From a candidate division WOR-3 bacterium (GTDB lineage: Bacteria; Hydrothermota; Hydrothermia; LBFQ01; DSFT01): a DNA stretch of 16,505 bases. The notes below the pieces were generated by a model. It worked only from the letters and a program-made list of their open reading frames with translations. It had not been told where the DNA came from and searched no databases. Each line of letters starts with the position of its first letter. Positions within the stretch are counted from its first letter, which is position 1. The position numbers were made by a program, and so were the translations under genes. Shown piece after piece: positions 1-16,505 of this stretch. The stretch lies in the NCBI GenBank assembly GCA_965649115.1, contig CBFGJN010000044.1, positions 1 to 16,505 on the forward strand, in the 5' to 3' direction.

Positions 1-2
1 CG

Positions 3-233
3 CTTGGTATAGTTGCAATACCTTATAATCCTTATCATCCCGAGCCATACAATAGATGGACATTAAAGGGTTTATACGACATAGAAAATGGTGAGATCCT
101 CATAGCGGAAGAGTTTTGGGATTTTGTGGCCGGTGAAAGGGTTTTTGATAAATTACTAAAAGTTTTTGAGGAGGCAGGTAGGGTAATAAAACCAAAAATT
201 GATGAATTCCTTAAAAAATTTAATAAACCTTAA
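3..233 (+). CDS. 3' fragment of a TdeIII-family type II restriction endonuclease (gene starts upstream of the window)
   Basis: Not in the ORF track. Frame 3 is open from the window edge to TAA at 231-233: LGIVAIPYNPYHPEPYNRWTLKGLYDIENGEILIAEEFWDFVAGERVFDKLLKVFEEAGRVIKPKIDEFLKKFNKP*. The AIPYNPYxPxPYxRWT...AEEFWDF signature matches the C-terminus of RE_TdeIII-family enzymes. It lies next to a type III R-M pair. Confidence 0.8.
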   Translation, partial: LGIVAIPYNPYHPEPYNRWTLKGLYDIENGEILIAEEFWDFVAGERVFDKLLKVFEEAGRVIKPKIDEFLKKFNKP

Positions 234-243
234 AATTTTAAAT

Positions 244-2811
244 ATGAACTATAAGGAAAAATTTTATAATTTATTAGGGGAAATGTTTATTGGAGATACT
301 AAGATAGAAGGGCAAGGGGGATATATAAATTTATTGAAATTCAAGAAAAATTATTATGATAAAGTTTTTAAACAAAAACTTGAAGAAAAAGTAAATGAAG
401 TTTTAACAAAATATCCTAGTTTTGAGACAGAGCTTTTTGAAAAACTTTATACTTTCTTCTCTCGTTATTTTTCTGAATCAGGCTCAATTTATTTTGTTAA
501 TACTCCATTTTATCATCAAATTTATGAAAGAATTTACACTGATAGGGAAGATGTAATTTTATTTTGGAAAACAAGAGACCTTTATTACATAAAAACAGAT
601 AGAATTTTCAAAAGTTTAGAAATTGAAATAGAAAATTATAAATTTTATTTTGATGTTTCAAAGCTTGAATACAAAAAAGCAAACGAAAAAAGAGAAATAA
701 TTTATGAACTTGATATTGAAAAAACAACAAAAGATAAAATTTACTTTTATGTTTATTATTCAGAAAGAGGAAGAACAACGAAAATTGAAGAGATATTAAA
801 AGCATTAAAAAAGAAAGATATTAAACTTAGTGAAGAAATTTTAGAAAAAGCATTTAGAAGATTTGAGCGACAATCAGAAGTAGATTATTTTATTCATAAA
901 AATGCAAAAGCTTTCTTAACGGAGCAATTAAAACTTTATATTTATAACTACCTTTTTAAAGAAACTCAAAACTGGACAATTGAAAGAATTGATCAGATAA
1001 ATAAACTTAAAGAAACCGCTGAACTTATAATTGATTTTGTTTCCAAATTTGAAGATGAATTAGTTAAGATCTGGAACAAACCAAGATTTGTTTTAAATTC
1101 AAATTATGTAATAACTTTTGATAGAATAATAAAACAGAACAAAGAAAAGGGAATTGAAATTATAAAGAAAATAATAAATCATAAAAATTTTGACGAGCAA
1201 GTTAAAGAATGGAAAGAACTTGAAATTATTGATGAAAACTTTGATAAAGATGAAATAATTGAAAAAGATTTAACAGGAGAAAATTTAAATTCAAAATATC
1301 AATTTTTGCCAATTGATACAAAATACTTCAAAGATTTAGAAATTGAAATTTTAGAACTTTTTGATGATTTAGATAATCAATTAGATGGTTGGCTAATAAA
1401 AAGTGAAAATTATCAGGCTTTAAATACAATACTTCCAAAATTTAAAGAGAAAGTTCAGACAATTTATATCGATCCTCCATTTAATAAAGAACAAAATGCT
1501 TATTATCTTTATAATGTTAAATACAAAGATGCCACTTGGATTACATTACTTGAAAATAGATTAAGATTGGCAAAAGATATTCTCAAAGATACAGGAAGCA
1601 TTTTTGTAAGATGCGATTATAATGGCAATATGTTTGTTCGGCTTTTGATGAATGAGATTTTTGGCGAGGAGAATTTTAGGAATGAGATAGTTGTAGGAAG
1701 AACTAAAACAGCACCGTATATAGGAACATCACCTGAAAAGGCAGGTGTAGGCTTCAAGAGTTTAATGGTTGTGTATGATAATATCTATATGTATTCAAAA
1801 AGCGATAAATTTTTCAATAAATTTTCAGAAGGAATTATAGAAGAACAAAGAGAGGCATACTGGAAAGATTTCAAAACATTTTTTGACAGGGAATATAATA
1901 GGTATGAACTGCTCGGAATTATCCCAGAGAAGGGCTGTAGCTGGATGTGGCGTAAAGAAGTAGCGGAAGAAGCAGTTAGAAATTACCAAAAATACTTAGA
2001 GGAATATGAAAAAACTGGTATAAGCTTAGAGGAATATTGGGAAAAGACAGATAGAAAGCTTAACTTTATAAGGAAGGAAGGAAATACACTAAAATACTGG
2101 GTCCCTCCATTTAAAAGAGTTTCTCACAATAACTGGGCAGATTTAGAAGGTTATGGTAGAAATTGGAATTTTCCAACCGAAAACTCCGAAATCCTCTTAA
2201 AGCGTGTCATAGAATCCACCTCAAAGGAAGGCGATTTGGTTATGGACTTCTTTTTAGGAAGTGGCACAACAACAGCAGTAGCACATAAACTTAAAAGAAA
2301 ATGGATTGGAGTAGAAATGGGCGAACATTTTTATACAGTAGTTTTACCGAGAATGAAGAAAGTTTTGGCTTATGATAAATCAGGAATTTCAAAAGAAAAA
2401 GATGTTAAGGAAAAATATAATGAAAATAATGCGGGAGGCTTTTTTAAATACTACGAACTTGAACAATATGAAGAAATCTTAAGAAAAGCCAAATATCAAG
2501 ATATAAATGAACCAAAAACATTATTTGATAAAGATTTCAATTACATTTTTATGCCTGATGAAAAAATGCTATCAGCATTAGAAATTGATTATGAAAACAA
2601 TAAAGTTAAAGTTGATTTAAATAAAATATATTCACAAGAAAGGAAAACAATTGATATTGCCGAAACATTATCAAATTTACTTGGAAAATTTATAAAGAGA
2701 ATTACAAGAAACGAGGTTGAATTTGAAGATGGACAAAAGATAAATTTAAATGATTTAGACTATAAACTTATAAAACCTTTAATATGGTGGTGGGAAAAAA
2801 ATGAAACCTAA
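244..2811 (+). CDS. mod: Type III restriction-modification DNA methyltransferase (Mod subunit), beta-class amino-methyltransferase with long N-terminal extension
   Basis: Catalytic motif IV (IYIDPPFN) precedes motif I (DFFLGSGTT), with the TRD between them, followed by HKLKRKWIGVEMGEHF and GGFFKYYELEQYE. It overlaps the res start by 11 nt. ATG 244 is preferred over 199 because 199 lies inside the upstream endonuclease gene. Confidence 0.93.
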   Translation: MNYKEKFYNLLGEMFIGDTKIEGQGGYINLLKFKKNYYDKVFKQKLEEKVNEVLTKYPSFETELFEKLYTFFSRYFSESGSIYFVNTPFYHQIYERIYTDREDVILFWKTRDLYYIKTDRIFKSLEIEIENYKFYFDVSKLEYKKANEKREIIYELDIEKTTKDKIYFYVYYSERGRTTKIEEILKALKKKDIKLSEEILEKAFRRFERQSEVDYFIHKNAKAFLTEQLKLYIYNYLFKETQNWTIERIDQINKLKETAELIIDFVSKFEDELVKIWNKPRFVLNSNYVITFDRIIKQNKEKGIEIIKKIINHKNFDEQVKEWKELEIIDENFDKDEIIEKDLTGENLNSKYQFLPIDTKYFKDLEIEILELFDDLDNQLDGWLIKSENYQALNTILPKFKEKVQTIYIDPPFNKEQNAYYLYNVKYKDATWITLLENRLRLAKDILKDTGSIFVRCDYNGNMFVRLLMNEIFGEENFRNEIVVGRTKTAPYIGTSPEKAGVGFKSLMVVYDNIYMYSKSDKFFNKFSEGIIEEQREAYWKDFKTFFDREYNRYELLGIIPEKGCSWMWRKEVAEEAVRNYQKYLEEYEKTGISLEEYWEKTDRKLNFIRKEGNTLKYWVPPFKRVSHNNWADLEGYGRNWNFPTENSEILLKRVIESTSKEGDLVMDFFLGSGTTTAVAHKLKRKWIGVEMGEHFYTVVLPRMKKVLAYDKSGISKEKDVKEKYNENNAGGFFKYYELEQYEEILRKAKYQDINEPKTLFDKDFNYIFMPDEKMLSALEIDYENNKVKVDLNKIYSQERKTIDIAETLSNLLGKFIKRITRNEVEFEDGQKINLNDLDYKLIKPLIWWWEKNET

Positions 2812-5698
2812 GTTAATTTTAAGAGAAATTATTGAAAATATAGAGCTTAAAAATTTACCCTATAATTGGCAGAATTTTGATTTTGAGAGCTTTTCAAAAG
2901 ATAAGAAGCTTTATGATTTTCAAATTGAGGCATTAGAGAATTTTTTAAAAGTTTTGTGGTTTTATTATGAAAAGGACTTTGATTATCAAGGAGGAGAAAA
3001 TTTAGAAATGAATGATAAAAGAAAAGAAAAATTATTTAAAGAATATTTAGATTATGATTTAAATCGTAAAGATGTTTCTCTTAAATATAAAGAAGAAAAG
3101 AAACATAAATTTATTTTTGAGTATTATCCATTAGAAAATGAAGAAATAAGTTTTAAGCATCTGGTGAATAGAGCTGGGTTTTGGATGGCGACAGGAAGCG
3201 GAAAAACATTAGTAATTGTTAAAATTATTGAATTTTTAAGGGAACTTATGAAAAGAAAAGAAATTCCTAGTTTTGATATTTTATTTTTAACTCACAGAGA
3301 AGACCTAATAAATCAATTTAAAAAGCATATTGAAGAATATAACGAAGGCAGGGAAGAGAGAATTAAAGTTTATGATTTAAAAGAATACGAAAAATTAAAA
3401 AGAAGTTTATTTGATCAAAATTTTGTTTTTTACTATAGGGCTGATTTATTTTCTGATGAAGAAAAAGAAAAGATTGTAGATTTTAGAAATTATTATAATA
3501 ATGGAAAATGGTTTGTAATTTTGGATGAAGCTCATAAAGGTGATACCGAAGAATCAAAAAGACAGCATATATTTTCAATACTTTCTAAAAATGGATTTCT
3601 ATTTAATTTTTCGGCAACTTTTAGCGATACTATTGATTTAATTACAACTTGTTTTGAATATAACCTTTCAACATTTATTGAAAATGGTTATGGGAAGAAA
3701 ATTTATATTTCAGATTATGAAGTAAGAGCTTTTAAAGAAAAATTTAGAAAAGAAGAAAAGCAAAAAATTATTTTAAAAGGCTTAATTCTTTTAACTTATA
3801 TTAAAAAGCAGCTAAATAAAATTAGAGAAAAAATTCCCAATTCTTATCATAATCCATTGCTCCTTGTTTTAGTGAATTCTGTAAATCGAGAGGATGCTGA
3901 TTTAAAGTTATTTTTTGAAGAAATTAAAAACATAGCAGAGGGAGATTTTGATAAAAATTTAATTGAAGAGGTAAAAAAGGAAATAAAAAAAGGGTTTGAG
4001 GAAAAAAGAAAGTTTGATATTCCAGAGAATGATGAATTAAAAATAGATTTTAGCTTGTTCTCACAAATAAGTTATGACGATATTTTAAAAGAGGTTTTTA
4101 ATACTACCAACGAAGGAAAAATAGAAATTTCTTATAGTCCCCGAGAAAAAGGAGAAGTTGCTTTTAAATTAAAAACATCTCCTTCTCATTTTGCTTTAAT
4201 TAAAACAGGAACTATGCCAGATTGGCTTGAAAGTTCTTTAAATCAATTTGAGATTAACCATGAATTTGAAAACGAGAAGTTTTTTGAAGAAATAAATAGT
4301 GAAAATTCATCAATAAATATATTATTAGGTTCAAGAGTTTTTTATGAAGGATGGGATTCAAATAGACCAAATATTATTATGTTTATAAATATAGGTACGC
4401 AAAAAGATGCTAAAAAATTCGTTTTACAATCAATTGGAAGAGGCGTAAGAATTGAACCAATAAAAAATGAAAGAAAGAGGTTATTGTCTATTAAAGAAAA
4501 AATCGGTGATATTTTTGATGAAATTAAAGATAATGCTTCTTCAATAGAAAGTTTATTTATTTTTGGAACTAATAAAAATGCTATTGAAACTATAATTAAC
4601 GAGGTTAATACATTCAAAAAAGAAACATTTAGGGGTGTTAAAATCTCTCTTTTAAAAAATGTTGAAGCAATTAAAGAAAATATTTTGTTGGTGCCGAAAT
4701 ATAAAGAAGGAGAAAAAAGAATTTTTGAAGAAGGGATCAGATATGGAATTTCTGAAAATGATTTTGAAAAATTAAAAGAATTTAATGAATTTATTAAAGA
4801 TGACAGAGTTTTGTTAATGCTTTTTAATACTGAGCCAAAATTAATTAAATATTTTAGGGAATCTTTAACTAAACAAGTGAAATTGGATAATGGAAATTAT
4901 TATAAAAGATCAGATTTAGAAAGAGATGATGTTAGAGTAATTTTAAATGATATTTTTAGTTTTTGGGGAGCAAGATTTAAAGATTTTGAAAAATTGGAGG
5001 AATTAAAAGATGAAATAAGGCATTTTGAGAATGTTGTTATTGAGGAAGTTAAATTCAAAGATTTTAACTCTATAAAAGAAGCTGTTTTAAGCACAAAAAG
5101 AAGTTTACCTTTTGAAAATTTGAAATTGGAATATATACCTAACCATTATTATTTTCCTTTAATTTTAAGTAAAGATGAAAAAGTTGATTATATTAAACAT
5201 ATTATTAAGACAAAAAGTGAAGTTGAATTTATTGAAAAACTTGAAAATTACTTAAATTCAGAAAATAATAAATTTAAAGAATTTGATTGGTGGATGTTTA
5301 GCAAAATTGATGAAAGCTTAGATGAAGTTTATATTCCTTATTACGATACTGAAAAAAGTTCTATAAGAAAATTTAAACCAGATTTTATATTTTGGCTTAA
5401 AAAAGCTAATAATTATTTTATTGTTTTTGTTGATCCAAAATCCACAAAATTCACGGATTATGAAAATAAAATTTATTGGTATAAAAAGTTATTTGAAGAG
5501 AATAACAAACCAAAAGCTTTTAAATACAAAAATTTAAATTGTTATGTATATTGCTTTTTATATACTAATGATAAAGGTAAGGTTAAAGGAACTCCTTATG
5601 AAAATTATTGGTTTGAAAGCATTGATAAAGTTCTTGATAAAATTTTATACTTTAAAATTTTAACCTTGCGGAGGTGGCGGAATTGGCAGACGCGGTAG
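2801..5698 (+). CDS. res: Type III restriction endonuclease (Res subunit): SF2 helicase-like ATPase plus C-terminal PD-(D/E)xK nuclease
   Basis: Walker A MATGSGKT, Walker B ILDEAHKG, motif III FSATF, EGWDSNRPN, motif VI QSIGRGVR, nuclease motif FKPDFIFW...FVDPKS. Translationally coupled to mod. Confidence 0.93.
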   Translation: MKPKLILREIIENIELKNLPYNWQNFDFESFSKDKKLYDFQIEALENFLKVLWFYYEKDFDYQGGENLEMNDKRKEKLFKEYLDYDLNRKDVSLKYKEEKKHKFIFEYYPLENEEISFKHLVNRAGFWMATGSGKTLVIVKIIEFLRELMKRKEIPSFDILFLTHREDLINQFKKHIEEYNEGREERIKVYDLKEYEKLKRSLFDQNFVFYYRADLFSDEEKEKIVDFRNYYNNGKWFVILDEAHKGDTEESKRQHIFSILSKNGFLFNFSATFSDTIDLITTCFEYNLSTFIENGYGKKIYISDYEVRAFKEKFRKEEKQKIILKGLILLTYIKKQLNKIREKIPNSYHNPLLLVLVNSVNREDADLKLFFEEIKNIAEGDFDKNLIEEVKKEIKKGFEEKRKFDIPENDELKIDFSLFSQISYDDILKEVFNTTNEGKIEISYSPREKGEVAFKLKTSPSHFALIKTGTMPDWLESSLNQFEINHEFENEKFFEEINSENSSINILLGSRVFYEGWDSNRPNIIMFINIGTQKDAKKFVLQSIGRGVRIEPIKNERKRLLSIKEKIGDIFDEIKDNASSIESLFIFGTNKNAIETIINEVNTFKKETFRGVKISLLKNVEAIKENILLVPKYKEGEKRIFEEGIRYGISENDFEKLKEFNEFIKDDRVLLMLFNTEPKLIKYFRESLTKQVKLDNGNYYKRSDLERDDVRVILNDIFSFWGARFKDFEKLEELKDEIRHFENVVIEEVKFKDFNSIKEAVLSTKRSLPFENLKLEYIPNHYYFPLILSKDEKVDYIKHIIKTKSEVEFIEKLENYLNSENNKFKEFDWWMFSKIDESLDEVYIPYYDTEKSSIRKFKPDFIFWLKKANNYFIVFVDPKSTKFTDYENKIYWYKKLFEENNKPKAFKYKNLNCYVYCFLYTNDKGKVKGTPYENYWFESIDKVLDKILYFKILTLRRWRNWQTR
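5622..5661 (+). promoter_or_regulatory. Putative sigma70-type promoter for tRNA-Leu/ndk, embedded in the res 3' end
   Basis: TTGATA (5622-5627), 18-nt spacer, TATACT (5646-5651). An alternative -10, TAAAAT at 5653-5658, sits 9 nt before the tRNA. The AT-rich background lowers specificity. Confidence 0.4.
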
Positions 5699-5751
5699 AT
5701 TGAGGGTCTACTGCCCGCAAGGGTGTGAGGGTTCAAGTCCCTCCCTCCGCA
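5668..5751 (+). tRNA. tRNA-Leu (anticodon GAG), class II with long variable arm, 3' CCA not encoded
   Basis: Acceptor stem GCGGAGG/CCTCCGC plus discriminator A; D arm GCG-GAATTGGCAGA-CGC; anticodon arm GTAGA-TTGAGGG-TCTAC; variable arm GCCC-GCAA-GGGT; T arm GAGGG-TTCAAGT-CCCTC. Confidence 0.97.
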
Positions 5752-5753
5752 TT

Positions 5754-6152
5754 ATGAAAACATTATTAATGATAAAACCCGACGCTACGAGTAAAAAAAT
5801 TATAGGAAAAATAATTTCTATGATTGAAGAAGCAGGATTTGAAATAACAGGTATTAGGATGAAAAAATTTTCAAGAGAAGAAGCAGAAAAATTTTATGAA
5901 GTTCATAAAGAAAAACCATTTTTTAATGAACTTATTGATTTTATAACAAGTGGTTATGTAGTAGGTATTAGAATTGAAGGGGAAAATGTTGTTGAAAGAA
6001 TAAGAAGCTTTATAGGTTCTACTGACCCTAAGAAAGCAGAGAAAGGAACAATAAGAAACTTATTTGGTGAAAGTATTACAAGAAATGTTGTTCATGCTTC
6101 TGATTCAATTGAAAATGCTGAAAGAGAATTAAAATTTTTCTTTGAGGATTAA
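5754..6152 (+). CDS. ndk: Nucleoside diphosphate kinase
   Basis: MKTLLMIKPDA start, FYEVHKEKPFF, GSTDPKKAEKGTIR, catalytic NVVHASDS. The true start is ATG 5754; the ORF-track extension from 5700 is tRNA sequence. Confidence 0.96.
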   Translation: MKTLLMIKPDATSKKIIGKIISMIEEAGFEITGIRMKKFSREEAEKFYEVHKEKPFFNELIDFITSGYVVGIRIEGENVVERIRSFIGSTDPKKAEKGTIRNLFGESITRNVVHASDSIENAERELKFFFED

Positions 6153-6153
6153 A

Positions 6154-6969
6154 ATGATTGGTTTAATTGGTCTTGGAAGAATGGGTAAAGGAATTGCTAA
6201 AAACTTATTGAGTCATAATTTATCCTTAAATTTATTTAATAGAACGAAGGAAAAATTAAAAGAATTTGAGGGCATAACAAATGTTTTTTATGATATTGAA
6301 AGTTTTGTAAAAAAGACAAAAATTTTCCTAATTATGCTTTCAGATTATGAAGCAGTGAAGAGTATTTTGAAATTTATACCAAAAGACGAAATTATAATAG
6401 ATTTTTCAACATTATATCCAAAAGCTGTTATTGAAATTAAAGAAAATTATAAAAATTATGTTTCAAGTCCTGTTTTTGCAGGTCCAAAAGATATAGAAGA
6501 GGGAAAAGCAAGGATAATATTTGGTCAAACGGAAAAATTTTTTTATGAAAATCAATTAGATTTCATTAATTATCTTGGTAATGTTTATTTCGTTAATGAT
6601 AGTGTAAAAGCAAGTGCTATAAAACTTGCTTCTAACTTTATTCATGGTGTTTTTTATGTTTTATCGTTAGAATTTAATACATTTATAAAAGAATTTGATA
6701 TTGAAGATGAAATTTTTGAAATTCAAGGTGATAGGCCAATAATTGATATGGCAAGAAGATATGGCAAGTACTATAATAATGATGTTGAATTATCATTTAC
6801 TACTGAACTTATGGCAAAGGATATTGAATATGCAAGAATTTCTGCACACGAAAAAAACATCCCCTTTTTTATTACATCTTCTGCAAGAGAAGTTTATGAA
6901 CTTGCTAAAAGATATGGGCTTTCAAATAAGGATTGGAGAGAAATTTGGAAGATATTCAAAAGAACTTAA
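6154..6969 (+). CDS. NAD(P)-dependent oxidoreductase, beta-hydroxyacid dehydrogenase (3-hydroxyisobutyrate/6-PGDH NAD-binding) family
   Basis: Rossmann motif IGLIGLGRMG, FNRT, IDFST, SPVFAGP (variant of DAPVSGG), catalytic Lys in IKLASN, F.TELMAKD. ATG 6154 lies 1 nt after the ndk stop, with GAGGA upstream. Confidence 0.85.
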   Translation: MIGLIGLGRMGKGIAKNLLSHNLSLNLFNRTKEKLKEFEGITNVFYDIESFVKKTKIFLIMLSDYEAVKSILKFIPKDEIIIDFSTLYPKAVIEIKENYKNYVSSPVFAGPKDIEEGKARIIFGQTEKFFYENQLDFINYLGNVYFVNDSVKASAIKLASNFIHGVFYVLSLEFNTFIKEFDIEDEIFEIQGDRPIIDMARRYGKYYNNDVELSFTTELMAKDIEYARISAHEKNIPFFITSSAREVYELAKRYGLSNKDWREIWKIFKRT

Positions 6970-7742
6970 TTATAAGAATTATATCTGGAATTATTGGAGC
7001 ATTATTATTTTTTTCAATTGTATTTATAGGTGGCGTTCTTTTTAAAATTTTAATAATTTTTCTTGCAATTTTAGGATTAATTGAATACTTTAATTTAATG
7101 AAAAAAATTGGATTTATGCCTTTTAGATTTTTAACAATTATTGCCTCAATAATTTTAATTTCTTTTTCCTCAAATGTTAAATTTTTTGAAATTACATTTA
7201 TTACTTTTATAAGCCTTTTTATTATTTTCGTGCTTTCAATACCATTTTATTATAATTCTGGAAGAAGAATTGAAGATGGTGCTATTTCCATTTATGGATT
7301 TTTGTATCTTTCAATACCTTCCGCTTTATTTGTAAATTTAAGAGAAATATCAATTTATCATGTACTTTATGTTATTCTAATTACTTGGACAAATGATATA
7401 TTTGCATTTTTTGTCGGAAAATTTTTAGGAAAAAATAAGCTTGCTCCAAATATAAGTCCTAATAAAACAATTGAGGGTTTATTAGGTGGTATGATTTTTT
7501 CAGTAATTTTAGGCATTCTTTTTTCTATTTTATTTAAATTCAGTATTTTAAAGTACATATTTTTTTCAGTAATTCTTTCAATAAGTGGAACAATTGGGGA
7601 TTTAGTTGAGTCAGTTATAAAAAGAGAGGCAAATGTAAAGGATTCGGGCTATTTCTTACCAGGTCATGGGGGATTTTTGGATAGAGTTGATAGTTTAATT
7701 ATCAACATTCCAATTTATTTTATCTTAATTCATTTATGGTAA
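6933..7742 (+). CDS. cdsA: Phosphatidate cytidylyltransferase (CDP-diacylglycerol synthase)
   Basis: Polytopic membrane protein with WTNDIFAFFVGK, LAPNISPNKTIEG and GDLVESVIKREANVKDSGYFLPGHGGFLDRVDS. The start may instead be TTG 6945, which has GGAG upstream. Confidence 0.95.
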   Translation: MERNLEDIQKNLIIRIISGIIGALLFFSIVFIGGVLFKILIIFLAILGLIEYFNLMKKIGFMPFRFLTIIASIILISFSSNVKFFEITFITFISLFIIFVLSIPFYYNSGRRIEDGAISIYGFLYLSIPSALFVNLREISIYHVLYVILITWTNDIFAFFVGKFLGKNKLAPNISPNKTIEGLLGGMIFSVILGILFSILFKFSILKYIFFSVILSISGTIGDLVESVIKREANVKDSGYFLPGHGGFLDRVDSLIINIPIYFILIHLW

Positions 7743-8575
7743 GCATAATTTTTGTAAATTTTTGGACATCAAAATATATAAAAAAATTGTTAAAAAAACT
7801 TAAAAATGAAAATTTTGAAATTATTGTTTGGAACAATTCAAAAGAAGATGAAATTTTTGATGATGGTATAAAAGTTATAAATAGTCCTTATAATATAGGT
7901 TTTGGTCCAGCTGTTAATAGAGCAGTAAAATTGACAAGTTTTAATTACATTTTACTAATAAATCCAGATTGTGATTTTCAAGTTGATGTTATATATGAAT
8001 TATATAAGTTTTTAAGTAATAATGAAAAAGTATTTGCTGTCAGTCCAAAAATTATATCAAATAATAAAATTTGGCCATCAGCAAGAAGGATAAAAAATCC
8101 GTTTCTATTATTTTTTGGAAGACGTTCTATTTTCAGATTTTCTAAATTAAGTAAAAAATTTCTATATTTAGATGAAAGCGATAAAATTGTTGAGGTTGAA
8201 GGATTAATTGGAACTTTTTTAATGTTCAAAAAAGATATTTTTTTAAAACTTGGTGGATTTGATGAAAAATTTTTTTTCTATGCAGAGGATTTGGATTTAT
8301 CTTTGAGAGCTTATAAAAGTGGATATAAACTTTTTTTATTAAATTACTTAGTAGTTGAACATAGTGTTGGTATTACAAGGAAAATTAAAAATAGTTTTGC
8401 TGAATTTAAAAGAGCAAAATCATTATTTTTATTTATGATAAAAAACTATTTCATTTTTAAATTAGTTTTTCCTTTAATTTTGCTTGGTTTTTTATATTAC
8501 GCTTTAATTTTGATGATTAGGGATTTGTTTGATTTTAAAGTTAAAGATATTGATTTTGCAAATCATTCTCAATAA
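7736..8575 (+). CDS. Glycosyltransferase family 2 (WbbL/rhamnosyltransferase-like)
   Basis: VSIIFVNF, IIVWNNS, NIGFGPAVN, LLINPD (DxD-like), GGFDEKFFFYAEDLDLSLR, VEHSVG. Confidence 0.88.
   Translation: MVSIIFVNFWTSKYIKKLLKKLKNENFEIIVWNNSKEDEIFDDGIKVINSPYNIGFGPAVNRAVKLTSFNYILLINPDCDFQVDVIYELYKFLSNNEKVFAVSPKIISNNKIWPSARRIKNPFLLFFGRRSIFRFSKLSKKFLYLDESDKIVEVEGLIGTFLMFKKDIFLKLGGFDEKFFFYAEDLDLSLRAYKSGYKLFLLNYLVVEHSVGITRKIKNSFAEFKRAKSLFLFMIKNYFIFKLVFPLILLGFLYYALILMIRDLFDFKVKDIDFANHSQ
8556..8572. promoter_or_regulatory. Putative Fur-family (iron-responsive) operator upstream of the FTR1 permease
   Basis: TTGCAAAT-C-ATTCTCAA matches 11 of 14 positions of the 7-1-7 Fur consensus TGATAAT-N-ATTATCA. 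It lies just upstream of a TAAAAT -10 candidate (8585-8590) and ~47 nt before the FTR1 ATG. Confidence 0.55.
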
Positions 8576-8618
8576 AAATAACTTTAAAATTTCTGACTTT
8601 TTAAGTAAGAAATTAGTT

Positions 8619-10616
8619 ATGCTTTTGATAATAATAAATTTAAACCAGCCTTTAAAAATCCTTAATATTGTTGATTATATATTTTCAGATTATGAAAAAG
8701 CTATAAATGATAGTTCTGAATATAGAGAAATGCTTGAATTTTCAAAAAATCTTCTTGAATTATCAGATAGTTCAATTCTAAATTACTCAAAAAATGTTTA
8801 TGAACTAATAAAAAATAAGGAAAATCCTAAAAAAGTAAAATCTGAACTCTCAAAAATTAGAGAAATTATATTAAATAGTCAAAATTTAGAGATTTATCCA
8901 AAAAATCCTATTTCATTAAAATCTGGAAGAGAAATTTACCTTTATAACTGTGCAGTTTGCCATGGAGATAAAGGAGATGGAAATGGTCCTGCAAGTAAAA
9001 CACTAAATCCAAAACCTGCTAATTTTTTAGAAAGGTACGATTTAAGCCCTTTAAGAATATGGACGATTTTGAATGTTGGCCTTGTAAATATGCCATCATT
9101 TAATAATTTGTCTGATGATGAAAAATGGAATGTTGCTTTTTATGTTCTATCCATAAAATATCAAAATGCTCAAAAGAAAAAAGTAGATAATAAATTTGAT
9201 TTAAAATTGATTTCAAAATTATCTGATGAGAACTTAAAGGAAATGGGTTATAAATCTGACGAGATCGCTTACATTAGGACTAATATAGAAAATTTAATAG
9301 AAAAGAAAGATCACTTTTATGAAATTTTTAGCACACTTAATTTAATAAAGAATCTATATCAAAAAGGAGAATATGAAAAGGCATATAGTTTATCTGTTGA
9401 TTTATATTTTAATGATTTTGAGCCAATAGAAAAGAACTTATTTGCTAAGGATTTTAGTTTTGCTTCAAAGTTAGAGCAGAAATTTACCCAACTTAGAGGA
9501 ATTGTTAGACAGAAAGATAAAGAAAAAGAGGTTGAGAATTTAATTTTAAGCATAAAAAATGATTTGGAAAGGGCAAGAGATATTCTTGAAGGAAAAGCAT
9601 TTTCTGGTAATTGGGCATTTTTTAATTCATTTACAATCATATTTAGAGAAGGACTTGAAGTGGCAATTTTATTTGGGATTATTTTAAGTATTGTAAAATT
9701 AAGTGAAAGTAGATTAGCTGTAGTGGTTTCTTATCTTGGTTTAATAAGTGCTTTATTACTTGGAATTATAACTTGGATATTATCACAATTTATTATTAGT
9801 ATATCTACAATTCAAAGGGAAATGATTGAAGGTATTGTTAGTTTATTGGCAGCAATTGTTTTATTTCAAGTTTCTTATTGGCTTATTAGTAAATCTGAAA
9901 GTAAAATATGGATTGGTTATATTAAAGAAAAACTAAAATCTTCCTTAAATAAAAGTAATTTGTTTTTTATTTTTTCTTTAAGTTTTCTTGCTGGTTATAG
10001 AGAAGCATTTGAAACAGTTTTATTTTATCAAGCAATGATTATGAATACACCTAAAACTGATTTGAATTATGTAATTCTTGGGTTTTTATTTGGGTTAGCT
10101 TCAATCATTATTATTAGTTATGGAATTTTAAAATTACAATTAAAACTACCTTTAAATTTAATTTTTCCAATTACAGGTTCAATTTTATATGTTCTTTCAT
10201 TTATTTTTACAGGTCAAGCAATTAGAAGTTTTCAAGAAGCGAATTTAATTTCTACAACTTCTTTAAACTTTTTACCCACAATTGATTTCTTAGGTATTTA
10301 TCCTACCTTAGAAACTACATTAGCTCAAAGCATATTTATTTTTCTTGTTATTTTGGCAGTAATTATTATTAAAAAAGAAAACAAAAAGAAAGAAAAATTA
10401 TTAAGCGAGGTTGAAATTGCAGAAAAAGAAATTTTAAATATAATAAAGAGCATTAACGATGCAAAAGATAGAATATGTAAATATCAAAACCTAATAGTAA
10501 ATGTAGTTGAAGTTTCTGATAAATTAAAAAATGCACTTCTCCATATTCAAAATCTTGAAATTGCCCTTAAAGAAATTCAAAATGATATAACATTAAAGAG
10601 AAAAAATGGTTCTTAG
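8619..10616 (+). CDS. Cytochrome c / FTR1-family high-affinity iron permease (PbrT/EfeU-like fusion)
   Basis: Heme-binding CAVCHG with GDGNGP and a distal Met (NMPSF). Two RExxE iron-permease motifs (FREGLEV, YREAFET) in a multi-TM domain, and LGIYPTLET. ATG 8619 is preferred over TTG 8529, which overlaps the GT2 gene. Confidence 0.9.
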   Translation: MLLIIINLNQPLKILNIVDYIFSDYEKAINDSSEYREMLEFSKNLLELSDSSILNYSKNVYELIKNKENPKKVKSELSKIREIILNSQNLEIYPKNPISLKSGREIYLYNCAVCHGDKGDGNGPASKTLNPKPANFLERYDLSPLRIWTILNVGLVNMPSFNNLSDDEKWNVAFYVLSIKYQNAQKKKVDNKFDLKLISKLSDENLKEMGYKSDEIAYIRTNIENLIEKKDHFYEIFSTLNLIKNLYQKGEYEKAYSLSVDLYFNDFEPIEKNLFAKDFSFASKLEQKFTQLRGIVRQKDKEKEVENLILSIKNDLERARDILEGKAFSGNWAFFNSFTIIFREGLEVAILFGIILSIVKLSESRLAVVVSYLGLISALLLGIITWILSQFIISISTIQREMIEGIVSLLAAIVLFQVSYWLISKSESKIWIGYIKEKLKSSLNKSNLFFIFSLSFLAGYREAFETVLFYQAMIMNTPKTDLNYVILGFLFGLASIIIISYGILKLQLKLPLNLIFPITGSILYVLSFIFTGQAIRSFQEANLISTTSLNFLPTIDFLGIYPTLETTLAQSIFIFLVILAVIIIKKENKKKEKLLSEVEIAEKEILNIIKSINDAKDRICKYQNLIVNVVEVSDKLKNALLHIQNLEIALKEIQNDITLKRKNGS

Positions 10617-10644
10617 TAATAGGGCTTAAATATTTGTCCAAATT

Positions 10645-10748
10645 TTATTGGGGGTTTTTTGAGAAGGGGGGTGAAGCCCCCTTGCCGAAATATGGGTATT
10701 TTAAAGCCGTAGGCTTAATTATAGGGTGGGTGGGGAAAATGAGAAATA
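10645..10748 (+). repeat. Intergenic hairpin/G-tract repeat, copy 1 (long form, two hairpins)
   Basis: TTGGGGGTTTTTT - hairpin A (AGGGGGGT-GAA-GCCCCCTT, 10665-10683) - GCCGAAATATGGGTATTTT - hairpin B (AAGCC-GTA-GGCTT, 10704-10716) - GGGTGGGTGGGG (10724-10735) - AAAAT. Confidence 0.85.
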
Positions 10749-10814
10749 ACCATTAAATGATATTAAGTAATTGATTATCAATAATTTGTAAAAGCTTTAA
10801 GGAGATTTTTGATT

Positions 10815-10884
10815 TAATTGGGGTTTTTTAAGCCGAAGGCTTAATTAGGGTGGGTGGGAAAATAAAGAAAAATATATATTTCTA
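10815..10884 (+). repeat. Intergenic hairpin/G-tract repeat, copy 2 (short form)
   Basis: TTGGGGTTTT - TTAAGCC-GAA-GGCTTAA - TTA - GGGTGGGTGGG (10848-10858) - AAAATAAAGAAAAATATATATTTCTA. Confidence 0.85.
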
Positions 10885-10923
10885 AACGATATAAAACAAT
10901 AATGCTTTAAAATTTTCATTCTT

Positions 10924-11739
10924 ATGTCATATAGTATTGAAAAATTATGGAAAGAATTTAATTCAAAACTTGAAGAATATATAGATATTTATCTTCCAAA
11001 AGAAAATGAGAAACCATCAATTTTACATCAAGCAATGAGATATAGTTTGAGTGGAGGTAAAAGAGTAAGACCTTTCTTAGCTTTTATAGGTTATAAGCTA
11101 AATAAAGATGAGGTAATTGATGAATTGTACGATTTGGCATTAGCACTTGAACTTATCCACAATTTTTCGCTTGTACATGATGATTTACCAGCTCTTGACA
11201 ATGATGATTACAGGAGAGGCAAATTAACAGTTCATAAAAAATTTTCAGAAGCAATAGCGATACTAACTGGTGATGCTCTTTTTGCTTACGCTTTTAAAAT
11301 TTTAAATAAATTAGACAAGAAAATTATTGACATTATCTTAGATGCTCTTTTAAGTAATGGTATGATAGGAGGACAAGTCATTGATATTCAGAAAGATATA
11401 AAGAATTTAGATGAGTTAATGGATTTACACTATTATAAAACAGGTAAATTAATAGAAGCAAGTATTGTTTCAGGATATGTTCTTGCAGGTGGAGAAAAAT
11501 TAGAAGTTTTAAGAATTATTGGTAAAAATATAGGTCTAATTTTCCAAATTGTTGATGATATTCTAGATAAGGAAAAAAATGAGGATATTACGATTTTAAA
11601 ATTCTTGGATTATAAATCAGTAGAAAAGCTGTTAGCAGAAATGAAAGATATTACAATTAAACTTATTGAGGAAAACTTTGAAAAGAATGGTTATTTGCTA
11701 AAAAATTTCGTTTTTTATCTTTTGAATAGAAATGAATAA
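10924..11739 (+). CDS. ispA: Short-chain polyprenyl diphosphate synthase (FPP/GGPP synthase)
   Basis: GGKRVRP, first Asp-rich motif IHNFSLVHDDLPALDNDDYRRGK (aromatic Phe five residues before the motif, typical of short-chain enzymes), GGQVID, KTGKL, second motif FQIVDDILD. Confidence 0.92.
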   Translation: MSYSIEKLWKEFNSKLEEYIDIYLPKENEKPSILHQAMRYSLSGGKRVRPFLAFIGYKLNKDEVIDELYDLALALELIHNFSLVHDDLPALDNDDYRRGKLTVHKKFSEAIAILTGDALFAYAFKILNKLDKKIIDIILDALLSNGMIGGQVIDIQKDIKNLDELMDLHYYKTGKLIEASIVSGYVLAGGEKLEVLRIIGKNIGLIFQIVDDILDKEKNEDITILKFLDYKSVEKLLAEMKDITIKLIEENFEKNGYLLKNFVFYLLNRNE

Positions 11740-12154
11740 AGTGCTTTTAACAGCTATTATAGGTAGCTTATCTGCCCAAATTTTAAAACTTATAATAAAT
11801 TATATAAACTACAAGAAGCTTGATTTTAGAATTCTATTTTCAACAGGAGGAATGCCAAGTTCCCATAGTGCATCTGTAATGTCATTATCTATGGCAGTTG
11901 GTTTTGAAGAAGGTTTTAAATCAAACTTGTTTGCTATTTGCTTATTTTTCAGTTTTATTGTTATGTACGATGCAGCAGGGATAAGAAGGGCAGCAGGTAA
12001 GCAAGCGGAAATTCTGAATAAAATTATTGAAGATTTATATGCAGGAAGAAAAACTGATGAAAAATTAAAAGAACTTTTAGGTCATACACCAATAGAAGTG
12101 ATAATTGGAGCTATATGGGGTATTATTGTTGCATTAATAATGTATGCTTTATAA
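11732..12154 (+). CDS. Divergent PAP2 family membrane protein (DUF212/YuiD-like)
   Basis: TGGMPSSHS, VMYDAAGIRRAAGKQA, LKELLGHTPIEV. Its position directly after a prenyl synthase is a known gene pairing. Confidence 0.92.
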   Translation: MNKVLLTAIIGSLSAQILKLIINYINYKKLDFRILFSTGGMPSSHSASVMSLSMAVGFEEGFKSNLFAICLFFSFIVMYDAAGIRRAAGKQAEILNKIIEDLYAGRKTDEKLKELLGHTPIEVIIGAIWGIIVALIMYAL

Positions 12155-12166
12155 TTTTGGCTCTTT

Positions 12167-13759
12167 ATGATGATGCGCAAAATTTCACTTATTTTAATTC
12201 TAGTTTCATCTGGATGGGCACAAGTTGAGCTATTTAGAGAAGGTGATGTTATTGATGCAAGGTTCTATGGAGAAGTTCTAGCGACTAATGTATATGTAAC
12301 TTCTCATATTCCTGATCTTACTGCAGCTGCTGCTTCTTCTGAAAATGAAATGTTTCAGGCTGGTTATGCAAGACTAAACTCACGAATTAGAGTAAATGAT
12401 ATATTCACTATTGGTCTTGGTTTGACTTGGTGGGGATTATGGTCTGGTTTTTCTAAGAAAAATTTCCCATTTGTAAGTGAAGCATTTGTAATGACTGATA
12501 CACTAAGCTGGCCTTTTGGTACAAGAGCTGTAATAGCTGGTGGAAGAATGGTGAGGAATTATGGTCTTGGATTATTGTTCTCAGACTTTTATGGTCAAGG
12601 TTATAATACATTCGCATTAGTTTTAAGGCCAAATCAAGAACAAGAGGTTTATATTGATTTCGTATATACGAAAATTTCAGAAGGTGGTGGAAATCAAGAA
12701 GATTGGTTTTATTTTCCTGTTGCTATAAATACTGCTAATACAAAAAGTTATATATGGATATATACAAAATATGACCTTGAAAATTATGGGATTGTTTTAA
12801 GAAAACTAAAAAGAAACGATCAACCCTATGCCTTCAATATATACTTCCTAACATTAGCGGAAGATAGAGCAATTTCACCAGGGTTTAATCCATTTTGGAC
12901 CGGACTGTATCTTGATGTTGGACCATTTAGAAAGTTTGCCTTAAGAGGTGAAATTGGATATATGTTTGGTAGATGGGATGCAGTAAAACCTATATATAAC
13001 GATTTTCCCGATAAGCTTTATACTATTATAAGGAATTGTGATGTTAATTCTAATCAGGATTGTCCTGGATTTAGGTTTAATTCACTAGCATTTACAGTGG
13101 ATGCCAAGTACATAGCTAGTGAAACATTTGGAATGGGTATTAGTTATACAAGTTTTCAAGGAGATGATGGAAAAACAAGTGATGTTTATGAAGGATGGTT
13201 CCCCCCATCATTAAGAGGAGAATTATCTTTAAATAGCAATTGGAGTAAATGGAGTGGACTTGGTGAAATTTTCACATGGGGTATGAAACCTGGACTTTAT
13301 AGAGATATATTTGCAAGTGTGATGTCAGATTTAAGAATTATAAATGTATATCTTGAAGCAGTTCCTTATACTATATTCCATTCACTTAAAGCAAGATTTG
13401 ATTTCTTTGGTTATTGGGAATATTGGGGTCCTGAAAAAGAGTACATTAGTGTAGATACAATCAAGTATCCTATCAAACCTGATCAAGCATACGCTCTTGA
13501 TTTGGGTTATGAGTTTGATTTATCTTTAAGATTTAGATATGCAGAAGTTGCTGATTTGGGTGTAATTATTGGCTATTTCATACCTGGAAATAGATTAAAG
13601 TACGGATGGGTTAGACCTACTTCATTAGCAGCTTTACAAAAAGTAGGTTTATTAACAGGTGATATTATTACAAATGGAACTCAAATTGTTAATTATTCAA
13701 AAGCTGATGCTGGTAGCTTTTTAGCAAGATTTTGGATTTATAGAGAAATTAACTTTTAA
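12167..13759 (+). CDS. Secreted outer-membrane beta-barrel protein (porin / alginate-export-like), function unknown
   Basis: Signal peptide MMMRKISLILILVSSGWA|Q. Many alternating aromatic/hydrophobic beta-strands, DLGYEFDLSLRFRY...GYFIPG near the C-terminus, and a terminal Phe (WIYREINF) consistent with a BAM beta-signal. Confidence 0.65.
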   Translation: MMMRKISLILILVSSGWAQVELFREGDVIDARFYGEVLATNVYVTSHIPDLTAAAASSENEMFQAGYARLNSRIRVNDIFTIGLGLTWWGLWSGFSKKNFPFVSEAFVMTDTLSWPFGTRAVIAGGRMVRNYGLGLLFSDFYGQGYNTFALVLRPNQEQEVYIDFVYTKISEGGGNQEDWFYFPVAINTANTKSYIWIYTKYDLENYGIVLRKLKRNDQPYAFNIYFLTLAEDRAISPGFNPFWTGLYLDVGPFRKFALRGEIGYMFGRWDAVKPIYNDFPDKLYTIIRNCDVNSNQDCPGFRFNSLAFTVDAKYIASETFGMGISYTSFQGDDGKTSDVYEGWFPPSLRGELSLNSNWSKWSGLGEIFTWGMKPGLYRDIFASVMSDLRIINVYLEAVPYTIFHSLKARFDFFGYWEYWGPEKEYISVDTIKYPIKPDQAYALDLGYEFDLSLRFRYAEVADLGVIIGYFIPGNRLKYGWVRPTSLAALQKVGLLTGDIITNGTQIVNYSKADAGSFLARFWIYREINF

Positions 13760-14777
13760 TTACTAAGTGGAGGTAGGGATTTCTTTCCCTACCATTAATA
13801 GCAAAAATTATTTTAATATTTTCGTTTCCTATTCCCAAACCATAGCTATATAGCATTCTACTTTTGTTAATCCAATAAGTTTGGATAATAGGATAAAAAA
13901 TAAAAAATTTTGGCTCAAATGTTAAAAGTGCATAATTATTACAAATAATTGAGTTTTCAATATATCCTAAAATGCTTTCAGATCCTCCAATAGCAACACT
14001 ATCTATTTGATTAAATAACATTTCAAAATTTAAAAATCTAACTTTTGTTTTCAAAAAAAATTTATAAAAAAAATTTATCTCATCGATTCTAAAATTGAAA
14101 ATTTTACTTTCATAACCTCCAATAATACCCATTCTGCTATTAAGTGCTCTAAAACCAAAAAAATAACCCTTTAAATTAAAATAACTTTCAAAATTATAAT
14201 CGCTTAAATTCCTATAATATCTAAAAGTCCATTTGTTTAAAATTTTAATTGGAATTGGGAATTCAAGTGAAAAATTAAGGTAGTTCCTCTTGTAAGAAAA
14301 ACTTAAAAAATCAAAATTTAAATTTATATTACCATTTAAAAAACTATCAGAAATCGTTAAACCTCCGAAAGCATTAAAAGGAAATTTTTCATTTTCAAAT
14401 AATAAATAATTTTCATAGATTTTCATTGAACTTCTCAAATTGTAAAATTCATCAAGAACCTTAACTTGATTTTCAATTTTTGAACGATTTATAATTGTTC
14501 TTTTAAAATTTTTTAGAAATTCATTATAAATTATTGTCTTTGAATAATAGTTTGAAAATTTTAAGTCCTTAATGATATAAATGAAATTTTTTTTAAATTG
14601 GCAAGTTATAAAAATTGTGTCTGAAAGTTTTAGAATTTCAATAACTTTGAATTCTGAAAATGGATATCCTTTATTTGAGAATTCATCAATTAAATTTTTT
14701 ATTTCAATTTGGGGATTCTTGGTAATTTTTTCAAAATTCGTATCACCTATTATTTTAAGTACAAAAATTCCTTCCAT
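13749..14777 (-). CDS. Hypothetical protein, probably a reduced/divergent Omp85 (BamA/TamA-like) family member
   Basis: N-terminal POTRA-like NKGYPFS. The C-terminal half is rich in aromatic beta-strands, with an L6-like segment AIGGSESILGYIENS and YSYGLGIG. The family assignment is inferred from motifs only. Confidence 0.5.
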   Translation of the reverse strand: MEGIFVLKIIGDTNFEKITKNPQIEIKNLIDEFSNKGYPFSEFKVIEILKLSDTIFITCQFKKNFIYIIKDLKFSNYYSKTIIYNEFLKNFKRTIINRSKIENQVKVLDEFYNLRSSMKIYENYLLFENEKFPFNAFGGLTISDSFLNGNINLNFDFLSFSYKRNYLNFSLEFPIPIKILNKWTFRYYRNLSDYNFESYFNLKGYFFGFRALNSRMGIIGGYESKIFNFRIDEINFFYKFFLKTKVRFLNFEMLFNQIDSVAIGGSESILGYIENSIICNNYALLTFEPKFFIFYPIIQTYWINKSRMLYSYGLGIGNENIKIIFAINGRERNPYLHLVIKS

Positions 14778-15247
14778 CTTTCATCTGGGATATTATCTCT
14801 TAAAATATGTAATTCAAAATAAGTTGGTTTTCTTGGTTTTGATAAAAGCTTCATTCCAGCCTCTTCTGGTGTTAAATCTCCTTTTTTTAAATTACACTTT
14901 ACGCAGGCACAAACAAGATTTTCCCAACTTTCTTTCCCACCTCTTGATTTTGGAATTATATGGTCAACTGTAAATGGTCCTTTTTGAGTTCCACAATACT
15001 GACAAGTTCTTCTATCTCTTAAAATAATGTTTTTCTTTGATAGTGGTGGTTCTCTAAACTTAACTTTTACATAGTACTTTAATCTAATAACACTTGGCTC
15101 AGGTATTGCTATATTTTCCGATTTAATAAGTTTATCATTGGAATAAACAATCTCTGCTTTTAGTGAGAAAATGAGTTTTATAGCTCTTCTTACACTAACG
15201 ATATTTAAAGGCTCATAAGTTTGATTTAAAAGCAAAACCCGGCTCAA
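14750..15247 (-). CDS. HNH endonuclease (McrA-like, widespread stand-alone family)
   Basis: VLLLNQTYEPL N-terminus, PSVIRL, RDRRTCQYCG, TVDHIIPKSRGG, WENLVCACVKCNLKKG. TTG start. Confidence 0.9.
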   Translation of the reverse strand: MSRVLLLNQTYEPLNIVSVRRAIKLIFSLKAEIVYSNDKLIKSENIAIPEPSVIRLKYYVKVKFREPPLSKKNIILRDRRTCQYCGTQKGPFTVDHIIPKSRGGKESWENLVCACVKCNLKKGDLTPEEAGMKLLSKPRKPTYFELHILRDNIPDERWKEFLYLK

Positions 15248-15248
15248 A

Positions 15249-16370
15249 TCATTCTATATTATTTGCTCTTCTCCAAGCAGTTTGTCTTAGCTTTCTAGCT
15301 CTGTCAAGCTGGTTTGATATATAATTTTTTAAATTTCCTGAAGCTCCATTCAATGCTCTATTGTAATAATTTATAGCAATATCATAAAGTTTTATAGCAT
15401 CGCTATATTTTTCACTATTATATAAGTTTTGAGCCCTATCAAAATATATATCTCCAAGACTTGCATAAGCAAATGAAACAACAGATGTTAAACCTTCCTT
15501 TTGACCTAAGCTTATGGCCTTATTAAATAATTCTTCTGCTCTTGAATAATTTTTAATGTACTCAACATAAATTGTTCCTAATTTTAAATAAACAGAAGAG
15601 TTTTCATTTCTCTTTAAATAGTTTTCAAGATAATCCACTGCTTTCTTATAATCCTTATCATTAATTGCTTCATCAACGATATTATTTAGATAATCAACAT
15701 CATTAGGATTGGAACTATATAGTTTTTCAAGGTATTTAATATATCTTGCTCTATATGTTTTATCATTTTTTAATTTTGAATTAGCATTATATCCGAGTTG
15801 CCAAATTTCCTTATCAGTTGAATCAATTTTATATAATTGTTCAATTGTATCCGATGCTTCTTTTAGTTTTTCCAATTTTATTAAAATTTGAATATATGCT
15901 TTTTTAAGCTTTAAGTCATTAGGATATTTTTTGAGTAGTTGGGTGTATAGAGTTTCTGCTGACATATAATTCTTTGATTTTTCATAAACACCTAATAAAA
16001 GCTTAATTATTGTTTCATTTTGAGGATCAATTTCAAGTGCTTTCTTGTAGTTTTCAATAGATTTATTATAATCTTCTTTTATATATCCATAAATATAACC
16101 AAGTCCTTGATAACCTTCTGGTCTATCTGGAAATAACTCTACAACCTTTTGATAGGTTAAAAGTGCAGAATCAGGTTTTTTCAAAGCTATGTATGATAAA
16201 GCCATTTCAAGATAAGCAGGTAAGAATTTTTCATCATAACTTAATGCTCTCTTATAATTTTCAATAGCTTTATCAAATTGATTTTTTTGAAAGTAATCTC
16301 TACCTACTGAAAACCACATTTTAGCAGTATCGGTTTTAGCACTCTGTGTTATTAAAATTAACATTACCAT
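15249..16370 (-). CDS. Tetratricopeptide-repeat protein, probably exported
   Basis: Multiple TPR units (KAIENYKRAL, GYQGLGYIY...SIENYKKALEIDP, VYLKLGTIY, AYASLGDIY) and a short hydrophobic N-terminus. Confidence 0.88.
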   Translation of the reverse strand: MVMLILITQSAKTDTAKMWFSVGRDYFQKNQFDKAIENYKRALSYDEKFLPAYLEMALSYIALKKPDSALLTYQKVVELFPDRPEGYQGLGYIYGYIKEDYNKSIENYKKALEIDPQNETIIKLLLGVYEKSKNYMSAETLYTQLLKKYPNDLKLKKAYIQILIKLEKLKEASDTIEQLYKIDSTDKEIWQLGYNANSKLKNDKTYRARYIKYLEKLYSSNPNDVDYLNNIVDEAINDKDYKKAVDYLENYLKRNENSSVYLKLGTIYVEYIKNYSRAEELFNKAISLGQKEGLTSVVSFAYASLGDIYFDRAQNLYNSEKYSDAIKLYDIAINYYNRALNGASGNLKNYISNQLDRARKLRQTAWRRANNIE

Positions 16371-16424
16371 ATTGAAAATTTTAAAGGATAAAAAATTTCT
16401 AATCAGTGCTGTGTCTAGTAATTC

Positions 16425-16502
16425 TAAAAATATAATTATTTCTATATTTTACCCACCCACCCTAAATTCAAGGCTTCGCCTTTAAAATACCCATATTTCG
16501 GC
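16425..16502 (-). repeat. Intergenic hairpin/G-tract repeat, copy 3 (may continue beyond the window edge)
   Basis: The reverse complement reads GCCGAAATATGGGTATTTTA-AAGGC-GAA-GCCTT-GAATTTA-GGGTGGGTGGG-TAAAATATAGAAATAATTATATTTTTA. It shares GCCGAAATATGGGTATTTTAAAG exactly with copy 1. Confidence 0.85.
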
Positions 16503-16505
16503 TAT

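Follow-up and report, generated by a model that had tools for sequence, protein, structure and literature searches.

The hairpin and G-run motif that occurs three times in the window—the whole stretch of 16,505 nucleotides analysed here—is very probably the conserved core of a non-coding MITE of about 205 bp. Copies of this element are anchored to host promoters in both position and orientation. The window has a G+C content of about 26%, so the G/C-rich islands formed by the copies are conspicuous; the G-run GGGTGGGTGGG matches it three times at a chance expectation of 0.01, and none of 200 shuffled sequences reached three matches. The GC skew of the window tracks gene direction.

The three copies (A and B on the forward strand, C on the reverse) lie where the initial annotation had placed them (Table 1), and the features it described can be read directly in all three: the loops follow the form GNA, and the stem AAGCC/GGCTT is swapped for AAGGC/GCCTT. 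It had also assigned one upstream GGG(G) tract to each copy; this holds for copies A and C, which carry GGG, but the GGGG of copy B (10820-10823) derives, by comparison with the family consensus, from another module of the element. Judged against that consensus, all three window copies are truncated or degenerate forms of a longer repeat, and the unit of about 57 nt that had been taken for the element is instead an internal segment of the MITE. Copy B is without a left inverted repeat, its H1 and next module are deleted, and its right end is degenerate; a degenerate copy is also present at this site in the genome of a sister species. Copy C has the orientation of the gene downstream, and its distance from the promoter box falls within the main spacing class of the family.

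Table 1. Copies of the MITE, their parts, and host promoter boxes in the window.
Feature	Positions	Strand	Basis and remarks
Copy A of the MITE	10630..10760	+	Sequence compared with family consensus; degenerate, left module deleted, right end missing
Copy A, left inverted-repeat remnant TTTGTCCAA	10633-10641	+	Sequence compared with consensus
Copy A, hairpin H1	10664..10683	+	Predicted DNA fold; G-run paired with C-run, 7 pairs
Copy A, upstream GGG	10694..10696	+	Candidate fourth G tract; column 95% conserved in family
Copy A, hairpin H3 (AAGCC-GTA-GGCTT)	10704..10716	+	Sequence, predicted fold, covariation
Copy A, G-run GGGTGGGTGGG	10724..10734	+	Exact match
Copy B of the MITE	10762..10900	+	Sequence compared with consensus; immediately 3' of copy A
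Copy B, palindrome TTGATTATCAA		+	Retained part
Copy B, hairpin H3 (AAGCC-GAA-GGCTT)	10830-10842	+	Retained part
Copy B, G-run	10848-10858	+	Retained part
Host promoter box TGCTTTAAAATTTT (putative -10 region)	10903..10916	+	ATG (10924) of farnesyl-diphosphate synthase gene 7 nt on
Host promoter box CCTTTAAAATTTT	16375..16387	-	ATG (16370) of TPR-repeat gene 4 nt on; copy C end 21 nt away
Copy C of the MITE	16407..16505	-	Sequence, exact G-run match; right half only, cut by contig end
Copy C, right inverted repeat	16407-16424	-	
Copy C, G-run	16452-16462	-	
Copy C, hairpin H3 (AAGGC-GAA-GCCTT)	16470-16482	-	Read from sequence
Copy C, upstream GGG	16490-16492	-	

The window's own genome (G000; 1.85 Mb in 99 contigs, 27.6% G+C, assembly 94.5% complete) contains 225 exact G-runs, 120 forward and 105 reverse—further copies of the kind that the initial annotation had predicted. 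Alignment of 190 of these copies (the remaining 35, with incomplete flanks or N, were left out) gave a consensus of about 205-215 nt. From 5' to 3', the consensus consists of the left inverted repeat, a module with the palindrome TTGATnATCAA, two G-runs with hairpin H1 (GGGGGGC-loop-GCCCCCC), GCCGAAAAATGGG, hairpin H3 (AAGCC-GAA-GGCTT), the G-run, an A-rich stretch, and the right inverted repeat. The terminal inverted repeats are about 17 bp long (5'-TGCTTTGTCYARTAA...TTAYTRGACAAAGCA-3'), with an identity to the consensus of 0.93 on the left and 0.86 on the right, and the modal length of the element is 200-209 bp. The element has no coding capacity, as indels and loop flips break any frame; a reading of the core as a small peptide (an ATG followed by the G-run) was rejected on these grounds. 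Searching the genome with the consensus profile gave 741 matches at E < 0.001, many of them deletion variants, which cover 101,849 nt or 5.5% of the genome. On our own crude ORF map (1,641 ORFs of at least 90 aa, 88% of the genome), the matches are strongly intergenic: 87% overlap an ORF by less than 10% of their length, and 3.5% by more than half.

The ends, the copy number, and the flanking duplications agree with the initial annotation's suggestion that the element is mobile, repeated, and non-autonomous and does not code for protein. Of the 227 full-length matches, 142 have two ends that could be located; the 9-bp flanks were identical at all nine positions in 69 of these and at eight in a further 9, and the other 64, at 0-7 of nine, have no clear duplication. 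The duplicated 9-mers vary in sequence from copy to copy. Copies also form head-to-tail arrays of up to six, and those with a perfect duplication usually have the right end of another copy on their left. A single 9-mer is common to all junctions of an array, and therefore the same target appears to have been struck repeatedly.

Comparison with the sister species (G002), whose farnesyl-diphosphate synthase is 92% identical, provides filled and empty sites. Three copies at C8:27556-28111 in G000 are matched by an empty site in G002 (locus L032), as is the copy at a tRNA-Lys promoter in contig C2, with duplication ACTAAAAAT (locus L031); at loci L022 and L030 the situation is reversed, with copies in G002 and none in G000. 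The repeat-end pattern matched 338 times in G000, 128 times in G002, and once in G003; among the other 269 genomes of the phylum, seven had a single match each, and a reversed-pattern control gave 0-1. By this pattern the element was found only in this lineage among the 272 phylum genomes examined. A 26-nt end pattern matched at least 47 loci in a collection of genome contigs (among those listed, all from one relative) and at least 133 stretches of metagenome contigs, of which 79 loci were examined; it had no match in viral contigs, and a full copy had no blastn match in plasmids. Of the 14 sequencing runs listed, 13 contain part of the window and 5 contain at least half of its words, most of them labelled as hot-spring metagenomes; 12 of the 13 are DNA runs, and the single RNA run contains 7% of the window's words.

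The copies of the family are unusual in where they lie. The string CTTTAAA[AC]TTT occurs 632 times in G000, and 399 of these occurrences are just upstream of a predicted ORF start; in 307 of the 399, the box ends 4-9 nt ahead of the start. In 31 of the 45 tRNA genes, among them the tRNA-Leu gene of the window, the mature 5' end is no more than 20 nt from the box, and in the element-free relatives G003 and G004 the same box stands 6 nt ahead of the synthase ATG. Because of the spacing to ORF starts, the tRNA genes, and the presence of the box in element-free relatives, we infer that it is the -10 region of host promoters, with the consensus TTTAAAAT (or, in short, TGCTTTAAAATTT). The hundreds of genes that directly follow the box are probably leaderless.

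There are 410 recognisable right ends in G000; in 96 of these cases the left end of the next copy begins about 9 nt further on. When the remaining 314 were scored for the box (at least 7 of the 8 bases of TTTAAAAT), it was found at 19-21 nt in 201 and at 11-13 nt in 31; among 5,000 random positions, the corresponding figures were 1.8% and 1.7%. Of the 20-nt spacing, the 9-bp duplication accounts for 9 nt and leaves 11 nt. No distance peak is seen for left ends facing a box, and reversed (antisense) copies near promoters leave no residual peak at the same distance. Orientation is similarly biased—in gaps between co-directional genes, 258 copies run with the genes and 22 against them (92% co-orientation), and for full-length copies the figures are 103 and 7. 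A copy lies within 60 nt of 197 of the 364 box promoters, in the direction of the gene in 159 cases and against it in 38; among tRNA promoters, seven bear a copy in the gene's direction and one bears a copy against it. Metagenome copies from other samples follow the same rule, with 29 right ends at 19-20 nt from a box and 4 at 12 nt.

We consider it probable that insertion is actively steered to the promoter. Steering is favoured over the purging of copies from elsewhere because the peaks are sharp, targets are used repeatedly, and reversed copies leave no residual peak. A transposase would be directed to the promoter either by the sequence of the box or by the transcription machinery bound there, and one particular end of the element would always face the promoter. 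Purifying selection could also shape placement; the genome is compact and offers little tolerated space upstream of promoters.

The placement could also be the work of selection and not of targeting, if the host retains the element for a function upstream of its promoters, for instance as an insulator, an upstream activating element, or a binding site for a regulator. The occupancy of box promoters and its bias toward the gene's direction are what such a module would give, the right arm is rich in A/T tracts, and a genome that is 88% ORF is compact; furthermore, in the 12-nt class 17 nt separate TTTAAA from the hexamer TAGACA/TGGACA of the right inverted repeat, which is the spacing of a -35 element. 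In the main class, however, the hexamer and the box are 25 nt apart, more than a -35 element allows, and the missing antisense peak and the reuse of one 9-mer within arrays likewise count against a host module. Sister species also differ at many sites, and therefore ongoing insertion fits better than ancient fixed modules. Terminator-like hairpins are few within the 741 matches (68 sense, 23 antisense), with none in the window gap; with 91 such sites in all, a reading of the element as a terminator is weak. Taken together, we regard maintenance by the host as an unlikely source of the pattern.

In hairpin H3 of the element, perfectly paired stem variants predominate. Its stems across the genome are AAGCC/GGCTT (267), AAGGC/GCCTT (104), AAAGC/GCTTT (16), AAGCT/AGCTT (11), and GAGCC/GGCTC (7), and its loops are GAA (377), AAA (67), and GTA (49). 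At 51 other polymorphic columns, copies with the two main stems are alike. Paired columns are strongly coupled, with r2 of 0.877 for columns 136/142 and 0.456 for 135/143, whereas between either of columns 136 and 142 and the polymorphic sites 4-9 nt from them r2 does not exceed 0.013; pairing has been kept, and neighbouring sites at a distance of a few bases are free to vary. With four copies as its basis, a covariance model recovered 116 cores in the 79 metagenome loci, which gave 107 distinct rows in an alignment that was itself fitted to the structure. In these rows 94.6% of cells are paired (88.4% in shuffles) and 44 cells are changed on both sides (7.1 in shuffles); none of 500 shuffles reached either value, and slid controls were lower. 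The initial annotation had proposed that the hairpin is kept by compensatory change, and the r2 of the paired columns and the excess of double changes both support this: the 5-bp stem of H3 is, by this comparative evidence, structurally constrained. Coupling between the arms could also arise from hairpin-templated correction during replication, without selection. H1 is paired family-wide at 78-94% per pair, and in the metagenome copies double changes occur at all 7 pairs.

Another reading, which follows the model of the initial annotation, gives the core a further role: its four G tracts would fold, in single-stranded DNA or RNA, into a quadruplex with H3 in its long loop, a functional signal for recombination, replication, or transcription that would be the reason for the conservation of the core. 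This would be compatible with the identity of the element as a MITE. The family sequence has four tracts of at least three Gs on one strand, and the upstream GGG run that would supply the fourth is present in 431 of 477 ungapped copies, joined by a linker of about 27 nt that contains H3. The G columns are 92-96% identical while the one-base spacers vary (T 85%, C 15%), so that the triplets are better kept than their spacers (94% compared with 85% identity); spacer changes are linked neither to each other (r2 0.014) nor to other sites, and are therefore recurrent. In the predicted DNA fold, which like our RNA fold considers base-paired structures only, H1 and H3 form and the G-run is left unpaired (z -1.73, a value equalled by 6 of 200 shuffles); the sequence would allow a quadruplex with H3 in the loop. 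Quadruplexes whose long loop contains a hairpin have been studied as a class (PMC8501965). Against this reading, the mean identity of the G columns (0.941) is about that of the left inverted repeat (0.932) and near that of the median column (0.90), all three GGG are intact in only 326 of the 477 copies (the exact G-run in 227), and in a sample from G002 the G-run is exact in 27 of about 60, with many G-to-A changes in the triplets. The fourth tract, moreover, lies in a less conserved module, and in deletion variants another G-run supplies it. Conservation of the G-run is good without being exceptional.

We do not think that the core is a stand-alone quadruplex signal, and a quadruplex as the reason for its conservation appears quite unlikely. 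Our best guess is that the core is a structured sub-terminal module of the transposon, one that makes the two ends differ—and so gives orientation—and/or folds in single-stranded DNA. It resembles the long-loop quadruplexes and the quadruplex upstream of pilE in Neisseria in its GGG tracts, one-base spacers, and hairpin between tracts. The pilE structure is a single-locus quadruplex; here, in contrast, only three tracts are contiguous, the sequence is the dispersed core of a transposon, and folding is putative.

That hairpins change in a compensatory manner and that copies share the direction of genes would also suit an RNA: each copy would be a small RNA gene or a cis-acting RNA, transcribed from the internal sequence CTTATAAAAATTT of the left arm, which resembles the host -10 box, through H1 and H3. 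This we regard as very unlikely. The element matches no Rfam family above noise, in keeping with the check proposed at the outset; the sole Rfam match in the window is the tRNA-Leu, and the best chance-level matches (E 0.23-0.24) are far below gathering scores. The RNA fold of a window copy is no better than that of shuffles (z 0.08). The H1 loop, finally, is found in both orientations (GAA 50 and TTC 34; AAA 39 and TTT 27; AGA 8 and TCT 43), and is therefore a trait of a DNA palindrome, unlike an RNA loop.

As a transposon, the element would be moved in trans by a DDE transposase that makes 9-bp staggered cuts, and the best lead is an IS5-family enzyme of the IS903 group. We know of no case in which IS903 homes to promoters in one orientation. 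For IS903B, PMC10569121 gives the inverted repeat as GGCTTTGTTGAATAAATC and the direct repeat as 9 bp; compared by eye with this one IS end, the element end TGCTTTGTCCAATAAATA is identical at 14 of 18 bases. The likeness spans 18 bases and is a post hoc observation, so it serves as a lead and not as a test. MITEs derived from IS5-family insertion sequences of the IS903 group are similar in being short and non-coding, with inverted repeats and a 9-bp target duplication, but the first base of the element end is T and not G.

A search for the enzyme itself gave none in the genomes covered. Nine transposase Pfam families had no match in the 94.5%-complete assembly of G000; DDE_Tnp_1 (PF01609) had none in G000 or G001-G004, and DDE_Tnp_1_5 (PF13737) had none in the genus. 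Pairs of inverted repeats 0.3-6 kb apart in G000 enclose ordinary genes and no autonomous partner, and every left end listed (53 from loci of G002, 84 from metagenome loci) runs on as MITE sequence, with ORFs beside unmatched left ends judged by their position and first 200 bases. Pfam applied to 14 multi-copy ORFs of G000 gave a methyltransferase, Uma2 nucleases, a peptidase, ankyrin repeats, and others, but no transposase. A duplicated 1.44-kb unit in G000, read by eye, apparently encodes a multi-pass membrane protein. In total, no autonomous partner was found in G000, in the genus, in the 47 genome loci listed, or in the 79 metagenome loci. Repeats tend to be lost from binned assemblies.

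The initial annotation's suggestion of a REP/RAYT-like element can practically be dismissed: the copies resemble REPs or REPINs, which are moved by RAYT (Y1, HUH) transposases, in being abundant, short, GC-rich intergenic hairpins, but Y1_Tnp (PF01797) has no match in the genome, and REPs are without the terminal inverted repeats (about 17 bp) and the 9-bp duplications that the element shows.

Three features of the family are unusual. It takes up roughly half of the non-coding DNA of its host with no transposase detected in the assembly; its spacing to the -10 box is sharply defined and its orientation fixed, with repeated hits on one 9-mer, which looks like landmark-guided integration; and an internal hairpin has stayed paired amid freely varying neighbouring sites. 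If the targeting is real, this would be a natural system that inserts DNA beside promoters without breaking genes, and it would open the rewiring of transcription by mobile DNA to study in a thermophilic phylum about which little is known. The promoter box of the organism has been defined as a by-product. A fuller picture, which we offer tentatively and which as a whole remains doubtful, is that of a family of bacterial DNA transposons whose integration is directed, by the box or by RNA polymerase bound to it, to one position and one orientation a short way upstream of the -10 box. Over half of the consensus promoters of a thermophilic bacterium of the candidate phylum WOR-3, including tRNA promoters, would have been colonised by the family. 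Its core would fold as DNA, perhaps into a quadruplex-duplex hybrid, and in this form give the element polarity or tune the promoters beside it.

MITEs are common. Correia elements of Neisseria, RUP, BOX, and ERIC have inverted ends, measure 100-200 bp, and number in the hundreds in intergenic DNA, and MITEs of the Correia type often lie beside genes and can affect transcription. Compared by description, the present element is similar to Correia and other bacterial MITEs in being intergenic, with inverted ends and hundreds of copies. Correia elements, however, duplicate TA and are not known to keep a fixed distance or orientation relative to a promoter box, whereas here the duplication is 9 bp, the box is spaced at 20 or 12 nt, and 92% of copies in co-directional gaps share the direction of the genes. 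Insertion at a fixed distance from a landmark, with gene disruption avoided, is known from Tn7 at attTn7 and from the yeast element Ty3 at RNA polymerase III start sites. In this respect the systems are alike, but Tn7 inserts in one orientation by means of TnsABCD with a 5-bp duplication and Ty3 is an LTR retrotransposon; here the machinery is different, and the landmark is a bacterial -10 box at hundreds of sites.

We know of no insertion sequence or MITE in bacteria for which promoters serve as the landmark, and a literature search found none described. The main text of a WOR-3 genomics paper (PMC12542636) does not mention transposons, MITEs, repeats, or leaderless genes. The element belongs to a known kind, the MITEs; it is the placement that is unusual—anchored to promoters, specific in orientation, and present at more than half of the consensus promoters.

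Copies of the MITE, the non-coding element of about 205 bp, are mosaics, as the near-absence of linkage between their polymorphic sites indicates: across the family, such sites are nearly unlinked even at a spacing of 4 nt (r2 about 0.01). This mosaic structure points to recurrent mutation, or to short-tract gene conversion within a family of several hundred members. Family-wide, the 3-nt loop of hairpin H1 (stem GGGGGGC/GCCCCCC) occurs in both orientations in similar numbers—GAA 50 versus TTC 34, AAA 39 versus TTT 27, and GGA 11 versus TCC 15—and the palindrome seems to have been inverted again and again. Inversion of this type is absent from the loop of H3, the 5-bp hairpin, throughout the family.

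MITE sequence makes up 5.5% of the bacterium's genome, despite the absence from the whole genome of any match to nine common transposase Pfam families (DDE_Tnp_1, DDE_Tnp_1_5, IS256, rve, IS1, ISL3, IS1595, Y1, and TnpB). On contig C23, the gene for a 230-aa SAM-dependent methyltransferase lies between a left and a right MITE end, and a paralogue of at least 70% identity is found on C21. Such a gene may have been mobilised as a composite unit by two copies of the MITE.

The host promoter box, (TG)CTTTAAAATTT, is highly uniform across the genome. Genome-wide, 307 predicted start codons are preceded by a box whose end lies 4–9 nt upstream, and 31 of the 45 tRNA genes have a box at most 20 nt away; these positions imply that leaderless genes form a large share of this bacterium's gene set. 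A normal AGGAGG ribosome-binding site is present at other genes. A promoter box of its own is also included in a 1,442-bp unit found in two copies (88% identity), whose 473-aa protein has no Pfam match and, judged by eye from its sequence, looks like a multi-pass membrane protein.

Coordinates of features in the window and on other contigs of the same genome.
Feature	Location	Strand
870-aa protein with adenine DNA-methyltransferase domain, then 965-aa ORF	window 199-5698	+
Promoter box before tRNA-Leu	window 5650-5660	
tRNA-Leu gene	window 5667-5752	
695-aa fusion of cytochrome c domain and EfeU/Ftr1-type iron permease	window 8529-10616	+
Hairpin H1	window 10664-10683	
Promoter box	window 10903-10916	
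Promoter box	window 16375-16387	
165-aa ORF with HNH nuclease domain	window 14750-15247	-
1,442-bp unit, two copies	C11:8049-9490; C48:4590-6031	
SAM-dependent methyltransferase gene	C23:580-1461	
Its paralogue	C21:9006-9698	

Among the other genes in the window, the one for the 870-aa protein with the methyltransferase domain is followed by a 965-aa ORF that has no family match and whose end is overlapped by the tRNA-Leu gene; together the two could form a pair acting in restriction-modification or defence. The top family match of the 165-aa ORF is the RNA-guided endonuclease IscB, at 60 bits, far under the 175-bit cut-off; the ORF probably encodes a stand-alone HNH protein.
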